Notes under the pieces: generated by a model | Told to the model about the DNA's origin: nothing | The model's database searches: none | What the model saw: the letters and a program-made list of their open reading frames with translations, nothing else | NCBI RefSeq assembly: GCF_055900595.2 | Contig: NZ_JBVWEU010000009.1 | Origin: a plasmid | Strand: one strand, 5' to 3' | Length of the DNA stretch: 5,152 nucleotides | Shown: in pieces, positions 1-5,152 of the stretch | How the letters are laid out: each line of letters begins with the position of its first letter | Position numbering within the stretch: position 1 is the first letter of the stretch | Position numbers and translations under genes: made by a program

Positions 1-45
1 TGTGCATAATATAACCTTGTCTGCCTGCGTGTGAGACCGTAAAAT

Positions 46-110
46 CATCCCTGATTAATTCAGGGATGCGCACTTAGACGTTTCTCTCCTTCGTCGAGAA
101 ACAGTGCGCT
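46..110 (-). other. oriT: origin of transfer (oriT), RSF1010/R1162-like MOBQ nic region
   Basis: Read on the minus strand (plus 102 down to 47) the sequence is GTTTCTC-GACGAAGGA-GAGAAAC-GTC-TAAGTGCGC-ATCCCTG. That is a 7-bp inverted repeat (plus 80-86 / 96-102), 3 nt, then TAAGTGCGC (plus 68-76). This matches the nic core I recall for RSF1010 oriT (GTTTCTCGAAGAGAAACCGGTAAGTG|CGCCCT), including the 3-nt distance between repeat and TAAGTG. A second perfect 9-bp inverted repeat (46-54 catccctga / 60-68 tcagggatg, 5-nt spacer) lies just 3' of the predicted nick. Predicted nick is on the minus strand between plus coordinates 71 and 70. The site is 22 bp upstream of mobA. Confidence 0.6.
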
Positions 111-132
111 CCTGCGGAGGGCTTAACGGCAG

Positions 133-1227
133 ATGGCAAGCTACCATTGCACAGTTAAAACTGGAGCAAAAGGCGTAGCCTTAAAACATGCTGATTACAT
201 TTCCAGATCCGGCGAATATAAAAACTATAAATCGCGGGAGGATCTGGAATTTTCTTCATCCGGTAACATGCCATCATGGGCGAAGAAAAATCCCGCAGAA
301 CTGTGGAAAGCTGCTGATGAATTTGAACGAAAAAACGGGACGGCATACCGTGAAATTGAGATCGCATTACCGCGAGAACTGACACGTGAACAACGGATAG
401 AGCTTGTTGAAGATTTCGTGCAAAAGGAACTTGGTGATCGCCATGCCTATCAGTACGCGATCCACAATCCACCAGGTGCAATTGACGGGAAGGAACAGCC
501 ACACGCGCATATCATGTTTTGCGAACGGATTAATGATGGTATTGAACGCGATCCGCAGCAGTTTTTTAAACGTGCCAACAGCAAATCACCAGAGCGGGGA
601 GGCGCAAAAAAGGCACGCTTTGGCGAGACACAACAAGAGCGAAAATCAGCCCTGGTTGCGCTACGCTCTCACTGGGCTGATGTGCAGAATGAACACCTTG
701 CGCGACACGGCCACCAGTCGCGCGTTGATCATCGTTCGCTGAAAGAACAGGGTATCAAGCGTACGCCGGAGGTGCATCTTGGTCCCGTTCGTGTTGCTGT
801 TATGAACGCTGATCAGGTTTGTGCAATTCTGGCATGGAGAAATGCGGAACGGGAGAAGCTGGAGGCCGAGAAGGAACGGGACAGCATCATTGACCTTAAA
901 ACGACCTTGAAGGAAGCGTTAGCTGAACGGGATAACATGCCACCAACCCTGGATGAGCTTGGGGCAGAATTGAAAGCGTTTGTTGAAAGCTCGTTTGATG
1001 AACTCAATGAGGTAATGCAGCTTAATTCATTGATTGACGGTGCGCTGGACACAATGATGAAGCAATTCCAGGTGGAAGAGGAGCGGAAGCTGCAACAGGA
1101 ACGACTAATTCAGGCTGCGCGAGATGAAGCCGAAAAACAAAGAGAGCTGGAGAGGGAAAGAGTGCGCCGGCGTGCGTATTCTTCACCAGCACCATCACGT
1201 TCACGCGATTATGGTATGAGCCGTTAA
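133..1227 (+). CDS. mobA: mobilization relaxase MobA (MobA/MobL family, MOBQ)
   Basis: 364-aa ORF, ATG at 133 with GGAGG at 116-120. The N-terminus MASYHCTVKTGAKGVALKHADYISRSGEY has the conserved Tyr-containing motif of MobA/MobL relaxases (compare RSF1010 MobA), and a downstream His motif (QPHAHIMF) fits the metal-binding histidine cluster. The C-terminal half is charged and coiled-coil-like (EKLEAEKER, QRELERERVRRR). It sits directly downstream of the oriT-like site. G+C is near half, typical of an enterobacterial backbone. Confidence 0.88.
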   Translation: MASYHCTVKTGAKGVALKHADYISRSGEYKNYKSREDLEFSSSGNMPSWAKKNPAELWKAADEFERKNGTAYREIEIALPRELTREQRIELVEDFVQKELGDRHAYQYAIHNPPGAIDGKEQPHAHIMFCERINDGIERDPQQFFKRANSKSPERGGAKKARFGETQQERKSALVALRSHWADVQNEHLARHGHQSRVDHRSLKEQGIKRTPEVHLGPVRVAVMNADQVCAILAWRNAEREKLEAEKERDSIIDLKTTLKEALAERDNMPPTLDELGAELKAFVESSFDELNEVMQLNSLIDGALDTMMKQFQVEEERKLQQERLIQAARDEAEKQRELERERVRRRAYSSPAPSRSRDYGMSR

Positions 1228-1248
1228 GCACTGGAGGTTTTTTATTTT

Positions 1249-1965
1249 ATGCAATTGGATGAACATTCAAGAAAAATTGCTGCCCTTGTTGCGTATAATG
1301 AAAAGCAAATAAAAGAAATAAACAGGATAATTACTCTGCTTAATGAAAGAGTGAATGATTTAAATACCTTTACAGATACTCTTGAACGTGAAGGTAAAGT
1401 TGTATCTGGAATTTCTTATTCCTTGAGAGATAGTGTGTCTCATGTTGATTTTTATCTTAATAAAGGAATGGAAGAAGTATCCTGTAAATTACAGAAATCT
1501 GTCTCAGACACACTAACATCATTACTCCGTGAAAAATTATCTTTCACACTTAATGATGTAAGGCAAGAGTGGACTGATTTTGAAGAGCAAACAAGTAAAG
1601 AGATAAAGGAATCATTAAAGCAGACGACCAGAGATGCTGAAGTTGCGACAGGTATAATTAGAAAAATAATGGAAAAGTATACAGTAACAAGGATAGTCGA
1701 AAAGGTAATTGTGTTACTTGTGTTATTTTTATTACTAATGATAGCACCTGGTTTCTATGCTGAATATCTCAAAATGAATATCGGTTCTCTAATGGAAGAA
1801 CAGAAAAAACATGAATCTATGTTAAAAGAGTGGAAGGAAAAAGCACCATTGGCAGAGTTCTCTAAGTGTGGAGAGTATAGGGAAGCATGTGTGTTAGTTG
1901 ATGATAAAAGCGGATATTATTATGATGAACAAACTCCAAATAAAAAATATGCCATACTGAAATAG
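1249..1965 (+). CDS. hypothetical bitopic membrane protein (N-terminal coiled-coil domain, one transmembrane helix, small Cys-containing C-terminal domain); AT-rich cargo gene
   Basis: 238-aa ORF. ATG at 1249 is preceded by GGAGG at 1233-1237 and starts 21 nt after the mobA stop codon (TAA 1225-1227), with no obvious promoter in between. The N-terminal ~145 aa are rich in K/E with heptad-like spacing (EKQIKEINRIITLLNERVNDLN). One strongly hydrophobic segment (IVEKVIVLLVLFLLLMIAPGFYAEYL) follows, then a ~70-aa tail with two Cys (SKCGEYREAC) and a YYYDE motif. Codon usage is visibly AT-rich, about one-third G+C by eye, unlike mobA and rep. I recognise no family. Confidence 0.6.
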   Translation: MQLDEHSRKIAALVAYNEKQIKEINRIITLLNERVNDLNTFTDTLEREGKVVSGISYSLRDSVSHVDFYLNKGMEEVSCKLQKSVSDTLTSLLREKLSFTLNDVRQEWTDFEEQTSKEIKESLKQTTRDAEVATGIIRKIMEKYTVTRIVEKVIVLLVLFLLLMIAPGFYAEYLKMNIGSLMEEQKKHESMLKEWKEKAPLAEFSKCGEYREACVLVDDKSGYYYDEQTPNKKYAILK

Positions 1966-2120
1966 TGTTAAGTAACTCATTCCGCCTTATGACTAAGGCT
2001 GCATGAGTATAAAAACTAAAAATAAATGCCCGTACCTAAAAAATGGAACTACATATACTTATGTACCTTGAGAATGACGGAGTTAATTTATCCTTTGTTG
2101 TCAAATTTTTGACCCAAACA

Positions 2121-2160
2121 GGGGCCGCTTGGTAGGGTATCTGAACTCCAATCGGTCCCC
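2121..2160 (-). terminator. candidate intrinsic terminator / GC-rich imperfect hairpin downstream of the minus-strand cargo gene
   Basis: On the minus strand, just after the stop codon (complement of 2172-2174), the sequence GGGGACCGATTGG-(15 nt)-CCAAGCGGCCCC forms an imperfect ~11-bp stem (one bulge, one mismatch) followed by UGUUUGGGUC. It is a GC-rich island in an otherwise AT-rich intergenic region between two convergent genes. The T-tract is weak, so this is only a candidate. Confidence 0.3.
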
Positions 2161-2171
2161 TCATAATGCCT

Positions 2172-2969
2172 TTATGTATTGAATTCTAATACAGGGTCGA
2201 ATTGAAACATGTCATTAAAATAACATAGTGCTGGATTACTAAATGTAATTGGTTCTGCTTCGGTATTTAGGTAATCCAACCATTCATAATAATCTTTTTT
2301 AAATTGCGTGTATGTTTCTTTTGTCATTGGTTTGAATTGATAACCAAAAGTTGTATGAAATCTATATGTGTCATGGTTTTTATGTTTCACTCCTGTTATT
2401 TCAGCAACGGAATTTCTAAAGTTGATTAGTATTTCTTTATCTGAGTTGCTTGCAGGAATTAAAGGTATAATAAAGGCTGGTTGTTTATTATCGTCCCACT
2501 CTGGAGGTAGCGATGGTGTAGATTTTAGATCTACCTTCATTGTAACAGGTTTTTCAAATCCTATTTGTTTATTTTTAAGTGTATTTGCAATTAACTTTGT
2601 CGCTTCCTCCATGCTTATATTCGTGGGGGTGTTATAAGGCCAAGGATTTTTTCTATCGCCACTAATTAAAGAAATGATAGTCATGTGATAAGAGTTTGGA
2701 GGTAATAACACAATGCAATCACCAAAATCTCGTTGAATTCGAACCTGAATATTAAGCATTGCTTTAAATAAATTGCTGTCTTTATCTGTATGGCAGATTA
2801 CGGAACATCCTTTATATTGTGCAACCTTTCCATTGCGATAAAATTTTGCGCCCTTATCAAGACCGTTGTTTTGTGCTATTTCGCATCGATTATTTTCAGC
2901 AAAAACAGTATTAGATGTTATTGCTGCTGTTACTAATGCGGAAGATTTTATAAATGTTCTTCTGTCCAT
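2172..2969 (-). CDS. Tat-signal (twin-arginine) exported protein with 2H phosphoesterase (LigT-like) motifs; AT-rich cargo gene
   Basis: The minus-strand ORF track starts at 3029, but the preferred start is the ATG at 2969 (complement of 2967-2969), preceded by AAGGAA 7 nt upstream. It gives MDRRTFIKSSALVTAAITSNTVFA-ENN: a twin-arginine motif (RRxFIK), a hydrophobic h-region and an A-x-A-like cleavage site (VFA), i.e. a Tat signal peptide. The mature part carries two H-x-T-x motifs flanked by hydrophobics, about 110 aa apart: LLPPNSYHMTIISL and YRFHTTFGYQF. This is the signature of the 2H phosphoesterase superfamily, and the first motif resembles the PPENLH-hydrophobic-T-L segment I recall in LigT. 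G+C is about one-third by eye. Confidence 0.6.
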   Translation of the reverse strand: MDRRTFIKSSALVTAAITSNTVFAENNRCEIAQNNGLDKGAKFYRNGKVAQYKGCSVICHTDKDSNLFKAMLNIQVRIQRDFGDCIVLLPPNSYHMTIISLISGDRKNPWPYNTPTNISMEEATKLIANTLKNKQIGFEKPVTMKVDLKSTPSLPPEWDDNKQPAFIIPLIPASNSDKEILINFRNSVAEITGVKHKNHDTYRFHTTFGYQFKPMTKETYTQFKKDYYEWLDYLNTEAEPITFSNPALCYFNDMFQFDPVLEFNT

Positions 2970-3014
2970 AACAGATTCCTTATTAGTGAATGTGAGTTTC
3001 TTCTTCATTAGAAG

Positions 3015-3042
3015 AATGTAAAAAAACATAAATAAAAGTCAA
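3015..3042 (-). promoter_or_regulatory. candidate sigma70 promoter for the Tat/2H-like gene
   Basis: On the minus strand: TTGACT (complement of 3037-3042), a 16-nt AT-rich spacer, then TACATT (complement of 3015-3020). This lies about 45 nt upstream of the ATG at 2969. The alternative in-frame ATGs at 3029 and 3008 would fall inside or abut this promoter and lack a Shine-Dalgarno sequence. Confidence 0.3.
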
Positions 3043-3237
3043 ACGGTAAAAAACGCCTAGGGGCTTTCACGAAACAAACGGATTTGTACGCTGAACTTTG
3101 ACGTCACCCCGTTTGGGGGAAACTCATCAGAACGCTATATCAAATTCCCGCAAAGGACTTCTCATCCAGGGGAGAAAATTTGTCATTTTGACCCGTTCGC
3201 CGTTCTGTACGGTCGAAACCGATCGCGCATCGCTTTC

Positions 3238-3253
3238 GTGCATAGTTATGCAA
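3238..3253. promoter_or_regulatory. candidate ARG-box-like palindrome (accessory sequence of the cer-like site)
   Basis: gTGCATagttATGCAa is an inverted repeat (TGCAT / ATGCA, 4-bp AT-rich centre) resembling the ARG box half-sites TGAAT / ATTCA. It lies about 100-115 bp upstream of the XerC/XerD core, the distance at which ArgR binds in cer. Confidence 0.3.
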
Positions 3254-3353
3254 CGCGCTAAAAACGATTCTGACGCATTTTTTATGTTTACCCTGGTGTT
3301 TCCTTGTCTTTTTACGTTTTTTACGTCAGAAAGCGACTGAGGGCGTTTTAAGG

Positions 3354-3381
3354 GGTACGTACAAGAGGAGTTATGGTAAAT
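3354..3381 (+). other. cer-like XerC/XerD multimer resolution site (core)
   Basis: GGTACGTACAA-GAGGAG-TTATGGTAAAT. The left arm differs by one base from the ColE1 cer XerC arm as I recall it (GGTGCGTACAA), and the right arm is identical to the cer XerD arm (TTATGGTAAAT). The central region is 6 bp (cer has 8; dif and psi have 6). About 250 bp of non-coding sequence upstream (3100-3353) fits the accessory region. Confidence 0.6.
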
Positions 3382-3402
3382 GGATCGGGTTTGCGGGAAG
3401 GA

Positions 3403-3431
3403 TCGACAGGATTTGCCGTTGGGTGTAGTGT
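3403..3431 (+). promoter_or_regulatory. candidate rep promoter
   Basis: TCGACA (3403-3408), 17-bp spacer, TAGTGT (3426-3431). This would start a roughly 100-nt leader before the rep ATG at 3538, in line with the long antisense-controlled leader of ColE2-type rep mRNAs. Confidence 0.3.
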
Positions 3432-3439
3432 AAGCGACT

Positions 3440-3555
3440 GAAAAACAAACGCCCCTGAAATCATGTCCAGATCCGGCAAGATTCAACATGAAATACAGGG
3501 GCGAGGTCGGTCGATAACCTGGAAGGAATCGTAACACATGAGCGCCGCGCTTCAA
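3440..3555 (-). ncRNA. candidate antisense RNA (ColE2 RNAI-like copy-number control RNA) complementary to the rep leader
   Basis: A long interrupted hairpin in the rep leader: gcccctg (3451-3457) pairs with caggggc (3496-3502), and the inner arms tcatgt (3461-3466) pair with acatga (3486-3491). On the minus strand the stem is followed directly by GUUUGUUUUUC (complement of about 3440-3450), the shape of an intrinsic terminator for a minus-strand transcript. ColE2-type replicons are known to control Rep translation with a roughly 115-nt antisense RNA against the leader. The 5' end and promoter are not resolved, so the boundaries are approximate. Confidence 0.4.
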
Positions 3556-4473
3556 TACTTCGACGAAAATTTACCCCACCGTCCCTATCACACGGATGAT
3601 CTCGCTTTTGGTCTTCGCATCTCCGGCAAAGGGCGTGCGCTTCTTGCGCGGTACATACAGCAGAACCAGCCTCATGCGCAGTTCTGGCTGGTTTTTGACG
3701 TTGACCGCGAGGGGGCAGCGATTGACTGGAGTGACCGGAACGCTCCCGCGCCGAACATCACCGTAAAAAATCCTGTGAACGGTCATGCTCACCTGCTCTA
3801 CGCGCTCAATATCGCCGTGAGAACCGCGCCGGACAGCTCGGTTAAGGCGCTGAAATACGCCGCTGCGATTGAACGTTCGCTGTGTGAGAAACTTTGTGCT
3901 GATGTGAACTACAGCGGACTGATTTGCAAAAATCCGTTCCACCTGGAATGGCAGGTGATGGAGTGGCGCGAGGAAGCCTATACCCTCGATGAACTGGCAG
4001 ATTATCTCGATTTGAGCGCCTCAGCGCGTCGTAGCATCGATAAACATTACGGGATGGGGCGAAACTGCCACCTGTTCGAAATGACGCGCAAATGGGCTTA
4101 CAGGGCGATTCGTCAGGGCTGGCCAGCATTCTCACAGTGGCTTGATGCCGTGATTCAGCGTGTCGAAATGTACAACGCATCGCTTCCCGTTCCGCTTTCT
4201 CCGGCTGAATGTCGGGCTATTGGCAGGAGCATTGCGAAATACACGCACAGGAACTTCACGCCGGAAACTTTCGCACAGTATGTGGCTGATACGCACACAC
4301 CAGAAATACAGGCCAAGAGAGGCCGGAAAGGTGGTATCGCTAAAGGCGAAGCCTACGATGACAAGCGTTTCATGGCGCTATGTATGCTGGATAATGGATA
4401 TTCTCAGAAAGCTATTGCGGCGATGCTGAATGTACATCGTAATACGATCCGTAATTGGGCAATGCACAAATAG
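3538..4473 (+). CDS. rep: ColE2-type replication initiator Rep (plasmid-specific primase-like initiator)
   Basis: 311-aa ORF, ATG at 3538 with AAGGA at 3523-3527. The N-terminus MSAALQYFDENLPHRPYHTDDLAFGLRISGKGRALLARYIQQNQPHAQFWLVFDVDREGAAIDWSDRNAPAPNITVKNP closely matches what I recall of ColE2-P9 Rep (MSAVLQRFREKLPHKPY...QNQPHA...DWSDRN.PAPNITVKNP). The C-terminus has a helix-turn-helix-like segment (YSQKAIAAMLNVHRNTIRNW). The origin motif follows directly after the stop codon, as in ColE2. G+C is near or above half. Confidence 0.9.
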   Translation: MSAALQYFDENLPHRPYHTDDLAFGLRISGKGRALLARYIQQNQPHAQFWLVFDVDREGAAIDWSDRNAPAPNITVKNPVNGHAHLLYALNIAVRTAPDSSVKALKYAAAIERSLCEKLCADVNYSGLICKNPFHLEWQVMEWREEAYTLDELADYLDLSASARRSIDKHYGMGRNCHLFEMTRKWAYRAIRQGWPAFSQWLDAVIQRVEMYNASLPVPLSPAECRAIGRSIAKYTHRNFTPETFAQYVADTHTPEIQAKRGRKGGIAKGEAYDDKRFMALCMLDNGYSQKAIAAMLNVHRNTIRNWAMHK

Positions 4474-4515
4474 CCTATATCAGATAACAGCGCCTTTTCG
4501 GCGTCTTTTTGAGCA
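4474..4515 (+). other. ori: ColE2-type origin of replication (Rep binding and priming site)
   Basis: cctatATCAGATAACAGCGCCttttcGGCGTCTTTTTGAGCAg starts right after the rep stop codon (TAG 4471-4473). It matches the conserved ColE2/ColE3 ori core as I recall it (CCTTATCAGATAACAGCGCCCTTTTGGCGTCTTTTTGAGCA) with a few substitutions. Confidence 0.7.
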
Positions 4516-4569
4516 GCGGGCTTTCCGGCGGTTTTCTCCTTTCAGCCCAGCAATGGTGCGGCTTACCGT

Positions 4570-4640
4570 ATGATTGAGGTGGTCGTGCTCGCCGCAGTCT
4601 CATGACCGAGCGTAGCGAGCGAATGAGCGAGGAAGCACCA
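4570..4640. other. candidate single-strand initiation / primosome assembly site (ColE1 pas-like homology)
   Basis: GCTCGCCGCAGtctcatGACCGAGCGtAGCGAGcgaaTGAGCGAGGAAGC (about 4587-4636) is strikingly similar to the pBR322/ColE1 segment GCTCGCCGCAGccgaacGACCGAGCGcAGCGAGtcagTGAGCGAGGAAGC. In ColE1 this lies downstream of ori in the region of the PriA-dependent primosome assembly (n-prime) sites. Here it sits about 100 bp downstream of the ColE2-type ori, where lagging-strand priming would be needed. Confidence 0.4.
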
Positions 4641-4666
4641 GGGAACCGGAACGTGAACGGAGGCTC

Positions 4667-5113
4667 TTACGCACTGTCTTTGGTTAGTAGCTTCTTCCCG
4701 CGTCTTTCCCATTCCTGCCATTTTGGATGGTTGCGCGGTAGCTCTGCGATTCCTGCGAGTGCGCCTACCAGTTCGGCAGCACTACACTTTGGTTTTCCGG
4801 TTTTGCTGTCCACCAGTCCTGCCACAATCATGAGGCCTGCGGCCTTGTAGAGTTCATGATCCCGCGCTTTTCGTTCCGCCCTTGCGGCTGCCTTCCGTTC
4901 TGCCGCTATGATTGCCGTTACCCTGGCTTTTGCTGCGGCTGCTTTCTCTGCGGTTTTTTCTGCCCGTATCAGTGCGGATAACGTTTTTTCATCCGTCGTT
5001 GTTCGGTTTTTTTTCTCTGCCAGTAACACAAGTAATCTCTGCTGCTCTGACGGTGATTTCAGTCCGTTGATGTAGGCAATTTTTGCACTTAACCACTCTT
5101 CACGATTTGTCAT
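4667..5113 (-). CDS. mobC: MobC-like mobilization accessory protein (divergent from mobA across oriT if the molecule is circular)
   Basis: 148-aa minus-strand ORF. ATG is the complement of 5111-5113, with GAGGT 5 nt upstream. The protein is Ala/Lys/Arg/Glu-rich and helical (EKTAEKAAAAKARVTAIIAAERKAAARAERKARDHELYKAAGLMIVAGL, ELVGALAGIAELPRNHP), like the small oriT-binding accessory proteins found beside MOBQ relaxases. Its start is 39 bp from the window end; joining the end to the start puts it divergent from mobA with oriT between them, as mobC/oriT/mobA is arranged in RSF1010-type plasmids. The family call rests on position and composition, not on a recognised motif. Confidence 0.5.
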   Translation of the reverse strand: MTNREEWLSAKIAYINGLKSPSEQQRLLVLLAEKKNRTTTDEKTLSALIRAEKTAEKAAAAKARVTAIIAAERKAAARAERKARDHELYKAAGLMIVAGLVDSKTGKPKCSAAELVGALAGIAELPRNHPKWQEWERRGKKLLTKDSA

Positions 5114-5152
5114 TCTTACCTCTGCACTTTTGCCGTTAATGTGAGTTGTTAT

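What the first reader, a model, noticed from the sequence alone, without database searches (positions are those of the whole stretch)
1..5152. Window is probably a whole circular plasmid with a mosaic backbone (MOBQ transfer module, ColE2 replicon, ColE1-like cer and pas elements)
The MobC-like gene starts 39 bp before the window end and the oriT-like site begins 46 bp after the window start. Joining the ends recreates the divergent mobC/oriT/mobA arrangement typical of RSF1010-type mobilization regions. The rest of the window holds a full ColE2-type replicon and a resolution site, so all functions of a small mobilizable plasmid are present in 5.15 kb. Combining an RSF1010-like relaxase system with a ColE2-type Rep and ColE1-like resolution and priming sequences points to modular reassortment.
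Basis: inference. Interest (0 to 1): 0.4.

Follow-up and report, generated by a model that had tools for sequence, protein, structure and literature searches.

The report
Complete small ColE2-type mobilizable plasmid
The window is one whole 5,152-bp circular plasmid of a common, already described E. coli/Salmonella type (ColE2-like replication, RSF1010-like mobilization), so it is real but ordinary apart from an uncharacterised two-gene cargo.

Summary
Seven independent public contigs (two NCBI assemblies, five SRA runs) are 99.96-99.98% identical to the window. Each is a different circular permutation. Each carries a terminal overlap (30, 77 or 249 bp) that trims to exactly 5,152 bp, and each runs unbroken across the window's end-to-start junction. 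Joining the ends restores a 171-bp oriT region between a leftward accessory gene and rightward mobA.

The "mosaic of RSF1010 + ColE2 + ColE1 parts" reading is only partly right. The cer-like site, rep, ori and the ColE1-like primosome site form one block. That block occurs in the same order in the classical ColE2-related plasmid ColE9-J (81-92% nt identity). ColE2-type replicons with MOBQ mobilization are a published family (Col156; MOBQ4, MOBQ12).

Real reassortment exists, but inside this family:
- the mob module differs (MobA ~31% identical to ColE9-J, 58% to the MOBQ12 reference pCE10B);
- the Rep C-terminal patch comes from a different relative than the rest of the backbone;
- the MobA C-terminus differs from relatives;
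- a LysE gene was replaced by an AT-rich DUF1868 phosphoesterase gene.

The "MobC-like" protein belongs to Pfam TraD, not MobC. This is a new member of a known kind, of low interest.

The parts
5114..5152 (.). Left part of the 171-bp accessory-gene/mobA intergenic (oriT) region. It becomes contiguous with 1-132 only when the ends are joined.
   Evidence: the junction is contiguous in relatives and in seven circularly permuted contigs.
1..132 (.). Right part of the oriT region. It holds weak divergent sigma-70-like promoter matches (+17..45 toward mobA; -35..6 toward the accessory gene, whose transcript would have to cross the junction).
   Evidence: Promoter matches are 9/12 and not more frequent than in shuffles, so they are weak. 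One search gives the structure.
46..108 (-). oriT core: hairpin 46-68 and hairpin 69-108 (inner inverted repeat 80-86/96-102). The MOBQ nick-region core TAAGTGCGC reads on the minus strand at 76->68. The predicted nic is on the minus strand between 69 and 68.
   Evidence: Fold z = -5.5. TAAGTGCGC is invariant in the window, pVR50E, ColE9-J and an IncQ1 RSF1010-type plasmid. The order IR -> nic -> accessory gene is the same as in IncQ1. Window 64-126 is 92-95% identical to hundreds of other small plasmids while flanking mobA is 69%. The nic position is inferred, not mapped.
133..1227 (+). mobA, a 364-aa MOBQ relaxase. Its relaxase domain is about aa 1-220. Its C-terminal part from about aa 241 differs from the 516-aa MobA of pBS512_5-type relatives.
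   Evidence: Pfam MobA_MobL 1.7e-38. PDB 2NS6 (R1162/RSF1010 MobA) 3.6e-37, 43% identity. Y22, E74/E76 and H111/H124/H126 align with the catalytic Y25, E74/E76 and H112/H120/H122 (residues as given in PMC6856555). Similarity to pBS512_5 ends at 854.
1249..1965 (+). orf238, a lineage-restricted AT-rich gene (32.6% GC). It is predicted to be all-helical with one hydrophobic segment and a small Cys-containing C-terminal part. Function unknown.
   Evidence: pLDDT 55.6; 11 relatives in 1.84 billion representatives. A weak AbiZ match (1.5e-4) is treated as unreliable.
2006..2107 (-). Remnant of the 3' end of a LysE-family transporter gene, with an in-frame stop. It marks the left edge of the cargo replacement (homology to pSCU-106-7 ends at 2104).
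   Evidence: tblastn of the pSCU-106-7 LysE, aa 157-190, 65% identity.
2172..2969 (-). DUF1868 / 2H-phosphoesterase gene (265 aa from MDRRTFIK). It has a twin-arginine-type signal peptide, 32.4% GC, and both HxT motifs.
   Evidence: Pfam 2H-phosphodiest 8.5e-21; TAT_signal 18.9 bits, below the cut-off. PDB 2FSQ 1.5e-13. The nearest relatives are 76% nt / 72% aa, on IncF plasmids. The exact protein occurs on 95 contigs from E. coli/Enterobacteriaceae.
3239..3381 (+). cer-like multimer resolution site. It has a palindromic ArgR-box-like TGCATAGTTATGCA at 3239-3252, a XerC arm GGTACGTACAA at 3354-3364, a 6-bp central region GAGGAG and a XerD arm TTATGGTAAAT at 3371-3381.
   Evidence: The ARG-box-to-core spacing is 115 bp against 113 bp in ColE1. 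The region as a whole is 90% identical to ColE9-J but only about 49% to ColE1 cer, the same as shuffled sequence (45 +/- 3.6%).
3441..3503 (-). Stem-loop (3450-3503) followed by a U-run on the minus strand. This is the terminator hairpin of the ColE2-type antisense RNAI; on the plus strand it is its target in the rep 5' leader. The 5' end of RNAI was not determined.
   Evidence: Sub-threshold Rfam PK-repBA match at 3449-3571, 33.9 bits against gathering 45. Fold (z = -2.3). Alignment: the upper stem and loop allele is shared with pSCU-106-7 and differs from ColE9-J, pVR50E and pBS512_5. Function is taken from the literature quoted in PMC6856555.
3538..4473 (+). rep, a ColE2-type initiator/primase of 311 aa.
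   Evidence: It is 93-97% aa identical to ColE9-J and pVR50E over aa 1-258. The C-terminal part (window 4258-4457) is 98-100% nt identical to pBS512_5 / O22:H8 p5 but 59-82% to pSCU-106-7.
4474..4505 (+). ColE2-type origin immediately 3' of rep. The core CCTATATCAGATAACAGCGCC (4474-4494) overlaps the rep terminator-like hairpin at 4490-4504.
   Evidence: The 21-nt core is identical in ColE9-J and pVR50E. The 32-bp ori downstream of rep is described in PMC6856555. The exact limits and the primer start (AGA at 4482-4484) rest on my own knowledge of ColE2-P9.
4587..4636 (+). ColE1-ssiA-like primosome assembly (n'-pas) sequence, 105-155 nt downstream of the ori on the strand that would be displaced.
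   Evidence: It is 88% identical to ColE1 1311-1360, which lies about 110-160 nt downstream of the ColE1 RNA/DNA switch. It is also present in ColE9-J and pVR50E. The hairpin is not unusually stable, but neither is ColE1's. The role of ssiA is described in PMC3167613.
4667..5113 (-). Relaxosome accessory gene (148 aa), TraD family, divergent from mobA.
   Evidence: Pfam TraD PF06412 2.8e-8, 33.9 bits above the cut-off of 22.3; no MobC match. It is 33% identical to the protein in the same position in pVR50E/pCE10B. There is no detectable similarity to the ColE9-J MobC.

Best explanation
The window is the complete monomer of a 5,152-bp circular, cryptic, mobilizable plasmid of Enterobacteriaceae. 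It is ColE2-related (PlasmidFinder type Col156) and carries a MOBQ1-like mobilization module.

Replication (inferred from homology). Rep binds the origin just downstream of its own gene and makes a short primer there. Leading-strand synthesis runs rightward. The displaced strand exposes the ColE1-ssiA-like site about 105-155 nt further on, where the PriA primosome would start lagging-strand synthesis. Rep synthesis is held down by an antisense RNAI against the stem-loop in the rep leader.

Multimer resolution (inferred). Multimers are resolved by host XerCD with ArgR/PepA at the cer-like site upstream of rep.

Transfer (inferred). MobA, helped by the TraD-family accessory protein, nicks the minus strand at TAAGTGCG|C in the oriT that spans the window's ends. 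A co-resident conjugative plasmid then exports the strand, accessory gene first and mobA last.

History. The plasmid is a recombinant within its own family. It has a pSCU-106-7-like backbone. It carries a Rep C-terminal (origin-specificity) patch of the pBS512_5 / O22:H8 p5 type. Most of an ancestral LysE gene was replaced by an AT-rich, Tat-signal DUF1868 2H-phosphoesterase gene.

What is shown here: circularity, gene content, homologies and the breakpoints. What is inferred: every biochemical step.
For: Circularity:
- Seven contigs have overlaps of 249, 77, 30, 30, 30, 30 and 30 bp, a unique length of 5,152 bp, different permutations and 1-2 mismatches.
- NCBI contigs of exactly 5,152 bp exist.
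- The junction is contiguous in pSCU-106-7 and in 87 PLSDB records.
- The window has no terminal overlap of its own.

Replicon:
- Pfam and PDB matches.
- Block 3158-4313 is 92-93% identical, and ori plus pas 81-88% identical, to ColE9-J and pVR50E.
- RNAI hairpin.

cer-like site.

Mobilization:
- Relaxase 43% identical to R1162 MobA, with the catalytic residues aligned.
- oriT structure and the invariant TAAGTGCGC, oriented as in IncQ1.

Family context:
- PMC6856555: ColE2-like Rep + MOBQ, divergent mobC/mobA, oriT between them, cer-like site, Col156.
- PMC4270462: cryptic ~5.2-kb MOBQ12 plasmids, with pCE10B as reference.

Recombinant history: the 100-bp identity table, the breakpoints and the LysE remnant.

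Hosts: E. coli and Salmonella.
Against: - Nothing was tested functionally.
- The source assembly of the window itself is not visible, so reads, depth and flanks could not be checked.
- Related sequences can be embedded in larger molecules. L004 is an 11.7-kb contig in which window 404-4775 is joined to a MOBQ4-type mob, an IS91-like gene and a Rep_3 gene. pSX5G-122k holds an integrated LysE-type relative.
- RNAI's promoter and 5' end were not found at consensus level.
- The nic strand is assigned by analogy only. A weaker nick-like sequence, AGTGCGCTCCT, also lies on the plus strand at 103-113.
- The pas hairpin is not statistically unusual.
Confidence: 0.93

Rival explanations
1. The window is a freshly assembled chimera of modules taken from three unrelated plasmid archetypes: RSF1010 mob, the ColE2 replicon, and ColE1 cer and pas.
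For: Each element does have its best-known model in a different archetype. MobA is 43% identical to R1162 MobA. The Xer core differs by 1 base from ColE1 cer. The pas is 88% identical to ColE1.
Against: - cer-like site, rep, ori and pas are one collinear block shared with ColE9-J and pVR50E.
- Outside the 28-bp core and the ARG box, the cer region is no more similar to ColE1 than shuffled sequence.
- ColE2-P9 is itself listed as carrying a MOBQ-type module (PMC3832669).
- The architecture is a published family (PMC6856555).
- The whole backbone is shared at 89-100% identity with about 90-130 PLSDB plasmids.
Confidence: 0.04
2. The window is a segment of a larger replicon (a cointegrate or an integrated copy) that merely happens to have the length of a monomer.
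For: Relatives do occur inside larger molecules: L004 and pSX5G-122k. The source assembly cannot be inspected.
Against: - The window length equals, to the base, the unique length of seven circular contigs from independent samples.
- NCBI holds 5,152-bp contigs.
- Both ends fall at adjacent bases of one intergenic region.
- There is no foreign sequence at either end.
Confidence: 0.03

Closest known systems
pSCU-106-7 (NZ_CP053241, 5,237 bp; Col156, MOBQ) and similar LysE-carrying plasmids
   Same: It has the same gene order. Identity is 97-100% over mobA, orf238, the accessory gene, oriT and most of rep. It carries the same RNAI stem-loop allele.
   Different: Its cargo is an intact LysE gene where the window has the DUF1868 gene (2105-3171 has no match). 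The Rep C-terminal patch 4258-4457 is only 59-82% identical. The cer accessory region is 72-87% identical.
pBS512_5 of Shigella boydii (NC_010659), the 5,114-bp S. sonnei plasmids, and E. coli O22:H8 p5 (NZ_CP067428)
   Same: They have the same backbone (TraD-family gene, oriT, mobA, ColE2-type rep). Window 4290-4680 (Rep C-terminus, ori, pas) is 99-100% identical.
   Different: MobA is 516 aa, and similarity ends at window 854. The cargo is different. They carry the other RNAI allele. mobA is about 92% identical rather than 100%.
ColE9-J / MOBQ42 ColE2-like colicin plasmids (PMC6856555)
   Same: They share the replicon block: cer-like site, RNAI target, rep, ori and pas, at 81-92% nt identity. 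They have a divergent accessory gene and mobA with oriT in between, and the TAAGTGCGC nick core.
   Different: MobA is only about 31% identical. The accessory protein is not detectably related. A colicin operon sits where the window has orf238 plus DUF1868.
pCE10B / pVR50E, cryptic ~5.16-kb MOBQ12 plasmids (PMC4270462)
   Same: The ColE2-type replicon is 93% nt identical, and Rep is 97% aa identical over 258 aa. The oriT core is 92-95% identical. They have a TraD-like accessory protein (33% identity) and are of similar size.
   Different: MobA is 58% identical over the relaxase domain. The downstream genes and the Rep C-terminus differ.
RSF1010/R1162 (IncQ1) mobilization system
   Same: The relaxase fold and catalytic residues match. 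The oriT has an inverted repeat followed by TAAGTGCG|C, then a second inverted repeat. The order mobA <- IR - nic -> accessory gene is the same.
   Different: The window's MobA has no fused primase domain. No MobC-family protein is present, and no overlapping mobB was found. The replicon is unrelated.
ColE1 cer and ssiA
   Same: The Xer core arms, an ARG box 113-115 bp upstream, and a 50-nt pas core with the same spacing from the origin and the same orientation.
   Different: The central region is 6 bp rather than 8 bp. The accessory sequences are not detectably homologous. The replication mechanism is otherwise unrelated: a Rep primase rather than RNAII.

Membership tests
ColE2-related (Col156) replicons | Rep protein homologous to ColE2-P9 Rep (Pfam PF03090 + PF08708, with a C-terminal DNA-binding domain) | tested here: met
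   (3VW4, 1.2e-41). Rep is 93-97% identical to ColE9-J and pVR50E.
ColE2-related (Col156) replicons | Short origin immediately downstream of rep | tested here: met
   The core at 4474-4494 is identical to the sequence at the same position in ColE9-J and pVR50E. The position is as described in PMC6856555.
ColE2-related (Col156) replicons | Antisense RNAI against the rep 5' leader | tested here: inconclusive
   A conserved stem-loop with a minus-strand U-run is at 3441-3503. No promoter or 5' end was identified.
ColE2-related (Col156) replicons | Rep-made primer and DNA polymerase I dependence | not testable with these tools
   This needs in vitro priming or a polA host test.
MOBQ relaxase systems (RSF1010 type, MOBQ1) | Relaxase with a motif I Tyr, motif II acidic residues and a motif III histidine triad | tested here: met
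   Y22, E74/E76 and H111/H124/H126 align to the catalytic residues of 2NS6.
MOBQ relaxase systems (RSF1010 type, MOBQ1) | oriT with an inverted repeat followed by the nick core TAAGTGCGCCCT | tested here: met
   The first 9 nt, TAAGTGCGC, match exactly on the minus strand at 76->68, 3 nt after the inverted repeat. The orientation is as in IncQ1. The 3' CCCT is replaced by ATCC. Consensus from PMC3832669.
MOBQ relaxase systems (RSF1010 type, MOBQ1) | MobC-family accessory protein | tested here: not met
   There is no Pfam MobC match at E <= 10. The protein is Pfam TraD.
MOBQ relaxase systems (RSF1010 type, MOBQ1) | Relaxase fused to a primase domain (RSF1010 MobA/RepB') | tested here: not met
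   MobA is 364 aa. Its only domains are MobA_MobL and Relaxase.
MOBQ4 (MOBQ41/MOBQ42; PMC6856555) | Relaxase N-terminal domain clustering with ColE9-J / pE2022_4 (about 84% mean identity within the family) | tested here: not met
   It is about 31% identical to ColE9-J MobA, and the accessory protein is unrelated.
MOBQ12 (reference pCE10B; PMC4270462) | Relaxase clustering with pCE10B MobA | tested here: inconclusive
   It is 58% identical over 217 aa to WP_001331297, the MobA of pCE10B and pVR50E. No phylogeny was built and the clade limits are not known to me.
cer-type Xer multimer resolution sites | XerC arm, 6-8 bp central region, XerD arm | tested here: met
   3354-3381, with 1 mismatch in the arms and a 6-bp centre; 0 of 200 shuffles match.
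cer-type Xer multimer resolution sites | ArgR box about 110 bp upstream of the core | tested here: met
   The palindrome TGCATAGTTATGCA lies 115 bp upstream (113 bp in ColE1) and aligns with the ColE1 ARG box.
cer-type Xer multimer resolution sites | Accessory sequences homologous to ColE1 cer | tested here: not met
   Identity is 49%, against 45 +/- 3.6% for shuffled sequence.
cer-type Xer multimer resolution sites | XerCD/ArgR/PepA-dependent resolution of dimers | not testable with these tools
   This needs dimer-resolution assays in xerC, argR and pepA mutants.
PriA-dependent primosome assembly sites (ColE1 ssiA / n'-pas) | Sequence homology to the ColE1 site, downstream of the origin on the displaced strand | tested here: met
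   88% identity over 50 nt, in the same orientation and at about the same distance from the origin.
PriA-dependent primosome assembly sites (ColE1 ssiA / n'-pas) | PriA-dependent priming on single-stranded DNA | not testable with these tools
   The fold z-score is near 0 for both the window and ColE1, so folding tells nothing.

The most novel reading that the evidence does not exclude
The AT-rich pair orf238 (a lineage-restricted membrane-anchored helical protein) and the Tat-exported DUF1868 2H-phosphoesterase sits where classical ColE2 plasmids carry their colicin operon. It recurs unchanged in well over a hundred E. coli and Salmonella samples. It might be a selected functional module of a new kind, for example a periplasmic enzyme acting on cyclic or 2',3'-phosphate nucleotides in competition, signalling or defence, rather than inert cargo.
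Probability: 0.1. Interest if true: 0.45.

Novelty: new member of a known kind. Interest (0 to 1): 0.1.

Why it matters
It matters little beyond bookkeeping. It confirms that the window can be annotated as a complete Col156/ColE2-type MOBQ plasmid, and it gives a clean, base-level example of how these small plasmids exchange specificity patches, mob modules and cargo. Only two points carry open biology. One is the unknown function of the widespread orf238 and Tat-signal DUF1868 cargo. The other is that this relaxase clade, with its TraD-family accessory protein, is abundant (exact MobA on at least 1,000 contigs) but apparently unstudied.

Tried and rejected
- Rfam at permissive threshold gave only a sub-threshold PK-repBA match on the rep-leader hairpin and a chance-level trpB match.
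- The promoter and terminator scan found no more sites than in shuffles, so no promoter is claimed firmly. RNAI's promoter was not found.
- Folding of the pas sequence was uninformative, with z about 0 for ColE1's own site as well.
- RNAalifold on five rep-leader hairpins mis-registered the two alleles because of an indel, so its pair counts were not used.
- blastn found no ColE1 cer match. A MAFFT alignment with a shuffle control showed that only the core, the ARG box and the spacing are shared.
- The nick consensus with 3 mismatches is not rarer than chance on its own. The argument rests on the exact 9-mer, its position next to the inverted repeat, and conservation.
- RSF1010 under NC_001740 or M28829 is not in the collections. 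An IncQ1 plasmid found with the oriT sequence was used instead.
- Papers PMC1347323 and PMC197111 (ColE2 ori anatomy; the eleven-replicon comparison) are not held. No held paper contains the ori sequence.
- orf238: the AlphaFold model is poor (pLDDT 55.6). Only lineage relatives were found. The PADLOC AbiZ match at 1.5e-4 lies on a coiled-coil stretch and was not trusted. PHROGs gave nothing useful.
- MOBQ4 membership was considered first, from the literature, and rejected after direct comparison with ColE9-J.

Full report
**What is in the window.** The 5,152-bp window has five substantial ORFs.
- mobA, 133-1227 (+): Pfam MobA_MobL, 1.7e-38.
- orf238, 1249-1965 (+): no family.
- A DUF1868 / 2H-phosphoesterase gene, 2172-2969 (-): the ORF is open to 3029, but the ATG at 2969 has an AAGGA ribosome-binding site and puts a twin-arginine signal, MDRRTFIK, at the N-terminus.
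- rep, 3538-4473 (+): Pfam Replicase 8.7e-44, plus PriCT_1 and HTH.
- A 148-aa gene, 4667-5113 (-): Pfam TraD.

GC content splits the window. The backbone is 45-58% GC. orf238 and DUF1868 are 32-33% GC.

**Circularity.**
- The window has no terminal overlap of its own.
- In the closest PLSDB relative, pSCU-106-7 (NZ_CP053241; Col156, MOBQ), window 4450-5152 aligns to 2122-2824 and window 1-2104 to 2825-4948. The last and first bases of the window are therefore neighbours there.
- A 700-bp query made by joining the window's end to its start is held in one piece (at least 80%) by 87 PLSDB records.
- Looking up the exact DUF1868 protein returned seven contigs of the same plasmid from independent sources. 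These are NCBI GCA_040716535.1 and GCA_002475975.1, and Logan assemblies of SRR12693875, SRR15479220, SRR20705320, SRR25118677 and SRR6111707.
- Each of the seven has a terminal direct overlap (249, 77 or 30 bp, the signature that assemblers leave on circles). Each trims to exactly 5,152 bp. Each differs from the window by 1-2 bases and starts at a different point. Each aligns in one piece through the 5152/1 junction of a doubled window.
- NCBI also holds contigs of exactly 5,152 bp. The proteins are recorded from E. coli and Salmonella enterica.

The window is one complete monomer. The source assembly itself could not be inspected.

**Mobilization module.**
- Joining the ends gives a 171-bp region between the divergent accessory gene and mobA.
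- MobA is 43% identical to the R1162/RSF1010 relaxase domain (PDB 2NS6, 3.6e-37). Y22, E74/E76 and H111/H124/H126 align with the catalytic residues (residue roles as listed in PMC6856555).
- The intergenic DNA folds into two hairpins, 46-68 and 69-108 (z = -5.5).
- On the minus strand, the inner inverted repeat is followed after 3 nt by TAAGTGCGC. These are the first nine bases of the MOBQ nick consensus TAAGTGCGCCCT (consensus quoted in PMC3832669).
- This 9-mer is invariant in the window, pVR50E, ColE9-J and an IncQ1 plasmid.
- In the IncQ1 plasmid the order is mobA/mobB <- IR - nick core -> mobC. The window has the same order, so I predict nicking of the minus strand between 69 and 68. This is an inference.
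- The oriT core, window 64-126, is 92-95% identical to hundreds of other small plasmids, whereas the adjoining mobA is 69%. That difference argues for selection on the site.
- The accessory protein is in Pfam TraD (33.9 bits, cut-off 22.3) and has no MobC match at E <= 10. 'MobC-like' therefore holds for position and presumed role, not for family.

**Which MOBQ clade.** The literature describes ColE2-like (Col156) plasmids with MOBQ relaxases, divergent mobC/mobA, a 178-bp oriT between them and a cer-like site as family MOBQ42, with ColE9-J as exemplar (PMC6856555). Direct comparison excludes membership: MobA is about 31% identical to that of ColE9-J, and the accessory proteins are unrelated. 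The cryptic ~5.2-kb MOBQ12 plasmids (reference pCE10B; PMC4270462) are closer. pCE10B and pVR50E share one MobA, 58% identical to the window's over 217 aa, and a weakly TraD-like accessory protein at 33% identity. About 130 PLSDB records carry a near-full-length relative of the window's MobA. The exact MobA sequence is on at least 1,000 contigs.

**Replicon, cer and pas.**
- The window's Rep matches the ColE2-P9 Rep DNA-binding domain (3VW4, 1.2e-41).
- Window 3158-4313 is 92-93% identical to ColE9-J and pVR50E. Window 4467-4672 is 81-88% identical.
- This one block contains five elements, in order:
  1. The cer-like site. It has a XerC arm GGTACGTACAA, a 6-bp centre and a XerD arm TTATGGTAAAT at 3354-3381 (0 of 200 shuffles match). 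An ArgR-box-like palindrome lies 115 bp upstream, against 113 bp in ColE1.
  2. The rep-leader stem-loop, 3450-3503. On the minus strand it is followed by a U-run, as expected for the antisense RNAI terminator.
  3. rep.
  4. The origin core CCTATATCAGATAACAGCGCC directly after the stop codon, identical in all three plasmids.
  5. A 50-nt sequence 88% identical to ColE1. It lies 105-155 nt past the origin. The ColE1 copy lies about 110-160 nt past the RNA/DNA switch, where ssiA (n'-pas) is (role of ssiA in PMC3167613).
- Outside the core and the ARG box, the cer region is no closer to ColE1 cer than shuffled sequence: 49% against 45 +/- 3.6%.
- So cer-like and pas-like elements are resident parts of the ColE2-family replicon, not ColE1 imports. 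This agrees with statements that Xer-type sites are frequent in ColE2-like plasmids (PMC2831885, PMC6856555).

**Where the mosaic really is.** A 100-bp identity table against five relatives, together with the breakpoints, shows the following.
- The window equals pSCU-106-7 (97-100%) at 3558-4257 and from 4458 through the junction to 1230.
- At 4258-4457 (the Rep C-terminus) it equals pBS512_5 / O22:H8 p5 (98-100%; 4290-4680 is 100% identical to NZ_CP067428). pSCU-106-7 drops to 59-82% there.
- The RNAI upper stem and loop allele follows pSCU-106-7. On the antisense strand the loop reads UUGCCG, instead of the UUGGCG of ColE9-J, pVR50E and pBS512_5.
- Similarity to pBS512_5-type mobA ends at 854. 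Those plasmids encode a 516-aa MobA with a different C-terminus.
- Nearly the same replicon is joined to three different MOBQ modules in the window, pVR50E and ColE9-J.

Exchange of functional parts among ColE2-related replicons is, to my knowledge, the conclusion of Hiraga et al. 1994. That paper is not held, so I could not check it here.

**Cargo.**
- Window 2105-3171 has no counterpart in the small relatives, which carry a LysE-family gene there.
- The window keeps the last ~34 codons of that gene (2006-2107), with an internal stop. The DUF1868 gene therefore replaced most of LysE.
- The DUF1868 protein matches Atu0111 (PDB 2FSQ, 1.5e-13) and keeps both HxT motifs.
- Its nearest relatives are 72% aa identical and sit on IncF plasmids, next to rop, pemIK and a microcin B17 cluster.
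- orf238 is confined to this plasmid lineage, and its predicted structure is of low confidence.
- No function can be assigned to either gene.

**Verdict.** The mosaic interpretation needs rewording. The plasmid has the standard architecture of a described family and is a recombinant within that family. No complete record in PLSDB or RefSeq E. coli matches at least 80% of the window. Near-identical draft contigs are numerous, however. This is a new member of a known kind, of low interest.

Noticed in passing
L004 (GCA_024996025.1 contig ABHZXF010000059.1, 11,671 bp), positions 3342-7713: Window 404-4775 (99.98% identical) is embedded in a larger contig. There its mobA 5' end, oriT and accessory-gene 5' end are replaced by a MOBQ4-type (ColE9-J-like, 85% nt) mob region, an IS91-like transposase gene and a Rep_3 gene. 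This is either a real cointegrate/hybrid with a MOBQ41-type plasmid or an assembly chimera.
   Followed up: partly
L017 (NZ_MZ367885.1, pSX5G-122k, record 76,500-85,400): A LysE-type relative of this plasmid is integrated in a 122-kb IncF plasmid. It includes the TraD-family gene, oriT (99.6% over the 700-bp junction query), mobA interrupted by a Tn3-family transposon plus an ABC gene, an orf238 homologue and LysE.
   Followed up: partly
window 3463-3492: The upper stem and loop of the rep-leader hairpin exists in two alleles, each self-complementary. The window and pSCU-106-7 have CATGT...ACATG with loop ATCCGGCAAGAT. ColE9-J, pVR50E and pBS512_5 have CGTG...CACG with loop ATCCGCCAAGA(C/T). 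On the antisense strand this changes UUGGCG to UUGCCG, probably a different RNAI incompatibility specificity.
   Followed up: partly
window 855-1227: The MobA C-terminal third (a coiled-coil-like, charged region) is shared only with pSCU-106-7-type plasmids. pBS512_5-type relatives have a longer, unrelated C-terminus (516 aa), so the relaxase itself is a domain mosaic with a breakpoint near codon 241.
   Followed up: partly
window 2172-2969 (-) and L016 3991-4791: The DUF1868 2H-phosphoesterase carries a twin-arginine-type signal (Pfam TAT_signal 18.9 bits, below the cut-off). A 72%-identical paralogue sits on IncFIA plasmids between parM/stability genes and rop-pemIK-CAAX protease-microcin B17 genes. 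A periplasmic 2H enzyme on plasmids has no obvious known role.
   Followed up: partly
window 1249-1965 (+): orf238 follows mobA after 21 bp, with a GGAGG ribosome-binding site. It is AT-rich, found almost only in this plasmid lineage, and gave a weak PADLOC AbiZ match (1.5e-4) over a coiled-coil stretch. The best distant relatives are about 30% identical over aa 113-238.
   Followed up: partly
window 3158-3357: The accessory part of the cer-like site is the most variable backbone stretch: 70-90% identity to every relative examined, with ColE9-J the best. The neighbouring rep is 97-100% identical to pSCU-106-7, which suggests a further recombination patch next to the cargo boundary at 3172.
   Followed up: no
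window 1306-1412 (-): A match to the Rfam trpB ncRNA motif at 29.3 bits (gathering 59, E = 0.43) inside AT-rich orf238. It is treated as chance.
   Followed up: no

Follow-up and report, generated by a model that had tools for sequence, protein, structure and literature searches.

The mob genes and oriT of pSC101 were reportedly characterised in Meyer 2000 (J Bacteriol 182:4875). The MobA protein of this plasmid is cited as acting in trans on oriT (Meyer 2000, as cited in PMC6856555). The RSF1010 substrate reads CAGTTTCTCGAAGAGAAACCGGTAAGTGCG/CCCTCCC, where the slash marks nic (PMC4814116). In RSF1010 the nick lies 8 nt from a 10-bp repeat, which corresponds to 11 nt from the GAGAAAC arm. For MOBQ plasmids an oriT consensus, NWACCNNTAAGTGCGCCCTYNN, is quoted from Francia et al. 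2004 in PMC3832669, and ColE2-P9 is listed among closely related mobilization modules (PMC3832669). The oriT of Ti plasmids is related to that of RSF1010 and lies between traA and traCDG in the arrangement traAFBH/traCDG (PMC4700958); TraA, TraC and TraD are reported to autorepress the divergent promoters that flank this oriT (Cho & Winans 2007). In the MOBQ4 plasmids pIGWZ12 and ColE9-J, the divergent mobA and accessory genes stand 178 bp apart with oriT in the gap, the accessory MobC has fewer than 100 aa and lacks homology to known accessory proteins, and the relaxase's C-terminal part is SogL-like (PMC6856555).

Here we describe a site of this kind in a plasmid stretch of 5,152 nt, called the window throughout, which denotes the whole stretch of DNA that was analysed. 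Judged from its sequence, the region at positions 46 to 110 very probably forms the core of the plasmid's oriT, of MOBQ1 (RSF1010/R1162-pSC101) type and with the mechanism proposed below. An initial annotation had called this site an RSF1010-like oriT, an identification supported by motif and spacing, gene order, relaxase homology and conservation. The site is an ordinary, previously unannotated member of the well-studied RSF1010/pSC101 oriT class.

The plasmid and its mobilization genes

Joining the ends of the window yields a 171-bp intergenic sequence that matches another plasmid at 171 of 171 positions in one piece. Since this single match runs across the joined ends, the window is circular, and on this sequence evidence it is a complete plasmid of the ColE2/Col156 type. 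Related records that share its gene order have been typed as carrying a Col156 replicon and a relaxase of MOBQ type. The genes are as follows:

133 to 1227, plus strand: mobA, MOBQ1-type relaxase of 364 aa (Pfam MobA_MobL, E = 1.7e-38)
1249 to 1965, plus strand: mobX-like gene downstream of mobA, 238 aa, one predicted membrane helix
2172 to 3029, minus strand: cargo gene
3538 to 4473, plus strand: ColE2-type rep
4667 to 5113, minus strand: TraD-like relaxosome accessory gene, 148 aa (Pfam PF06412 TraD, E = 2.8e-8)

The oriT site lies in the 171-bp gap, with mobA on one side and the divergent TraD-like gene on the other. The mobA start at 133 is 22 nt past position 110, in agreement with the distance of about 22 bp given earlier, and 30 nt past the end of the first inverted repeat, IR1, at 102. 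Among 5,426 complete E. coli genomes, 948 contain the backbone at least in part, and no record in PLSDB or among the complete E. coli genomes covers 80% or more of the window. A search of the whole window against Rfam returned zero RNA families above threshold.

In its relaxase domain, the window MobA shares 45% identity with RSF1010 MobA (222 aa aligned), and it matches the crystal structure of the latter (PDB 2NS6) with E = 3.6e-37. Its residues Y22, E74, E76, H111, H124 and H126 align with Y25, E74, E76, H112, H120 and H122 of R1162, the catalytic residues listed in PMC6856555. Identity to pSC101 MobA is 51% overall, and the mobX-like protein is 30% identical to pSC101 MobX (E = 3e-13). Pfam reported no domain beyond the relaxase in the 364-aa MobA. 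Homologues of the TraD-like protein, with 30-97% identity, are encoded at the same position in pSC101 and in all relatives examined, and the counterpart on a pSC101-type plasmid is about 55% identical. Comparison of the TraD-like protein with RSF1010 MobC showed no homology (BLASTP E = 0.19; hhalign E = 0.035, probability 1.5%), and RSF1010 MobC itself gave no match in the Pfam search. Of the features of a MOBQ1 oriT, the nic core, the distance between inverted repeat and predicted nick, the adjacent relaxase with Tyr and His triad, and the divergent accessory gene are present.

The nic region, its hairpin and the predicted nicked strand

An inverted-repeat and motif search located both repeats and the nic core of the initial annotation at the coordinates given there, and added a third perfect inverted repeat in positions 1-200, 68-74/103-109 (GCGCACT/AGTGCGC), which was absent from that list. 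The elements of the intergenic region are:

6 to 35, minus strand: candidate promoter of the TraD-like gene, CTCACA, 16 or 18 nt, TATATT or TATTAT (weak, from a consensus scan only)
17 to 45, plus strand: candidate mobA promoter from the consensus scan, TTGTCT (17-22), 17 nt, TAAAAT (40-45)
46 to 68, minus strand: second inverted repeat, IR2, CATCCCTGA-ATTAA-TCAGGGATG as read on the minus strand, its first base directly 3' of the predicted nick
68 to 76, minus strand: nic core TAAGTGCGC, an exact match, with the identical 9-mer in the RSF1010-type oriT
77 to 79, minus strand: 3-nt spacer, GTC, separating IR1 from the nic core
80 to 102, minus strand: IR1, hairpin for relaxase recognition on the 5' side of the nick, arms 80-86/96-102 (GTTTCTC/GAGAAAC) with 9 nt between them
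87 to 95, minus strand: IR1 centre, GACGAAGGA as read on the minus strand
103 to 109, minus strand: inverted nic-core copy GCGCACT, complementary to 68-74
109 to 120, plus strand: small hairpin CTCC (109-112)/GGAG (116-119) in the predicted single-stranded fold

The minus strand reads GTTTCTC-GACGAAGGA-GAGAAAC-GTC-TAAGTGCGC from 102 down to 68, and the complete site reads GCGCACT-GTTTCTC-GACGAAGGA-GAGAAAC-GTC-TAAGTGCGC-ATCCCTGA-ATTAA-TCAGGGATG. Alignment with the RSF1010 oriT, which had been suggested as a check, gave identical arms, the same spacer length of 3 nt and the identical 9-mer. The core agrees with the MOBQ consensus at 9 of 9 positions and AAC stands ahead of the spacer, whereas the 3' flank of the nick is CATC (ATCC against the consensus) and departs from the CCCT of MOBQ. 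Because the published RSF1010 nick is TAAGTGCG/CCCT, the homologous nick here is predicted as TAAGTGCG/C, between G69 and C68 of the minus strand. The initial annotation had placed it at TAAGTG/CGC, which is 2 nt off; the position homologous to RSF1010 lies 2 nt further 3' (PMC4814116). The spacing agrees as well, with GAGAAAC-GTC-TAAGTGCG/C in the window and GAGAAAC-CGG-TAAGTGCG/C in RSF1010. C68, the first base past the predicted nick, is also the first base of the 9-bp post-nick repeat.

The 9 nt counted earlier as the loop of IR1 are indeed found between its arms, but relatives have in their place a longer stem closed by a GAA loop. In the relatives the stem continues into the centre with Watson-Crick pairs whose sequence differs, and the loop is GAA, TT or TA (for example CAAT-GAA-ATTG, CCAC-GAA-GTGG and CGGC-TT-GCCG), while the upper part in the window is not Watson-Crick and has, on either side of GAA, a single C-G pair and two mismatches of the G/A type. 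GTTTCT/AGAAAC is kept across the family, and the spacer has a constant length of 3 nt in the relatives with varying sequence (GTC, TAC, ATA, AAC, CGG). At its base IR1 has T.G here and a CCAG/CCGG extension in RSF1010, so that cross-recognition by RSF1010 MobA is not assured.

The comparison set consisted of 34 unique oriT sequences from plasmid loci and genome matches. For the former, 14 plasmid loci with MobA relatives of 48-94% identity were fetched; for the latter, one genome per species was scanned for AGAAACNNNTAAGYGCGC. The scan gave 120 genome matches, of which 23 also have the GTTTCT arm and the 97 without a left arm were treated as chance. The 23 further genomes with core and arm come from several phyla. 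The core TAAGYGCGC was present in 14 of 15 fetched plasmid loci, and in 11 of the 12 plasmid loci that carry the module (MobA 55-94% identical) it lies 53-56 nt from the mobA ATG. It occurs farther from mobA in an Acinetobacter plasmid (L011) and in the RSF1010-type record, for which NC_016859 was used, and no nic core was found in the fetched plasmid locus L016. A 38-nt RSF1010 oriT query matched 123 plasmid records at 99% identity or more, at least 15 of them at 100%, including IncQ1 plasmids of 8.7 kb. A related oriT region occurs in 681 plasmid records, and in 94 of these the match extends over most of the 171 bp. Where public records show this region, the oriT site carries no annotation.

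Short motifs recur, and a resemblance to the RSF1010 oriT could in principle be fortuitous: most genome matches to AGAAACNNNTAAGYGCGC (97 of 120) lack the left arm, and the bare 9-mer TAAGTGCGC with up to one mismatch is not rare, since at least two matches arise in 77 of 200 shuffles, so that it is not significant alone. However, the composite GTTTCTC-N(3-12)-GAGAAAC-NNN-TAAGTGCGC, which occurs once in the window, had 0 matches in 200 shuffles, and the site occupies exactly the place at which a MOBQ oriT should stand, with conservation throughout the family; the probability of a chance origin is practically negligible. A nick in the plus strand instead might be considered, as the site is nearly palindromic and a GTGCGC hexamer stands beside the same hairpin on both strands; the plus strand, too, reads GTTTCTC...GAGAAAC followed by AGTGCGC (96-109). 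The plus-strand copy nevertheless lacks the TA of TAAGTGCGC, and its GTGCGC starts 1 nt after the arm, directly behind the repeat, rather than after 5 nt. Agreement with RSF1010 in sequence as well as spacing is confined to the minus-strand copy, the full core lies opposite the mobA strand in RSF1010 and in every relative, and the start of IR2 at +1 holds for a minus-strand nick only. We therefore regard cleavage of the plus strand as extremely improbable. Motif, spacing, gene arrangement, relaxase and positional conservation all agree with the minus strand as the predicted nicked strand, as the initial annotation had it.

On this assignment, MobA would bind the base of IR1 together with the adjoining single-stranded stretch, and its Tyr22 would cut the minus strand between G69 and C68 and remain on the 5' end. 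The coupling protein and type IV secretion system of a helper plasmid would then export the minus strand in 5' to 3' direction, and transfer into the recipient would begin with the side of the TraD-like gene and end with mobA. Once IR1/nic is regenerated, the circle would be closed again there by a second cleavage-joining reaction.

With oriT, strand and nick assigned, a very common class of small enterobacterial plasmids becomes annotatable as mobilizable, and cleavage and mobilization can be tested on a substrate that is defined. The palindrome at nick+1 and the pairing between nic core and upstream copy, both treated below, are modest testable additions concerning how accessory proteins or DNA structure position MOBQ relaxases. 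Nothing in the oriT finding challenges current understanding, and it holds no surprise for a specialist.

The post-nick repeat, the upstream nic-core copy and proposed control of the mob genes

The arms of IR2 (46-54/60-68, CATCCCTGA/TCAGGGATG) are 9 nt long, 100% complementary and 5 nt apart. The perfect 9-bp repeat past the nick is thus present as first described, but it marks no departure from RSF1010, where an imperfect repeat with 9 of 11 positions paired likewise starts at nick+1. Among the 34 unique family sequences, 27 have a perfect repeat of at least 5 bp from exactly nick+1 (2.5% under the null) and 21 a repeat of at least 7 bp (null 0.1%). The position is kept while the sequence is not: 19 distinct left arms occur in the family, and in one example of a compensated change CCCTGATAA/TTATCAGGG stands against CACTGATAA/TTATCAGTG. 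The sequence of IR2 shifts together with the divergence of the TraD-like accessory protein. The half-site CCCTGA/TCAGGG is common to the window and pSC101, with the halves 5 nt apart in the former and 15 nt in the latter.

From these patterns, IR2 is probably the operator or binding site of the TraD-like protein. Bound there, the protein may help to open the nick region, and it may also cover the transcription start of mobA (-10 at 40-45), which would result in autoregulation. Such control would parallel the autorepression of the divergent promoters in Ti plasmids. Since only 171 bp separate the two genes, the region must contain or overlap both promoters, and the overlap of promoters and relaxosome proposed in the initial annotation is plausible; autoregulation of the mob genes would be in keeping with it. 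The candidate -10 element of mobA adjoins IR2, and the candidate promoter of the TraD-like gene is interleaved with that of mobA. Over the whole window the consensus scan gave 9 promoter sites against 9.3 expected, which is not above chance. On the mobA-sense strand, 14 of 19 distinct relatives have a TAnnnT hexamer adjoining IR2, compared with about 16% by chance.

IR2 could also work as a hairpin, be it in single-stranded DNA or in a cruciform, rather than as a duplex binding site for the TraD-like protein. It would then, together with IR1, leave about 11 nt around the nick unpaired, or it would mark the 5' end for termination. It suits this role that in most relatives the first transferred base is exactly where the repeat starts; folding of single-stranded DNA predicts IR1 and IR2 as adjacent hairpins, and a few imperfect versions have G.T pairs on the nicked strand. 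The mismatch types (2 G.T, 1 A.C and 6 other) are too few cases, however, and IR2 tracks the divergence of the accessory protein in its sequence. Moreover, spacings of 5 and 15 nt place the shared half-sites one helical turn apart, and therefore a dimeric duplex-binding protein fits better than a hairpin. We consider the hairpin role a serious contender, albeit the less probable one. A more radical reading takes the palindromes as transcriptional control only, as operator or attenuator of the divergent promoters, with the nic-like sequence an uncut relic. The confined space between the genes, the -10-like hexamer next to IR2 and the small predicted hairpin over the mobA ribosome-binding site would be accommodated by it. 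Yet the core and its exact distance to IR1 are kept where MobA is only 45-60% identical and the flanks are otherwise unalignable, and the neighbouring gene encodes an intact relaxase that keeps every catalytic residue. Regulation and nicking are in any case compatible, as both occur at the same place in Ti plasmids, and a purely regulatory role is very unlikely.

The nic-core copy at 103-109 could pair with the nic core in single-stranded DNA, and in the predicted fold it forms an extended hairpin together with IR1, with a 5-nt bulge. As single-stranded DNA the 86-nt region folds with z = -4.9 and -5.5 for the two strands, and 0 of 200 shuffles fold as well. In 28 of the 34 unique sequences, compared with 6.5% of shuffles, the 12-nt stretch upstream of IR1 is complementary to the nic region over at least 5 bp, with GCGCAC facing GTGCGC or CGCGC facing GCGCG as pairing partners. 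T or C in the nic core covaries with A or G in the upstream copy; this apparently maps to a single split on the MobA tree and is therefore counted as about one compensated change, not as repeated compensation. The small hairpin predicted at 109-120 overlaps the mobA Shine-Dalgarno sequence GGAGG (116-120), and relatives have different but complementary sequences at this place.

It is conceivable, though rather doubtful, that the oriT of the pSC101/RSF1010 relaxase family follows a three-hairpin rule, with a variable palindrome at the first transferred nucleotide and a nic core paired with its own inverted copy beyond the recognition hairpin. If it were true, the structure of single-stranded or extruded DNA would mask the cleavage site or present it, and might for example gate initiation versus termination, or couple nicking to the expression of mobA.

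Relation to known MOBQ systems

The Ti plasmids (MOBQ2) have a TraD in the same Pfam family, PF06412, as the accessory protein of the window. Unlike the window, Ti plasmids have a conjugative system under quorum control, in which the relaxase-helicase TraA is large and TraC is present in addition; the likeness of the two is taken from the literature. The MOBQ4 group resembles the window in consisting of small enterobacterial mobilizable plasmids, some with ColE2/Col156 replicons. Membership in this group was nevertheless rejected because accessory protein and relaxase architecture differ: a 148-aa accessory protein of the TraD family and a 364-aa MobA of MOBQ1/pSC101-like type set the window apart from the description of that family. 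The paper on pSNC3-Kan (PMC9282650) was set aside, as it concerns ColE1-type plasmids and is irrelevant here.

The likeness to RSF1010/R1162 stated in the initial annotation holds, with the amendment that it is pSC101, and not RSF1010, that comes nearest among characterised relatives, given the shared module. The RSF1010 oriT, GTTTCTC-GAA-GAGAAAC-CGG-TAAGTGCGC, has 7-bp arms, a 3-nt spacer length and a 9-nt core as in the window, and it is likewise flanked by mobA and a divergent accessory gene, on strands arranged as in the window. From repeat to nic the site runs toward mobC, which is encoded on the same strand, with mobA behind it, and the TraD-like gene takes the place of mobC in the window. 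RSF1010 also has an upstream GCGCAC copy, about 30 nt farther away than in the window. Its IR1 differs in that the loop has 3 nt and the stem reaches 10 bp through an extension at the base (CCAG/CCGG), and the nick is followed by CCCT. The accessory protein of RSF1010 is the 94-aa MobC, with no demonstrable homology to the 148-aa TraD-like protein, and its MobA is fused to a primase and comprises 709 aa compared to 364 aa in the window. The distance from oriT to mobA is 103 nt in RSF1010 and 56 nt here.

By sequence and gene content, the closest characterised system is pSC101. A TraD-family gene, oriT, mobA and mobX follow one another in the window in this order, and pSC101 has the same TraD-like/oriT/mobA/mobX module in the same gene order and orientation. 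The two plasmids differ in replicon, the window having a Rep of ColE2/Col156 type, in the centre of IR1 and in the cargo gene. The pSC101 oriT reads GCGCAC-GTTTCT-GAACGAAGTGA-AGAAAG-TC-TAAGTGCG/C-CCTGATAA-...-TTATCAGG-G and shares the layout of the window site, with GCGCAC, GTTTCT...AGAAA(C), a spacer, TAAGTGCG/C and a 9-bp repeat from +1.

Features from the mobA ribosome-binding site to the rep downstream region

The following elements lie in the window:

109-120: small predicted hairpin CTCC/GGAG, overlapping the mobA ribosome-binding site
1249-1965 (+): distant MobX homologue, the next gene after mobA (30% identity to pSC101 MobX, E = 3e-13)
2172-3029 (-): cargo ORF of 285 aa, inside a low-GC block (~1200-3050)
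within 4474-4506: tatcagataacagcgcc, immediately past the rep stop codon
4490-4504: terminator-like hairpin downstream of rep

At the place of the CTCC/GGAG hairpin, relatives carry other sequences that are likewise self-complementary. Since the hairpin overlaps the ribosome-binding site and this self-complementarity recurs in the relatives, translation of mobA may be controlled by structure. The tatcagataacagcgcc stretch after rep appears to resemble the ColE2-type replication origin.

Composition of the mobX-like and cargo genes

The MobX-like protein contains a single hydrophobic helix, and the GC content of its gene (~33%) is far below that of mobA, which suggests a mosaic origin. Around the cargo ORF the GC content is 30-36%, compared to about 50-55% for the plasmid backbone. 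The cargo product matches the DUF1868/2H-phosphodiesterase domain at E = 8.5e-21, and its predicted twin-arginine signal is weak. In a search of the plasmid collection, the cargo ORF region past its first 139 nt was without a near match, and in the closest backbones a LysE-family gene replaces the ORF at the same place.

A putative recombinant oriT

Locus L126, which was found by the nic-core scan and has an Acinetobacter-like context, combines the T-type nic core TAAGTGCG, i.e. the T variant of TAAGYGCGC, with the upstream sequence CGTGCTTAG, the latter being typical of Acinetobacter oriTs. Through this combination the outer stem, in which the nic core pairs with its upstream inverted copy, contains two G.T pairs. 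Because a T-type core is joined to an Acinetobacter-type upstream sequence, while the MobA of L126 clusters with the T-type clade, this oriT may be recombinant.

Comparison with the oriTs of pSC101 and RSF1010

At the right arm of the hairpin 5' of the nick, the pSC101 record (L017, NC_002056; region 4094-4104) has AGAAAG-TC, whereas pSC101-like relatives have AGAAAC-GTC; the one-base difference in this arm may be an error in this old sequence. The post-nick repeats of the window (46-68) and pSC101 (L017 4108-4138) have the half-site CCCTGA/TCAGGG in common, but the half-sites are separated by 5 nt in the window and by 15 nt in pSC101, a difference of one helical turn. The RSF1010-type plasmid L002 carries an imperfect 11-position inverted repeat, CCCTCCCCTAC-AAA-GTAGGGTCGGG (2530-2554; 9/11 pairs), starting at the first base past the published RSF1010 nick (PMC4814116).

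What the first reader, a model, noticed from the sequence alone, without database searches (positions are those of the whole stretch)
1228..3060. AT-rich two-gene cargo island where ColE2-family plasmids normally carry a colicin operon
The backbone (mobA, rep, MobC-like gene) is about half G+C, while a sharply bounded segment of about 1.8 kb between the mobA stop codon and the cer-like accessory region is about one-third G+C. It holds exactly two convergent genes, neither of which I can assign to a colicin, immunity, lysis, toxin-antitoxin or resistance family. Both products have periplasm-facing parts (one Tat-exported, one bitopic membrane protein), which suggests they act together at the cell envelope. 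I see no flanking inverted or direct repeats or recombinase, so the island was probably acquired by recombination rather than by an intact mobile element.
Basis: partly seen in the sequence, partly recalled or inferred. Interest (0 to 1): 0.75.

Follow-up and report, generated by a model that had tools for sequence, protein, structure and literature searches.

The report
Mobilisation gene plus swapped-in periplasmic phosphodiesterase
The AT-rich stretch of this small E. coli plasmid is real, but it is two unrelated pieces rather than a gene pair: a membrane-protein gene that always travels with the plasmid's transfer enzyme, and a single cargo gene for an exported phosphodiesterase of unknown substrate that replaced an earlier cargo gene.

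Summary
G+C falls from 0.51 to 0.33 between about 1238 and 3053. The segment holds two convergent genes and has no flanking repeats or recombinase.

The reading as a co-functional two-gene cargo island does not hold.

Gene 1 (1249-1965) is an uncharacterised protein with one membrane span. In every independent lineage I recovered with enough flanking DNA, it lies directly downstream of a MobA/MobL relaxase gene, opposite a TraD-like gene. It also occurs in plasmids with no cargo or with other cargo. I therefore treat it as the third gene of the mobilisation module. Its role, transfer accessory or entry exclusion, is inferred.

Gene 2 (2172-2969, minus strand) is the only true cargo. It is a twin-arginine-signal member of Pfam PF08975 (DUF1868, 2H phosphodiesterase). 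Both HxT motifs are intact and its fold matches PDB 2FSQ. A decayed 3' end of a LysE-family gene at about 2003-2104 shows that gene 2 replaced the LysE cargo of sibling plasmids.

The two genes co-occur only in copies of this plasmid. Relatives of gene 2 sit in sugar-type uptake loci, which suggests periplasmic scavenging of a phosphodiester.

This is modest novelty.

The parts
1249..1965 (+). Gene 1. It encodes a 238-aa bitopic membrane protein: a cytoplasmic coiled-coil of about 150 aa, a transmembrane segment at residues 153-171, and a tail of about 65 aa with two conserved Cys (207, 214). It is the third gene of the TraD-like/oriT/MobA mobilisation module and is not cargo.
   Evidence: ORF. 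A GGAGG sequence at 1233-1237 lies 11 nt before the ATG, and there is no terminator after mobA. Homologues at 46% to about 21% identity always lie directly after a MobA_MobL gene, with gaps of +25 to -13 nt. The conserved tail motif is W-x-KAP-x-A-x4-CG-x5-C-V-L-V-D. dN/dS is 0.15-0.18. There is no Pfam, NCBIfam, PDB or AFDB relative beyond coiled-coil noise.
2003..2104 (-). Decayed, frameshifted remnant of the last 30 or so codons of the LysE-family translocator gene that sibling plasmids carry intact. It marks the left junction of the cargo replacement.
   Evidence: Homology to pSCU-106-7 runs through window 1-2104 and stops there. The translated remnant contains DKLTPSFSRYISICSSIF, identical to the LysE C-terminus, followed by a 4-nt deletion and a stop.
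2105..3171 (.). The segment actually swapped relative to sibling plasmids: the cargo cassette carrying gene 2 with its own promoter region. The flanks have no match in PLSDB.
   Evidence: Blastn against pSCU-106-7, the 5716-bp LysE plasmids and the cargo-less plasmids shows that all resume homology at window 3172. Only the ORF (2179-2987) matches the IncF DUF1868 gene, at 76%.
2172..2969 (-). Gene 2. It encodes a 265-aa precursor of a Tat-exported 2H phosphodiesterase (Pfam PF08975/DUF1868). The signal peptide is MDRRTFIKSSALVTAAITSNTVFA, and the catalytic motifs are H95-M-T97 and H205-T-T207.
   Evidence: Pfam 2H-phosphodiest E = 1.4e-20 and TAT_signal E = 0.0022. PDB 2fsq E = 1.5e-13 by sequence. 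The AF2 model scores about 90 pLDDT over the mature part. Foldseek puts 2fsq first (E = 2.8e-15, TM 0.71/0.80), then LigT, Usb1, CPDase and AKAP18. H95, T97 and H205 are invariant. dN/dS is 0.16 against the IncF homologue.
3015..3042 (-). Candidate sigma-70 promoter of gene 2 (TTGACT-16-TACATT).
   Evidence: Consensus scan. This is only a pattern match, and the number of such sites in the region is no higher than in shuffled sequence.
3172..3381 (+). cer-like multimer-resolution site: about 180 bp of accessory sequence followed by the XerC/XerD-like core GGTACGTACAA-GAGGAG-TTATGGTAAAT (3354-3381). Its outer edge is the fixed right boundary of the cargo slot.
   Evidence: The core was found once in the window and never in 200 shuffles. 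The same core occurs in ColE9-J and in sibling plasmids. Window 3158-4313 is 92% identical to ColE9-J. PMC6856555 states that ColE2-type plasmids carry a cer-like site. The arm consensus is recalled from ColE1 cer.
133..1227 (+). mobA, encoding a 364-aa MobA/MobL (MOBQ) relaxase. It is the upstream partner of gene 1.
   Evidence: NCBIfam MobQ E = 3.9e-29 and TraA_Ti E = 2.2e-28. It is only 32% identical to the MOBQ4 relaxase domain of pSE11-6.
4667..5113 (-). TraD-like relaxase accessory gene (148 aa), divergent from mobA. oriT is expected between the two genes, across the window junction.
   Evidence: Annotated as 'conjugal transfer protein TraD' in sibling plasmids. PF06412 is recorded on the homologous genes.

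Best explanation
The low-G+C segment is a composite of two independent modules on a complete 5.15-kb plasmid. The plasmid has a ColE2-type (Col156) replicon and is mobilisable.

(1) Gene 1 belongs to the mobilisation operon, in the order TraD-like gene, oriT, mobA, gene 1. It is probably co-transcribed with mobA and has its own ribosome-binding site. It makes an inner-membrane protein with a cytoplasmic coiled-coil and a small, probably disulfide-bonded, periplasmic tail. I infer that it serves transfer. It may tether the relaxosome to the membrane or to the helper's secretion machinery, or it may act as an entry-exclusion determinant. The linkage to mobA is shown; the activity is inferred.

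(2) Gene 2 is the plasmid's only cargo. It sits in the variable slot between the mob operon and the outer edge of the cer site, which is where ColE2/ColE9 plasmids carry their colicin operon. It entered by recombination and replaced most of a LysE-family (plus methyltransferase-like) cargo, leaving the LysE 3' end behind. It encodes a 2H-family phosphodiesterase that is folded in the cytoplasm, exported by the Tat pathway and released into the periplasm after cleavage at VFA/EN. There its two HxT motifs should hydrolyse a cyclic phosphate or phosphodiester.

The gene neighbourhoods of relatives point to a role. Cytoplasmic family members lie next to sugar-type ABC importers with ROK/LacI regulators. 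Tat-type members lie next to TonB-dependent receptors with MFS or ABC transporters. The most likely role is therefore scavenging of a sugar-like phosphodiester or cyclic-phosphate nutrient. The family, fold, signal and replacement history are shown. The export route, the substrate and the benefit are inferred.
For: Composite structure. Homology to sibling plasmids covers window 1-2104 and 3172-5152, so only 2105-3171 differs. A LysE remnant lies at the junction.

Gene 1 and the mob module:
- phmmer against 1.84 billion representative proteins finds five lineages.
- A scan of 100,044 species genomes adds seven divergent loci (Cedecea, Shimwellia, Providencia, Photorhabdus, two Proteus, one MAG contig) and one near-identical copy, L044, which is a mobA deletion.
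- Wherever flanking DNA exists, the order is a TraD-like gene, then MobA_MobL, then gene 1, with gaps of -13 to +25 nt.
- Cargo-less 4.55-kb plasmids keep a gene 1 homologue.
- Purifying selection acts on it, with dN/dS 0.15-0.18.

Gene 2:
- Pfam PF08975, E = 1.4e-20, plus a TAT_signal hit.
- PDB 2fsq by sequence and by fold.
- Invariant catalytic His/Thr residues.
- About 85 of 121 family members retrieved carry RR-type signal peptides.
- Uptake-locus contexts.

No co-occurrence of the two genes outside this plasmid.
Against: - No experiment or annotated homologue supports any activity for gene 1.
- Its AF2 model is of low confidence (pLDDT 62).
- Most ColE2-type plasmids, and the experimentally mobilised MOBQ4 plasmids, transfer with only a relaxase and one accessory protein (PMC6856555), so a third gene is not generally needed.
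- One contig (L044) has lost mobA but keeps gene 1 intact. This could mean gene 1 has a function independent of transfer.
- On this plasmid and on IncF plasmids gene 2 stands alone, without the receptor or transporter genes seen next to its distant relatives (at most 33% identity). Transfer of function from those contexts is therefore weak.
- E. coli already has periplasmic CpdB and GlpQ.
- The Dickeya homologue is solitary.
- No member of PF08975 has a known substrate. Literature searches for DUF1868, PF08975 and Atu0111 returned nothing functional.
Confidence: 0.7

Rival explanations
1. One reading: genes 1 and 2 form one acquired two-gene envelope system, in which a membrane anchor or partner works with a periplasmic enzyme. 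The plasmid uses it in place of a colicin operon.
For: Both genes are equally AT-rich (0.326 and 0.328). They are adjacent and convergent, and both face the periplasm. The pair is stable in at least 14 sequencing runs. Against the cargo-less plasmids, homology is lost from window 1317 to 3171, so the gene 1 body and the cargo region differ as one block.
Against: Gene 1 occurs with LysE cargo in 33 PLSDB records, with no cargo, and with ParE or other genes. It is always tied to mobA. Gene 2's closest homologues occur without gene 1. The 72% E. coli IncF homologue appears in 435 index blocks, and there is a 54% Salmonella homologue. Co-occurrence is found only in copies of this plasmid. The LysE remnant between the two genes shows they arrived at different times. 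Gene 1 homologues are AT-rich everywhere, whatever their cargo.
Confidence: 0.05
2. Gene 1 is specifically an entry-exclusion (surface-exclusion-like) determinant of the mobilisable plasmid. It would sit in the recipient's inner membrane with its conserved periplasmic tail blocking entry of related plasmids. This is a sub-hypothesis of the best explanation and competes with the 'relaxosome docking' role.
For: - The architecture is a small inner-membrane protein encoded at the end of a transfer operon.
- The periplasmic tail is the best-conserved part.
- Gene 1 is the fastest-diverging gene of the module: 46% identity, against 86% for MobA and 97% for TraD and Rep, in P0138-type plasmids. It is still under purifying selection.
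- A mobA-deleted derivative keeps it intact.
- There is precedent from established knowledge, recalled from memory: ColE1 carries exclusion functions (exc/mbeD) in its mob region.
Against: Gene 1 has no sequence or profile similarity to any known exclusion family (TraS, TraT, TrbK, Eex, MbeD_MobD); no such Pfam hit appears even at E <= 10. A plasmid that relies on several helper secretion systems has no obvious single target to exclude. The steep divergence can equally be explained by allele replacement through recombination, since DNA homology breaks at codon 23.
Confidence: 0.25
3. Gene 2 does not scavenge a nutrient. Instead it removes a periplasmic signal or toxic molecule. Examples would be 2',3'-cyclic nucleotides made by periplasmic RNase I, or a competitor's phosphodiester-containing toxin. 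It would then act as a protective or behaviour-modifying trait, analogous to immunity in the colicin slot.
For: On this plasmid and on IncF plasmids the gene is solitary, with no transporter partner. On the IncF plasmids it lies among maintenance and competition genes: the microcin B17 operon, pemIK, and a GmrSD-like gene. 2H enzymes classically act on 2',3'-cyclic or 1'',2''-cyclic phosphates, as do the fold neighbours LigT and CPDase.
Against: No member of the family has been tied to such a role. Distant relatives are embedded in uptake and catabolic loci. Proximity to the microcin operon is several genes away and is probably incidental. There is no PADLOC or PHROG hit.
Confidence: 0.2
4. 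Gene 1 is an abortive-infection or other anti-phage membrane effector carried as cargo.
For: A weak PADLOC hit to AbiZ (E = 1.5e-4, residues 18-129). The gene is retained in a mob-deleted derivative.
Against: The hit covers only the coiled-coil. It is not reproduced in homologues, which instead give scattered coiled-coil hits to JetC, Leo and ZorA, or nothing at all. Strict synteny with relaxase genes is not expected for a defence gene.
Confidence: 0.04

Closest known systems
Pfam PF08975 (DUF1868, '2H-phosphodiest'); solved member Atu0111 of Agrobacterium tumefaciens (PDB 2FSQ)
   Same: Gene 2 matches the family HMM (E = 1.4e-20). It aligns to 2FSQ over residues 40-263, has the same fold (Foldseek E = 2.8e-15, TM 0.71/0.80) and conserves both HxT/S motifs.
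   Different: It is only about 24% identical to Atu0111. It carries a twin-arginine signal, which Atu0111-type cytoplasmic members lack, and a 9-residue insertion shared only with the enterobacterial plasmid clade. No member of the family has a known substrate.
LigT/ThpR, plant CPDase, Usb1 and AKAP18 (classical 2H phosphoesterases)
   Same: Same superfamily fold and the same two-histidine catalytic arrangement.
   Different: Sequence identity is 8-16%. These enzymes are cytoplasmic or nuclear and act on RNA ends, 2',3'-cNMPs or Appr>p. Gene 2 is predicted to be periplasmic.
E. coli periplasmic phosphodiesterases CpdB and GlpQ (functional analogues; named from established knowledge, not tested here)
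   Same: They are periplasmic enzymes that convert phosphodiesters or cyclic phosphates into transportable products. This is the role proposed for gene 2.
   Different: Their folds are unrelated (metallophosphoesterase/5'-nucleotidase and GDPD), and they are chromosomal and Sec-exported.
ColE2/ColE9-type colicin plasmids (Col156 replicon; MOBQ42 of Garcillan-Barcia et al. 2019, PMC6856555)
   Same: The Rep, ori and cer-like regions are shared (92% identity over window 3158-4313). The cargo slot abuts the same outer edge of cer.
   Different: The window has no colicin, immunity or lysis genes. Its mobilisation module is different: a 364-aa MobA that is 32% identical to the MOBQ4 relaxase domain, a 148-aa TraD-like protein in place of MobC, and gene 1.
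Col156 MOBQ plasmids with LysE cargo, such as pSCU-106-7 (NZ_CP053241) and pSTEC2018_607-j (NZ_CP075707)
   Same: The backbone is 92-97% identical, and gene 1 is 90-97% identical at the protein level.
   Different: Their cargo is a LysE-family translocator, with or without a 316-aa methyltransferase-like protein. In the window that cargo is reduced to a 100-nt remnant and replaced by the DUF1868 gene.
Small membrane-associated accessory or exclusion proteins of mobilisable plasmids: R1162/RSF1010 MobB and ColE1 MbeD/Exc (named from memory)
   Same: Like gene 1, they are small proteins encoded within or next to the relaxase operon of a mobilisable plasmid and act at the membrane.
   Different: There is no detectable sequence or profile similarity. 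The architecture also differs, since gene 1 has a long coiled-coil, one transmembrane segment and a Cys-containing tail. This is an analogy only.

Membership tests
2H phosphoesterase superfamily / Pfam PF08975 (gene 2) | Significant match to the family profile | tested here: met
   PF08975 i-E = 1.4e-20, residues 62-167. The precomputed PF08975 assignment is present on all close homologues.
2H phosphoesterase superfamily / Pfam PF08975 (gene 2) | Two H-x-T/S-x catalytic motifs | tested here: met
   H95-M-T97 and H205-T-T207. H95, T97 and H205 are invariant in a 7-sequence alignment that spans 22-72% identity.
2H phosphoesterase superfamily / Pfam PF08975 (gene 2) | Bilobed alpha+beta 2H fold | tested here: met
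   The AF2 model has pLDDT of about 90 over the mature part. Foldseek puts 2fsq first, followed by LigT, Usb1, CPDase and AKAP18, all with probability 1.00.
2H phosphoesterase superfamily / Pfam PF08975 (gene 2) | Phosphodiesterase activity on a cyclic phosphate or phosphodiester | not testable with these tools
   This needs an enzyme assay. No substrate is known for any PF08975 member.
Tat (twin-arginine) exported proteins (gene 2) | S/T-R-R-x-F-L-K-type motif, followed by a moderately hydrophobic h-region and an A-x-A-like cleavage site | tested here: met
   The sequence is MDRRTFIKSSALVTAAITSNTVFA|EN. Pfam TAT_signal E = 0.0022. The motif is conserved in the 72% and 54% homologues. There is no lipobox Cys.
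Tat (twin-arginine) exported proteins (gene 2) | Export depends on TatABC | not testable with these tools
   This needs fractionation in wild-type and tatC strains.
Colicin operon (colicin, immunity, lysis) | Homology of the island genes to colicin, immunity or lysis proteins | tested here: not met
   No such hits were found in Pfam, NCBIfam, PHROGs or PADLOC. The ColE9-J colicin region has no match in the window.
Mobile genomic island or transposon | Flanking direct or inverted repeats, or a recombinase/transposase gene | tested here: not met
   Only short chance-level repeats were found, and none brackets the segment. The window has no recombinase ORF.
Co-functional two-gene system (genes 1 and 2) | Homologues of the two genes co-occur in independent replicons | tested here: not met
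   Of 51 fetched loci, 24 carry the gene 1 family and 29 carry DUF1868. Both are present only in L003-L006, which are 99.9-100% identical copies of the window.
Mobilisation (Dtr) module of MOBQ plasmids (gene 1) | Conserved synteny and orientation with the relaxase gene across divergent lineages | tested here: met
   The order is a TraD-like gene, then MobA_MobL, then gene 1, in all lineages with enough flanking DNA. MobA is down to about 53% identical to the nearest reference among the divergent loci. The only exception is L044, a mobA-deletion derivative.
Mobilisation (Dtr) module of MOBQ plasmids (gene 1) | Contribution to transfer frequency or to exclusion | not testable with these tools
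   This needs mating assays with and without gene 1.
Known entry-exclusion or mob accessory families (TraS, TraT, TrbK, Eex, MbeD_MobD, MobB/MobC) (gene 1) | Sequence or profile similarity | tested here: not met
   No such family appears among Pfam hits at E <= 10, either for gene 1 or for five homologues scanned individually. There is no NCBIfam hit. A PDB profile search returns only coiled-coil noise. AFDB50 returns only the protein itself.
AbiZ abortive-infection protein (gene 1) | Reproducible profile match across family members | tested here: not met
   There is a single weak hit (E = 1.5e-4) in the coiled-coil region, and it is absent from four homologues.

The most novel reading that the evidence does not exclude
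Gene 1 may found an undescribed family of relaxase-linked inner-membrane proteins that is restricted to small MOBQ (TraD-like/MobA) plasmids of Enterobacterales. Its conserved, disulfide-bonded periplasmic tail would contact the helper plasmid's secretion apparatus. It would act either as a plasmid-specific entry-exclusion factor or as a membrane dock that lets a small plasmid hijack several conjugative systems. Separately, the enterobacterial plasmid clade of Tat-exported DUF1868 enzymes could act on a substrate not previously assigned to 2H enzymes, such as a sugar or polyol cyclic phosphate in the periplasm. That would give plasmid carriers a gut-niche advantage.
Probability: 0.3. Interest if true: 0.6.

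Novelty: new member of a known kind. Interest (0 to 1): 0.33.

Why it matters
Small Col-type plasmids are very common in E. coli, Shigella and Salmonella, and most are called 'cryptic'. This case has three consequences.

- ColE2-type replicons are not limited to colicin cargo. The slot between the mob operon and cer is a general exchange point, and here a datable replacement can be read directly from a gene remnant.
- A hypothetical gene that is usually counted as cargo is actually a conserved third component of one MOBQ mobilisation module. That gives plasmid biologists a specific new gene to test for transfer or exclusion.
- DUF1868 is a family with a crystal structure but no known function. 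It has a large Tat-exported branch, associated with uptake loci, that has moved onto enterobacterial plasmids. This narrows the search for its substrate.

None of this overturns current understanding. It mainly corrects an over-interpretation and supplies two testable leads.

Tried and rejected
- Colicin, immunity, lysis, toxin-antitoxin or resistance identity for either gene: no hits.
- AbiZ or other defence role for gene 1: the single weak PADLOC hit is coiled-coil noise and is not reproduced in homologues.
- Structure-based identification of gene 1: the AF2 model is of low confidence (pLDDT 62, pTM 0.24). AFDB50 Foldseek returned only the protein itself, and a PDB profile search returned keratin, haemagglutinin and vinculin coiled-coils.
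- Gene 1 as a split-off C-terminal domain of a longer MOBQ4 relaxase: no similarity to the 719-aa pSE11-6 MobQ.
- The backbone as MOBQ4/MOBQ42 as described in PMC6856555: only the replicon and cer are shared with ColE9-J. MobA is 32% identical to the MOBQ4 relaxase domain.
- Mobile-element acquisition: no bracketing repeats.
- Literature on DUF1868, PF08975 and Atu0111: nothing functional. One CNPase paper merely cites 2FSQ as a structural neighbour.
- 'Col156 + LysE' literature search: the hits use 'lyse' as a verb.
- Rfam: only sub-threshold hits.
- One look-up (P0050, Dickeya) was not on record, and two DNA search patterns were rejected for syntax.

Full report
**Observation**

The window is a complete circular plasmid of 5152 bp. 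Its last and first bases are contiguous in the related plasmid pSCU-106-7.

G+C in 200-nt windows is 0.29-0.375 from about 1201 to 3100, and 0.46-0.575 elsewhere. A maximum-likelihood two-boundary segmentation puts the edges at 1238 and 3053, with 0.329 inside and 0.508 outside.

The segment holds two convergent long ORFs: 1249-1965 (+) and 2172-3029 (-). No repeats bracket it, and the window encodes no recombinase.

**What the backbone is**

- Rep (3538-4473) is a ColE2-type initiator.
- Window 3158-4313 and 4474-4636 are 92% and 81% identical to ColE9-J.
- A XerC/XerD-like core, GGTACGTACAA-GAGGAG-TTATGGTAAAT, lies at 3354-3381 and is shared with ColE9-J.
- The mobilisation genes are not those of the MOBQ4 colicin plasmids described by Garcillan-Barcia et al. 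(PMC6856555).
- MobA here is 364 aa and only 32% identical to the MOBQ4 relaxase domain.
- The accessory gene encodes a 148-aa TraD-like protein (PF06412), not MobC.
- In ColE9-J the colicin operon ends just before the same cer boundary.

**Gene 1 is not cargo**

The protein has 238 aa: a cytoplasmic coiled-coil of about 150 aa, one transmembrane segment at residues 153-171, and a 65-aa tail with Cys207 and Cys214.

It has no Pfam, NCBIfam, PHROG, PDB or AFDB relative beyond coiled-coil noise. A weak AbiZ hit is not reproduced in homologues.

An exhaustive phmmer search against 1.84 billion representative proteins found only five lineages: the window type, P0138 at 46% identity, and P0142, P0143 and P0146 at 25-32%. 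A pattern scan of 100,044 species genomes added seven divergent loci, from Cedecea, Shimwellia, Providencia, Photorhabdus, two Proteus and a MAG contig, plus one near-identical copy, L044, which is the mobA-deletion case described below.

In every case with enough flanking DNA, the gene lies directly downstream of a MobA_MobL relaxase gene on the same strand. The gap ranges from +25 to -13 nt. A TraD-like gene lies divergently upstream.

What follows gene 1 varies:
- nothing, in the 4.55-kb P0138-type plasmids;
- a LysE-family translocator, with or without a 316-aa methyltransferase-like protein, in 33 PLSDB records;
- a ParE toxin;
- large unrelated ORFs in Providencia.

In the window a GGAGG sequence sits 11 nt before the ATG, and no terminator follows mobA. 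Close alleles differ with dN/dS 0.15-0.18, so the gene is under purifying selection. The best-conserved parts are an N-terminal KKIAAL motif and the tail motif W-x-KAP-x-A-x4-CG-x5-C-V-L-V-D...KKY-x-I.

Gene 1 homologues are AT-rich (0.32-0.38) whatever the G+C of their mobA partner. The low G+C at 1249-1965 is therefore a property of this gene family and not evidence of recent co-acquisition with gene 2.

I conclude that gene 1 is the third gene of this mobilisation module. The linkage is shown. Its activity, membrane docking of the relaxosome or entry exclusion, is inferred.

Two observations lean towards an exclusion-like or otherwise fast-evolving interaction role:
- Gene 1 is by far the most diverged gene of the module. 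It is 46% identical in P0138-type plasmids, where MobA is 86% and TraD and Rep are 97% identical. DNA homology breaks at codon 23.
- One mobA-deleted derivative keeps it intact.

**Gene 2 is the cargo, and it replaced an earlier one**

Compared with pSCU-106-7, the 5716-bp LysE plasmids and the cargo-less plasmids, homology always resumes at window 3172. That point is 183 bp upstream of the Xer core, at the outer edge of the cer accessory region.

On the left, homology to the LysE plasmids runs through gene 1 and on to 2104. Window 2003-2104 is the decayed 3' end of the LysE gene. The peptide DKLTPSFSRYISICSSIF is identical, and a 4-nt deletion then shifts the frame.

The swapped segment is therefore 2105-3171. 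Exact copies of the resulting plasmid occur in at least 14 public sequencing runs. It is absent from PLSDB and from complete RefSeq E. coli genomes.

**What gene 2 encodes**

From the start at 2969 the product is 265 aa. The evidence:
- It matches Pfam PF08975 ('2H-phosphodiest', DUF1868) at E = 1.4e-20, and the TAT_signal model at E = 0.0022.
- It aligns to the structural-genomics protein Atu0111 (PDB 2FSQ) at E = 1.5e-13.
- Its AlphaFold model has pLDDT of about 90 over the mature domain.
- Foldseek finds 2FSQ first (E = 2.8e-15, TM 0.71/0.80), then LigT, Usb1, plant CPDase and AKAP18.
- Both catalytic HxT/S motifs are present, and H95, T97 and H205 are invariant across the family sample.
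- The N-terminus, MDRRTFIKSSALVTAAITSNTVFA|EN, is a textbook twin-arginine signal with no lipobox.

The closest relatives are a 72%-identical protein that is widespread on E. coli IncF plasmids and a 54%-identical Salmonella protein. The IncF gene always lies between rop and stbB-parM, near a microcin B17 operon. Both relatives carry the same signal and are equally AT-rich in their contexts. All other relatives are at most 33% identical. dN/dS against the IncF gene is 0.16.

**Likely role of gene 2**

No member of PF08975 has a known substrate. Gene context gives the only functional lead.

- Four of four cytoplasmic members examined lie beside or within transporter loci. In Kosakonia, Deinococcus and Rhizobium these are complete sugar-type ABC importer loci with ROK or LacI regulators, once with a glycerophosphodiesterase. 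In Vibrio only an ABC ATPase and a LuxR-family regulator are adjacent.
- About 85 of 121 retrieved family members have RR-type signal peptides.
- Three of four chromosomal Tat-type members examined lie next to a TonB-dependent receptor with an MFS or ABC transporter and a ROK or LacI regulator. These are Novosphingobium, Pseudomonas gingeri and Sphingomonas. The Dickeya gene is solitary.

The most economical reading is a periplasmic step in the uptake of a sugar-like phosphodiester or cyclic phosphate. On this plasmid the enzyme stands alone, so this transfer of function is weak. A role in removing a periplasmic signal or toxin, for example 2',3'-cNMPs, remains open.

**Do the two genes work together?**

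Among all 51 loci fetched, 24 carry the gene 1 family and 29 carry DUF1868. Both occur together only in L003-L006, which are copies of this plasmid. The LysE remnant between them shows that they arrived at different times.

**Verdict**

- The composition anomaly and the gene inventory are real.
- The 'two-gene envelope island' is not supported.
- The segment is a mobilisation-module gene of an undescribed family, plus a single recombined cargo gene from a known but uncharacterised enzyme family, sitting in the general cargo slot next to cer.
- Novelty is modest: a new member or arrangement of known kinds.
- It leaves two concrete experimental leads: gene 1 in transfer or exclusion, and the substrate of the Tat-exported DUF1868 enzyme.

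Noticed in passing
window 2003-2104 (minus strand): A decayed, frameshifted remnant of the last 30 or so codons of a LysE-family translocator gene. It is identical in peptide (DKLTPSFSRYISICSSIF) to the intact gene of sibling plasmids. It dates the cargo replacement and marks its left junction.
   Followed up: yes
window 4337-4449 (Rep C-terminus, just upstream of ori): This is the only backbone stretch with no match to pSCU-106-7. Rep is 97% identical to the P0138-type plasmids but only 69% to the 5716-bp LysE plasmids, whereas MobA shows the opposite pattern (86% against 97.5%). The replicon and mob modules are therefore reshuffled independently among these plasmids.
   Followed up: partly
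window 1249-1317 versus 1318-1965: DNA homology to the cargo-less P0138-type plasmids stops abruptly at codon 23 of gene 1. The rest of the protein is only about 43% identical, while TraD and Rep are 97% identical. This is either an intragenic recombination breakpoint or very fast divergence of this one gene.
   Followed up: partly
L044 (3507-bp contig binned in a 'Bacteroidetes' MAG): A derivative of the LysE-type plasmid in which the 3' part of traD, oriT and nearly all of mobA are deleted, while gene 1 (97% identity) and LysE remain intact. It is probably an Enterobacterales plasmid that was mis-binned. It hints that gene 1 may be kept for reasons other than transfer.
   Followed up: partly
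L030 3635-5164 (sibling plasmid pSTEC2018_607-j): The alternative cargo in the same slot is a two-gene operon. It encodes a 316-aa protein with weak SAM-methyltransferase or spermine-synthase-like Pfam hits (E about 2e-3) followed by a LysE-family exporter. This may be a system for modifying and exporting a small molecule, and it is uncharacterised.
   Followed up: partly
window 3449-3571 (+): A sub-threshold Rfam match to PK-repBA (33.9 bits, gathering score 45, E = 9e-5) lies over the rep leader and start codon. This is the region where ColE2-type plasmids are regulated by antisense RNAI, according to PMC6856555.
   Followed up: no
L011 (Salmonella contig, 9.3 kb): The 54%-identical Tat-type DUF1868 gene lies near genes for a histidine acid phosphatase (His_Phos_2), a porin, a PTS EIICB component and a transketolase fragment. 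This is compatible with a locus for phosphoester or sugar scavenging.
   Followed up: no
L036-L043 (E. coli IncF plasmids): The 72%-identical DUF1868 gene sits at a fixed place between rop and stbB-parM, close to pemIK, a GmrSD-like gene and the microcin B17 operon. It is AT-rich there as well (0.327 against 0.459), so it is foreign DNA in both plasmid types.
   Followed up: partly

What the first reader, a model, noticed from the sequence alone, without database searches (positions are those of the whole stretch)
1249..1965. Unassigned bitopic coiled-coil membrane protein apparently co-transcribed with mobA
The gene starts 21 nt after the mobA stop codon, with its own Shine-Dalgarno sequence but no recognisable promoter, so it is probably read through from the mob promoter. 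Yet its composition is foreign (AT-rich). It has a long cytoplasmic coiled-coil region, one transmembrane helix and a short Cys-containing outer domain. It might be a membrane-anchored mobilization accessory protein (MobB-like role), an entry-exclusion or immunity-like factor, or the partner of the adjacent exported 2H-like protein. None of these can be told apart from sequence alone.
Basis: partly seen in the sequence, partly recalled or inferred. Interest (0 to 1): 0.55.

Follow-up and report, generated by a model that had tools for sequence, protein, structure and literature searches.

The report
MobB-like membrane helper of plasmid mobilization
This unnamed gene on a small mobilizable E. 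coli-type plasmid most likely encodes a membrane-anchored helper of the plasmid's DNA-transfer enzyme, a distant relative of the known MobB and MbeB mobilization proteins, so it is a modest annotation gain rather than a new kind of system.

Summary
ORF 1249-1965 encodes 238 aa and starts 21 nt after the mobA stop, behind a GGAGG. No promoter-like site precedes it. GC is 33% against 49% for mobA. It has one strong TM helix (aa 153-171) and a C-terminal domain with two invariant Cys. dN/dS of 0.13-0.23 shows a constrained gene.

No Pfam, NCBIfam, PADLOC, PHROG or PDB family matches. Every homologue found (97% down to about 20% identity; E. coli, Salmonella, Providencia, Proteus, Rosenbergiella, Hamiltonella) lies directly after a MobA/MobL relaxase gene, from a 13-nt overlap to a 21-nt gap. 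The downstream genes vary or are absent.

Profile-profile comparison links the family to IncQ MobB (87%, P 4e-6) and ColE1 MbeB (89%, P 2e-6). Both scores are well above shuffle controls, and both proteins share its architecture.

Best reading (about 0.6): a MobB/MbeB-class membrane-anchored mobilization accessory protein co-expressed with MobA. Entry exclusion remains a rival. Partnership with the neighbouring Tat-exported 2H protein is refuted, because that gene replaced an earlier LysE cargo. The AT-richness is ancestral to the mobA-ORF pair, not evidence of recent acquisition.

Novelty: new variant of a known kind. Interest: modest.

The parts
1249..1965 (+). ORF of 238 aa plus TAG stop: the proposed MobB/MbeB-class mobilization accessory protein
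   Evidence: ORF list. dN/dS 0.13-0.23. Homologues always lie directly after mobA. hhalign to MbeB 89% and to MobB 87%.
1232..1236 (+). Shine-Dalgarno-like GGAGG, 12 nt upstream of the ATG, inside the 21-nt mobA-ORF spacer
   Evidence: Read directly from the sequence. Relatives have AGGA in 9-12-nt spacers.
1249..1704 (+). Predicted cytoplasmic, all-helical N-terminal domain (aa 1-152). It carries the conserved N-terminal K-I-A-A-L motif (aa 9-13), heptad periodicity at aa ~8-60, and a conserved pre-TM A-E...I-R-K-x-M segment.
   Evidence: Alignments A1 and A6. Heptad test. AF2 secondary structure, low confidence. This region aligns to MobB 13-97.
1705..1761 (+). Single transmembrane helix (aa 153-171, VIVLLVLFLLLMIAPGFYA)
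   Evidence: Kyte-Doolittle 19-mer 2.75. Highest pLDDT segment in both AF2 models.
1762..1962 (+). Predicted periplasmic C-terminal domain (aa 172-238): a juxtamembrane helix, then a small beta unit. Family motif W195-x2-K-A-P-x-A-x4-C207-x6-C214-V-x-V-D ... K-K-Y-x-I-L-K.
   Evidence: Invariant columns W195, K198, A199, P200, A202, C207, C214. Positive-inside rule. Lowest dN/dS outside the N-domain.
133..1227 (+). mobA: a MOBQ-class relaxase of 364 aa. The relaxase domain is aa 1-241; the C-terminal 123 aa are lineage-specific.
   Evidence: Partial NCBIfam MobQ and TraA_Ti hits. PLSDB types the relatives as MOBQ. Identity to the 516-aa MobA of L003 stops at aa 241.
4667..5113 (-). TraD-like (MobC-position) relaxosome accessory gene, divergent from mobA
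   Evidence: Annotated 'conjugal transfer protein TraD' and PF06412 in relatives.
68..112 (+). oriT-like region between the divergent mob genes. Inverted repeat GTTTCTC/GAGAAAC (80-86/96-102), followed by AGTGCGC.
   Evidence: Inverted repeats. The resemblance to the R1162/RSF1010 nic region is from my own knowledge and was not tested.
17..45 (+). The only sigma-70-like site upstream of mobA and the ORF on the + strand; candidate mob promoter
   Evidence: Consensus scan, 9 of 12 matches. The total number of sites in the window is not above the shuffle expectation.
2036..2101 (-). 3' remnant of a LysE-family translocator gene. It marks the left end of the cargo replacement.
   Evidence: 20 of 22 aa identical to the C-terminal region (aa 158-179 of 190) of the L001 LysE protein. 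DNA homology with L001 and L002 ends at ~2104.

Best explanation
The ORF encodes a bitopic inner-membrane protein, N-terminus in the cytoplasm and C-terminus in the periplasm. It is the third gene of the plasmid's mobilization module, arranged as traD/mobC-like gene, oriT, mobA, then this gene. It is transcribed from the mob promoter and translated just after MobA. Its likely job matches that described for IncQ MobB and assumed for ColE1 MbeB. The helical cytoplasmic domain would bind the relaxase or relaxosome, probably through the lineage-specific C-terminal part of MobA. The TM helix would hold that complex at the inner membrane, so that the helper plasmid's coupling protein and type IV secretion channel can take it up. 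That would raise mobilization frequency. The conserved, probably disulfide-stapled periplasmic domain is an addition absent from MobB. It may contact a periplasmic part of the helper's secretion apparatus. What is shown: gene reality, topology signals, strict synteny with mobA, independence from the cargo, and profile-level similarity to MobB and MbeB. What is inferred: binding to MobA, membrane tethering, stimulation of transfer, and the role of the periplasmic domain.
For: (1) Synteny. In every lineage recovered the homologue follows a MobA_MobL gene. The gaps are 21 nt (window, L001, L005), 20 (L002), 14 (L011), 12 (L018-L021), 9 (L022), 2 (L012) and a 13-nt overlap (L013). Protein identity to the window ranges from 97% to about 20%. 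(2) The P0017-type plasmids of about 4.5 kb carry only rep, traD, mobA and this gene. (3) Downstream genes vary: LysE plus a hypothetical gene, a Tat-DUF1868 gene, ParE, restriction-modification genes, or none. (4) hhalign of the family profile against a ColE1 MbeB profile gives probability 81.5%. This rises to 89.4% when more diverse members are added (P 2e-6, 98 columns). Reversed control scores 20; 100 local 6-column shuffles give mean 19, max 31, against 45 observed. (5) hhalign against a 6-sequence IncQ MobB profile gives probability 86.7% (P 4e-6, 102 columns). Shuffles give mean 18, max 26; reversed scores 15. One member gives a weak Pfam Mobilization_B hit. (6) MobB (137 aa, TM ~99-120) and MbeB (172 aa, TM ~89-110 plus a ~60-aa conserved tail) share the plan of a helical N-domain, one TM and a C-terminal tail. 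Both are encoded in the relaxase operon. (7) Module behaviour: relative to L003, DNA homology stops at MobA aa 241, so the short MobA C-terminus and the ORF are exchanged together. (8) Purifying selection. (9) Literature: deleting mobB in pTF-FC2/pTC-F14 drastically lowers transfer (PMC6856555). R1162 MobB is needed for the relaxase's type IV transport signals (Parker and Meyer 2007; title seen; details from my own knowledge).
Against: No sequence-to-profile method finds MobB or MbeB. Pfam, NCBIfam and PDB searches give only coiled-coil noise. The profile-profile signal is centred on the pre-TM helix, the TM and the juxtamembrane helix. The N- and C-domains tested alone give no signal. Alignments of TM-containing helical proteins can be inflated. 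MobB and MbeB do not detect each other (probability 0.5%). Sister plasmids with a 516-aa MobA lack the gene (L003) or carry a decayed copy (L014), so it is not universally required. Published MOBQ4 work describes only mobA and mobC as transfer genes (PMC6856555). The most conserved part is periplasmic, which a simple cytoplasmic tether does not explain. AF2 models are low-confidence (pLDDT 54 and 63). No interaction was tested.
Confidence: 0.6

Rival explanations
1. Entry-exclusion factor. Expressed in a cell that already holds the plasmid, the membrane protein would block entry of the same or a related plasmid during mobilization, as reported for the ColE1 mob gene mbeD.
For: It is the last gene of the mob operon and sits in the inner membrane with an exposed periplasmic domain. 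Divergent allele types are embedded in similar backbones. Between the window and L005, mobA has dS 0.48 and dN 0.07, while the ORF is saturated at synonymous sites with dN 0.46. DNA homology stops at nt 1317. Strain SCU-106 carries two related plasmids with the 97% and 91% alleles. [quoted passage not shown]
Against: There is no similarity to ColE1 MbeD, Exc1 or Exc2 (hhalign probability below 1%), and no Pfam MbeD_MobD hit. The periplasmic domain is the most conserved part of the family, whereas specificity determinants of exclusion proteins usually diverge. The profile similarity points to MobB and MbeB instead. PMC11493245 itself notes that it remains unclear whether exclusion is really at play for mbeD, and that no donor target is known.
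Confidence: 0.15
2. A plasmid-selfish membrane protein unrelated to DNA transfer, for example a stability, anti-defence, toxin/immunity or envelope-modifying factor. It would merely hitch-hike on the mob transcript.
For: No characterised family is matched at significance. Related plasmids are regarded as cryptic. PMC6856555 says there is still no clue to the advantage conferred by cryptic MOBQ41 plasmids. There are weak PADLOC hits (AbiZ 1.5e-4; ZorA, LeoBC and JetC in other members).
Against: The PADLOC, PHROG and NCBIfam hits differ from member to member and all fall on the helical region, as expected for coiled-coil noise. Strict adjacency to mobA across about 20-97% identity, with start codons overlapping or abutting the mobA stop, is hard to explain without a functional link. 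The gene was never found apart from a mobA gene or a mobA fragment.
Confidence: 0.15
3. Membrane partner, anchor or immunity protein of the adjacent Tat-exported DUF1868/2H-phosphodiesterase-like protein (2172-3029, minus strand).
For: Only physical adjacency, shared AT-richness in this window, and the fact that both products face the periplasm.
Against: The Tat gene lies in a segment (2105-3214) absent from all related plasmids found. Those plasmids carry the ORF with other neighbours. The window retains a 3' remnant of the LysE gene that was displaced. The two genes are convergent, so they are not co-transcribed.
Confidence: 0.02

Closest known systems
IncQ (RSF1010/R1162) MobB, Pfam PF17511 Mobilization_B
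   Same: It is partnered with a MOBQ relaxase, and the module order is the same: accessory gene, oriT, mobA, mobB. mobB lies just after the region that encodes the relaxase domain. It has a helical cytoplasmic N-domain followed by one TM helix, with a W-K/R at the cytoplasmic edge of the TM. hhalign probability 86.7%, P 4e-6, over 102 columns.
   Different: MobB is 137 aa with only a ~17-aa tail after the TM, no Cys pair and no periplasmic domain. It is nested out of frame inside a mobA-repB fusion gene. The window's gene is 238 aa, free-standing downstream of a short mobA, and has a ~65-aa conserved periplasmic domain. It fails the NCBIfam and Pfam MobB models.
ColE1 MbeB (the MobB of ColE1-type plasmids), NCBI 'MbeB family mobilization protein', Pfam PF04837
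   Same: It is a small-plasmid mobilization gene in the relaxase operon. It has a helical N-domain, one TM and a ~60-aa C-terminal domain that is the most conserved part of the protein. hhalign probability 89.4%, P 2e-6, over 98 columns spanning the pre-TM helix, the TM and the juxtamembrane helix.
   Different: The partner relaxase is MbeA (PLSDB types it MOBP; the HEN motif is per PMC12857230), not MOBQ. mbeB is nested inside mbeA in another frame. The periplasmic motif differs: L-N-A-K-T-W-G-V...F-L-V-L-P against W-x2-K-A-P-x-A...C...C-V-x-V-D. The C-domains alone show no detectable similarity.
ColE1 MbeD and Exc1/Exc2 (mobilization/exclusion proteins)
   Same: They are encoded in or beside the mob operon of a small mobilizable enterobacterial plasmid. 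An exclusion role is the main rival function.
   Different: No sequence or profile similarity (hhalign probability below 1%). MbeD (77 aa) has no TM segment (maximum Kyte-Doolittle 0.06). By NCBI's family annotation Exc2 is a lipoprotein.

Membership tests
IncQ MobB (PF17511 / NCBIfam IncQ-type mobilization protein MobB) | Significant match to the family's sequence model | tested here: not met
   No NCBIfam MobB hit at E<=0.1 to 1. Pfam Mobilization_B appears in only 1 of 11 members, at i-E 6.9e-3, among many noise hits.
IncQ MobB (PF17511 / NCBIfam IncQ-type mobilization protein MobB) | Profile-profile homology to MobB sequences | tested here: inconclusive
   hhalign A6 against a 6-sequence MobB alignment: probability 86.7%, P 4.4e-6, score 41.4. 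Local shuffles give mean 18.3, max 25.9; reversed gives 15.4. This is suggestive, but both alignments are shallow and the match includes a TM helix.
IncQ MobB (PF17511 / NCBIfam IncQ-type mobilization protein MobB) | Helical cytoplasmic domain plus a single C-proximal TM helix, encoded with a MOBQ relaxase next to oriT and a divergent accessory gene | tested here: met
   TM at 153-171. MobB TM at ~99-120. Module order.
IncQ MobB (PF17511 / NCBIfam IncQ-type mobilization protein MobB) | Stimulates relaxosome stability and type IV transport of the relaxase | not testable with these tools
   Needs mating assays and interaction tests.
ColE1 MbeB family (PF04837 / NCBI MbeB family mobilization protein) | Significant match to the family's sequence model | tested here: not met
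   No MbeB_N Pfam hit and no NCBIfam MbeB hit for any member.
ColE1 MbeB family (PF04837 / NCBI MbeB family mobilization protein) | Profile-profile homology | tested here: inconclusive
   hhalign 81.5% (A2), rising to 89.4% (A6), P 2.1e-6. None of 100 local shuffles reach the observed score (max 31 against 45). The isolated N- or C-domains give no signal.
ColE1 MbeB family (PF04837 / NCBI MbeB family mobilization protein) | Conserved periplasmic motif L-N-A-K-T-W-G-V ... F-L-V-L-P-x-G | tested here: not met
   The window family has W-x2-K-A-P-x-A ... C ... C-V-x-V-D instead.
ColE1 MbeB family (PF04837 / NCBI MbeB family mobilization protein) | Encoded within the relaxase operon of a small mobilizable plasmid | tested here: met
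   The gene lies directly downstream of mobA in all lineages. The difference is that it is free-standing rather than nested, and the relaxase is MOBQ rather than MbeA.
Entry-exclusion proteins (ColE1 MbeD PF04899, Exc1, Exc2) | Sequence or profile similarity to a known exclusion protein | tested here: not met
   hhalign probability is 0.8% or lower against MbeD, Exc1 and Exc2. No PF04899 hit.
Entry-exclusion proteins (ColE1 MbeD PF04899, Exc1, Exc2) | Reduces plasmid entry when expressed in the recipient | not testable with these tools
   Needs exclusion-index matings.
tRNA modification GTPase (the name given to the 194-aa homologues by NCBI and UniRef) | Match to a GTPase or MnmE model, or a G-domain | tested here: not met
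   No such NCBIfam or Pfam hit in L018, L022, P0021 or P0017. The name appears to be an annotation error.

The most novel reading that the evidence does not exclude
The family could be the missing link showing that IncQ MobB and ColE1 MbeB belong to one ancient superfamily of bitopic relaxase-to-membrane adaptors, used by unrelated relaxase classes (MOBQ and MOBP/HEN). In that reading its conserved, disulfide-stapled periplasmic domain docks directly onto periplasmic parts of helper type IV secretion systems. It might act both in the donor, by recruitment, and in the recipient, by exclusion.
Probability: 0.2. Interest if true: 0.55.

Novelty: new variant of a known kind. Interest (0 to 1): 0.35.

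Why it matters
Small mobilizable plasmids are very common in Enterobacterales, and how they hijack helper conjugation systems is only partly understood. This gene family has no Pfam or NCBIfam model. It is labelled 'hypothetical', or mislabelled 'tRNA modification GTPase', in public records, and one 194-aa form is seen on at least 1000 contigs. Assigning it to the MobB/MbeB class would correct those annotations. It would also add a third mob gene to a MOBQ plasmid lineage whose relatives, the MOBQ4 plasmids, are described as having only mobA and mobC. Finally, it suggests that MobB and MbeB, which serve different relaxase classes, share an origin. The practical pay-off is a testable target for understanding, or blocking, the recruitment of mobilizable plasmids to helper secretion systems.

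Tried and rejected
(1) Single-sequence and profile searches of Pfam, NCBIfam, PADLOC, PHROGs and PDB sequences gave only sub-threshold helical or coiled-coil hits: syntaxin, apolipophorin III, vinculin tail, ZorA, AbiZ and tape-measure proteins. The hits change from member to member, so I treated them as noise.

(2) Two AlphaFold2 runs on 10- and 11-sequence alignments gave mean pLDDT 54 and 63, with pTM 0.22 and 0.27. I therefore ran no fold search. I used only the secondary-structure outline: long helices, the TM, then a small beta unit.

(3) The exhaustive search returned a 2278-aa repeat protein, P0019, at E 9e-21. This is an artefact. Each of its 11 near-identical repeats scores only 10-15 bits, and no other family member hits it.

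(4) hhalign of the N-domain alone or the C-domain alone against MbeB gave no signal. My by-eye match of the C-terminal tails is therefore unsupported.

(5) The 275-aa C-terminal extension of the 516-aa MobA in L003 has no TM and no similarity to the family. I found no evidence that it is a fused equivalent.

(6) ColE1 MbeD, Exc1, Exc2 and MobC show no similarity.

(7) No intrinsic terminator follows the ORF. The hairpin at about 1975-2008 (z -2.6) lacks a U-tract on either strand.

(8) The Parker and Meyer 2007 paper on MobB is not held in the library. Its content is cited from my own knowledge.

Full report
THE WINDOW

The 5152 bases are a complete circular plasmid. The last 39 bases joined to the first 132 match the traD-mobA intergenic region of plasmid pDETEC84 (L001) at 170 of 171 positions.

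The plasmid carries four backbone features:
- a ColE2-type rep gene (3538-4473; PF03090 in relatives);
- a TraD-like accessory gene (4667-5113, minus strand);
- an oriT-like inverted repeat (80-86/96-102);
- a 364-aa MOBQ-class relaxase gene, mobA (133-1227).

It also has an AT-rich stretch from about 1230 to 3050. This stretch holds the ORF in question (1249-1965, plus strand) and a convergent gene for a Tat-signal DUF1868/2H-phosphodiesterase protein (Pfam PF08975 1e-20 and TAT_signal).

CHECKING THE OBSERVATION

Every sequence-level statement holds.
- The ORF is 238 aa. It starts 21 nt after the mobA TAA, and GGAGG lies 12 nt upstream of the ATG.
- No sigma-70-like site lies on the plus strand between position 45 and the ORF.
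- GC is 0.33 (GC3 0.25), against 0.49 (GC3 0.45) for mobA.
- There is one strong hydrophobic segment at aa 153-171 (Kyte-Doolittle 2.75). Its N-side flank is positively charged, which predicts N-in/C-out.
- C207 and C214 sit in the C-terminal domain and are invariant across the family.
- The gene is under purifying selection, with dN/dS of 0.13-0.23 between natural alleles.

The 'long coiled coil' needs trimming. Heptad order beyond shuffles is confined to about aa 8-60. The rest is predicted helical, but both AlphaFold2 models are of low confidence (pLDDT 54 and 63).

HOW COMMON IT IS, AND WHERE IT SITS

No Pfam, NCBIfam, PADLOC, PHROG or PDB-sequence family matches at significance.

An exhaustive scan of 1.84 billion representative proteins found only a handful of clusters. 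Profile and genome scans added more. The forms found are:
- a 238-aa form (97% and 90% alleles) in E. coli, Salmonella, Shigella and Klebsiella;
- a 240-aa form at 46% identity (P0017);
- 194-200-aa forms at about 20-35% identity in Salmonella, Providencia, Proteus, Morganella, Rosenbergiella and Candidatus Hamiltonella.

In complete E. coli genomes, 24 of 5426 carry the window-type gene, always on plasmids.

In every case the gene lies directly after a MobA_MobL relaxase gene. The gaps are 21, 20, 14, 12, 9 or 2 nt, or a 13-nt overlap. Where the contig extends far enough, a divergent TraD-like gene lies upstream of mobA.

The genes further downstream differ:
- LysE plus a 316-aa hypothetical protein (L001, L002);
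- ParE (L012);
- a restriction-modification pair (L018);
- nothing at all in the roughly 4.5-kb P0017-type plasmids, which carry only rep, traD, mobA and this gene.

The gene therefore belongs to the mob module, not to the cargo.

THE NEIGHBOURING TAT GENE IS A LATE ARRIVAL

DNA homology between the window and L001/L002 runs through the ORF and stops at about 2104. It resumes at 3215. Window 2036-2101 (minus strand) still encodes 22 aa that are 91% identical to the C-terminal end of the LysE protein of L001. So the Tat-DUF1868 gene replaced an earlier LysE cargo. This refutes the idea that the ORF is that protein's partner.

COMPOSITION AND EVOLUTION

The ORF is AT-rich relative to mobA in the E. 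coli plasmids. In lower-GC relatives the two genes have the same GC3 (0.26/0.28 in L011; 0.27/0.29 in L013). The pair is therefore old, and 'foreign' is a misreading.

The ORF evolves much faster than the relaxase. Between the window and L005, MobA is 86% identical and the ORF 46%. mobA has dS 0.48, while the ORF is saturated at synonymous sites. Nucleotide homology stops at 1317, just after the conserved N-terminal K-I-A-A-L motif.

Relative to plasmids with a 516-aa MobA (L003), homology stops at MobA aa 241. The short MobA C-terminus and the ORF thus behave as one exchangeable unit. Those long-MobA plasmids lack the gene (L003). One of them (L014) carries a decayed copy that lacks the N-domain and has an in-frame stop. 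The gene is therefore dispensable in some backbones.

RELATIONSHIP TO KNOWN MOBILIZATION PROTEINS

ColE1 MbeB (172 aa) and IncQ MobB (137 aa) share the same plan. Each has a helical N-terminal domain, one TM helix and a C-terminal tail, and each is encoded inside the relaxase operon.

Single-sequence comparisons were negative. Profile-profile comparisons were not.

Against a 14-sequence MbeB alignment:
- hhalign gave probability 81.5%;
- this rose to 89.4% (P 2e-6, 98 columns) once the Providencia, Proteus and Rosenbergiella members were added;
- the reversed profile scored 20;
- region-wise shuffles reached at most 22;
- 100 local 6-column shuffles gave mean 19 and max 31, against 45 observed.

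Against a 6-sequence IncQ MobB alignment:
- probability was 86.7% (P 4e-6, 102 columns, ORF aa 35-173 against MobB 13-120);
- shuffles gave mean 18 and max 26;
- the reversed profile scored 15.

MobB and MbeB do not detect each other (0.5%), so this family behaves as an intermediate.

Three caveats apply. The alignments are shallow. The matched region includes the TM helix. The isolated N- or C-domains give no signal. I therefore treat homology as probable, not proven. I do not file the gene as a member of either family, because it fails their sequence models and lacks the MbeB periplasmic motif.

MECHANISM

The best-supported reading is a MobB/MbeB-class accessory protein. It would be made from the mob transcript just after MobA. 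It would bind the relaxase or relaxosome through its cytoplasmic helices and hold it at the inner membrane for hand-over to the helper's coupling protein and secretion channel.

For R1162, MobB is required for the relaxase's type IV transport signals (Parker and Meyer 2007; title seen; details from my own knowledge). Deleting mobB in pTF-FC2/pTC-F14 sharply lowers transfer (PMC6856555).

The conserved Cys-pair periplasmic domain is absent from MobB. Its role, possibly contact with the helper apparatus, is inference only.

The main rival is entry exclusion. This is prompted by the membrane location, the operon-terminal position, the divergent allele types and the ColE1 mbeD precedent (PMC11493245). 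It has no sequence support, and the periplasmic domain is conserved rather than variable.

COMPARISON WITH THE LITERATURE

Garcillan-Barcia et al. 2019 (PMC6856555) describe related MOBQ4 plasmids as having two transfer genes, mobA and mobC. They note an unannotated hypothetical gene in the MOBQ41 backbone. I found no paper that assigns a function to the family studied here. This conclusion is limited to the held library.

VERDICT

This is a new variant of a known kind of protein. It has modest interest, mainly for annotation and for linking MobB with MbeB.

Noticed in passing
window 5114-5152 joined to 1-132: The window is a complete circular plasmid of 5152 bp, cut inside the traD-mobA intergenic (oriT) region. 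The joined ends match L001 1906-2076 at 170 of 171 positions.
   Followed up: yes
window 2105-3214: A 1.1-kb AT-rich segment carries a Tat-signal DUF1868/2H-phosphodiesterase gene (Pfam PF08975 1e-20). It has no megablast match in 72,556 plasmids or 5,426 complete E. coli genomes. It replaced a LysE plus hypothetical-gene cargo, leaving a LysE 3' remnant at 2036-2101.
   Followed up: partly
L018 2847-3431; L019; L020; cluster 7: The 194-aa homologues are widespread in Enterobacterales; one member is seen on at least 1000 contigs. NCBI and UniRef name them 'tRNA modification GTPase', or once 'MlaD'. No NCBIfam or Pfam model supports either name.
   Followed up: yes
L014 5986-6363 (E. coli ECOR 24 plasmid RCS90_pII): Downstream of a fragment of a 516-aa-type MobA lies a decayed, unannotated copy of the gene. 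It has only the TM and periplasmic part, with an in-frame stop between the two Cys.
   Followed up: partly
window 855 and 1317: There are sharp recombination breakpoints. Nucleotide homology to L003 ends at 854 (MobA aa 241). Homology to L005 ends at 1317 (ORF codon ~23). It resumes at 3172 in both. The plasmids share a backbone with a variable slot whose left edge differs between them.
   Followed up: partly
window 68-112: Inverted repeat GTTTCTC/GAGAAAC, followed by AGTGCGCTCC. It resembles the R1162/RSF1010 oriT hairpin and nic region as I recall it, and is probably the plasmid's oriT.
   Followed up: no
NZ_CP053241.1 and NZ_CP053240.1 (E. coli SCU-106): One strain carries two related plasmids with different alleles of the gene (97% and 91% nucleotide identity to the window). 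This bears on compatibility and exclusion.
   Followed up: no
window 1975-2008: A conserved stem-loop of about 14 bp lies just after the ORF stop (RNA fold z-score -2.6). It has no U-tract on either strand, so it is not a canonical terminator.
   Followed up: partly
L017 (Bacteroidetes MAG) and L021 (Halothece MAG): Small contigs binned into non-enterobacterial MAGs carry enterobacterial-type mobA plus this gene. L017 is 97% identical to the window protein. These are probably binning contamination.
   Followed up: no
L005 (8643-bp metagenome scaffold): The scaffold holds two tandem copies of a ~4.5-kb plasmid (mobA, the ORF and rep twice). This is either a plasmid dimer or an assembly artefact.
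   Followed up: no

What the first reader, a model, noticed from the sequence alone, without database searches (positions are those of the whole stretch)
1966..2171. Structured intergenic region between the convergent cargo genes
The 206-bp gap contains a 6-bp-stem hairpin (gcctta-tgac-taaggc, 1994-2009), a perfect 14-bp palindrome (gtcaaa-tt-tttgac, 2100-2113) and a GC-rich imperfect long hairpin (2121-2160), all in an otherwise AT-rich stretch. These may be transcription terminators for both genes. The palindrome could also be a protein-binding site, or the region could encode a small RNA.
Basis: seen in the sequence. Interest (0 to 1): 0.2.

Follow-up and report, generated by a model that had tools for sequence, protein, structure and literature searches.

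The report
Recombination scar between two plasmid genes
The 206-bp gap is an ordinary patchwork left when one cargo gene replaced another on a small ColE2-type plasmid: a conserved stem-loop, the dead tail of the lost gene, the join itself, and the new gene's own stem-loop.

Summary
The window is a complete 5152-bp ColE2-like (Col156, MOBQ) mobilizable plasmid. The gap 1966-2171 is real and holds two stem-loops that are unusually stable for this plasmid. SL2 lies at 2121-2160. The "perfect 14-bp palindrome" is really 6-bp arms around a non-palindromic TT, and is no better than chance.

Comparison with relatives shows the gap is a mosaic:
- **Backbone, 1966-2104.** This part is shared with plasmids that carry a LysE-family gene convergent with the 238-aa gene.
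- **SL1.** It sits between the two stop codons in those relatives.
- **LysE remnant, 2019-2104.** This is the decayed last ~30 codons of that LysE gene.
- **Break in homology.** Similarity stops at 2104, inside the "palindrome".
- **Incoming segment, 2105-~3141/3171.** A foreign segment carrying a DUF1868 gene and SL2 replaces the rest of LysE.

The palindrome is therefore a by-product of the join and is absent from relatives. SL2 is a plausible though non-canonical terminator for DUF1868. SL1 has no U-tract on either strand. There is no Rfam, tRNA or promoter signal. A marginal resemblance between the left join and the replicon-boundary element remains unexplained.

The parts
1249..1965 (+). 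238-aa hypothetical membrane-anchored protein gene (left convergent gene)
   Evidence: ORF. No Pfam family above cutoff. Homologs of 80% identity or more occur only on this plasmid group, and in the relatives they are followed by SL1 and LysE.
1975..2008 (.). SL1: conserved 34-nt stem-loop (ACTCAT-TCC-GCCTTA / TGAC / TAAGGC-TGC-ATGAGT), backbone-derived. Probably a transcript 3'-end structure.
   Evidence: z about -4.8; top 0.1% of windows. Present in all LysE-type relatives between the two stop codons, and invariant among L001, L006 and L026-L028. The window differs at 1981 and 1985. No U-tract on either strand.
2019..2104 (-). Decayed 3' remnant (about the last 30 codons) of a LysE-family translocator gene. 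A 16-nt deletion removes the stop codon and a 4-nt deletion shifts the frame.
   Evidence: The DNA aligns with the LysE 3' ends of L001, L004-L006 and L026-L028. The translated remnant matches LysE residues 160-179, E = 7e-13.
2100..2113 (.). Interrupted inverted repeat GTCAAA-TT-TTTGAC that straddles the homology breakpoint (2104/2105). A by-product of the join.
   Evidence: Homology to relatives ends at 2104; relatives read cgtcaagctaatagc. Not above chance.
2105..3171 (.). Replacement segment carrying the DUF1868 gene. It lacks homology to the LysE-type relative L001 across 2105-3171. Colicin-type ColE2 relatives regain homology from about 3142.
   Evidence: Only the coding part (2179-2987) has a match elsewhere, at 76% identity to DUF1868 genes on large E. 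coli plasmids.
2121..2160 (-). SL2: G+C-rich imperfect stem-loop that came in with the DUF1868 segment. Probably a non-canonical terminator or 3' stabiliser for DUF1868.
   Evidence: It starts 11 nt after the DUF1868 stop and is followed on the - strand by TGTTTGGGT. The 72%-identical homolog in L002 has its own unrelated G+C-rich hairpin 13 nt after its stop. The SL2 pattern was not found in the GTDB representative genomes or the JGI metagenomes.
2172..2969 (-). DUF1868 / 2H-phosphodiesterase-family gene with a Tat-like signal (right convergent gene). The mechanical ORF extends to 3029.
   Evidence: Pfam PF08975, E = 7.6e-21; TAT_signal is weak. A 265-aa product is called on all public copies.
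2036..2164 (-). Chimeric 42-aa ORF: an N-terminus read through SL2, fused in frame to the LysE tail. Probably meaningless.
   Evidence: No Pfam hit.
3180..3194 (+). TTGTCATTTTGACCC, within the conserved left edge of the replicon (GAGAAARYTTG....TTTTGACCNGTTCGC). It shares TTGTCA and TTTTGACCC with the left join at 2095-2115.
   Evidence: Marginal significance (E = 0.11; window-pair p about 0.01, post hoc).

Best explanation
The gap is a recombination scar on a small ColE2-like (Col156 / MOBQ4-2) mobilizable plasmid, not a designed regulatory region.

The ancestor carried the 238-aa gene and a LysE-family translocator gene in convergent orientation, 57 nt apart, with one conserved stem-loop (SL1) between their stop codons. 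A segment of about 1.04-1.07 kb, carrying a DUF1868 (2H-phosphodiesterase-family, Tat-signal) gene with its own upstream region and its own G+C-rich 3' stem-loop (SL2), then replaced all of LysE except its last ~30 codons.

The left join was illegitimate. It lies inside LysE coding sequence at ...GTCAA|ATTTTTGACCC.... The right join lies at or within the conserved left edge of the replicon, upstream of the cer-like site and rep.

The gap therefore consists of SL1, the decaying LysE tail, the join (which by accident reads as a 6+2+6 inverted repeat), and SL2.

Functionally (inferred, not shown), SL1 and SL2 most likely form 3'-end structures on the two convergent mRNAs. SL2 would be a weak or non-canonical intrinsic terminator or 3' stabiliser for DUF1868. 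SL1 would be a U-tract-less 3' hairpin for the 238-aa gene, formerly shared with LysE. The LysE remnant and the inverted repeat would have no function.
For: Shown:
- Homology to 32 LysE-type plasmids runs from the 238-aa gene through SL1 and stops at window 2104. It resumes at 3172.
- The aligned stretch 2019-2104 corresponds to the LysE 3' end, with 16-nt and 4-nt deletions. Its translation matches LysE residues 160-179, E = 7e-13.
- Relatives read cgtcaagctaatagc where the window has GTCAAATTTTTGAC.
- Within 2105-3171, only the DUF1868 coding part has matches elsewhere, at 76% identity.
- SL1 is invariant in five relatives and highly stable: z about -4.8, top 0.1% of windows.
- SL2 is the 3rd most stable 44-nt window. 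It lies 11 nt past the DUF1868 stop and is followed by UGUUUGGGU.
- A 72%-identical DUF1868 homolog carries an analogous but unrelated G+C hairpin 13 nt past its stop.
- The plasmid is common and clonal. The exact protein is indexed in 140 blocks of the collection, and the gap is identical in 10 of 10 loci read.
- Exchange of segments is the described mode of evolution of ColE2-related replicons (Hiraga et al. 1994, from my own knowledge; the family is described in PMC6856555).
Against: - No transcript data, so terminator or stabiliser activity is inferred from position and stability only.
- The consensus terminator scan calls nothing in the gap.
- SL1 lacks a U-tract in both directions. SL2 has a long imperfect stem with a 10-nt loop and only 4 U in its first 6 tail bases.
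- The donor of the DUF1868 segment was not found, so the exact breakpoint and mechanism cannot be fixed. It could lie at 2104 or near 2090: there are 3 substitutions in the last ~12 nt of the remnant against 3 in the preceding 72.
- There is no sequence variation within the lineage, so covariation cannot be tested.
- The left join shares TTGTCA..TTTTGACCC with the replicon-edge element, which a purely random join does not predict.
Confidence: 0.78

Rival explanations
1. One reading: the gap is a purpose-built structured region with three elements, namely two terminators, one for each convergent gene, plus a palindromic protein-binding site.
For: Both stem-loops sit within 9-11 nt of a stop codon and are among the most stable local structures of the plasmid.
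Against: The region is a mosaic of unrelated origins containing a gene remnant. The palindrome is absent from relatives, is created by the join, and is not above chance. SL1 has no U-tract, and the terminator scan finds nothing.
Confidence: 0.1
2. The join sequence is a recombination site. TTGTCA(AAT)TTTTGACCC at 2095-2115 would be a second copy of the conserved replicon-edge element TTGTCATTTTGACCC at 3180-3194. Cargo in ColE2-like plasmids would then be exchanged by recombination between such copies, either site-specific or favoured by short homology.
For: A 9-nt exact direct repeat, TTTTGACCC, lies at both ends of the replaced segment, preceded in both cases by TTGTCA. For window pairs, p is about 0.008-0.016. 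A 13/16 inverted match links 2108-2123 with 3107-3122, p about 0.006-0.01. Homology between plasmids with different cargo repeatedly starts at this replicon-edge element.
Against: BLAST E is only 0.11 for each match in a 91 x 181 nt comparison, and all the tests are post hoc. In 10 other plasmids the element occurs once only, never at the far cargo boundary. In most plasmids it is not an inverted repeat (GCTGTTTTGACC). The left part (GTCAA) is LysE coding sequence shared with relatives. No recombinase is encoded on the plasmid. A target-site-duplication model fails because the right copy sits in uninterrupted backbone.
Confidence: 0.07
3. The gap encodes a small regulatory RNA or an antisense RNA.
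For: The sequence is stably structured overall: z = -2.6 on + and -2.2 on - for the whole 206 nt.
Against: There is no Rfam family and no promoter-like site in the gap beyond chance. Half of the region is a decaying coding remnant. The structure is fully accounted for by SL1 and SL2.
Confidence: 0.03
4. A Xer (cer/dif-like) site at about 2156-2183 (CCCCTCATAA-TGCCT-TTATGTATTGA) mediated the cargo exchange, in the manner of Acinetobacter pdif modules.
For: The inner bases of both arms (CATAA / TTATGT) match Xer consensus. The plasmid has a genuine cer-like site at 3354-3381.
Against: The spacer is 5 nt, whereas functional sites have 6-8. Only 6 of 11 bases match per arm (read from the sequence). 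Neither site coincides with a homology breakpoint: 2104/2105 and 3142-3172 against 2156-2183 and 3354-3381. The candidate overlaps the DUF1868 stop codon.
Confidence: 0.02

Closest known systems
Mosaic replicons and cargo regions of ColE2-related (Col156, MOBQ4-2) plasmids (Hiraga, Sugiyama & Itoh 1994; Garcillan-Barcia et al. 2019, PMC6856555)
   Same: The backbone matches: MobA/MobL relaxase, TraD-like MobC, a Replicase/PriCT Rep, a stem-loop region in the rep 5'UTR, and a cer-like site. Homologous and non-homologous blocks alternate with sharp borders.
   Different: This particular swap of LysE for DUF1868, and its scar, have not been described to my knowledge; 'DUF1868' returns no paper. 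The left join lies inside a gene, not at a module border.
Intrinsic (Rho-independent) terminators, and bidirectional terminators between convergent genes
   Same: Stable stem-loops lie 9-11 nt downstream of the stop codons of convergent genes. SL2 has a G+C-rich stem base followed by a partly U-rich tail.
   Different: SL1 has A-rich sequence after it on + and no U run on -, the reverse of the A-tract / stem / T-tract layout of bidirectional terminators. SL2 has a 40-nt imperfect stem with a 10-nt loop and a short, interrupted U tract. Neither passes the consensus scan.
LysE-family translocator genes (PF01810) of sister plasmids such as pSCU-106-7 and pSTEC2018_607-j
   Same: Window 2019-2104 is homologous to their last ~30 codons, and the flanking SL1 and 238-aa gene are shared.
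   Different: Only about 15% of the gene remains. It is frameshifted and lacks its stop codon, so it is a pseudogene fragment.
Xer-site-bounded modules (cer-mediated exchange; pdif modules of Acinetobacter plasmids)
   Same: A small plasmid with exchangeable cargo and a real cer-like site.
   Different: The breakpoints do not fall at Xer sites, and the candidate left site has a 5-nt spacer and weak arms.

Membership tests
Intrinsic terminator | Stable G+C-rich stem-loop shortly downstream of a stop codon | tested here: met
   SL1 is -14.4/-15.8 kcal/mol and lies 9 nt after the 238-aa gene's stop. SL2 is about -19 kcal/mol, 62.5% GC, and lies 11 nt after the DUF1868 stop.
Intrinsic terminator | Run of U (T) immediately 3' of the stem on the transcribed strand | tested here: not met
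   This applies to SL1. Its tail is AUAAAAACU on + and UACUUAACA on -. The consensus scan found no site in 1966-2171.
Intrinsic terminator | U run 3' of the stem, tested for SL2 on the DUF1868 strand | tested here: inconclusive
   The tail is UGUUUGGGUC. Its tail score of 2.29 is comparable to the 2.21 of the rep-3' terminator-like site. However, the loop is 10 nt and the site was not called by the scan.
Intrinsic terminator | Mapped transcript 3' ends or measured termination | not testable with these tools
   No expression data are available.
LysE-family gene (remnant) | Sequence homology to LysE genes at DNA and protein level | tested here: met
   BLASTP E = 7e-13 to LysE residues 160-179.
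LysE-family gene (remnant) | Intact full-length reading frame (about 190 aa) | tested here: not met
   Only about 86 nt remain, with 4-nt and 16-nt deletions and the stop codon lost. It is a pseudogene fragment.
Conserved protein-binding palindrome (operator) | Symmetric site conserved in related plasmids | tested here: not met
   The centre TT is not symmetric. Relatives have cgtcaagctaatagc at this position. The stem is at chance level.
Known small RNA or cis-regulatory RNA family (Rfam 15) | Covariance-model match at or near the gathering score | tested here: not met
   The best hit is RnaG at 20.5 bits against a gathering score of 153. There is no tRNA or tmRNA.
Xer (cer/dif) recombination site | Two 11-bp arms around a 6-8-bp centre, coinciding with module borders | tested here: not met
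   The candidate at 2156-2183 has a 5-nt centre and 6 of 11 matches per arm (read from the sequence). The breakpoints are at 2104/2105 and 3142-3172. The true cer-like site is at 3354-3381.
Transposon or IS insertion | Terminal inverted repeats flanked by a target-site duplication, plus a transposase | tested here: not met
   The right TTTTGACCC copy lies in uninterrupted backbone. The 13/16 inverted match is not at the segment termini. No transposase is present.

The most novel reading that the evidence does not exclude
The left join is not random. TTGTCA(AAT)TTTTGACCC at 2095-2115 would be a diverged second copy of the conserved replicon-edge element upstream of cer and rep. That would mark a so-far undescribed hotspot or site at which ColE2-like plasmids capture and swap cargo segments.
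Probability: 0.06. Interest if true: 0.45.

Novelty: new member of a known kind. Interest (0 to 1): 0.13.

Why it matters
It matters little beyond annotation. It shows that the "palindrome" is a junction artefact and that part of the "intergenic" DNA is a LysE pseudogene fragment. It also dates the DUF1868 plasmid as a derivative of the LysE-carrying lineage. This is a clean example of how cargo is replaced on small ColE2-type mobilizable plasmids: one illegitimate join inside a gene and one join at the replicon edge. Only if the resemblance between the two joins proved to be general would it point to a cargo-capture hotspot.

Tried and rejected
- **Known RNA families.** Rfam on the whole window and on 1930-2210 at E up to 10 found nothing credible in the gap. 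ARAGORN found nothing.
- **Consensus scans.** The promoter and terminator scan found no site in the gap, and the counts were at chance level.
- **Source of the DUF1868 segment or SL2.** The following gave no match to the flanks or to SL2: PLSDB distant BLAST, E. coli complete genomes, the protein word-index search, contexts of the 54% homolog, whose contigs end about 20-50 nt after the gene, and an SL2 stem pattern in the GTDB representative genomes and the JGI metagenomes.
- **Covariation in SL1.** All relatives share one sequence and the window differs at two left-arm positions, so no test is possible.
- **Other origins for SL2 or the join.** An integron attC was rejected because there is no RYYYAAC/GTTRRRY core. 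A Tn3-type 38-bp inverted repeat, hix or res sites, and a target-site duplication were also considered from the sequence and rejected.
- **Xer-site model.** Rejected on spacer length and on breakpoint positions.
- **Terminator scoring.** My re-implementation of the d'Aubenton-Carafa terminator score is not calibrated, since even the control scores negative. I used only its tail term, and only comparatively.
- **Literature.** Hiraga 1994 and Yagura 2006 could not be read. 'DUF1868' returns no paper. The pSCU plasmid paper says nothing about this cargo.

Full report
**What the window is.** The 5152 bases are a complete small circular plasmid. Public assemblies of the same sequence overlap their own ends (Logan contigs of 5182 = 5152 + 30; L008 and L009), and the window maps onto them at 99.9-100%.

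It encodes the following:
- a MobA/MobL relaxase (133-1227, +);
- a 238-aa hypothetical protein with one hydrophobic helix (1249-1965, +);
- a DUF1868 / 2H-phosphodiesterase-family protein with a Tat-like signal (2172-2969, -);
- a ColE2-type Rep (Replicase + PriCT; 3538-4473, +);
- a TraD-like MobC (4667-5113, -).

PLSDB types its relatives as Col156 replicon, MOBQ relaxase. This is the MOBQ4-2 / ColE2-like group described in PMC6856555.

**Checking the observation.** The 206-bp gap between the two convergent stop codons is real.

The small hairpin gcctta-tgac-taaggc is at 1984-1999, ten bases left of the coordinates given. It is the upper part of a 34-nt stem-loop at 1975-2008, which I call SL1. 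SL1 folds at -14.4 kcal/mol on the + strand and -15.8 on the - strand. Its z-scores are -4.75 and -4.85, and no shuffle out of 200 folds as well. It is the 4th most stable 36-nt window on either strand of the plasmid, despite lying in 33%-GC DNA.

The "perfect 14-bp palindrome" at 2100-2113 is GTCAAA-TT-TTTGAC. The arms are complementary but the centre is not symmetric. It folds at only -2.5 to -3.7 kcal/mol, z = -1.0. Several other 6-bp inverted repeats occur within 350 bp, so it is not more than chance gives.

The G+C-rich hairpin at 2121-2160 (SL2) is real. It is 62.5% GC against about 33% in both flanking genes. At -19.2 kcal/mol it is the 3rd most stable 44-nt window of the plasmid. Against local composition-preserving shuffles, z is only -1.5 to -1.9.

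**What the region really is.** A distant BLAST of 1940-2200 against 72,556 plasmids found 34 records. In 32 of them the match covers window 1940-2104. In the other two it covers only 1989-2104. None extends past 2104. The features annotated under these matches are "hypothetical protein" (the 238-aa gene) and "LysE family translocator".

Whole-plasmid comparison with the closest relative, pSCU-106-7 (L001), gives homology at 1-2104 (97.3%), 3172-4336 (94.4%) and 4450-5152 (97.4%). Window 2105-3171 replaces about 700 bp that in L001 hold most of the LysE gene.

In the relatives the 238-aa gene and the 190-aa LysE gene are convergent and 57 nt apart. SL1 sits between the two stop codons.

In the window, 2019-2104 aligns with the last ~30 LysE codons. 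It carries a 16-nt deletion that removes the stop codon and a 4-nt frameshifting deletion. Its translation matches LysE residues 160-179 with E = 7e-13. About 40% of the "intergenic region" is therefore a decaying gene fragment.

The mechanical 42-aa ORF at 2036-2164 (-) is a chimera: it reads through SL2 and continues in frame into that LysE tail.

**The palindrome is the join.** Relatives read ...cccttatcGT(C/T)AAgctaatagc..., which is LysE coding sequence. The window reads ...cctttgttGTCAAatttttgaccc....

The left arm of the inverted repeat is therefore LysE-derived, and the right arm belongs to the incoming DNA. The repeat did not exist before the rearrangement and is absent from every related plasmid. 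Within the DUF1868 plasmid lineage the whole gap is 100% identical in 10 of 10 loci, but that reflects clonality rather than constraint.

**The incoming segment.** Of 2105-3171, only the DUF1868 coding part (2179-2987) matches anything else. It is 76% identical to DUF1868 genes on 69-148-kb E. coli plasmids.

The flanks, including SL2, match nothing in any of the following:
- PLSDB;
- 5,426 complete E. coli genomes;
- the GTDB representative genomes;
- the JGI metagenomes.

The protein search found only 72% and 54% relatives. The donor is therefore unknown.

On the right, LysE-type plasmids regain homology at 3172 and colicin-type plasmids at about 3142. An alignment of 11 plasmids with different cargo shows that conservation begins at GAGAAARYTTG....TTTTGACCNGTTCGC. 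This is the left edge of the conserved replicon, about 180 nt upstream of a cer-like Xer site that I located at 3354-3381.

**Function of the two stem-loops (inferred).** SL2 begins 11 nt after the DUF1868 stop codon. On that strand it has a GGGG...CCCC base followed by UGUUUGGGU. Its tail score (2.29) equals that of the only terminator-like site the scan called next to a gene end, at the rep 3' end (2.21). However, its stem is long and imperfect, its loop is 10 nt, and the scan did not call it.

The 72%-identical homolog in L002 has an unrelated 10-bp G+C-rich hairpin 13 nt after its stop, and that hairpin also lacks a clean U run. A 3' stem-loop is thus a recurring companion of these genes. 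I rate SL2 as a plausible weak or non-canonical terminator, or an mRNA 3' stabiliser.

SL1 starts 9 nt after the stop of the 238-aa gene, and in relatives it ends 15 nt before the LysE stop. It is invariant among five relatives whose flanking coding sequences differ. It is followed by AUAAAAAC on + and UACUUAAC on -, the opposite of a bidirectional terminator layout.

The relatives' version (G1981, T1985) folds better on + (-18.4 kcal/mol, using a G-U pair) than on - (-14.3). This hints weakly that the + transcript, the 238-aa mRNA, is the relevant one. SL1 is best described as a conserved 3'-end hairpin whose termination activity is unproven.

**What remains unexplained.** The left join (2095-2115, TTGTCAAATTTTTGACCC) shares TTGTCA and TTTTGACCC with the replicon-edge element at 3180-3194 (TTGTCATTTTGACCC). 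In addition, 2108-2123 has a 13/16 inverted match with 3107-3122.

Random window pairs from the plasmid reach these values with p of about 0.008-0.016 and 0.006-0.01. Against that, BLAST gives E = 0.11 for each match, and all the tests are post hoc.

In ten other plasmids the element occurs once only, and in most of them it is not an inverted repeat. A target-site-duplication model fails because the right copy lies in uninterrupted backbone. I therefore treat the resemblance as probably coincidental, or as short homology that favoured the join. I assign about 6% to a real cargo-capture hotspot.

The remnant carries 3 substitutions in its last ~12 nt against 3 in the preceding 72. The true breakpoint could therefore lie near 2090 rather than at 2104.

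**Comparison with known systems and verdict.**
- **Membership as a canonical intrinsic terminator.** Not met for SL1, which has no U tract. Inconclusive for SL2.
- **LysE remnant.** Homology is met; an intact gene is not.
- **Other classes.** An operator palindrome, an Rfam RNA, a Xer site and a transposon insertion were each tested and not met.
- **Overall pattern.** Blocks of homology with sharp borders are the known way ColE2-related plasmids evolve.

The finding is a real set of sequence features with an ordinary explanation: a recombination scar plus two gene-3' stem-loops. It is a new instance of a known kind and of low interest.

Noticed in passing
window 3354-3381: A cer-like XerC/XerD site, GGTACGTACAA-GAGGAG-TTATGGTAAAT. 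The XerD arm is perfect and the XerC arm has one mismatch to cer. It lies upstream of rep, about 180 nt inside the conserved replicon edge.
   Followed up: partly
window 3449-3571: A sub-threshold Rfam hit to PK-repBA (33.9 bits, E = 9e-5, gathering score 45) over a long stem-loop just upstream of the rep start codon. This is probably the antisense-RNA (RNAI) target region of the ColE2-type replicon.
   Followed up: no
window 2036-2164 (-): A chimeric 42-aa ORF that starts 8 nt after the DUF1868 stop, reads through SL2, and ends with the LysE tail ...KDKLTPSFSRYISICSSIF. An AAGG sequence lies a few bases upstream of its ATG. It is probably not expressed.
   Followed up: partly
window 3171-3200 and the equivalent position in L001, L003, L005, L006, L020-L025: GAGAAARYTTG....TTTTGACCNGTTCGC marks a recurrent, sharp start of conservation between plasmids with different cargo (LysE, colicin operon, oxidoreductase/ArsR, none). 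Its function is unknown, and it has no good sigma-70 -10 partner.
   Followed up: partly
L004 (NZ_CP100506.1) about 1935-2000: A rearranged derivative plasmid. Fragments of rep and mobA are joined to the 238-aa gene's last bases, and a 35-nt deletion ends in the SL1 loop (...tgccAT|GACtaagg). This shows microhomology-type deletions in this plasmid group.
   Followed up: partly
L007 (GCA_024996025.1 contig, 11.7 kb): Window 404-4775 is embedded at 99.98% identity in a larger contig that also holds an IS91-family transposase, a Rep_3 replicon and a 719-aa MobA. This is a cointegrate or rearranged form of the plasmid.
   Followed up: no
window 133-1227 and 855-1248: MobA here is 364 aa, against 516 aa in other Col156 plasmids. 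Homology to L020 stops at window 854, so the relaxase C-terminal part also belongs to a different block.
   Followed up: no
window 4337-4449: The 3' end of rep has no homology to the otherwise closest plasmid L001. This is consistent with the known variable Rep C-terminus / origin-specificity segment of ColE2-related plasmids (from my own knowledge).
   Followed up: no
window 1249-1965: The 238-aa protein has no family assignment; there is only a sub-threshold Syntaxin_2 hit. Its homologs (80% identity or more) were found only on this plasmid group and, in the relatives examined, always with SL1 and LysE downstream. The gene is AT-rich (33% GC) against 49-52% GC in the backbone.
   Followed up: partly

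Follow-up and report, generated by a model that had tools for sequence, protein, structure and literature searches.

The plasmid DNA analyzed here, a stretch of 5,152 nt that we call the window, encodes a member of the 2H phosphoesterase superfamily, a placement firmly supported by profile matches, a relative of solved structure, and a structure model; within the superfamily, the protein belongs to the DUF1868/Atu0111/Mlr3352 family. We propose, with a probability of about one half, that this protein functions as a periplasmic (cyclic) phosphodiesterase for scavenged sugar or polyol phosphodiesters, and that the plasmid carries its gene as stand-alone cargo. The reading frame, the motifs, the family and predicted fold, the recurrence of the signal, and the neighborhood statistics are results of the analysis; the export route, the catalytic activity, the substrate class, and the benefit to the host are features that we infer.

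The first-pass annotation assigned the protein to the 2H superfamily because of two His-x-Thr-x motifs about 110 residues apart. Both the motifs and the assignment hold. Specifically, the quoted peptides are exact: the first motif, H95-M-T97-I (HMTI; residues 95–98, positions 2676..2687, minus strand), is preceded by S93, and the second, H205-T-T207-F (HTTF; residues 205–208, positions 2346..2357, minus strand), is followed by Y210. The two His residues lie 110 residues apart, and an aromatic residue stands before each motif (YHMTI, 94–98; FHTTF, 204–208). By itself, the H-x-[TS] motif is weak evidence for 2H membership; the protein contains three such sites, where shuffling predicts 0.69 (P = 0.02). 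The significance of the assignment derives from a match to the Pfam profile PF08975 (DUF1868, “2H-phosphodiest”; E 1.2e-20), from a match over residues 40–263 to Atu0111 (PDB 2FSQ; E 1.5e-13) in which the HMTI and HTTF regions align with SLHMTV and FHITLSY of Atu0111, and from residue invariance: S93, H95, T97, R185, H205, and Y210 are invariant in 136 DUF1868 family representatives. Another seven positions, K42, F43, G47, G54, P90, R107, and W110, show conservation of 90% or more in these representatives, and the plasmid protein has all seven. The AF2 model (pLDDT 89.4, pTM 0.83) predicts an alpha+beta fold of two lobes, in which the motif strands line a central cleft. AFDB matches include Mlr3352, and on this basis we take DUF1868 to be the “mlr3352-like family,” for which a crystal structure has existed since 2006. 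The family occurs mainly in soil- and plant-associated bacteria and in fungi. NCBI already holds identical proteins, named “DUF1868 domain-containing protein,” and NCBIfam has no model for the plasmid protein. Full-text literature searches returned no activity, export, or phenotype data for any DUF1868 protein and no report of exported bacterial 2H enzymes.

The gene, annotated as a DUF1868/2H phosphoesterase precursor of 265 aa, occupies positions 2172..2969 on the minus strand (ATG at 2969–2967, stop codon at 2172–2174). Some annotations use other starts in the same frame, at 3029 (285 aa) or at the ATG at 3008 (278 aa). The start at 2969 is the supported one as judged from sequence, because a Shine-Dalgarno AAGGA (2977..2981, minus strand) lies 7 nt before it and because this ribosome-binding site (RBS) and start line up with the starts of homologues of 72%, 54%, and 46% identity; AAGG recurs at this position in front of three homologous genes. 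The longer versions were rejected, having neither an RBS nor conservation. A TTGACT-16 nt-TACATT match to the promoter consensus (3015..3042, minus strand) is a candidate only, since promoter-like sites in the region are no more numerous than in shuffles; if used, it would start the transcript downstream of the 3029 ATG, in favor of the 2969 start. Across the upstream regions of the four closest genes, only the RBS and start are common to all, with no conserved regulatory box and, by eye, no Pho box. Searches found no intrinsic terminator near the gene and no Rfam match anywhere in the window.

Translation from 2969 places a predicted twin-arginine signal peptide, MDRRTFIKSSALVTAAITSNTVFA, at residues 1–24 (2898..2969, minus strand). 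The motif D-R-R-T-F-I-K precedes a mildly hydrophobic h-region, SSALVTAAITSNTVFA, and a predicted cleavage site between VFA and E, in agreement with the Tat consensus. A lipoprotein reading was dropped, as the sequence has no lipobox. The profile scores are borderline: Pfam TAT_signal (PF10518) gives 18.1 bits (E 0.0026), and TIGR01409 gives 14.0 bits against a cut-off of 16.7. The RR motif is retained in the 72% and 54% identical homologues, with KR in the 46% identical one, and RR-x-F-[ILV]-K plus the h-region recurs in orthologues and in dozens of relatives at greater distance. The N-terminal 39 residues, that is, the signal and a 15-residue linker, lie outside the conserved domain and are modeled with low AF2 confidence, which for residues 1–24 implies that the signal segment is not part of the fold. 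The RBS-anchored start, the conservation in orthologues, and the RR signals in 49 of 80 relatives' loci support Tat export of the plasmid protein as a prediction. For the Tat signal, which the first-pass annotation called textbook, speak consensus fit, conservation, and the link to transporters described below; against it speak the profile scores. The same annotation considered an exported 2H enzyme unusual, which overstates the case. Predicted export is unusual among studied 2H enzymes; to our knowledge, the contexts in which the superfamily operates (RNA repair, tRNA splicing, myelin CNPase, viral immune evasion) are all intracellular. Within the DUF1868 family, predicted export is common: Tat-like N-termini occur in 32 of the 136 representatives, about five more look Sec- or TM-like, and 99 have no signal.

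Gene neighborhoods connect the signal to a transporter. We inspected 80 loci from species-representative genomes (49 with Tat signals, 31 signal-less), obtained in a scan seeded with Tat-bearing, receptor-linked sequences; Tat calls were automatic, plus four receptor-linked loci assigned by eye. In this sample, which the narrow seed alignment biases toward receptor-linked members, and in counts uncorrected for phylogeny, a TonB-dependent receptor gene lies directly upstream on the same strand in 20/49 Tat loci versus 0/31 signal-less loci (Fisher p 9e-6), an ABC permease is nearby in 1/49 versus 17/31 (p 4e-8), and an IMPase-family gene adjoins in 0/49 versus 7/31. Receptor–enzyme gaps measure 0–3 bp in metagenomic examples, and we describe the receptor-linked Tat-bearing genes as translationally coupled to their receptors. 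Signal-less genes close ABC-importer operons (17/31), often together with a ROK regulator, a glycerophosphodiesterase (GDPD), and an inositol-monophosphatase-type phosphatase; the operon form is a ROK gene beside UgpB-like SBP-permease-permease-UgpC-DUF1868-inositol monophosphatase, in some cases followed by GDPD, and GDPD-IMPase-DUF1868 cassettes also occur. ROK regulators and glycerophosphodiesterase neighbors are shared by Tat-bearing and signal-less loci. The GDPD genes carry signal peptides in Tat loci and lack them in ABC operons, and receptor loci contain a PI-PLC-like gene as well as GDPD genes. Thus, the predicted localization of the enzyme tracks its transporter: Tat signal with TonB-dependent receptor, no signal with ABC importer. 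The UgpB-like binding proteins, UgpC, GDPD, IMPase-family phosphatases, GPH sugar symporters (the MFS partners of DUF1868 genes), and ROK regulators point to sugar or polyol phosphodiesters. No marker neighbor of any kind is present in 24 of the 49 Tat-bearing loci. The Tat copies of Pantoea, Dickeya, and Pseudomonas are stand-alone genes among whose neighbors we found no common theme; these include chemoreceptors, AhpCF, a phosphonate-type acetyltransferase, and a CoA-transferase.

In the mechanism that we favor, the Tat pathway would carry the folded, cofactor-free enzyme to the periplasm, and the signal would be cleaved after VFA24. H95 and H205, in the cleft between the two lobes, would provide general acid/base catalysis together with S93, R185, and Y210. 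The bond hydrolyzed would be that of a phosphodiester, with a five-membered cyclic phosphate or a related sugar or polyol diester as the most likely substrate; glycerol- or inositol-1,2-cyclic phosphate and glycerophospho-sugar type compounds are examples. The cyclic-phosphate idea draws on the known chemistry of other 2H enzymes and of GDPD/PI-PLC enzymes. The cell could then draw phosphorus or carbon from the hydrolysis products. Elsewhere among bacteria, the enzyme may be one step in ROK-regulated uptake, placed where its substrate arrives: in the periplasm with a TonB-dependent outer-membrane receptor as partner, and in the cytoplasm with an ABC importer. Carried by the Col156/MOBQ plasmid, it would give E. 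coli or Salmonella one more activity for scavenging organophosphates in the periplasm. No receptor, regulator, or transporter gene is linked to the enzyme gene in the E. coli/Salmonella clade; the substrate proposed for this clade is therefore extrapolated from relatives of only 25–35% identity, and a clade-specific loop at about residues 149–166 could change specificity.

The first-pass annotation suggested, as speculation, 2',3'-cyclic or 2'-5'-linked nucleotides or nucleotide signals as substrates, and the neighborhoods do not favor these. The most serious version, which we nonetheless consider unlikely, is a phosphodiesterase of the periplasm that acts on 2',3'-cyclic nucleotides or RNA ends. 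As a 2H counterpart to CpdB, it would open the 2',3'-cyclic phosphates left by periplasmic or extracellular RNases, RNase I for example, for nucleotide salvage. The characterized structural neighbors of the protein all have cyclic phosphates of nucleotides or ribose, or 2'-5' links, as their substrates; a resemblance to the Bcr/CflA group, including a weak match to the nucleoside transporter PunC, is seen in some of the linked MFS transporters; and IMPase-family phosphatases adjoin the genes of cytoplasmic relatives. Phosphatases of this family accept 2'-NMPs, the product of 2H cyclic phosphodiesterases. However, the neighborhoods inspected contain no recognizable RNase, nucleosidase, nucleoside phosphorylase, or nucleoside transporter, and the recurrent partners are instead UgpB/UgpC-like transporters, GDPD, GPH symporters, and sugar-type ROK regulators. 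Moreover, identity to LigT/ThpR is just 9–15%, the LigT/ThpR profiles PF02834 and PF13563 give no match, and in E. coli CpdB already performs this job.

It is improbable, too, that the protein stays in the cytoplasm as Atu0111 presumably does, its RR N-terminus being a chance occurrence, a membrane anchor, or a Sec signal. The sub-threshold TIGR01409 score, the marginal Pfam score, and the 99 signal-less family members would fit such a reading. Against it stand the position of the N-terminus outside the conserved domain, the retention of the RR motif and h-region over large evolutionary distances, and the fact that signal presence predicts an outer-membrane receptor partner and signal absence an ABC importer.

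Another role would be the destruction of nucleotide signals outside the cytoplasm. Acb1, poxvirus cGAMP phosphodiesterases, and coronavirus ns2 act on such signals inside cells, and an exported relative might degrade cyclic di- or oligonucleotides, 2'3'-cGAMP, or 2'-5' oligoadenylate and so blunt the signaling of hosts or competitors. We give this little credence for the protein, as structural matches of the Acb1, poxvirus, and ns2 type are more distant than those to LigT or AKAP18 and far below Atu0111, the PADLOC and PHROG libraries (defense and phage proteins) give no match, and the family belongs to nutrient-uptake operons of mainly soil- and plant-associated bacteria and to fungi. A narrower version, confined to the divergent, stand-alone E. 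coli/Salmonella enzyme, is a long shot of marginally better standing: rather than scavenging, it would destroy 2',3'-cNMPs, cyclic di- or oligonucleotides, or host 2'3'-cGAMP or 2-5A that reach the periplasm. If true, the enzyme would be a mobile, bacterial, extracytoplasmic counterpart of viral 2H immune-evasion enzymes. Least credible is a catalytically silent, ligand-binding 2H fold, a role proposed for the central domain of AKAP18, or a non-phosphate esterase, given that both His, both Thr/Ser positions, S93, R185, and Y210 never vary among the 136 divergent representatives, a pattern that fits a conserved active site, and that the operon partners are hydrolytic enzymes of phosphate metabolism.

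The first-pass description of a small mobilizable plasmid proved accurate: the backbone is of the Col156/MOBQ type and carries genes for a relaxase and a Rep protein as well as a TraD-like gene. The DUF1868 protein is also encoded on contigs of draft assemblies whose length is exactly 5152 bp. The hosts of the plasmid are E. coli and Salmonella. Alignment with pSCU-106-7 delimits a low-GC cargo segment (2116..3179; about 35% GC versus 51% in the backbone) that contains only the DUF1868 gene, itself 33% GC. In sister Col156 plasmids, the same slot holds a LysE-family transporter gene. A direct repeat brackets the cargo, with a left copy, TTGTCAAATTTTTGACCC, at 2098..2115 and a right copy, TTGTCATTTTGACCC, at 3180..3194 (both plus strand), the latter within the backbone and partly present in the sister plasmid; the window contains two matches to the repeat, and 200 shuffles contain none. 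Near-identical cargo DNA was absent from PLSDB and from complete E. coli genomes. From these features of the DNA, the gene is foreign, stand-alone cargo. No library tested identified it as a resistance, toxin, or defense gene. A role in colicin/tRNase immunity or RNA repair, conceivable on a Col-type plasmid, was dropped because cytoplasmic RNA damage would be out of reach of a periplasmic enzyme.

If scavenging is the function, the meaning for the plasmid is modest: single-gene cargo may add to what gut E. coli and Salmonella can scavenge from organophosphates in the periplasm. For DUF1868, what is new is a large branch carrying twin-arginine signals and a transport partner that differs with the signal, and the family gains a testable role, namely as the (cyclic) phosphodiesterase in pathways that use sugar or polyol phosphodiesters, with candidate substrates and organisms in which to study it.

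We note several known systems to which the plasmid protein can be compared. Atu0111, from the same PF08975 family, has no signal peptide; the plasmid protein adds the predicted 24-residue Tat-type signal, the linker, and the loop near 149–166. LigT/ThpR and the archaeal 2'-5' RNA ligases form a separate family of cytoplasmic proteins of about 170–185 aa that act on RNA or nucleotides, whereas DUF1868 genes reside in nutrient-uptake operons. The plant/yeast cyclic phosphodiesterase (CPDase, 1FSI), a distant relative, is eukaryotic and cytoplasmic and clears tRNA-splicing by-products; it opens ADP-ribose 1'',2''-cyclic phosphate. The Ugp/UgpQ, GlpQ, and agrocinopine acc systems are organized like the operons of the signal-less relatives, combining a binding-protein ABC importer with a GDPD, an IMPase, and a sugar-type repressor. 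In the acc operon, AccF is the GDPD-type diesterase and AccG the IMPase-type phosphatase. None of these systems is known to have a 2H enzyme; DUF1868 is an additional conserved step in the relatives' operons, and the exported branch, unlike Ugp and acc, has a TonB-dependent receptor in place of the importer. CpdB of E. coli, a periplasmic 2',3'-cyclic-nucleotide 2'-phosphodiesterase/3'-nucleotidase, makes cyclic phosphates available to scavenging by opening them (PMC5283653). Its function parallels the proposed role, its fold is an unrelated, binuclear metallophosphoesterase one, its export is Sec-dependent, and the Pfam search of the plasmid protein gave no Metallophos match. Last, cofactor-less Tat substrates such as AmiA/AmiC, SufI, and the phosphatases/phospholipases PhoD and PlcH have no homology to the plasmid protein and likewise bear an RR signal on a hydrolase without a cytoplasmically inserted cofactor. 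Like them, the plasmid protein has a moderately hydrophobic h-region and an AxA-type cleavage site; its own Tat dependence, in contrast to theirs, is a prediction.

The minus-strand gene at 2172-2969 encodes a 265-residue protein (N-terminus MDRRTFIKSSALVTAAITSNTVFA) with the motifs HMTI at residues 95-98 and HTTF at residues 205-208. The translation agrees with the first-pass annotation, made from sequence alone, which had used the two H-x-T-x motifs to place the protein in the 2H superfamily. The motif itself proves little: by shuffling, finding two or three H-x-T/S sites at this protein length is no more than mildly unusual (P ~0.02), and the weight comes from family and fold evidence. Specifically, residues 42-147 match the Pfam family PF08975, "2H-phosphodiest" (DUF1868; E 1.2e-20). 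Atu0111 of Agrobacterium (2FSQ, function unknown), the only solved relative found by sequence (E 1.5e-13, residues 40-263), aligns at both motifs, with its SLHMTV and FHITLSY opposite SYHMTI and FHTTFGY. A search of 1.84 billion cluster representatives yielded 555 relatives; 136 of these were aligned, and S93, H95, T97, R185, H205, and Y210 do not vary among them. The AlphaFold2 model built from that alignment is confident in the domain (pLDDT 89.4, pTM 0.83) and of low confidence at residues 1-39. Foldseek against AFDB50 returned DUF1868 proteins from bacteria and many fungi, together with Mlr3352 of Mesorhizobium, which we take to be the name-giver of one 2H family defined by Mazumder et al. 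2002. Thus, the 2H assignment is firm, with profile and structure searches both bearing out the original claim. DUF1868 is a specific, known family, as yet uncharacterized, and its fold spans bacteria and fungi. The fungal members in the AFDB50 list come from Trichoderma, Exophiala, Podospora, Mycena, and the yeast Sugiyamaella; some fungal matches are named "RNA ligase/cyclic nucleotide phosphodiesterase."

Export of the protein, also claimed in the first-pass annotation, is a prediction. D-R-R-T-F-I-K fits the twin-arginine consensus; beyond it come a mildly hydrophobic h-region rich in Ser/Thr and then VFA|E. Profile scores are borderline (18.1 bits, E 0.0026, for Pfam TAT_signal; 14.0 bits versus a cut-off of 16.7 for TIGR01409), but comparison with relatives favors export: the E. 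coli IncF-plasmid paralog (72% identity) and the Salmonella homolog (54%) retain the motif. An RR-x-hydrophobic motif and h-region precede the domain in 32/136 family representatives; 5 have other hydrophobic N-termini, at least two of which look like RR/KR variants, and 99 have neither signal type. In a scan of species-representative genomes, a Tat-type signal is present at 49/80 loci, including those of Pantoea, Dickeya, the Pseudomonas viridiflava group, Sphingomonas, Novosphingobium, Azospirillum, Duganella, and several Acidobacteria. An exported 2H protein, initially considered unusual, is so relative to studied 2H enzymes but is common in the DUF1868 family. Exported members appear to use Tat almost exclusively, which suggests that the domain folds before export.

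On sequence grounds, we favor the ATG at 2969 as the start codon over the longer frames used by some annotations (285 aa from 3029; 278 aa from 3008). AAGGA lies 7 nt upstream, and this RBS-start arrangement is the only upstream feature common to the genes of the 72%, 54%, and 46% identical homologs, whose proteins begin MDRR, MNRR, and MKKR, respectively. Moreover, a transcript from the promoter-like TTGACT-16-TACATT at 3042-3015, a consensus match only, would start downstream of the 3029 ATG.

The gene neighborhoods of the relatives are the most informative result of the analysis. On metagenomic contigs whose DUF1868 protein carries a predicted Tat signal, the recurrent order is a divergent ROK regulator, a TonB-dependent receptor, and DUF1868, with a receptor-to-DUF1868 gap of 0-3 bp; nearby genes encode MFS transporters, glycerophosphodiesterases (GDPD), and, in one instance, a PI-PLC-like protein. 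Signal-less members, in contrast, keep company with ABC importers. Annotated plasmids show two recurrent orders. The first is ROK | UgpB-like binding protein, two permeases, UgpC, DUF1868, and "inositol monophosphatase"; such UgpB/UgpC-type operons exist in Alloyangia, Thioclava, and Rhizobium etli, and in one case a GDPD gene then follows. In the second, seen in Rhizobium and Deinococcus, signal-less DUF1868 closes an operon for a PotD-type ABC importer that ROK or LacI controls; in Kosakonia the ABC operon is divergent from the order GDPD-ROK-DUF1868.

Neighbors were counted at the 80 genome loci (49 Tat-bearing, 31 signal-less) and compared by Fisher tests that ignore kinship. A TonB-dependent receptor lies directly upstream on the same strand at 20/49 Tat-bearing and 0/31 signal-less loci (p 9e-6), an ABC permease is present at 1/49 and 17/31 (p 4e-8), an IMPase-family gene is adjacent at 0/49 and 7/31 (p 8e-4), and a ROK regulator occurs at 19/49 and 12/31. 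GDPD partners obey the same rule as DUF1868: those encoded in receptor loci carry signal peptides, and those from ABC operons lack them. MFS partners are mostly glycoside-pentoside-hexuronide symporters. The predicted signal is therefore biologically meaningful: the enzyme occupies whichever compartment receives the cargo of the linked transporter. It also follows that the family works in nutrient uptake and breakdown, with a phosphorylated compound of sugar or polyol type as the nutrient, and not in RNA repair.

Several receptor-linked Tat loci (L039, L054, L094, L017, and L021), mostly from plant- and soil-associated bacteria, contain an additional TonB-dependent receptor, two to three ROK genes, and an exported GDPD, and a PI-PLC-like gene occurs once; they look like multi-gene "carbohydrate utilization with TonB receptor" loci for a phosphorylated substrate. 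On a Salmonella contig (L010), the gene for the 54% homolog (8001-8795) lies ~5-6 kb from AppA-family phytase/acid phosphatase and porin genes (693-3159), and at locus L013 the gene for the 46% homolog divergently adjoins a porin gene. Porins may fill the outer-membrane role in enteric-type loci. In Dickeya oryzae, the divergent neighbor of the Tat-bearing gene is a hexapeptide-repeat transferase (L057, 5933-6781) that scores above the cut-off for TIGR03308, "phosphonate metabolism protein, transferase family." Its position may reflect a connection to phosphorus metabolism or may be coincidental.

2H enzymes use their two His residues as general acid and base to open five-membered cyclic phosphates or to cleave 2'-5'/3'-5' diesters. 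The plant and yeast CPDase performs the same chemistry with a sugar 1'',2''-cyclic phosphate as its substrate. GDPD/PI-PLC-type enzymes act via 1,2-cyclic phosphates, and some release these. We propose that, in the relatives, a phosphodiester would be imported and cleaved by a GDPD-type enzyme, and DUF1868 would then open the cyclic or residual diester. In the cytoplasmic branch, an IMPase-family phosphatase would take off the monoester; in the periplasmic branch, a sugar symporter would take up the products. On this proposal, the plasmid protein itself would be exported by Tat and serve in the periplasm as a (cyclic) phosphodiesterase of small sugar/polyol phosphodiesters; here export, activity, and substrate are inferred, whereas fold, family, recurrence of the signal, and the context statistics were observed. 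The weakest link is carrying the relatives' role over to the E. coli/Salmonella clade, because this clade shares just 25-35% identity with the context-rich relatives and has an extra loop near residues 149-166, and because the gene stands alone, as do Tat-bearing copies in Pantoea, Dickeya, and Pseudomonas.

The first-pass suggestion of a periplasmic 2',3'-cNMP phosphodiesterase is plausible: the chemistry would be identical, and 2'-NMPs are among the substrates of IMPase-type enzymes. The partners observed, however, are of the sugar/glycerophosphodiester type, not the nucleoside type. That the protein is not exported at all is unlikely given the dichotomy between Tat/TonB-receptor and signal-less/ABC contexts, and a silent binding protein is unlikely given the invariant active-site residues. 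A signal-degrading enzyme is a low-probability reading for the divergent E. coli/Salmonella clade; nothing supports it, and the protein has no match in defense and phage protein libraries.

The window has parts typical of a small mobilizable plasmid: plus-strand genes for a MobQ/MobA relaxase (133-1227), a conserved hypothetical protein of 238 aa (1249-1965), and a replication initiation protein (3538-4473), and a minus-strand TraD-like gene (4667-5113). The target protein is encoded on draft-assembly contigs of exactly 5152 bp; thus, the window is probably the whole plasmid. Its backbone is 90-97% identical to ~1000 small plasmids of E. coli, Salmonella, Klebsiella, and Shigella, with pSCU-106-7, typed Col156/MOBQ, the closest. 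The 1249-1965 ORF (GC 32.6%) has coiled-coil character and a single C-terminal hydrophobic helix. Hundreds of small E. coli plasmids share it, with DNA identity of 89-95%; it is annotated as hypothetical, and its sole match, a weak one, is to AbiZ (PADLOC E 1.5e-4).

The target gene lies in a cargo segment (~2116-3179) of GC ~35%, versus 51% for the backbone; the gene itself, at 33%, resembles its E. coli IncF and Salmonella relatives. DNA near-identical to the segment was found neither in PLSDB nor in 5,426 complete E. coli genomes. In sister Col156/MOBQ plasmids such as pSCU-106-7, the same slot holds a LysE-family amino-acid exporter gene and no DUF1868. Thus, the slot is a variable cargo position in an otherwise conserved backbone. 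A direct repeat, TTGTCA(AAT)TTTTGACCC, flanks the cargo at 2098-2115 and 3180-3194. Its two matches in the window, versus none in 200 shuffles, are not expected by chance, and the sister plasmid has a related sequence at the right-hand site only. The repeat may point to where, or by what means, cargo is swapped. The Tat-bearing 72% paralog, WP_025492077.1, is encoded on E. coli IncF plasmids (L001-L008 and L116; gene at 8001-8801 or 5001-5801), flanked to one side by rop, pemIK, and a microcin B17-type operon and to the other by stbB/parM. The region has the look of a remnant of a small plasmid that IncF plasmids have captured.

At NCBI, identical proteins from E. coli and Salmonella are already named "DUF1868 domain-containing protein." The searchable literature describes neither a large Tat-exported DUF1868 branch coupled to TonB-dependent receptors nor DUF1868 contexts pointing to phosphodiester nutrient catabolism. 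Membership in the LigT/ThpR family was rejected: the protein has no such Pfam match, and identity is 9-15%. The plasmid protein is a new but already-deposited member of a known, uncharacterized 2H family and, for the window, a cargo gene of moderate interest whose predicted function can be tested, rather than a new kind of system.

Follow-up and report, generated by a model that had tools for sequence, protein, structure and literature searches.

The window analysed here, that is, the whole stretch of 5,152 nucleotides, appears to be an entire small plasmid, mobilizable and of Col156/MOBQ type, with a backbone common to more than 1100 enterobacterial plasmids (Table 1). Relative to plasmids pSCU-106-7 and pDETEC84 this backbone shows 92-97% identity over positions 1-2104 and 3172-5152 and none between these blocks. 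The intervening segment is cargo, with a GC content of about 33% versus about 50% in the rep/mob/traD part of the backbone. It holds a single gene, on the minus strand, coding for a DUF1868 protein, and stands where relatives carry a LysE-family gene and a gene for a 316-aa hypothetical protein. The DUF1868 cassette has replaced the latter and most of the former with respect to related Col156/MOBQ plasmids. A search for repeats around the cargo found none marking its borders, and the junctions 2104/2105 and 3171/3172 carry no obvious duplication. The gene is the only cargo of this small plasmid, which is mobilizable and found widely in E. coli and Salmonella. It encodes an apparently periplasmic and uncharacterised 2H phosphoesterase and is of moderate interest apart from the question of its start codon.

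Table 1. Features of the 5,152-nucleotide window, in the numbering of the strand presented.
Feature	Position	Strand	Remarks
MobA/MobL relaxase	133-1227	+	
238-aa protein, conserved backbone gene	1249-1965	+	33% GC; C-terminal hydrophobic segment
LysE-family transporter gene, 3' remnant	2003-2104	-	Still readable; ends in KDKLTPSFSRYISICSSIF followed by a stop
Cargo segment	2105-3171		Gene with 202 nt upstream and 67 nt downstream; unique to this plasmid lineage
Coding sequence, predicted DUF1868/2H phosphoesterase precursor	2172-2969	-	265 aa from the favoured ATG 2969; stop 2174-2172
Predicted Tat-type signal peptide	2898-2969	-	Residues 1-24, MDRRTFIKSSALVTAAITSNTVFA, then ENN; RR codons 2963-2958
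Putative Shine-Dalgarno sequence	2977-2982	-	UAAGGA; 7-nt spacer to ATG 2969
Middle in-frame ATG	3006-3008	-	No Shine-Dalgarno sequence; at the predicted transcription start
Candidate sigma-70 promoter	3015-3042	-	TTGACT 3042-3037, 16-nt spacer, TACATT 3020-3015
T7 run, T8 in a natural allele	3020-3026	-	From allele alignment
Distal in-frame ATG	3027-3029	-	No Shine-Dalgarno sequence; inside the candidate promoter spacer
PF03090 replicase	3538-4473	+	
TraD-like protein	4667-5113	-	

The product of the cargo gene matches Pfam PF08975 (DUF1868, "2H-phosphodiest") with 74.6 bits against a cut-off of 21 (E 8.5e-21). A word-indexed protein search gave only five matches, and an exhaustive search among representatives gave 555 family members at E <= 1e-3, most DUF1868 representatives being about 225-235 aa long and devoid of a signal. 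Two His-x-Thr motifs are present (H95-M-T97 and H205-T-T207), and in an alignment of 80 sequences H95, T97, H205, S93, R185 and K42 are invariant. The AlphaFold model has a mean pLDDT of 89.5, with residues 1-38 disordered (below 50 for residues 1-19) and confident structure from about residue 40. Foldseek paired it first with 2FSQ (E 2.4e-14, target-normalised TM-score 0.83, rmsd 2.0 Å), which phmmer also matched, and then with Usb1, LigT, plant CPDase and viral phosphodiesterases. The 2FSQ protein, Atu0111 of Agrobacterium tumefaciens, shares the PF08975 family, the fold and both His-x-Thr motifs with the window protein, but, like about four-fifths of the family representatives, it has no signal peptide and looks cytoplasmic. 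The window protein also resembles LigT, plant CPDase, Usb1 and the viral cGAMP/cyclic-nucleotide phosphodiesterases in fold (Foldseek E 3e-4 to 5e-3) and in the catalytic pair of His-x-Thr/Ser motifs, whereas their identity to it is only 8-16% and they are cytoplasmic, nuclear or viral intracellular enzymes rather than predicted periplasmic ones. The preliminary description had called the protein 2H-like, and fold, family and motifs all agree with that label. The product is thus predicted to be a 2H phosphoesterase of the DUF1868 family, putatively periplasmic. No match to it was found in the PADLOC (defence) and PHROGs (phage) libraries. A literature search for DUF1868 returned no paper and no member with a known substrate, and one combining "2H phosphoesterase" with "twin-arginine" returned nothing relevant.

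The minus-strand ATGs at 3029, 3008 and 2969 lie in a single frame that runs to the stop of the gene, exactly at the coordinates given in the preliminary description when read on that strand. The maximal ORF has 285 aa because the first in-frame stop upstream is the TGA at 3041-3039. The ambiguity is reflected in public annotation, where the same DNA has been deposited as proteins of 265, 278 and 285 aa. The 265-aa form is the majority at NCBI (95, 53 and 7 contigs for its three main entries, versus 10, 6 and 1 for the 285-aa entries), the 278-aa form comes from Logan gene calls starting at ATG 3008, and the 285-aa form is found in some NCBI and UniRef records. Start calls depend on context, with NCBI holding 265-aa and 285-aa records for identical DNA; among clusters P0155-P0168, contigs shorter than about 2 kb carry the 278-aa form and full plasmid contigs the 265-aa form. 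The case is one of ordinary start-site ambiguity within a known family, and it is resolvable.

Of the three codons, ATG 2969 is the one preceded by a Shine-Dalgarno (SD) sequence, as had been claimed. The computed duplex with the 3' end of 16S rRNA reaches -6.2 kcal/mol for this codon, compared with +0.7 for ATG 3029 and +1.5 for ATG 3008, and its 7-nt spacer falls in the range of 5-9 nt expected for complementarity to the anti-SD. Of shuffled versions of the 201 nt upstream, 20-23% had one or more in-frame ATGs ahead of the first stop and 4-5.5% had two or more, and the pattern of upstream in-frame ATGs is therefore not beyond chance. Folding of the 236-nt upstream RNA revealed no significant structure (z = -0.78). 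On the opposite strand, a TTG-initiated ORF of 51 aa (2866-3021, plus strand), antisense to the 5' end of the gene, overlaps all three ATGs and is probably spurious.

Within 200 nt upstream and on the strand of the gene, TTGACT-16-TACATT is the sole promoter-like site. Its match to the consensus is weak, and sites of the same grade (9/12) occur at background frequency (4 found versus 5.6 expected); it is the probable promoter of the gene. The canonical +1 of this candidate promoter, 7 nt past the -10 hexamer, is the A of ATG 3008. From the positions of the two hexamers it follows that the spacer would contain ATG 3029 and that ATG 3008 would coincide with the predicted transcription start, in keeping with the earlier remark that the upstream ATGs overlap a candidate promoter. 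A small GCC/GGC hairpin with a T-run at about 3066-3045 was dropped from consideration, being broken in one allele, and a search of the sequence for a terminator-like site found none.

Two more alleles, carried by this same backbone, belong to the 90% protein cluster, and one of them bears directly on the possibility that translation begins at ATG 3029 and uses the full 285-aa ORF. This is the longest reading frame and has been deposited as such in some database entries. In one allele (P0158), recovered from three different sequencing runs and samples (L016, L017 and L018), eight T residues instead of seven follow ATG 3029, so that this codon reads into another frame as MFFLHSSNEEETHIH followed by two stops, while the gene itself is intact. 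Given that the indel shifts the frame of ATG 3029 in an otherwise intact allele, this codon cannot be the start there, which brings the 285-aa reading close to refutation. At the level of the candidate promoter, the same indel changes the spacer from 16 to 17 nt and leaves the hexamers unchanged. Both hexamers are kept among the alleles, with the variation falling in the spacer, and a 1-nt indel is tolerable in a promoter and not in a coding region. In addition, ATG 3029 has no SD, is flanked by the two hexamers of the sole promoter-like site, would place MFFYILL ahead of the RR motif (a hydrophobic stretch in the n-region) and would add an extension that has no homologue. Its use as the start codon thus has next to no probability.

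Beyond these alleles, tblastn and protein searches recovered the same exported protein in three lineages that are more distant. When the gene region was compared by megablast with PLSDB plasmids and complete E. coli genomes, no match appeared, and the copies on IncF plasmids, at 72-76%, were found only by tblastn or short-word blastn. The first lineage, on E. coli IncF plasmids (72% identity; WP_025492077.1 on NZ_CP070073.1, 266 aa), starts with TTG and has TAAGGAGGATCTAGT before the start. A Klebsiella copy (71% identity, partial, 161 aa) also starts with TTG, preceded by TAAGGAGAATATGTT, and a Salmonella copy (54% identity, 264 aa) starts with GTG, preceded by TAAGGGGAAATACA. All of the homologous proteins begin with M-[DN]-R-R-[TS]-F-[IV]-K-S-S, the window protein and these copies sharing an MDRRTFIKSS or MNRRSFVKSS N-terminus and the same SD position. 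The copies differ from the window gene in their TTG or GTG starts and in an upstream frame that is closed or has no start codon. Five codons before the start, the IncF and Klebsiella copies have an in-frame TAA, which belongs to TAAGGAG; the Salmonella frame contains no ATG, GTG or TTG over the 29 codons back to its upstream stop. An N-terminal extension is consequently impossible in the three lineages, and their start is unambiguous. The window frame is open back to the TGA at 3041 because its SD-to-start segment is 2 nt shorter than that of the IncF and Klebsiella copies, which puts the TAA out of frame.

The DNA itself points in the same direction. The window SD (2982-2977) aligns with TAAGGAGG, TAAGGAGA and TAAGGGGA of the homologues, and when the upstream sequences are placed in a multiple alignment, similarity begins at the SD, with none before it. 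The blastn alignment with the IncF copies covers positions 2987 to 2179, beginning 18 nt ahead of ATG 2969 and ending just short of the stop codon. Across the lineages, the codon equivalent to ATG 2969 is ATG, TTG, TTG, TTG and GTG, always one capable of starting translation. Since TTG makes up 6-18% of internal Leu codons and GTG 25% of internal Val codons (the latter in the Salmonella copy, the sole GTG-starting lineage), the product of these frequencies is about 1e-3, to be read with the lineages not being fully independent; an internal Met/Leu/Val position would seem to show such a pattern only rarely. The start is thus shared by homologues in which the upstream alternatives are excluded. 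On this comparative ground, translation very probably starts at ATG 2969. The preference for this codon expressed in the preliminary description is borne out by the upstream frames of the homologues, by homology that begins at the SD and by the T8 frameshift of ATG 3029; the choice is right, and public annotation mostly agrees with it.

The genetic contexts of these relatives differ from that of the window gene: they lie either on an IncF plasmid, in the vicinity of microcin B17, pemIK and rop genes, or on contigs of chromosomal appearance, and a comparison of neighbourhoods found no consistent gene context. On IncFIA plasmids, the 72% homologue (L001, NZ_CP070073.1 57186-57986) has rop/pemIK on one side and parM on the other, with a microcin B17 operon about 2.4 kb away. 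A 35% homologue (L014) is flanked by genes for a TonB-dependent receptor and for a FecCD/ABC uptake system.

The other codon to be weighed is ATG 3008, from which translation would yield a precursor of 278 aa, including a Tat signal of 37 residues that begins MKKKLTFTNKESVMDRR. Such a start would call either for a leaderless mRNA whose 5' end is at the AUG, which is conceivable because the predicted +1 coincides with its A, or for a transcript beginning further upstream. The 37 residues equal the average length of Tat signals, RR at residues 16-18 is found in other family members, and gene callers choose this codon on short contigs. It is also retained in frame in all three alleles, including P0158, where the 2969 position carries a weaker TTG; this retention carries little weight, as the alleles are about 98% identical. 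The divergent allele, P0158, has two substitutions in the 39 nt that separate 3008 from 2969; both would be non-synonymous if the stretch were coding (T to I and V to I), which speaks against coding. No homologue has anything corresponding to the 13 extra residues, the codon is absent from the 72%, 71% and 54% homologues with their closed or start-less upstream frames, DNA homology begins only at 2987, and there is no SD. In E. coli, moreover, a leaderless start usually initiates poorly when an SD-led one follows 39 nt downstream. ATG 3008 as the sole start is very unlikely on these data, and the codon most likely belongs to the 5'-UTR or marks the +1 position. If an upstream start were used after all, N-terminal peptides of the precursor would cover MKKKLTFTNKESV.

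Two mixed schemes deserve mention. In one, a leaderless mRNA beginning with the A of ATG 3008 would also be read at the internal, SD-led ATG 2969, yielding two precursors with Tat signals of 37 and 24 residues. This is even less probable than initiation at ATG 3008 alone, but if true, the T7/T8 spacer polymorphism might tune the transcription start and with it the ratio of the isoforms. In the other, ATG 2969 and ATG 3008 would simply both be used, so that precursors with two kinds of n-region would mature to the same protein. Low-level initiation at ATG 3008 would be possible if the transcript includes it, and selection against dual starts would be weak given the identical mature product. The evidence against ATG 3008 applies here as well, however, and no second start is conserved in any relative, so that the chance of dual use is slimmer again.

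Counted from ATG 2969, the RR motif occupies residues 3-4, as originally described, within D-R-R-T-F-I-K at residues 2-8, and RRTFI fits the TatP pattern RR.[FGAVML][LITMVF] (PMC1182353). Within the segment that follows, SSALVTAAITSNTVFA, the predicted h-region is weakly hydrophobic (best 12-residue Kyte-Doolittle mean 1.58). By inspection, Val at -3 and Ala at -1 before E25 agree with the -3/-1 rule for signal peptidase I, making cleavage after VFA (VFA/E) plausible. The segment formed by residues 1-24 is missing from the cytoplasmic family members. Among profile models, PF10518 (TAT_signal) aligned from Met2969 with 18.9 bits, below its cut-off of 22.7 (E 0.0014), and the NCBIfam Tat models (TIGR01409) gave no match. 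The earlier designation of the protein as exported has the consensus, the h-region and the cleavage site on its side and the two profile results against it; export is well supported as a prediction. Routing through Sec is possible too, since the c-region has no basic "Sec-avoidance" residue.

Signals in which RR stands at residues 3-4 are known from E. coli CueO (MQRRDFLK) and OpgD/MdoD (MDRRRFIK), and the window protein resembles them in its very short n-region followed by a motif near S/T-R-R-x-F-L-K. Among 149 more distant DUF1868 representatives (P0006-P0154), about one-fifth carry RR signals (27 by pattern and a few more by eye), with RR located anywhere from residue 3 to residue 18. With the remaining members looking cytoplasmic, the family appears to be split between two compartments. 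In P0006, a close relative, KR takes the place of the RR pair. The argument that the upstream ATGs would create an unusually long n-region did not stand: Tat signals average 37 residues, with the extra length usually in the n-region (PMC1182353), and the family tolerates the range of RR positions just given, so that n-region length was rejected as a criterion for the start. The signal would measure 37 residues from ATG 3008, which is typical, and 24 from ATG 2969, which is short. Signal length therefore does not discriminate between the starts, and the comparative data do.

With ATG 2969 as the start, the proposed sequence of events would be as follows. The UAAGGA SD, placed 7 nt upstream, would direct initiation at this codon, whereas ATG 3029, in the probable promoter spacer, and ATG 3008, at or next to the transcription start, would be non-coding. 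The two would be in frame merely by accident, as suggested by the TAA within TAAGGAGG and TAAGGAGA that closes the corresponding frame in the homologues. Translation would yield a 265-aa precursor with the short Tat-type signal MDRRTFIK-SSALVTAAITSNTVFA, to be exported in folded form by TatABC. Cleavage after VFA would then release into the periplasm a putative 2H phosphoesterase of the DUF1868 family, with its two His-x-Thr motifs.

The mature protein would be identical whichever start is used, and the direct importance of the correct one (2969, 265 aa) is small. The deposition of the same DNA in three lengths nevertheless confirms the initial concern that the choice affects signal-peptide prediction and expression constructs, to which database clean-up can be added.

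Two minor observations concern the backbone. The 238-aa gene product, annotated as "hypothetical protein" in related plasmids, has only weak matches, to AbiZ (PADLOC, E 1.5e-4) and to Syntaxin_2 (Pfam, below cut-off). The sole Rfam match in the window, to PK-repBA (repBA regulatory pseudoknot), is also sub-threshold (33.9 bits versus 45, E 9e-5) and was set aside as unrelated to the start codon, lying before rep. It spans the whole model at 3449-3571 (plus strand), beginning 89 nt before the replicase start at 3538 and reaching 34 nt into the gene, and may correspond to an antisense-controlled rep leader.

Follow-up and report, generated by a model that had tools for sequence, protein, structure and literature searches.

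A putative cer-like multimer resolution site of the ColE3 type upstream of rep in a small mobilizable ColE2-like plasmid

In this study, we describe a stretch of plasmid DNA of 5,152 nucleotides (the whole of which is called the window here) and propose that its positions 3168-3381 are very probably the site at which multimers of a small mobilizable ColE2/ColE3-type plasmid are resolved. The site, the parts of which are listed in Table 1, would let a plasmid of about 5 kb escape the "dimer catastrophe" by means of the XerCD, ArgR and PepA proteins of its host. It is a routine member of a family that has been described since the 1990s and was catalogued in 2025, and it is in this sense already known. 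It has little importance beyond annotation. Since none of the matching database records that were checked carries a site annotation at this position, it is useful to mark it.

Table 1. Coordinates of the putative resolution site, of its parts and of neighbouring genes in the window
Feature	Position	Strand	Basis
MobA/MobL relaxase	133-1227		Pfam
Cargo ORF, 285 aa, twin-arginine signal, 2H-phosphodiesterase/DUF1868 domain	2172-3029	minus	
Distal part of the accessory sequence (to the left of the ARG box), putative PepA-contacted region	3168-3238	+	similarity to relatives; PepA by analogy with cer
Pcer-homologous hexamers (tentative), GTGCAT (3238-3243)-15 bp-TAAAAA (3259-3264)	3238-3264	+	hexamer scan and alignment
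ARG-box-like palindrome TGCATAGTTATGCA (TGCAT-AGTT-ATGCA), presumed ArgR site	3239-3252	+	position and homology
Proximal accessory sequence, ARG box to XerC arm, with phased A/T tracts	3253-3353	+	alignment, periodicity
10-bp inverted repeat, TTCTGACGCA (3268-3277) / TACGTCAGAA (3322-3331)	3268-3331	+	alignment
XerC-binding arm GGTACGTACAA	3354-3364	+	sequence read and regex
Central (strand-exchange) region GAGGAG, 6 bp	3365-3370	+	sequence read and pattern search
XerD-binding arm TTATGGTAAAT	3371-3381	+	sequence read and regex
Rep, Replicase PF03090 and PriCT_1	3538-4473		Pfam
TraD-like protein	4667-5113	minus	Pfam

Core, ARG box and accessory sequence

The whole core, GGTACGTACAA-GAGGAG-TTATGGTAAAT, is 28 bp long (3354-3381). 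With the core of ColE1 cer taken from NC_001371 as the reference (GGTGCGTACAA-TTAAGGGA-TTATGGTAAAT), the XerC arm is identical at 10 of 11 positions and the XerD arm at 11 of 11. The cer arms separated by a 6-bp gap have a single match in the window, with 1 mismatch, and the core is no chance match because 0/200 shuffles match this pattern. An 8-bp central region gave zero matches with the cer arms at up to 3 mismatches, which leaves 6 bp as the sole tenable parse, and the multiple alignment agrees with it by placing a 2-column gap relative to cer within the central region, the sole length difference found within the core. The cer-like core with near-identical arms and a 6-bp spacer that was read in a preliminary description of this DNA is therefore borne out, and its division into arms and spacer stands, since neither the alignment nor the 8-bp pattern yielded another one. 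The XerD arm is unique in the window and is the same in cer, parB, mwr, ColA, ColE3 and NTP16. The XerC arm also occurs in pCol-EH41, pO111_4, pKF3-140, pSCU-106-7 and others, and the A at its position 4 is common to the window and CloDF13 parB (GGTACCGATAA).

The palindrome that we presume to be the ArgR site is directly preceded by the G at 3238, the base at which the preliminary description had started the site. By itself the palindrome has no statistical significance: at up to 1 mismatch, TGCAT-N4-ATGCA is expected 0.26 times per window and is present in 46 of 200 shuffles, and the score against a generic ARG-box consensus (11/16 here, 12/16 in cer) does not discriminate in an AT-rich window in which 112 other positions reach at least 11/16. 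We find the assignment credible since homologous sites have this box at exactly the same position and with a conserved sequence. The distance from the end of the palindrome to the XerC arm is 101 bp, and from start to start it is 115 bp to the XerC arm and 132 bp to the XerD arm, which makes the earlier figure of about 105 bp a fair one. This offset of 132 bp between the start of the ARG box and the XerD arm recurs in cer, parB and mwr and in 15 of the first 16 ColE3-like sites that were examined, and the homology thus supports the earlier proposal of an ArgR accessory site at the expected distance. The offset is the same for central regions of 6 bp (parB, mwr, ColE3 type) and of 8 bp (cer), and the interval up to the XerC arm must then differ by 2 bp. 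It is relative to the XerD side that the spacing of the ARG box looks conserved. The box is identical in the related plasmid sites examined except in pZ1323PEC0010-3, which has TGAAT, and the corresponding box of ColE3-CA38, TGAATAGTTATGCA, is marked as an ArgR site (Fournes et al., 2025, Sup file 1, PMC11724359).

The homology extends over the whole site. In an alignment of 14 sites (the window, ColE3, seven related plasmids from PLSDB/RefSeq, NTP16, cer, parB, mwr and ColA), the 153 bp from the ARG box to the XerD arm (3229-3381) align without rearrangement to ColE3-CA38, cer, parB, mwr, ColA and NTP16. Identity to the window is 96.7% for pCol-EH41, 96.1% for LR898881, 87.6% for ColE3-CA38, 68% for NTP16, and 57-64% for cer, parB, mwr and ColA. 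Characterised sites with ArgR-type accessory sequences have been printed by Fournes et al. (2025, PMC11724359), and the ColE3-CA38 entry, ATCGCTTTCG-TGAATAGTTATGCAG-...-GGTGCGTACAA-CGGGAG-TTATGGTAAAT, is, to judge from the letters, visibly the same element as 3229-3381. The ColE3 site, with the ARG box TGAATAGTTATGCAG, is counted there among the previously characterised sites (PMC11724359); it goes back to literature of 1994 (as cited in PMC6856555 and PMC2831885), and its sequence is in Sup file 1 of Fournes et al. (2025). That the window holds a complete accessory-factor-dependent resolution site, which had been called probable, is supported by this collinearity together with the 132-bp spacing.

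Similarity to related ColE2-type plasmids starts at about 3142-3172 in a database search (query 3090-3400) and at about 3165 in the alignments, and unrelated AT-rich cargo lies to the left of the accessory sequence. Since the similarity begins near 3165-3172, the functional unit is likely to comprise about 214 bp (3168-3381). Of the limits given earlier, 3238-3381, the left one was about 70 bp too tight, conserved accessory sequence continuing to about 3168. The published anatomy of cer includes about 180 bp of accessory sequence (PMC5357621, PMC2699498), and we infer by analogy that the distal part in the window would be contacted by PepA. The proximal part is collinear with the accessory sequences of ColE3, NTP16, cer, parB, mwr and ColA. 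Its AA/TT periodicity of about 9.5-10 bp lies above that of 2000/2000 shuffles and matches the phased A/T tracts described for cer-type sites (PMC2831885).

Length and alleles of the central region

Central regions of 6 bp are found in ColE3 (CGGGAG), ColA (CGGATG), parB (GGGATG), mwr (CAGATG) and psi (GATCCA), while NTP16 has 7 bp and cer 8 bp. Among the unique xrs with a TTATGGTAAAx arm in the catalogue of Fournes et al. (n = 53), the length is 28 bp in 30 cases, 29 bp in 16 and 30 bp in 7, and one entry, GGTACGTACAACAGGAGTTATGGTAAAT, is 1 nt away from the core described here (PMC11724359). A 6-bp spacer is, on these sequences, normal for the ColE2/ColE3 family and the commonest length in cer-like plasmid sites, the 8 bp of ColE1 being in the minority, and no new mechanism is indicated for this reason. 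The preliminary description was right in setting 6 bp against the 8 bp of cer; it had chosen dif and psi as the comparators, and ColE3, ColA, parB and mwr, all with 6 bp, are apter. It had also connected the length of the central region with the order of strand exchange and with FtsK dependence, for which we find no support as a rule. The site mwr, which has 6 bp and uses ArgR and PepA, halts at the Holliday junction like cer (PMC2699498), and psi, also with 6 bp, uses XerC and then XerD (PMC5357621), so that the length alone sets no pathway; independence from FtsK derives from the accessory sequences (PMC11724359).

The central regions of related sites read CGGGAG or CAGGAG. The GAGGAG of the window is rarer, and its G3365 differs from the base in most relatives. 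Combined with identical arms, GAGGAG was confirmed by sequence in pSCU-172-4, pSTEC2018_607-j, TO124 plasmid 2 (a 150-kb IncF plasmid) and OZ547118 (82 kb), and a word-exact search found the exact 28-bp core in at least 12 PLSDB records and at least 10 RefSeq complete E. coli genomes. It is conceivable, but unlikely, that the CGGGAG, CAGGAG and GAGGAG alleles act as labels of recombination specificity and that the allele of the window marks a separate "recombination group". If they did, a mismatch at the first exchanged base, beside the XerC cut, would limit the Xer-mediated fusion of co-resident related plasmids, or it might instead be the resolution of heterologous cointegrates that is limited. 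Five records of about 10-11 kb carry two directly repeated cer-like sites, with mismatched centres in 2/5 and identical cores in 3/5. The two with mismatched centres, M19 plasmid D and p_STEC1585_3, are heterologous fusions (CGGGAG in one site, CAGGAG in the other), and the three with identical cores look like dimers or near-dimers or assembly artefacts; five records are too few for a conclusion.

Plasmid context and mosaic ancestry

The gene content and the closest matches class the window as a small mobilizable MOBQ/ColE2-Rep plasmid (MOBQ42/Col156, ColE2-like). Its relatives are E. coli plasmids of 5.0-5.7 kb typed Col156/MOBQ, with about 96-97% identity over 72-77% of the window. The MOBQ42/Col156 ColE2-like type contains a cer-like site (Garcillan-Barcia et al., PMC6856555), and XerCD-type resolution sites are frequent in ColE2-like plasmids (PMC2831885). 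As in the ColE3-CA38 replicon record, the site lies directly upstream of rep. No recombinase was found in the six-frame ORF list, and none of the five ORFs scanned against Pfam gave a recombinase match. In PLSDB, 1,580 records contain homologous sites; most of these records are small mobilizable plasmids of E. coli, and 419 are typed as conjugative. Complete ColE3-type sites were seen inside large conjugative IncF-type plasmids, namely pKF3-140 (147 kb), TO124 plasmid 2 (150 kb) and OZ547118 (82 kb), where they adjoin colicin or microcin genes and probably come from integrated small Col plasmids.

On the left, the site borders on a segment (2105-3100) with a GC content of 0.32-0.36, compared with about 0.5 in the backbone. 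The window has two cargo ORFs of low GC content. The segment had no match in PLSDB by megablast, and the relatives have a LysE-family translocator in its place. On the right, a sub-threshold Rfam match to PK-repBA covers 3449-3571 on the plus strand (33.9 bits against a gathering score of 45, E = 9e-5). This is a long hairpin in the 5' leader of rep and plausibly the target region of a ColE2-type antisense RNAI, and its loop sequence varies among the relatives, as expected for an incompatibility determinant. Right after the rep stop, TATCAGATAACAGCGCC (4478-4494) resembles an origin of the ColE2 type, in agreement with the statement that ColE2 has its origin just downstream of rep (PMC6856555).

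The region 3150-3540 is a mosaic. In its accessory sequence (3228-3353) it goes with LR898881 and pCol-EH41, G3365 and A3366 are of the pSCU-172-4/OZ547118 type, and the loop of the rep leader (about 3460-3520) matches pSCU-106-7, the closest relative in the backbone, whose identity over the resolution site is no more than about 85%. A recombination breakpoint at the core was looked for; the switch lies somewhere between 3353 and about 3456, with no finer placing because 3382-3455 is nearly invariant in all relatives. Such a pattern is in keeping with what is known of small-plasmid evolution, in which Xer sites and the DNA around them serve as junctions.

Proposed function, alternatives and known systems

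By analogy with the characterised sites, we infer protein binding, the order of strand exchange and the activity of the site as follows. Host ArgR would bind the ARG box, as the homology with cer and mwr suggests, and PepA would contact the flanking accessory DNA of about 180 bp with its phased A/T tracts. Together they would wrap the two accessory regions of a supercoiled dimer into a fixed interwound synapse of directly repeated sites, in which XerC and XerD would occupy the core. XerC would then cut where its arm meets the central region and exchange the first pair of strands, and the resulting Holliday junction may be completed by XerD, as in psi, or by Xer-independent processing, as in cer and mwr. 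The predicted outcome is two monomers, formed without FtsK.

One might suppose that the site is a decayed, inactive relic, with arms that look right but with changes of its own in the accessory sequence or the centre that abolish resolution, and that it is kept only through its linkage to the rep control region. Two G-to-A changes, at 3314 and 3323, which turn TTTTGCG into TTTTACG in both copies of a short repeat, are absent from the 14 homologous sites aligned, and the A at 3323 breaks one pair of the conserved inverted repeat on the plus strand. There is also a precedent in the Yersinia pPCP family, in which ArgR-type accessory sequences stand beside an xrs that "appears inactive" (Fournes et al., PMC11724359). 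Nevertheless, the arms, the box and its 132-bp offset are all preserved, and at least 12 independent plasmids carry exactly this core. Apart from 3314 and 3323 the accessory sequence is identical to that of LR898881, with one more difference from pCol-EH41, and functional sites tolerate far larger divergence of this part (57-64% identity to cer, parB and mwr). With every defining part preserved and the core allele found again elsewhere, we regard a relic as improbable. The chromosomal pathway, in which FtsK would activate a XerD-first exchange at the septum in place of ArgR and PepA, has the 28-bp length of the core in its favour, since dif is of the same length. It is made extremely improbable by the full ArgR-type accessory sequence with its canonical spacing, by the plasmid size of about 5 kb, and by a XerD arm of the plasmid type (TTATGGTAAAT) and not of the dif type (TTATGTTAAAT).

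Another alternative is that the main selected role of the region lies in an Rcd-type RNA that acts as a cell-cycle checkpoint, or in the control of rep transcription, with recombination secondary. Pcer and Rcd are features of ColE1 cer and are not necessary for membership of the cer type. The site adjoins the rep leader and the antisense-RNA region, and the inverted repeat, which in 15 ColE3/NTP16-type sites has 97.3% of its cells paired and in two sequences a compensatory change from A:T to G:C, lies where ColE1 has the long Rcd stem. There are also hexamers homologous to those of the best ColE1 candidate for Pcer, which make a tentative Pcer equivalent; that candidate (TTGCAT-15 bp-TAAAAT, obtained by a hexamer scan with a 15-bp spacer) overlaps the ARG box, and the match in the window is weaker. 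A spacer of 15 bp is that of Pcer (PMC5935869). However, the 83 nt downstream of the Pcer candidate in ColE1 fold at -37 kcal/mol (z = -4.6), consistent with Rcd, whereas the equivalent in the window folds no better than shuffles (z = -0.2). The covariation of the inverted repeat across the 15 sites is not significant, 74/500 shuffles being as high, the RNAalifold consensus of ColE3-type and ColE1-type sequences taken together was weak and unconvincing (-4.4 kcal/mol), and the Rfam scan of the full window matched no family at the site. A promoter and terminator scan of 3030-3560 found none and is uninformative here because it disallows 15-bp spacers and also misses Pcer in ColE1. Moreover, a role of this kind would add to recombination and not replace it, and we consider it very improbable that it is the main one.

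The pSC101 site psi and chromosomal dif have a 6-bp centre and the general layout of XerC and XerD arms in common with the window, but their XerD arms are of the TTATGTTAAA(C/T) type (TTATGTTAAAT in dif, TTATGTTAAAC in psi). The accessory sequences of psi are those of ArcA/PepA, and blastn of 3140-3381 against pSC101 gave no match at the psi locus, which, together with the differing XerD arm, speaks against an ArcA/PepA-dependent site of the psi type. A site of the dif type is characterised by a 28-bp xrs, the lack of an adjacent accessory sequence and a large replicon, and dif itself, which has no accessory sequence, requires FtsK (PMC11724359); the length of the core fits such a site, but the full ArgR-type accessory sequence and the plasmid of about 5 kb do not.

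The sites mwr of pJHCMW1 and parB of CloDF13 resemble the window in their 6-bp centre, ArgR-type accessory sequence, 132-bp spacing and identical XerD arm, and differ in the XerC arm, in the centre (CAGATG in mwr, GGGATG in parB) and in the accessory sequence (57-64% identity). In addition, the ARG box of mwr is suboptimal (CGCAT...) and its activity depends on osmolarity (PMC2699498), in contrast to the perfect TGCAT/ATGCA palindrome of the window. ColE1 cer likewise has just one ARG box at an offset of 132 bp from the XerD arm, nearly the same arms (XerC 10/11, XerD 11/11) and about 180 bp of accessory sequence with phased A/T tracts on the XerC side, in a small multicopy plasmid without a recombinase of its own; it differs in its 8-bp centre (TTAAGGGA), in an accessory sequence that is about 58% identical, and in a strongly folding Rcd region (z = -4.6) that has no equally stable counterpart in the window. 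The site of ColE3-CA38 differs at 19 positions in total, two of which are the G-to-A changes specific to the window, and the others include G in place of A at position 4 of the XerC arm, CGGGAG in place of GAGGAG and TGAAT in place of TGCAT in the box. In common with the window it has a ColE2-type Rep, a location upstream of rep, a 28-bp core with a 6-bp centre ending in GGAG, an identical XerD arm, and an ARG box at the same aligned position with no indel before the core.

Follow-up and report, generated by a model that had tools for sequence, protein, structure and literature searches.

A conserved hairpin in the rep leader of a small Col156/MOBQ4 plasmid is probably the body of a ColE2-family antisense RNAI

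The stretch of DNA analysed here (the window, 5152 bp) is apparently a whole small plasmid of the ColE2 type (Col156/MOBQ4). Its relaxase gene, AT-rich cargo segment, replication gene and TraD/MobC-like gene are listed in Table 1 together with the control features discussed below. Relatives of the plasmid are typed in PLSDB as Col156/MOBQ and mobilizable. The replicon is placed in the ColE2 family because its origin, located directly downstream of rep, matches that of pColE2-P9. The regulated gene, rep, encodes an initiator/primase sharing 93% identity over 261 aa with the Rep of ColE9-J. The segment 3330–3455, i.e., the 125 bp upstream of the hairpin that is the subject of this study, is nearly identical to pColE2-P9 in a pairwise alignment.

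Table 1. Features of the 5152-bp window considered in this study
Feature	Position	Strand	Description
MobA/MobL relaxase gene	133–1227		Gene calls and domain search
AT-rich cargo segment	about 1250–3030		GC 0.33–0.39; 238-aa ORF without assigned function and 2H-phosphodiesterase-like gene
Non-coding stretch	between cargo segment and rep
cer-like core (Xer site)	3354–3381		70 bp upstream of the hairpin
Candidate rep promoter	3403–3431	+	TCGACA, 17-bp spacer, TAGTGT; relaxed scan and leader comparison; weak
Predicted RNAI countertranscript	3441–3520	-	About 80 nt; 5'-AGGUUAUCGACCGACCU-(hairpin)-UUUGUUUUU-3'
Terminator U-run	3441–3449	-	UUUGUUUUU, directly after the 8-bp GC-rich outer stem
Interrupted hairpin	3450–3503	both	Outer stem of 8 bp, inner stem of 6 bp
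Apical loop region	3467–3485		CCGGCAAG in mRNA sense, CUUGCCGG in RNAI; most variable alignment columns
rep Shine-Dalgarno	3523–3527	+	AAGGA, read directly; 2–3 nt beyond the 5' end of the predicted RNAI duplex
Extended -10 of the putative RNAI promoter	3528–3536	-	TGT-TACGAT; between rep Shine-Dalgarno and ATG
-35 of the putative RNAI promoter	3550–3555	-	TTGAAG, 16-bp spacer; within rep codons 5–6
rep	3538–4473	+	ColE2-type initiator/primase; PF03090 (8.7e-44), PriCT_1, C-terminal HTH
ColE2-type origin	4478–4516	+	Directly 3' of rep; aligned to pColE2-P9: TATCAGATAACAGCGCC..GGCGTCTTTTTGAGCAG
TraD/MobC-like gene	4667–5113	-

The hairpin consists of two nested stems. The outer one is formed by two 8-nt arms, CGCCCCTG (3450–3457) and CAGGGGCG (3496–3503), and the inner one by two 6-nt arms, TCATGT (3461–3466) and ACATGA (3486–3491); complementarity is 100% in both pairs. 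Both of the inverted repeats described in the initial annotation of this DNA (3451–3457 with 3496–3502, and 3461–3466 with 3486–3491) are thus present, the outer pair being 1 bp longer than claimed. The U-tract which it had placed after the stem on the minus strand can also be read directly, as UUUGUUUUU at 3449–3441; the reverse complement of 3440–3450, located directly 3' of the stem on this strand, is GTTTGTTTTTC. Folding of the minus strand, which had been suggested as a check, yields a stable 58-nt hairpin of -27.7 kcal/mol, versus -13.6 +/- 2.7 for 200 dinucleotide shuffles (z -5.19), none of which (0/200) folds as well. For the predicted 80-nt transcript as a whole, the folding energy is -30.6 kcal/mol (z -3.78). 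No U-run follows the hairpin on the plus strand, and therefore it is not a plus-strand terminator. The site is missing from the output of a simple terminator scan, since that scan accepts loops of 3–8 nt only. As far as can be read from the sequence, the minus-strand hairpin would form the body of RNAI and the stem of its terminator, and the plus-strand hairpin the target stem-loop in the rep leader.

The boundaries of the predicted countertranscript are set by a putative promoter and a terminator. Its start is placed at ~3520, since the conserved promoter motif would position initiation 7–8 nt after the -10 element (3521–3520), and its end at 3441, since there the hairpin and the U-run, i.e., the 8-bp GC-rich outer stem followed by UUUGUUUUU, provide an intrinsic terminator for such a transcript. 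The TTGAAG/TGT-TACGAT site is the sole minus-strand promoter candidate found in 3400–3700 by a relaxed scan. It matches 8 of 12 consensus positions in addition to the TG, which is why a stricter promoter scan, whose threshold it does not reach, missed it. Among 45 unique leaders, the -35 element, the 16-bp spacing, the TGn and the -10 element are kept without exception (45/45). The -10 element reads TACGAT, TAGGAT or TAATAT, TGn precedes it in all 45, and the -35 element is TTGAAG in 44/45, the exception being TTGTGT in the Edwardsiella plasmid pEI2. Part of the -35 conservation may reflect the codons of Rep, as this element lies in coding sequence. In pEI2, however, the -35 element occurs at identical spacing within a leader-peptide ORF unrelated to the N-terminus of Rep; hence, the conservation cannot be put down to coding constraint alone. 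The tail CGTTTGTTTTTC is likewise identical in 45/45 unique leaders, most of which were retrieved with a pattern containing that very run, so that its invariance does not constitute independent evidence. In the 11 leaders retrieved by similarity, i.e., independently of the pattern, the U-run is invariant as well (11/11).

The predicted RNAI would begin with a 17-nt 5' tail, in which a weak hairpin of 4 bp perhaps forms, continue with the main hairpin and end in the U tail. By the same promoter/terminator rule, its predicted length is 79–82 nt in all short-type relatives, and for pColE2-P9 the rule yields 114 nt and two stem-loops. The RNAI of ColE2-P9 was reportedly found to be roughly 115 nt long by Takechi et al. 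in 1994, and the fit of the 114-nt prediction with this figure supports the boundaries. In the initial annotation, the RNA had been estimated at 100–120 nt, with the absence of a transcript of that size taken as refutation; given the start at ~3520, the predicted size is about 80 nt, so that this criterion would wrongly reject the finding. The RNA had also been assumed to overlap the rep ribosome-binding region. Its predicted 5' end is, instead, 2–3 nt upstream of the Shine-Dalgarno sequence, with neither the ribosome-binding site nor the ATG being covered, and 3521–3555 of the interval originally assigned to the element corresponds to the predicted promoter rather than to transcribed RNAI.

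On the plus strand, the start codon of rep is the ATG at 3538, and the centroid fold of the free leader leaves its Shine-Dalgarno sequence unpaired. The candidate rep promoter is weak. Initiation from it would take place at ~3437 and produce a leader of about 100 nt, almost entirely covered by RNAI. Two of the 45 unique leaders (three metagenome copies) have a 13-nt deletion between the hexamers of this promoter, which makes its assignment tentative. The XerD-arm TGGTAAAT was also considered as a rep promoter; read as a proper hexamer, it lacks both the A of position 2 and the T of position 6. Several open reading frames overlapping the hairpin were rejected. The frame from ATG 3464 to TAA 3533–3535 (23 codons), a conceivable leader peptide, occurs in the window only; it has no Shine-Dalgarno sequence, and the frame or the ATG is lost in all other hairpin types. 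Minus-strand ORFs at 3127–3555 (142 aa) and 3348–3479 (43 aa) show no conserved frame, relatives having 1–2-nt indels and a 34-nt insertion.

Leaders for comparison were collected from PLSDB and by a metagenome pattern scan, giving the 45 unique leaders with 19–23 distinct hairpin variants; the metagenome scan, which used a 20-base pattern, retrieved most of the 45. A 16-mer scan of genome contigs returned 120 stretches, almost all of them chance matches, with only Edwardsiella ictaluri being relevant. All 23 natural variants (23/23) fold individually into a common architecture, in which a GC-rich outer stem is followed by an internal loop, an inner stem 5–7 bp long and an apical region. The inner stem changes in a compensatory manner, UCAUGU/ACAUGA in the window versus UCGUG/CACGA in most relatives, and in the outer stem of the ColE2-P9 type UG/CA is swapped for GU/AC. 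With plain MAFFT alignment followed by RNAalifold, the inner stem was lost owing to register shifts of 1 nt among the hairpin types. Thus, 112 copies (20 distinct sequences) were aligned by means of a covariance model derived from seven in-register variants. Since this alignment is fitted to the structure, its numbers lean towards the structure: standard pairs occupy 97.8% of the stem cells, versus 83.1% in column shuffles, none of which (0/500) reaches 97.8%; pairing drops to 33–51% of the cells in slid-register controls; and changes on both sides are found at 8 of the 14 stem pairs. Despite the structure-fitted alignment, the gap between the observed pairing and the controls is large. G-U/C-A asymmetries are present on both strands in the 112-copy alignment, so the covariation is silent on which strand's RNA matters; asymmetry of both strands is what would be expected for an antisense/target pair. 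In both the leader and the hairpin alignments, variation is concentrated in the loop and the upper stem. In most relatives the loop is CCGCCAAG, giving UUGGCGG in RNAI, versus UUGCCGG in the RNAI of the window. The apical loop is hypervariable and presumably represents the recognition ('kissing') part that determines incompatibility specificity.

Among the closest known counterparts of this arrangement is the RNAI of ColE2-P9 and ColE3-CA38, reportedly characterized in the Itoh laboratory (Yasueda, Takechi and Sugiyama, 1993–94). Our alignments included the pSTEC607h type of leader, from which those of pColE2-P9 and pColE3-CA38 do not differ, and the leader of the window is colinear both with this type and with that of ColE9-J. 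The window and ColE2-P9 share the position of the hairpin, its outer stem and the U-run, as well as a minus-strand promoter motif across the rep start. Their inner stems differ by compensatory changes. In ColE2-P9, an additional 34 nt containing a second stem-loop, which the window lacks, lie between the main hairpin and the rep start, and its predicted RNAI is 114 nt versus 80 nt in the window. In ColE2-P9 a GAGAG sequence lies far from the ATG, whereas the AAGGA of the window is well placed; the RNAI loop of ColE2-P9 is UUGGCGG rather than UUGCCGG, and the C-terminal regions of the two Rep proteins differ. In the alignment, the 34-nt segment is also absent from ColE9-J; therefore, the second stem-loop is a trait of a subtype and not family-defining. 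ColE9-J (NC_011977), which is said to belong to the set of eleven ColE2-related plasmids that Hiraga et al. compared in 1994, resembles the window in its short single-hairpin leader and MOBQ4 backbone type. It differs in the loop and inner stem (CCGCCAAG and TCGTG/CACGA) and in the stretch that joins the hairpin to the Shine-Dalgarno sequence (GTGTGGGTCGTAACACAC), all of another type, and carries colicin genes, which the window does not. Of the features compared as marks of membership in the ColE2 RNAI system, only the second stem-loop of ColE2-P9 is absent from the window, the putative promoter being a consensus match below the scan threshold. When the whole window was searched with Rfam models, neither ColE1 RNAI (RF00106) nor R1 CopA (RF00042) gave a match with E up to 1. 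As in CopA/CopT of R1, with its tap leader peptide, the predicted antisense/target duplex ends a few nucleotides 5' of a Shine-Dalgarno sequence; according to Malmgren et al. in 1996, the R1 duplex, immediately upstream of the ribosome-binding site of tap, reportedly blocks ribosome binding without covering that site. The R1 system differs in its leader peptide and CopB-type repressor, both absent from the window, and in the two stem-loops of CopA.

Taken together, these comparisons point to the ColE2 system of RNAI and rep leader, which is already described in the literature. We consider it probable (about 0.85) that the hairpin is the body of a ColE2-family RNAI, a constitutive minus-strand RNA of ~80 nt that limits the translation of Rep and thereby provides negative feedback on copy number. 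A ColE2-type antisense RNAI with its terminator hairpin in the rep leader had been proposed in the initial annotation, and the replicon type, the colinear leader, the covariation and the conserved promoter motif all agree with that proposal. In such a scheme, RNAI would be made constitutively from ~3520 on the minus strand, through the 17-nt tail and the hairpin, stopping at 3449–3441, and the same DNA read on the plus strand would give the rep mRNA leader, close to its 5' end, a stem-loop complementary to that of RNAI. The two RNAs would first make contact via their apical loops, CUUGCCGG in RNAI and CCGGCAAG in the mRNA, and pairing would then extend through the 5' tail of RNAI into a long duplex ending 2–3 nt before the Shine-Dalgarno sequence. 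Abutting the latter, the duplex would exclude the 30S subunit from the rep start, so that less Rep primase is made. As the dosage of RNAI would track that of the plasmid, the circuit would act as negative feedback, and the sequence of the loop and upper stem would decide which related plasmids are incompatible. This scheme is consistent with what is known of ColE2-like plasmids, in which RNAI binds the 5' UTR of the rep mRNA and prevents its translation (PMC6856555; PMC5304414), the antisense RNA being the sole control element in ColE2 (PMC5717011). In the RNAI of the I-complex plasmids, the loop and upper stem have been shown experimentally to set incompatibility specificity (PMC10724649).

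The element is widespread. The region is present in 1153 PLSDB records; NZ_CP087296.1, for example, has a leader 100% identical to that of the window. Of 5426 complete E. coli genomes, 915 contain the leader region or part of it, nearly always on a plasmid, and 532 contain most of it. Near-full-length leaders amount to 578 records in these 532 genomes, i.e., 46 surplus records. If incompatibility depends on the loop, two plasmids with one hairpin type would be uncommon in a single cell. According to type-specific queries of 44–45 nt, the loop type of the window (A) occurs in 263 of the 5426 genomes (269 records), type C in 136 genomes (140 records) and type B in 119 genomes (123 records). Hence 6 (A), 4 (C) and 4 (B) surplus records, or 14 of the 46 in total, are of the same type, which is roughly the level of random mixing, as judged from these counts rather than from per-genome tables. 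Some of the same-type co-residents are copies integrated in large plasmids; strain VR50, for instance, has the small plasmid and a copy on a 97.9-kb plasmid. None of the RefSeq matches listed carries an ncRNA feature, and Rfam has no family for ColE2 RNAI.

The only Rfam hit of the hairpin region is on the plus strand, to PK-repBA (RF01089), and its 33.9 bits (E 9e-5) fall short of the gathering threshold of 45. The E. coli relatives score 21–26 bits, and only pEI2 exceeds the threshold, with 47.9 bits. This hit leads to the alternative that the hairpin acts on the plus strand only, either as a translational enhancer in cis or as stem-loop I of an activating pseudoknot of the IncB kind, with no regulatory countertranscript. 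Sequences of the ColE2 leader are reportedly needed for efficient translation of Rep (Yasueda in 1994 and Nagase in 2007), which would suit such a role. By contrast, complementarity between the loop and downstream sequence, as required for an IncB-like pseudoknot, is at most 5 nt in the window, a value reached by 140 of 200 shuffles and thus at chance level, and the window has no leader peptide. A role of the plus strand alone also leaves the invariant minus-strand U-run and the conserved minus-strand promoter motif unexplained, and we assign it a small probability. The plus-strand hairpin as the target of RNAI does not compete with the main explanation but fits into it.

The function of the hairpin could also be that of a minus-strand terminator and nothing else, shielding the cer-like site and the cargo genes from antisense or read-through transcription that originates in rep or mobC, with the short RNA being non-regulatory. 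Such a terminator would indeed look like what is present on the minus strand, where a U-run comes after a GC-rich stem. Nevertheless, a dedicated and conserved promoter motif is located just ~70 bp upstream of it, and the loop and upper stem diversify while pairing is kept, which is the pattern of a specificity determinant. With the experimental precedent in homologous ColE2 plasmids (PMC6856555), we regard a bare terminator as quite improbable.

Covariation does not distinguish RNA from single-stranded DNA, and the cer-like core is just upstream, so that the hairpin might operate at the level of DNA, as a cruciform, as a single-strand hairpin (a primosome assembly, or ssi, site) or as an accessory part of the Xer site. 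Nomura is said to have reported ssi sites in ColE2 in 1991. Such a role is very improbable given that the hairpin is located between convergent promoter motifs and adjoins a U-run, that it keeps a constant position with respect to the rep start but not to the Xer core, and that IncF plasmids retain the cer-like part but lose half of the hairpin. Finally, a chance palindrome in the intergenic region can be dismissed, since the shuffle statistics (z -5.19, 0/200 as good) and the compensatory changes, with conservation in 20 distinct variants, refute it.

The antisense RNAI reading also invites comparison with the I-complex plasmids (IncB/I/K/Z). Their antisense RNA is a single stem-loop of 60–80 nt with specificity determined by the top loop and the interior loop (PMC10724649). 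The predicted RNAI of the window resembles it in being a single stem-loop of similar size. In both systems the hairpin is followed by about 20 nt, a Shine-Dalgarno sequence and then an AUG, and the loop is a variation on the UUGGCG/CGCCAA theme. The UUGGCGG loop motif of the IncI, IncB and R1 systems was reportedly described by Asano and Mizobuchi in 1998. The UUGGCG-type strand belongs to the antisense RNA, not to the mRNA, in the majority of the E. coli relatives of the ColE2 type, and the antisense loop of the window is UUGCCGG. Unlike the I-complex plasmids, the window has neither a leader peptide nor a distal pseudoknot partner, and its Rep belongs to an unrelated family. The window would thus work like a simplified version of the I-complex system without being a member of it, since it falls below the Rfam threshold and lacks both the pseudoknot partner and the leader peptide.

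The Edwardsiella plasmid pEI2 combines features of both systems. It encodes a ColE2-type Rep, and its outer stem, U-run and promoter layout are the same as in the window. The top of its hairpin is an inversion of the E. coli one, with 13 nt identical to the reverse complement, so that UUGGCGG is in the mRNA. A leader ORF of 16 codons, which overlaps the TTG start of its rep, begins at an ATG aligned with the E. coli rep ATG, including that of the window, and a CCGCCA partner is available for its loop. Thus, pEI2 is an I-complex design fused to a ColE2-type Rep. The cassette of ColE2 rep leader and RNAI may, in turn, be a stripped-down relative of the I-complex module (stem-loop I, leader peptide and pseudoknot), with pEI2 as a living intermediate; we put this forward tentatively, as a conceivable kinship whose odds are below even. 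If true, it would mean that control cassettes move between unrelated initiator families, and that stem-mediated inversion of the hairpin top switches which RNA, sense or antisense, carries the UUGGCG motif.

As for its identity, the element probably corresponds to the already known ColE2-family RNAI hairpin, in its short single-hairpin form and with the UUGCCGG loop variant common in E. coli. Its recognition on a small cryptic MOBQ4 plasmid therefore adds little new biology, being the re-identification of a classical determinant of copy number and incompatibility. The corrected prediction of its size, about 80 nt versus 114 nt in ColE2-P9, guides experimenters to the right band, and the catalogued variants of the loop and stems could support an RNA family model as well as sequence-based incompatibility typing of Col156-type plasmids.

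The rep leader of the window (3450-3537) looks recombinant when its parts are compared with those of related plasmids. Its hairpin, the interrupted stem-loop that forms the body of the predicted antisense RNAI, is of the type present in pEC25-3-like plasmids, except that the outer stem is perfect in the window and contains a bulged A in the latter, whereas the segment downstream of the hairpin is typical of pKPHS4/Shigella-type plasmids. Identity to the window over the whole leader was found in one database record only, NZ_CP087296.1 (6810 bp, APEC E956). The stretch that links the hairpin to the Shine-Dalgarno sequence circulates in three or four unrelated versions, which pair in a mosaic fashion with differing hairpin types. 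In the prototypes ColE2-P9 and ColE3-CA38, the main hairpin and the start of rep are set further apart by an additional 34-nt segment with the hairpin CCGCGTTTCCCGATGGGAAAGCGCGG; this segment is missing from both the window and ColE9-J. The two prototypes also lack a well-placed Shine-Dalgarno sequence, unlike the window, which has AAGGA. Two or three ColE2-type leaders with differing hairpin types are also found on single metagenome contigs (L133, L161-L163, L166, L169, L183, L184, L199, L202, L205 and L225). Leaders of the same type are repeated on such contigs at a spacing of 3.9-6.2 kb, which equals the length of a plasmid unit and thus suggests wrap-around assemblies; contigs of mixed type may be cointegrates, or else co-resident plasmids joined by chimeric assembly.

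Coordinates of features in the window and in related plasmids
Feature	Sequence	Positions	Strand	Remarks
AT-rich cargo block	window	1249-3029		GC 0.33-0.39 versus 0.47-0.56 elsewhere
cer-like Xer site	window	core 3354-3381; upstream part about 3169-3353		GGTACGTACAA-GAGGAG-TTATGGTAAAT
Stretches matched by the IncF remnant	window	3169-3475 and 3660-4299		aligned to pSK1144 (L011) 2770-3716
23-codon ORF	window	3464-3535	+	ATG within hairpin; TAA 2 nt upstream of rep ATG
Leader with 34-nt segment	ColE2-P9 (L257)	444-557		compare window 3504-3520
Leader region	pEI2 (L010)	540-700		counterpart of window 3441-3570
16-codon ORF	pEI2 (L010)	631-681		begins at position equivalent to E. coli rep start
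CCGCCA	pEI2 (L010)	653-658		predicted capable of pairing with hairpin loop
Annotated rep start TTG	pEI2 (L010)	674		overlaps end of 16-codon ORF

In the candidate rep promoter, the two hexamers flank a natural 13-nt deletion (GATTTGCCGTTGG-like, equivalent to window 3409-3421) on two metagenome contigs, L172 and L191. Either this promoter is misassigned, or the corresponding plasmids use a different one. The 23-codon ORF is confined to this exact leader, all other types losing the frame or the ATG; unconserved and with no Shine-Dalgarno sequence of its own, it is probably meaningless. The core of the cer-like site resembles that of cer/psi, in which a 6-bp centre separates the arms for XerC and XerD. 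Its XerD arm shows no variation across all relatives. A cer-like site has been reported for MOBQ42 plasmids (PMC6856555).

Classical ColE plasmids carry a colicin operon, whereas the window has the AT-rich cargo block in its place. The block contains a 238-aa ORF that includes a hydrophobic segment; on the minus strand lies a gene for a 2H-phosphodiesterase/DUF1868-like protein, the true start of which is likely MDRRTFIK..., which looks like a twin-arginine signal peptide. A weak match to the Rfam trpB ncRNA motif (window 1306-1412, minus strand; 29.3 bits versus a gathering score of 59, E 0.43) lies within the AT-rich ORF and is most likely due to chance.

Judging by its sequence, a dead ColE2-type replicon is present on many large IncF-type plasmids: the remnant was found on pSK1144 and, by PLSDB matches, on about 400 conjugative plasmids. 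The cer-like region, together with the hairpin's first half, is fused directly to rep codon 41-42, and the 184-bp deletion has removed the 3' hairpin arm, RNAI promoter, Shine-Dalgarno sequence and rep start. The alignment ends short of both the rep end and ori.

The Edwardsiella ictaluri plasmid pEI2 encodes a ColE2-type Rep, and its leader matches PK-repBA, the Rfam family of the I-complex (IncB/I/K/Z) control module, at 47.9 bits, above the threshold of 45. The top of the pEI2 hairpin is an inverted version of the E. coli top and therefore places CUUGGCGGA in the mRNA loop. pEI2 has the appearance of a ColE2 replicon that carries an I-complex control module.

Follow-up and report, generated by a model that had tools for sequence, protein, structure and literature searches.

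A candidate ssiA-type primosome assembly site beside the origin of a small ColE2-type plasmid

Downstream of the ColE2-type replication origin of a small plasmid, we found an imperfect hairpin element of about 54 nt (4585-4638, plus strand; positions are those of the window, the whole 5152-bp stretch of DNA analysed). From sequence comparison, we consider it probable (about 85%) that this element serves the ColE2-type replicon as an ssiA-family primosome assembly site of the phiX174 (n'/PriA-dependent) type. The assignment of the core to this family draws on a match to ColE1, conservation, covariation and strand asymmetry. ssi signals in F, R6K, R100 and ColE2 were reportedly described by Nomura et al. 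in 1991. PAS-type annotations of such plasmid sequences also exist in GenBank (for example HE610902 and MK599282, with the wording 'phiX174 primosome assembly site'). The idea put forward in the initial annotation, a primosome assembly sequence next to a ColE2-type origin, was therefore right and already known; an ssiA-type element in this place is ordinary plasmid biology.

An ssiA-family element between rep and mobC

The window appears to hold an entire small mobilisable plasmid belonging to the ColE2-type (Col156)/MOBQ4 group. On the basis of its open reading frames and annotated relatives, the gene order is mobA, two cargo ORFs, rep and a MobC/TraD-like gene. The mobA ORF (MOBQ4) occupies 133-1227 on the plus strand and the ORF for the ColE2-type initiator-primase Rep, whose homologues are annotated 'replication initiation protein', occupies 3538-4473 on the same strand. 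The ORF for the MobC/TraD-like relaxosome accessory protein, with relatives annotated 'conjugal transfer protein TraD', lies on the minus strand at 4667-5113. The closest plasmid records cover about 77% of the window at about 97% identity and carry annotations for MobA/MobL, replication initiation protein and TraD. The same architecture is described in the MOBQ4 paper, with a ColE2-like replicon, divergent mobA and mobC genes flanking oriT, and a cer-like site. The origin core, CCTATATCAGATAACAGCGCC (~4474-4495, plus strand), directly follows the rep stop codon (4471-4473), and the stop codon of the MobC/TraD-like gene is at 4667-4669. The element is thus intergenic, between origin and MobC-like stop codon, as initially annotated.

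The sequence at 4570-4640 had been proposed to contain roughly 50 bp near-identical to a ColE1/pBR322 segment, and an alignment against ColE1 had been suggested as a check. This alignment returned a significant match to the ssiA region: 4587-4636 (plus strand) and ColE1 (NC_001371) 1311-1360 agree without gaps at 44/50 positions (E = 4e-10). Over the same interval a ColE1-like Klebsiella plasmid agrees at 46/50 positions, and a pBR322-type variant agrees with the element at 42/50, counted by eye. The similarity is therefore real, although with identities of 84-92% the term 'near-identical' was slightly generous. The proposed coordinates were right to within about 15 nt, the structured core being 4585-4638 with patchy similarity from about 4561. 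This 5' flank (4561-4584, plus strand) contains short stretches of the sequence that immediately precedes the element in ColE1-type plasmids (GCTTACCGT, ACCGTAT and TTGAG). It has a 9/9 match at a similar offset in L002, a ColE1-like Klebsiella plasmid (NZ_CP043601), shows 81% pairwise identity among ColE2-type plasmids and may belong to the functional ssi. On the other side, the tail CAGGGAAC (4639-4646, plus strand) is common to F/RepFIA-type and IncR-type copies and is lacking in ColE1-type and ColE9-J copies. We found no second copy of the element in the window, and no repeats at the element.

We searched 72,556 plasmids (7.3 Gb) with a 131-nt query spanning 4540-4670. At least 5000 plasmid records matched, with unrelated replicons at E values of 1e-7 to 1e-11. 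Among the matches listed, ColE2-type plasmids aligned over the entire query, small ColE1-like plasmids aligned over 4587-4636 at 88-92% identity and large IncF/IncR plasmids over 4582-4646 at about 81-83%. The similarities were in each case to the ssiA-type core of ColE1 and F. No feature line for the element was present in the gene tables of the matches (PLSDB tables, which hold protein-coding genes only), and the element merits one in plasmid annotations. A search of a phage collection gave only short unannotated records and matches that seem to derive from plasmids or vectors. The single 'phiX174' record matched, Z35638 (3164 bp), has the identity typical of ColE1/vector-type copies.

The element was described initially as transplanted, as though peculiar to this plasmid. 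This wording did not hold up: the element is present in 8/8 close ColE2-type plasmids examined, namely ColE9-J and seven others, and its distance from the origin is the same in each. ColE9-J is a classic ColE2-group plasmid; its 52-nt core is identical and lies equally far from the same origin motif. In a divergent ninth ColE2-type plasmid, L037 from Citrobacter braakii, the element lies about 45 nt nearer to the origin. Mean pairwise identity among eight ColE2-type plasmids is 96.6% for the element (4585-4638), 94.5% for the origin core and 93.9% for a short block at 4546-4559, compared to 64-81% in the spacers and 49-64% in the neighbouring ends of rep and mobC. Since the element is conserved like the origin and its flanks have diverged, these results indicate that purifying selection maintains it as a resident part of the ColE2-group replicon.

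The same comparison bears on the possibility that the element was left behind by recombination with a ColE1-type plasmid and is now a neutral relic with no present function. The abrupt end of ColE1 similarity at the edges of a 50-65 bp core would fit such a relic, as would the mosaic nature of small enterobacterial plasmids, here reflected in a nearest relative that covers only 77% of the window. A relic does not account, however, for origin-like conservation amid diverging flanks, for helices maintained by compensatory base changes or for a position and strand relative to the origin that are kept across three replicon classes. The comparative data effectively refute this reading, which we consider highly improbable.

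Comparative evidence for a fold on one strand

Related elements were collected by scanning one genome per species for an exact pattern, GCTCGCCGCAG followed after 20-35 nt by GAGCGAGGAAGC. The scan identified 100 loci, which yielded 33 distinct cores after addition of the window and three earlier loci; two of the hits resemble chance matches. The two boundary blocks are 27 nt apart in most cores and 26 or 28 nt apart in most others, and the window carries both blocks at the 27-nt spacing of the family. We then aligned 36 distinct 54-nt variants for a test of structure, with the structure being read off these same sequences.

In the window, the plus strand can be drawn as an imperfect hairpin of three tiers. 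H1a, formed by GTGC (4585-4588) and GCAC (4635-4638), closes the whole element, and H1b pairs TCG (4589-4591) with CGA (4628-4630). H2 pairs CTCAT (4599-4603) with ATGAG (4623-4627). The apical H3, CGAGC-GTA-GCGAG (4607-4619), pairs 4607-4611 with 4615-4619 around a triloop at 4612-4614, and contains a GCGNAGC mini-hairpin with a GNA triloop and tandem G·A beneath it.

Compensatory changes are present in nine pairs across the 36 distinct variants. The two outer pairs of H1a switch among CC/GG, GT/AC and GC/GC, with 14 and 9 double changes. In H2, all five pairs have both partners altered in one variant or more: TCGAT/ATCGA in one RepL-type plasmid amounts to three compensatory pairs, other variants read CTCAC/GTGAG, and the CGARC/GTGAG of ColE1 and F has a tandem G·A/A·G at mid-helix. 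The top pair of H2 changes from C:G to T:A 11 times. In H3, the 4610/4616 pair is G:C in 31 variants and A:T in 5, and the 4607/4619 pair is C:G, G:C or A:T. H1b is paired in 36/36 variants and shows no variation, so covariation neither supports nor refutes it. The triloop reads G-N-A in 32/36 variants, its middle base being free. In F-type copies, two G:C pairs replace the tandem G·A of H3 to give GGGC-GAA-GCCC; the GCGAAGC within it is, we presume, the unusually stable DNA mini-hairpin of Hirao.

Overall, 81.8% of cells form standard pairs, compared to 73.6% in shuffles (0/500 reach the observed value) and 16-57% with slid partners; the 36 variants are related, so such cell counts overstate independent events, and in most sequences 4587-4597 and 4625-4636, comprising much of H1b and H2, were fixed by the search pattern. 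A blind RNAalifold run arrived at the same outer helix, top of H2 and apex, and chose another register in the invariant middle (H1b). When the window, ColE1, F and Klebsiella copies were folded singly as DNA, on both strands, z scores relative to shuffles ranged from -1.3 to +1.0. As folding energies are no better than those of shuffled sequences, the structure rests on the comparative evidence. GCGNAGC has 5 matches in the window against 2.6 expected and is thus not diagnostic as a motif on its own.

The mismatches point to the strand that folds. Helix cells other than Watson-Crick pairs comprise 7 G·T, 107 tandem 5'-GA/3'-AG and 7 isolated others, and neither A·C nor C·T occurs in the helices of the 36 variants. 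The complement of such cells would consist of A·C and pyrimidine-pyrimidine clashes, which argues that the plus strand folds and has been selected to fold, and that the complementary strand would not fold. The tandem G·A positions hold Watson-Crick pairs in other family members; this exchange is as expected if both arrangements keep the helix continuous. On this comparative evidence, the element forms its hairpin as single-stranded DNA and on one strand only.

Pairing-preserving covariation and G·T/G·A confined to one strand are unexpected for a site read as duplex by a resolution, partition or regulatory protein. Nor does the region read well as an RNA element or terminator. Terminators often occur between convergent genes, as here, yet the hairpin is not followed by a T-run, searches at the element gave no terminator, promoter or Rfam match, and rep has a terminator-like hairpin of its own at 4490-4504. 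Mechanically called ORFs overlap the element on the plus strand (4602-4850) and the minus strand (4563-4721), which might suggest part of a small coding sequence, but the family occurs in many contexts, its flanks differ and its length varies by ±1 nt, which leaves no conserved reading frame. Taken together, we regard an origin of the conservation in any of these functions as very unlikely. A single-stranded primosome assembly site remains our preferred reading, and the closing helix, the G·A tandems and the GNA triloop offer concrete, testable determinants for PriA recognition. The GNA triloop and the exchange of tandem sheared G·A with Watson-Crick pairs could help to define what PriA recognises, unless mutational studies of the 1980s have already done so.

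Strand, distance and proposed function

ColE2-type origins contain CAGATAA repeats, and Rep primase makes an AGA primer within the origin (PMC3632715, PMC5304414). In the window, AGA occurs on the plus strand only of the conserved core, at 4482-4484, and ATCAGATAACAGCG is invariant in nine ColE2-type loci. Details of the ColE2 primer, ppApGpA, were reportedly provided by Takechi et al. in 1995. Given the published primer and the restriction of AGA to the plus strand, leading-strand synthesis should proceed rightward and displace the parental plus strand. The element begins 105 nt downstream of this AGA on the plus strand. With the published primer, it is therefore placed on the displaced strand, the lagging-strand template, a short distance past the start of the leading strand. 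In all eight close ColE2-type loci the 3' block of the element follows the origin motif by 134-146 nt, on the rep-sense strand; in L037 the distance is 101 nt.

The arrangement in ColE1 is equivalent. There, the motif GGAAAAACGC, which contains the established RNA/DNA switch, is at 1191-1200. By our own placement of the switch, the ColE1 element lies 115-165 nt downstream, on the displaced RNA II-sense strand. In pBR322 it lies about 128-177 nt downstream by our own count. The ssiA/n'-pas has been described on the displaced strand at the matching place downstream of the ColE1 origin (PMC3167613), and the initial annotation was correct in assigning the matching ColE1 segment to this region. Its further suggestion, of a lagging-strand priming signal shared by otherwise unrelated replicons, is supported by homology and by the equivalent position and strand of the element relative to the ColE2 primer.

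The window element and ColE1/pBR322 ssiA have identical 11-nt and 12-nt boundary blocks at the same 27-nt spacing, the same hairpin architecture, the same strand relative to leading-strand synthesis and similar start distances (105 nt here, about 115-128 nt there). They differ in the origin served, which is of the Rep-primase type (class C) in the window and of the RNA II/RNase H type (class B) in ColE1. They also differ in H2, which is fully Watson-Crick in the window (CTCAT/ATGAG) and contains tandem G·A in ColE1; in the closing pairs (GT/AC as opposed to CC/GG); and in the 3' tail, which is the F-like CAGGGAAC in the window and GGAAnAG in ColE1. In addition, ColE1 has a DnaA box, TGTGGATAA, about 35 nt upstream of the element, whereas the window has none there. 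A search for TTWTNCACA with up to one mismatch found no DnaA box in 4278-4972. An ABC-primosome ssi of the R6K kind, with a DnaA box resembling TTATCCACA on the hairpin stem, was considered as a candidate and rejected; the absence of a box near the element makes a site of this type unlikely. By description, the element also resembles the prototype, the phiX174 PAS, which PriA recognises as a fork-like hairpin when the single-stranded DNA is coated with SSB (PMC5778457).

Based on ColE1 ssiA and on what is known of PriA, from which the protein steps are inferred, we propose the following sequence of events. Rep would synthesise the short AGA primer at the origin (4482-4484, plus sense), DNA polymerase I would extend the leading strand rightward, and the parental plus strand would be displaced. 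Once about 105-160 nt had been displaced, 4585-4638 could fold into an imperfect three-tier hairpin that mimics a fork, consistent with the description of PAS sites as fork-like hairpins recognised by PriA (PMC5778457). PriA would bind this hairpin, followed by PriB and DnaT, and DnaC would load DnaB onto the plus strand. DnaB would then travel 5'->3' with the fork and recruit DnaG, so that lagging-strand primers are laid down and the Pol III replisome takes over. Such a site would explain how a ColE2-type plasmid, whose Rep primase starts the leading strand only, is handed over to the host replisome. Not every ssi element is required for replication; the ssi-like palindromes of pHW126-like plasmids are dispensable yet affect multimerisation.

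ssi signals also serve conjugative DNA synthesis in other plasmids. The present plasmid is mobilisable (MOBQ4 mobA at 133-1227 and mobC at 4667-5113, with oriT between them) and the element adjoins the mob module; the hairpin might therefore prime the complementary strand in the recipient after single-stranded mobilisation, either mainly or in addition. A conjugative role would not, however, explain why distance and strand relative to the vegetative origin are fixed in ColE1-, ColE2- and F-type replicons of any mob content, or why the element is also found in replicons typed as non-mobilizable, such as L002. We think a conjugative role unlikely, while noting that priming of this kind would involve identical biochemistry and would fit alongside the vegetative lagging-strand role that we favour.

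Two other features lie between rep and the element. One is a terminator-like hairpin at 4490-4504, GCGCCTTTTCGGCGT with CTTTTT after it, which directly adjoins the ColE2 origin or overlaps its 3' part. This hairpin, probably the rep terminator, is deleted in ColE9-J-type plasmids. The block at 4546-4559, CCCAGCAATGGTGC, stands out between origin and element with 93.9% identity against 68-81% in the surrounding spacers, and might be part of an extended ssi or a protein site. A hairpin in this block was rejected as a helix, as no compensatory changes were seen by eye in the ColE2-type alignment.

Distribution across replicon classes and plasmid context

For the comparison of flanks, every locus was oriented with the element on the plus strand. 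In ColE1-type loci with RNA II upstream on the same contig, the element was always on the RNA II-sense strand, and it started 10-80 nt past the end of RNAII/ori homology (about 300 nt in two loci). In the ColE2-type loci (the window, L059, L063, L087 and L037), the strand of the element carries the ColE2 origin and rep upstream of it. In F-type loci, the element is between resD and repE. BLAST added further loci, in ColE9-J, three more ColE2-type plasmids, a RepL/Col(MG828) plasmid and an IncR/IncFIB(K) plasmid. The occurrence of one cassette in ColE1, ColE2, F, IncR and RepL-type replicons is an example of modular plasmid evolution.

Copies of the element differ in their interiors and ends in ways that cut across these classes. 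An inner subtype CTCAT...GCGAATGAG is present in the window and ColE9-J and also in Pectobacterium and Klebsiella ColE1-like plasmids. Another, GGCAGGAGCGTAGCGACTGAG, is present in the ColE2-type plasmid L037 of Citrobacter braakii and also in other ColE1-like plasmids. ColE9-J itself has GC/GC closing pairs and the tail AAAGGCG, where the window has GT/AC and CAGGGAAC. The F plasmid (RepFIA, with related IncR/IncFIB(K) copies) resembles the window in its boundary blocks and their spacing, in about 81-83% identity over 4582-4646, in GT/AC closing pairs and in the tail ACCAGGGAAC; unlike the window, it has the canonical GGGC-GAA-GCCC hairpin as its interior and lies beside an iteron-type origin. 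The window copy is thus a mosaic: its interior resembles that of ColE9-J, and its closing pairs and 3' tail resemble those of F. Together with the subtypes common to several replicon classes, this mosaic suggests that the cassette has been exchanged more than once, and earlier exchange between replicon classes is plausible. A broader proposal is that the ssiA hairpin of about 54 nt may act as a portable cassette, transferred repeatedly between unrelated replicon classes, and may also be a recombination joint in its own right; separately, its architecture could be the feature read by PriA. We put this forward tentatively, as something that may well not hold. The subtype distribution across replicon classes adds only mildly new points.

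Many of the hits lay in non-enterobacterial assemblies. Copies of pBR322/pUC type or F type were found on short contigs (L005, L008, L015, L016, L038, L052 and others) in assemblies of Streptomyces, Cutibacterium, Streptococcus, Microbacterium and various MAGs. Their flanks are ColE1 origin sequence (73-94% identity) or F sequence at 100% identity, and these copies most likely represent contamination by cloning vectors or E. coli plasmids. In the Klebsiella plasmid L002 (1501-1789), the element is followed on its own strand, about 50 nt further on, by rop, whereas in ColE1 and pBR322 rop is on the opposite strand from the element; the region downstream of the element in L002 appears to be rearranged.

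Several features elsewhere in the window are recorded here. About 23% of the window, at ~1980-3100, lies outside the coverage of the closest plasmids, which have a LysE-family gene there. The 285-aa cargo ORF at 2172-3029 (minus strand) has an internal Met followed by a Tat-like signal, RRTFIKSSALVTAAITSNTVFA. At 46-68, between mobC and mobA, an inverted repeat CATCCCTGATTAATTCAGGGATG followed by CGCACTTAG is likely the oriT hairpin. The complement, CTAAGTGCG, is reminiscent of the RSF1010-type nic region, although arranged the other way round relative to the repeat. The MOBQ4 paper does not define a nic site or the transferred strand. At ~3353-3382, GGTACGTACAAGAGGAGTTATGGTAAAT resembles a cer-type XerC/XerD core, judged against the cer consensus. 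Finally, 3449-3571 (plus strand), just upstream of the rep start and extending into it, has a weak Rfam match to PK-repBA, a rep-leader pseudoknot (33.9 bits, below the gathering score of 45; E = 9e-5), and probably corresponds to the leader of the rep mRNA on which the ColE2 antisense RNAI acts.
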